DNA from: Prasinococcaceae sp. CCMP 1430
Taxonomy: Eukaryota; Plantae; Prasinodermophyta
NCBI GenBank assembly: GCA_013416795.1
Contig: RQSC01000279.1
Location: 2,400-15,898, forward strand
DNA length: 13,499 nucleotides
Direction: 5' to 3'
The notes beneath the pieces were generated by a model. The model was not told the DNA's origin. It saw only the letters and a list, made by a program, of their open reading frames with translations, and made no database searches. The translations under genes were made by a program, and so were the position numbers. Shown here in pieces: positions 1 through 13,499 of the stretch (positions are counted from its first letter, which is position 1; every line of letters starts with the position of its first letter).

Positions 1-9055: not shown

Positions 9056-9666
9056 GACGGCGAGTGCGCCCCTCTGCCCGCCGAAGAGGTCAGGGCCACA
9101 CTGAGCAGAGAGCGCTGCGGCCGCTACGGCAGCGAGTGCGAATGCGCGCAGACGGGTGCCCCTAATCACTATCACTTCGAAGGCGGGTACGCCGCGTGCG
9201 AGTGGAGGGACGGCGAGTGCGCCGTCGCGCCGGCCGGGGAGGGCTCCGATAGCACGACCAGCCCCACAGAGGCCACCGCCGAGGCCGACATACACGACTG
9301 CAGCGCCTTCAGCGAGGCCTGCTGCGCCGAGTACAACGACGAGTGCAAGTGGAGGGACGGCGAGTGCGCCTCCCGTTCCTACGAGGAGATGGAAGCCATA
9401 GAGAACAGAGAGCGCTGCGGCTCCATCGCCAGCGAGTGCGCATGCGAGCGGACGGGTGCCCTTAACACCTGGCACTTCAACAGAGGGTACGTAGCGTGCG
9501 AGTGGAGGGACGGCGAGTGCGCCGTCGCGGCGCCCGAGGAGGACTCCGATAGCACGACCACCCCCCCGAACAACACCGCGGAGACCTACAAATACGGCTG
9601 CGGCAAATTCAGCGAGGCATGCTGCGCCGAGTACAACGACGAGTGCGAGTGGAGGGACGGCAAGTG
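9056..9666 (+). repeat. Internal 300-bp (100-aa, two-module) tandem duplication in copy 2
   Basis: Lines at 9121/9421, 9181/9481 and 9301/9601 align with an exact 300-nt period. Outer boundaries are approximate. Confidence 0.85.
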
Positions 9667-10642
9667 CGCCTCCCTTTCCCACGACGAAATGGAGGTCATG
9701 CGGCACAGAGAGATCTGTGCCTCCATGGCTGGCGAGGACGAATGCGCCGAGTACAATGAGTGCGAGTGGAGCGACGACGAGTGCGCCTCCCTGCCCGACG
9801 AGGAGATGCTCGCCATATGGATCAGAGAGCACGAGGAGATGTTCGCCATGTGGATCAGAGGGAGCTGCGGCTACATCGCCAGCGAGAACATTTGCAAAGC
9901 GACCAGAAGAAGTAGCCACGAGTGCGAGTGGAGCGACGGCGAGTGCGTCGCGCAATGCGGCTCCATCACCAGCGAGGTCGCCTGCACCATCTTGCGCGAA
10001 TGCGAGTGGAGCGACGGAGAGTGCGTCGTCAAGGCCGAGGAGAAGAAGAAAAAGAAGAAGAACAAGGCCAAGAAGAACAAGTCCAAGAAGTTGAAGTCCA
10101 AGAAGGAGGACTCCGACAGCATGACAAGCCCCCCCACGCACACCGCCGAGGACATGACGACCACCGGGTGCGTGACGCGGCTCGTAAGCGCCAGCGCGCG
10201 CACGTACGCAAGGGCATGCACTTGCACGCGCGCACGCCGGGGCTGACGCTGGCCACAAACACACATCAATGCACGCGCACACACACCTGCACTCACACAC
10301 ACGCGCGGCAACGCCCACGCGCGCACACGCACATGTGCATGTTTGGCCACACACGTCTCGGACATCACCGGGGTTGCGGCTGCGCCTTACAGATACGGGT
10401 GCGGCGACGTCAGTGAGACCTTGTGCGCAGAGATCGACGGGTGCGAGTGGAGCGACGTCGAGTGCGTCGTCAAGGCCACGAAGAAGAAGGCCAAGAAGAT
10501 CGAGGAGATGGCTGTTGTGCGGACCACAGAGTACTGCGGCTACTTCACCAGAAAGGACGCCTGCACCCAGGTCCACGGGTGCGAGTGGAGCGACAGCGAG
10601 AGTGTCGTCAAAGCCGAGAAGAAGAAGCAGAACAAGAAGACT

Positions 10643-10726
10643 CTCTTCTTCTTCAGGTTCTTCTTCGTCTTCTTCTTCTACAGGTTCTTCTTGTTCAGGT
10701 GCTTGTTGTTCCGGTTCGTCTTCTTC
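10643..10726 (+). other. TTC-rich tract encoding LFFFRFFFVFFFYRFFLFRCLLFRFVFF inside the Lys tail of copy 2; equals the unreversed complement of a Lys-tail sequence
   Basis: In-frame base complement gives gag aag aag aag tcc aag aag aag cag aag aag aag atg tcc aag aag aac aag tcc acg aac aac aag gcc aag cag aag aag (EKKKSKKKQKKKMSKKNKSTNNKAKQKK). Confidence 0.85.
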
Positions 10727-10803
10727 GGGAAGAAGAAGGCTAAAAAGAAGGCCGCGAAGGGCGGCATGTAGGCGGGTGAGCAGGCGCCGAGGCGCGGGCG
10801 CTG

Positions 10804-10821
10804 GCGCTCTCTAGAGAGCGC
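10804..10821. repeat. Second copy of the 18-bp palindrome GCGCTCTCTAGAGAGCGC
   Basis: Read directly. Confidence 0.9.
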
Positions 10822-10938
10822 TCCCCTCGCGCGGCAGGCACAGCAGCGCGTCCGCGCGTGGATCTCGCGTAAACTCTCGCGCTCGGACGCGACTCGAAGC
10901 TCGGATGGACTCGGAGGTTCGAACACACACACACACAC

Positions 10939-10978
<40 letters not shown>

Positions 10979-11029
10979 GCCGAAGACGTCGGCGCGCAGG
11001 AGGTCGAGCAGCGGCCGCGCTGCAGGGAC
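10979..11029 (-). pseudogene. Second, more truncated EDR2-like orphan exon ([17 protein letters not shown])
   Basis: Identical to the first 51 nt of the 7691-7572 fragment, with the same gcag| acceptor. Truncated by a (TG)n tract. Confidence 0.75.
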
Positions 11030-11862
11030 CTGCGGGACAGGCGTGCGTGTGTGTGTTTGTGCGTGTGCGTGTGTGCGTGTGTGTGCCTTTGTGTGTGTGT
11101 GTGTCTGTGTGCGCGTGCGTGTGTGTGTTTGCGCGTGTGTGTGTGTTTGTGCGTGTGCGTGTGCGTGTGTGTGCCTGTATGTGTGTGTGTGTCTGTGTGT
11201 GTGCGTGCCTGTGTGTGTGTGTGTGTGTGCCTGTGTGCGCGCTGGCGTGTGTGTACGTTTGTGCGCCTGCGTGTGTGCATGCTGTGTGTGTGCATGTTCG
11301 TGTTCGTGCGTGTTCGTGTGTGTGTGTTTGCTTGAGCGTTCGCGTGCGCTTGCGGGTGGGTGTGAGGGCGCAGGAGCATACAGACCCTAGATAGATCAAG
11401 TCACCAAAAATTGTGAACCTCAACTTCGCGCCGCGTTCCCCCTCGCGCACGTGTGCGCGTGCGCGCGTGCGCGTGCGTGTGCGCGTGTGCGCGCGCGTGT
11501 GCCCGCATGTGTGCTCGTAACAGTACAAAACGCACGTGCGCGCGGCTGCGGGACGAACGCGCCGCGGGAGGAACCGGGAGGAACACGGACGGCGTCGGTC
11601 GGGTGGAGACGCGCACGCGCGCGGGGCGAGCGTGCGCGCGCGCGCGCCAGCGAGGGACAGGCGAGGCGCCTCGCGGTGGCGGACGCTGCCCAGCACGGTG
11701 GGTGCGTAAGGAGGGGGGAGACTGGGCCTGTGGTGTGTGTACACAGCGTGCGTGGCTGCGCGCGCGTGCCTGCGCGTGAGTGCGTGCTCGAGCCACAGGG
11801 CGCGCGCGTTGCGACGCGCGAAGGAGCGGAGCACGCCGGAGCGGCGCGCGTCCCCAACCGCC

Positions 11863-12939
11863 ATGGCGCCCCCCCGCGGGCGCCTCGCGGCGGCGCTCGC
11901 GGCCGCTGCGGCGTTGGCGCTGGCGGCCTCGCTGCTCCCCGCCGCGCAGGGGGGGGGGCACCCATGCGCCCGGTTTCATGCCGTGCGAAGAGCGGAGTGC
12001 TGGTCCGCGCTCTGCCCCTCCATCGCTGCGCCGGATGACTGCACCAACTCCAACTTCGACGGGATCACTCTTGACAGCCGCCACTGCGAGTGGAGGGACG
12101 GCAGGTGCGCCCCCCTGCCCACCGAGGAAACCGTGGTCGCAGAGAGCAGAGAGCGCTGCGGCGGCTTCGCAAGCGAGTCCGACTGCGAGTCCGACTCCCC
12201 CATGTGGGCGGGGTACGTCGCGTGCGAGTGGAGGGACGGCGAGTGCGCCGTCTCAATGTCCGCCGACGAGCTGAGGGGCATGTGGGACAGAGAGCGCTGC
12301 GGCTGCTTCGACAGCGAGTCCGACTGCTGGCGGCTTGGTGTCTCTGACGACTACCACTTGCAGGCCGGGTACGCCACGTGCGAGTGGAGGGACGGCGAGT
12401 GCGTCGTCAAGGCTGAGAAGAAGAAGAAGAAGAAGAAGAAGAAGGGAACGACAGGGTGCGTGTTACGGCTCGTGAGCGCGAGCGCGCGCGCGTACGCACG
12501 GGCATGCACGCGCACGCGTGCACGCATTCCGGGGCTGACGCTGGCGCGCACACACATTAATGCACGCGCACACACACCTGCACTCGCACACACGCGCGGC
12601 AACGCACACGCGCGCACACACACATGTGCATATTTGGACACACACGTCTCGGACATCACCGGGGTCGCGACTGCGCCTTACAGATACGGGTGCGGCGACG
12701 TCAGCGAGGCCTTGTGCGACGTGTTCGACGGGTGCGAGTGGAGGGACGGCGAGTGCGTCGACAAAGCCCAGCAGAAGAACAACAACAACAAGAAGAAGAA
12801 GGCAAAGAAGATGAAGGCAAAGAAGGTGAAGGCGAAGAAGGAGAAGAAGAAGCAGAAGACGAAGGCCAAGAAGGCCAAGAGGAAGATCACAAAGAAGGCC
12901 AAGAAGGCCAAGAAGAAGACGGCGAAGGGCGGCGTGTAG
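11863..12939 (+). CDS. Cys-module / poly-Lys-tail secreted protein, copy 3 (intact; 4 modules); join(11863..12455,12684..12939), 282 aa
   Basis: gccATGg context; signal-peptide-like MAPPRGRLAAALAAAAALALAASLLPAAQG; four CEWRDG[RE]C modules; two Lys tracts; ends TAKGGV*. Intron 12456-12683 is GT-AG, phase 2, 228 nt, homologous to the copy 2 intron. Confidence 0.85.
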   Translation: MAPPRGRLAAALAAAAALALAASLLPAAQGGGHPCARFHAVRRAECWSALCPSIAAPDDCTNSNFDGITLDSRHCEWRDGRCAPLPTEETVVAESRERCGGFASESDCESDSPMWAGYVACEWRDGECAVSMSADELRGMWDRERCGCFDSESDCWRLGVSDDYHLQAGYATCEWRDGECVVKAEKKKKKKKKKGTTGCVLRLVSASARAYARACTRTRARIPGLTLARTHINARAHTPALAHTRGNAHARTHTCAYLDTHVSDITGVATAPYRYGCGDVSEALCDVFDGCEWRDGECVDKAQQKNNNNKKKKAKKMKAKKVKAKKEKKKQKTKAKKAKRKITKKAKKAKKKTAKGGV

Positions 12940-13499
12940 GTGCTGGCGACAACCCGTTCGTATGTTACCTTTGGAGTTCGACGCCCCCGGCGGGGCGCGC
13001 GCGGCGATAGTGCGTGTGTGATTGTGTGATTGTGTGTGTTTGTGTGTGTGTGTGTGCGCGCGCGCGTGTGTGTGTGTGCGGGTGCGTGTGTGTGTGTGTA
13101 CACGTGCGTCCATGCGCGCGTGTGCCTTCGTGTGCGCCTGCGCGTGCGCACGCGTGCGTGTGTGTGTTGGCGGCCGGGTGGAGGAAGAGGGCATAGACCC
13201 TAGATCAAAGTAGTCCACCGGACCACAAAAAGGTAACCCGTACCTTCGCGCTGCGTTCCCCCTCGCGCGAGCGCGTGTGCGCGCGCGCGTGCGCGTGCGC
13301 GTGCGCGCGCGCGCGTGCCCGCGTGCGCGCTCGTAACAGTACAAATCGCACGCGCGCGCGGCTGCGGGACGAACGCGCCGCGGGAGGAACCGGGAGGAAC
13401 ACGAACAGCGTCGGTCGGGTGGAGACGCGCACGCGCGCGGGGCGTGCGTGCGCGCGCTCCAGCGAGGGACAGGCGAGGTGCCCCGCGTTGGTGGACGCG
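12940..13499 (+). repeat. Start of array unit 4 (spacer/upstream block; the expected CDS would begin beyond the window)
   Basis: 13253-13499 aligns with 8014-8280 and 11433-11690. Confidence 0.8.

Follow-up and report, generated by a model that had tools for sequence, protein, structure and literature searches.

A TTC-rich block in a lysine tail reads as the unreversed complement of a family-type tail and is probably a sequence-handling artefact

In a chromosomal micro-inversion, a block of sequence is replaced in register, its junctions are palindromic against the flanks, and taking the reverse complement restores a native-like, stop-free reading frame. Homopurine-homopyrimidine tracts of the AAG/TTC type are also familiar from H-DNA and mirror repeats, and GAA/TTC tracts form triplexes whose third strand, composed of pyrimidines, is oriented parallel to the purine strand. 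A mirror repeat is, however, a property of a single sequence and involves no copying mechanism. A technical counterpart is the two-base colour-space code of SOLiD data, which gives a sequence and its complement an identical colour string, so that two colour errors complement the stretch that lies between them. When such data are converted to base space, one colour error corrupts every downstream base (PMC4412624). DNA described as "reversed but not complemented" was encountered in the literature searched solely in man-made control or synthetic constructs, such as the "backwards" control DNA SynHPRT1R, in which composition and short repeats are retained and the coding sense is destroyed.

The block described here, of ~84 bases, can be set against each of these. 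With a micro-inversion it shares the replacement in register and the palindromic junctions, but its native sequence is not restored by the reverse complement, which introduces a stop and codons of a mirrored type. With H-DNA and mirror repeats it shares the tract type. With a colour-space error it shares its location, since low-complexity AAG tracts are the weakest place for an assembly from such data; the other two base permutations that the mechanism can produce are not seen in the window. SynHPRT1R-type constructs are sequences of the same class but differ in scale and status, being ~100 kb long and declared, whereas the present block is short and sits silently inside a gene. With a half-done reverse complement it shares the position in register, the unchanged length, the native-looking complement and the intact flanks.

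The window, by which we mean the whole stretch of 13,499 nt that was analyzed, is GC-rich eukaryotic DNA with GT...AG introns and numerous CA/GT microsatellites. A scaffold gap of 267 N at 6553-6819 shows that it belongs to a scaffolded draft assembly. From ~6820 to the end of the window lie three tandem genes of one family, and the gap falls directly upstream of the first of these, the start of which is missing. The family combines a signal peptide with 4-Cys modules that vary in number and close with CEW(R/S)DGEC, followed at the C terminus by a mostly AAG-coded lysine tail, which ends in KGG(M/V) and a stop codon. Gene 2, which carries the block, belongs to this family, as both the modules and the tail end are found in the translations of 8540-10165 and 10394-10768. 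No Pfam domain was detected in 6820-13499, and a search of 1.84 billion protein cluster representatives for relatives of this Cys-module/Lys-tail family returned one Tara Oceans fragment only. The family thus appears to be lineage-restricted.

The three genes, all on the plus strand, provide internal references for one another. The C-terminal Lys tail of gene 1 lies at 7061-7210 and that of gene 3 at 12775-12927, the latter with M, Q, T, N, V, R and I interspersed among the lysines. Gene 2 has an inner Lys tail at 10031-10105, which reads KAEEKKKKKKNKAKKNKSKKLKSKK and has the 15-nt unit AAGAAGAACAAGTCC (Tandem Repeats Finder), 600 nt upstream of the block. It is followed by an intron of 225 nt at 10168-10392 (GTGCGTG...TTACAG), which is paralogous to the gene 3 intron (10160-10488 versus 12448-12779, 88%). 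The last exon of gene 2 (10393-10771) encodes two Cys modules (CEWSDVECV and CEWSDSESV), a short inner tail at 10472-10498, and the C-terminal tail with the block. The tail end and 3' flank of gene 2 are 92% identical to those of gene 1 (7184-7436 versus 10733-10977), with one 7-nt indel and a few substitutions as the differences; the near-identity begins at 10741 in gene 2. This points to a recent duplication or to gene conversion within the array.

The block occupies positions 10643-10726 of the plus strand and reads LFFFRFFFVFFFYRFFLFRCLLFRFVFF. As the sequence-only reading had described, it comprises 28 codons, 16 of which are TTC, amid normal Lys codons in the frame of the last exon: the upstream part of the tail (10610-10642) ends ...KAEKKKQNKKT and is in frame with the block, and the downstream part (10727-10771) reads GKKKAKKKAAKGGM before the TAG stop, that is, GKKKAKKKAAKGGM*. 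When each base of the block is complemented without reversal, the same frame reads EKKKSKKKQKKKMSKKNKSTNNKAKQKK, a family-type Lys tail. All of the non-Lys codons that appear in this complement are also represented in the tails of the window, by GAG (10 occurrences), TCC (2), CAG (2), ATG (2), AAC (7), ACG (3) and GCC (18). The block was also recovered by Tandem Repeats Finder, as an array at 10644-10726 with period 15, 5.7 copies and the unit TCTTCTTCTTCAGGT. All 28 of its codons end in G or C, like the genuine coding sequence of this genome.

The exact bounds of the block are loose. The switch points are compatible with any position in 10641-10646 on the left and in 10724-10729 on the right, corresponding to 79-89 nt, where a shift was tolerated if neither a stop nor an implausible codon arose. 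Neither the preserved frame nor the count of 28 codons, both of which had been put forward as evidence, is therefore informative, since a complemented block never alters length or frame. Tail length can be compared with the paralogues: with the block counted, the tail of gene 2 has 53 codons, versus 54 in gene 1 and 58 in gene 3, which indicates a replacement in place and not an insertion.

To compare the possible readings of the block, a codon model was trained on the seven tail pieces of the window (~170 codons, all from this one window). Tract-like real tails held out of the model scored -1.15 to -2.5 per codon, and the held-out tail T4b, which includes a non-tail end, scored -3.08. Mirrored versions of the real tails scored -2.5 to -3.15 per codon, apart from T5, T4a and T4b. 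On this scale the complement of the block (-1.95 per codon) was level with the real held-out tails, and its reverse complement (-2.77 per codon) was level with the mirrored real tails. The complement exceeded the in-register inversion by 12.5-27 nats over 30 codons across all training sets and pseudocounts tried. The reverse complement reads KKTNRNNKHLNKKNL*KKKTKKNLKKK and bears the signature of a mirrored tail: Asn-Leu three times, Asn-Arg, His and an in-frame TAG. The same combination of Asn-Leu, Asn-Arg, His and stop is seen when the real tails T2 and T6 are reversed. It arises because AAG-TCC becomes AAC-CTG, AAG-GCC becomes AAC-CGG and ATG becomes TAG on mirroring, with ACG mirrored as well.

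Simulations were consistent with these scores. Among 20,000 simulated true inversions of a model tail, none reached the observed margin. Among 20,000 unrelated TTC tracts drawn with uniform GC3 codons, none reached the observed complement score, and 77 of 20,000 did so when codons were drawn at equal Hamming distance from TTC; these nulls assume more independent coincidences than may be warranted, as duplication of one 15-nt unit may have given rise to all three AGG codons. A rough hand estimate for the most generous chance scenario is ~1 in 1,000. The codon scores, their margin and the simulations bear out the earlier proposition that an ordinary inversion fits more poorly than the complement, and the two reverse-complement readings given in its support were both reproduced, one containing a stop and the other being GAA-coded and acidic. 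Judged from the sequence, a complemented family tail accounts for the block far more readily than does an inverted tail or an unrelated TTC tract. It is codon identity that discriminates, and it does so significantly.

Other statistics did not discriminate. The sequence-only reading had relied on exact matches between the complement of the block and the inner tail of gene 2. The longer of these is present and even extends one nucleotide further than claimed (10683-10700 to 10068-10085, 18 nt), and the 12-nt match is likewise real (complement of 10706-10717 to 10061-10072); the complement also matches 12844-12859 over 16 nt and 10093-10105 over 13 nt. The longest reverse-complement matches to the tails are 12 nt. 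As evidence, however, the match length failed against null sequences, in which matches of at least 18 nt were reached in 36-50% of trials. Plain AAG runs supply long matches, so that length alone does not make an exact match significant. Codon order added nothing beyond codon composition, as judged from shared informative codon n-grams (p 0.13-0.30), and the reverse complement has 8 of 23 informative codon triplets in common with real tails, which is near the value of some real tails. Global alignment to the paralogue tails gave scores of 75/60/37 for the "complemented" block versus 69/58/28 for the "inverted" one, an edge that is only small because AAG dominates the alignments. For low-complexity sequence, where match length misleads, a suitable test is hence to place the codon-model scores of complement and reverse complement against those of real and mirrored paralogues.

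Three biological explanations of the block were weighed. One is a real in-place inversion of ~87 bases (10641-10727) followed by drift, with gene 2 as a decaying copy. Inverting 10641-10727 keeps the frame, gives the Lys-rich KKTNRNNKHLNKKNL*KKKTKKNLKKKR and turns an odd ACT codon into the usual ACG. Gene 2 also appears damaged elsewhere, with its ATG at 8448 out of frame and a conserved Cys gone from its last module, and the triplets shared between the reverse complement and the real tails fit an inverted tail. The junctions are palindromic on both sides (AAGAAGA-CTC-TCTTCTT and TCTTCTTC-GG-GAAGAAGA), but a palindrome is an automatic product of any boundary between (AAG)n and (TTC)n and does not discriminate. 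Against the inversion stands its reading, which contains an in-frame stop and five more codons that are absent from the tails (CTG three times, CGG and CAC), and these are precisely the mirrored forms of the Ser, Ala, Thr and Met codons. It also lies 12.5-27 nats below the complement, with 0 of 20,000 simulated inversions being as complement-like as the block, and the presumed native tract, read from the sequence as purine-only, has no inverted repeats that could mediate an inversion. We consider this origin unlikely. A real TTC-based tandem array with the 15-nt unit TCTTCTTCTTCAGGT, which arose on its own and resembles the complement of a tail by chance, seems very unlikely. Such an array could stem from an inverted pure (AAG)n run or from slippage, and may code for a Phe/Arg-rich segment. 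Its period of 15 and 5.7 copies mean that a few founder events could explain the AGG and TTG codons, each present three times; of the seven codon types other than TTC, five differ from it by a single step; every codon ends in G or C, as in real coding sequence; and the codon order carries no significant evidence for a tail. Yet in the independent-draw null most generous to chance, only 77 of 20,000 draws scored as high as the observed complement. AGG and CGG differ from TTC at all three positions and are nevertheless the complements of the tail codons TCC and GCC, and they follow the complemented AAC at a distance of two codons, an arrangement also found in the neighbouring tail. The TTC tract moreover substitutes for tail sequence without a change in length, and no relatives with a Phe-rich tail were found among the 1.84 billion cluster representatives (~15 billion proteins).

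The remaining biological explanation is a true mirror copy, in which the tail would be stored as a parallel complement by some copying or decoding mechanism. The complement pattern itself and the parallel strand of GAA/TTC triplexes speak for it, and the sequence-only reading had raised a mirror-copy event in such a tract. No support was found for this event: the tract is not mirror-symmetric beyond codon shuffles, and an H-DNA-forming mirror repeat was rejected on the same grounds (best self-reverse identity 0.72, versus 0.74 +/- 0.04 for codon shuffles). We know of no polymerase or repair pathway for copying in parallel orientation. Hoogsteen pairing could not specify the C and T positions, which are complemented in the block as well, and sequences of this kind in the literature searched are synthetic constructs only. 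We therefore regard a true mirror copy as exceedingly improbable. Were the complement block truly in the organism's DNA, a previously unknown mechanism by which DNA is written or read in parallel would be implied, a prospect to which we attach next to no credence.

The explanation that we favour is that a half-done reverse-complement step, or a deliberate alteration, produced the block, and on the sequence evidence we put its probability at roughly 0.85. Of the two readings that had been offered before, a software or assembly artefact or altered sequence on the one hand and a mirror-copy event on the other, the former is the one favoured by the codon evidence. Some 79-89 bases of an ordinary AAG-rich tail would have been put through half of a reverse-complement operation, either by complementing the plus strand without reversal or, equivalently, by reversing a minus-strand piece without complementing it. 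The faulty step would be placed somewhere between the sequencing reads and the assembled window. The native tail would then read approximately ...KKQNKKT-EKKKSKKKQKKKMSKKNKSTNNKAKQKK-GKKKAKKK..., with a length and make-up as in the two neighbouring paralogues. What was found agrees with such an artefact, in that complementing the block gives a native-like tail, in register and of unchanged length, and we count the 267-N gap as context for it.

Several steps might have introduced the artefact. An assembler, gap-filler or patching step, including a manual patch, may have half-converted a minus-oriented piece; two colour errors in two-base colour-space decoding may have complemented everything between them; or the change may be a deliberate alteration or a control inserted in the data. 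The step at fault is one that we infer, and these three candidates are not told apart. For the colour-space route, the A<->G/C<->T and A<->C/G<->T transforms of the window were compared with it and gave no non-repetitive matches, a comparison in which only the paralogous parts are informative. Likewise, no second complement-only block was detected among the paralogous spacers, introns and modules of the window, outside simple repeats.

The block is thus very probably not a biological feature, and the tail of gene 2 would be an ordinary Lys-rich one; as biology, the block is most likely of no consequence. For users of the assembly it is a warning. If such blocks were widespread, coding features described as "broken", "orphan" or "novel" would need to be re-read, among them motifs or exons that are missing, unusual peptides and apparent pseudogenes, and the assembly or the data preparation would need a systematic check.

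Two further readings of the block were tried and rejected. As an intron it would lack a GT at its left edge, and its internal GT...AG pairs span ~27-33 nt, versus 225 nt for the intron of the gene; excising these pairs would also leave the Lys tail unrestored. Coding on the minus strand (EEDEPEQQAPEQEEP...) would require 16 GAA codons and one GAG, though the codons of this genome end in G or C.

Independent copies of the block were sought in public sequence collections. Protein searches with the long exon, the tail exon and a neighbouring ORF returned only one 63-aa Tara Oceans fragment (P0001), a scan of JGI metagenome contigs for exact patterns with each flank gave 0 hits, and exact look-ups of three ATG-started ORFs that overlap or adjoin the tract found nothing on record. 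The Tara fragment comes from a 588-nt contig (L001; ENA ERZ28653930, TARA_SAMEA6013060 scaffold_765889), which matches genes 2 and 3 at ~83-93% identity over their last-exon and intron regions. It can be aligned with gene 2 as far as ...CAGAACAA inside the tail, and because the alignment breaks off there, 6 nt short of the block, the contig speaks neither for nor against the block. Positions 461-588 of the contig contain spacer-like pieces matching 13245-13270, 8006-8030 and 8406-8454, which lie upstream of family genes, together with a module. This structure reflects either chimeric assembly of short reads or a genuine deletion variant.

The remainder of the window yielded several observations beside the block. 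An EDR2_C exon (PF07059) is present at 2665-3337 on the minus strand and an NTPase_I-T/YjjX-type exon (PF01931) at 1987-2181 on the plus strand, and for a large minus-strand ORF at 3341-5365 neither a Pfam domain nor a relative in the protein collection was found. The gene 3 intron (12448-12683) contains no stop in the exon frame and the ORF 11737-12939 continues through it, so that naive ORF calling would yield a false 358-aa product.

The apparent damage in gene 2 outside the tail affects its start and its last module. The ATG at 8448 and the signal peptide of gene 2 lie in different frames (8448-8530, compared with 11863-11950 in gene 3), and 12 nt of gene 3 (CCCCCGCGGGCG) are represented there by 2 nt (AG) in gene 2, a net deficit of 10 nt. 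This deficit may be a frameshift, a sequence error or a sign of a pseudogene. In the last module (10592-10609), gene 2 reads CEWSDSESVV versus CEWSDGECVV in the paralogues, and the conserved Cys is lost through a change of TGC to AGT (Ser). The same AGT (Ser) occurs in the Tara contig at positions 418-435, which indicates that the loss of this Cys is present in a wild relative.
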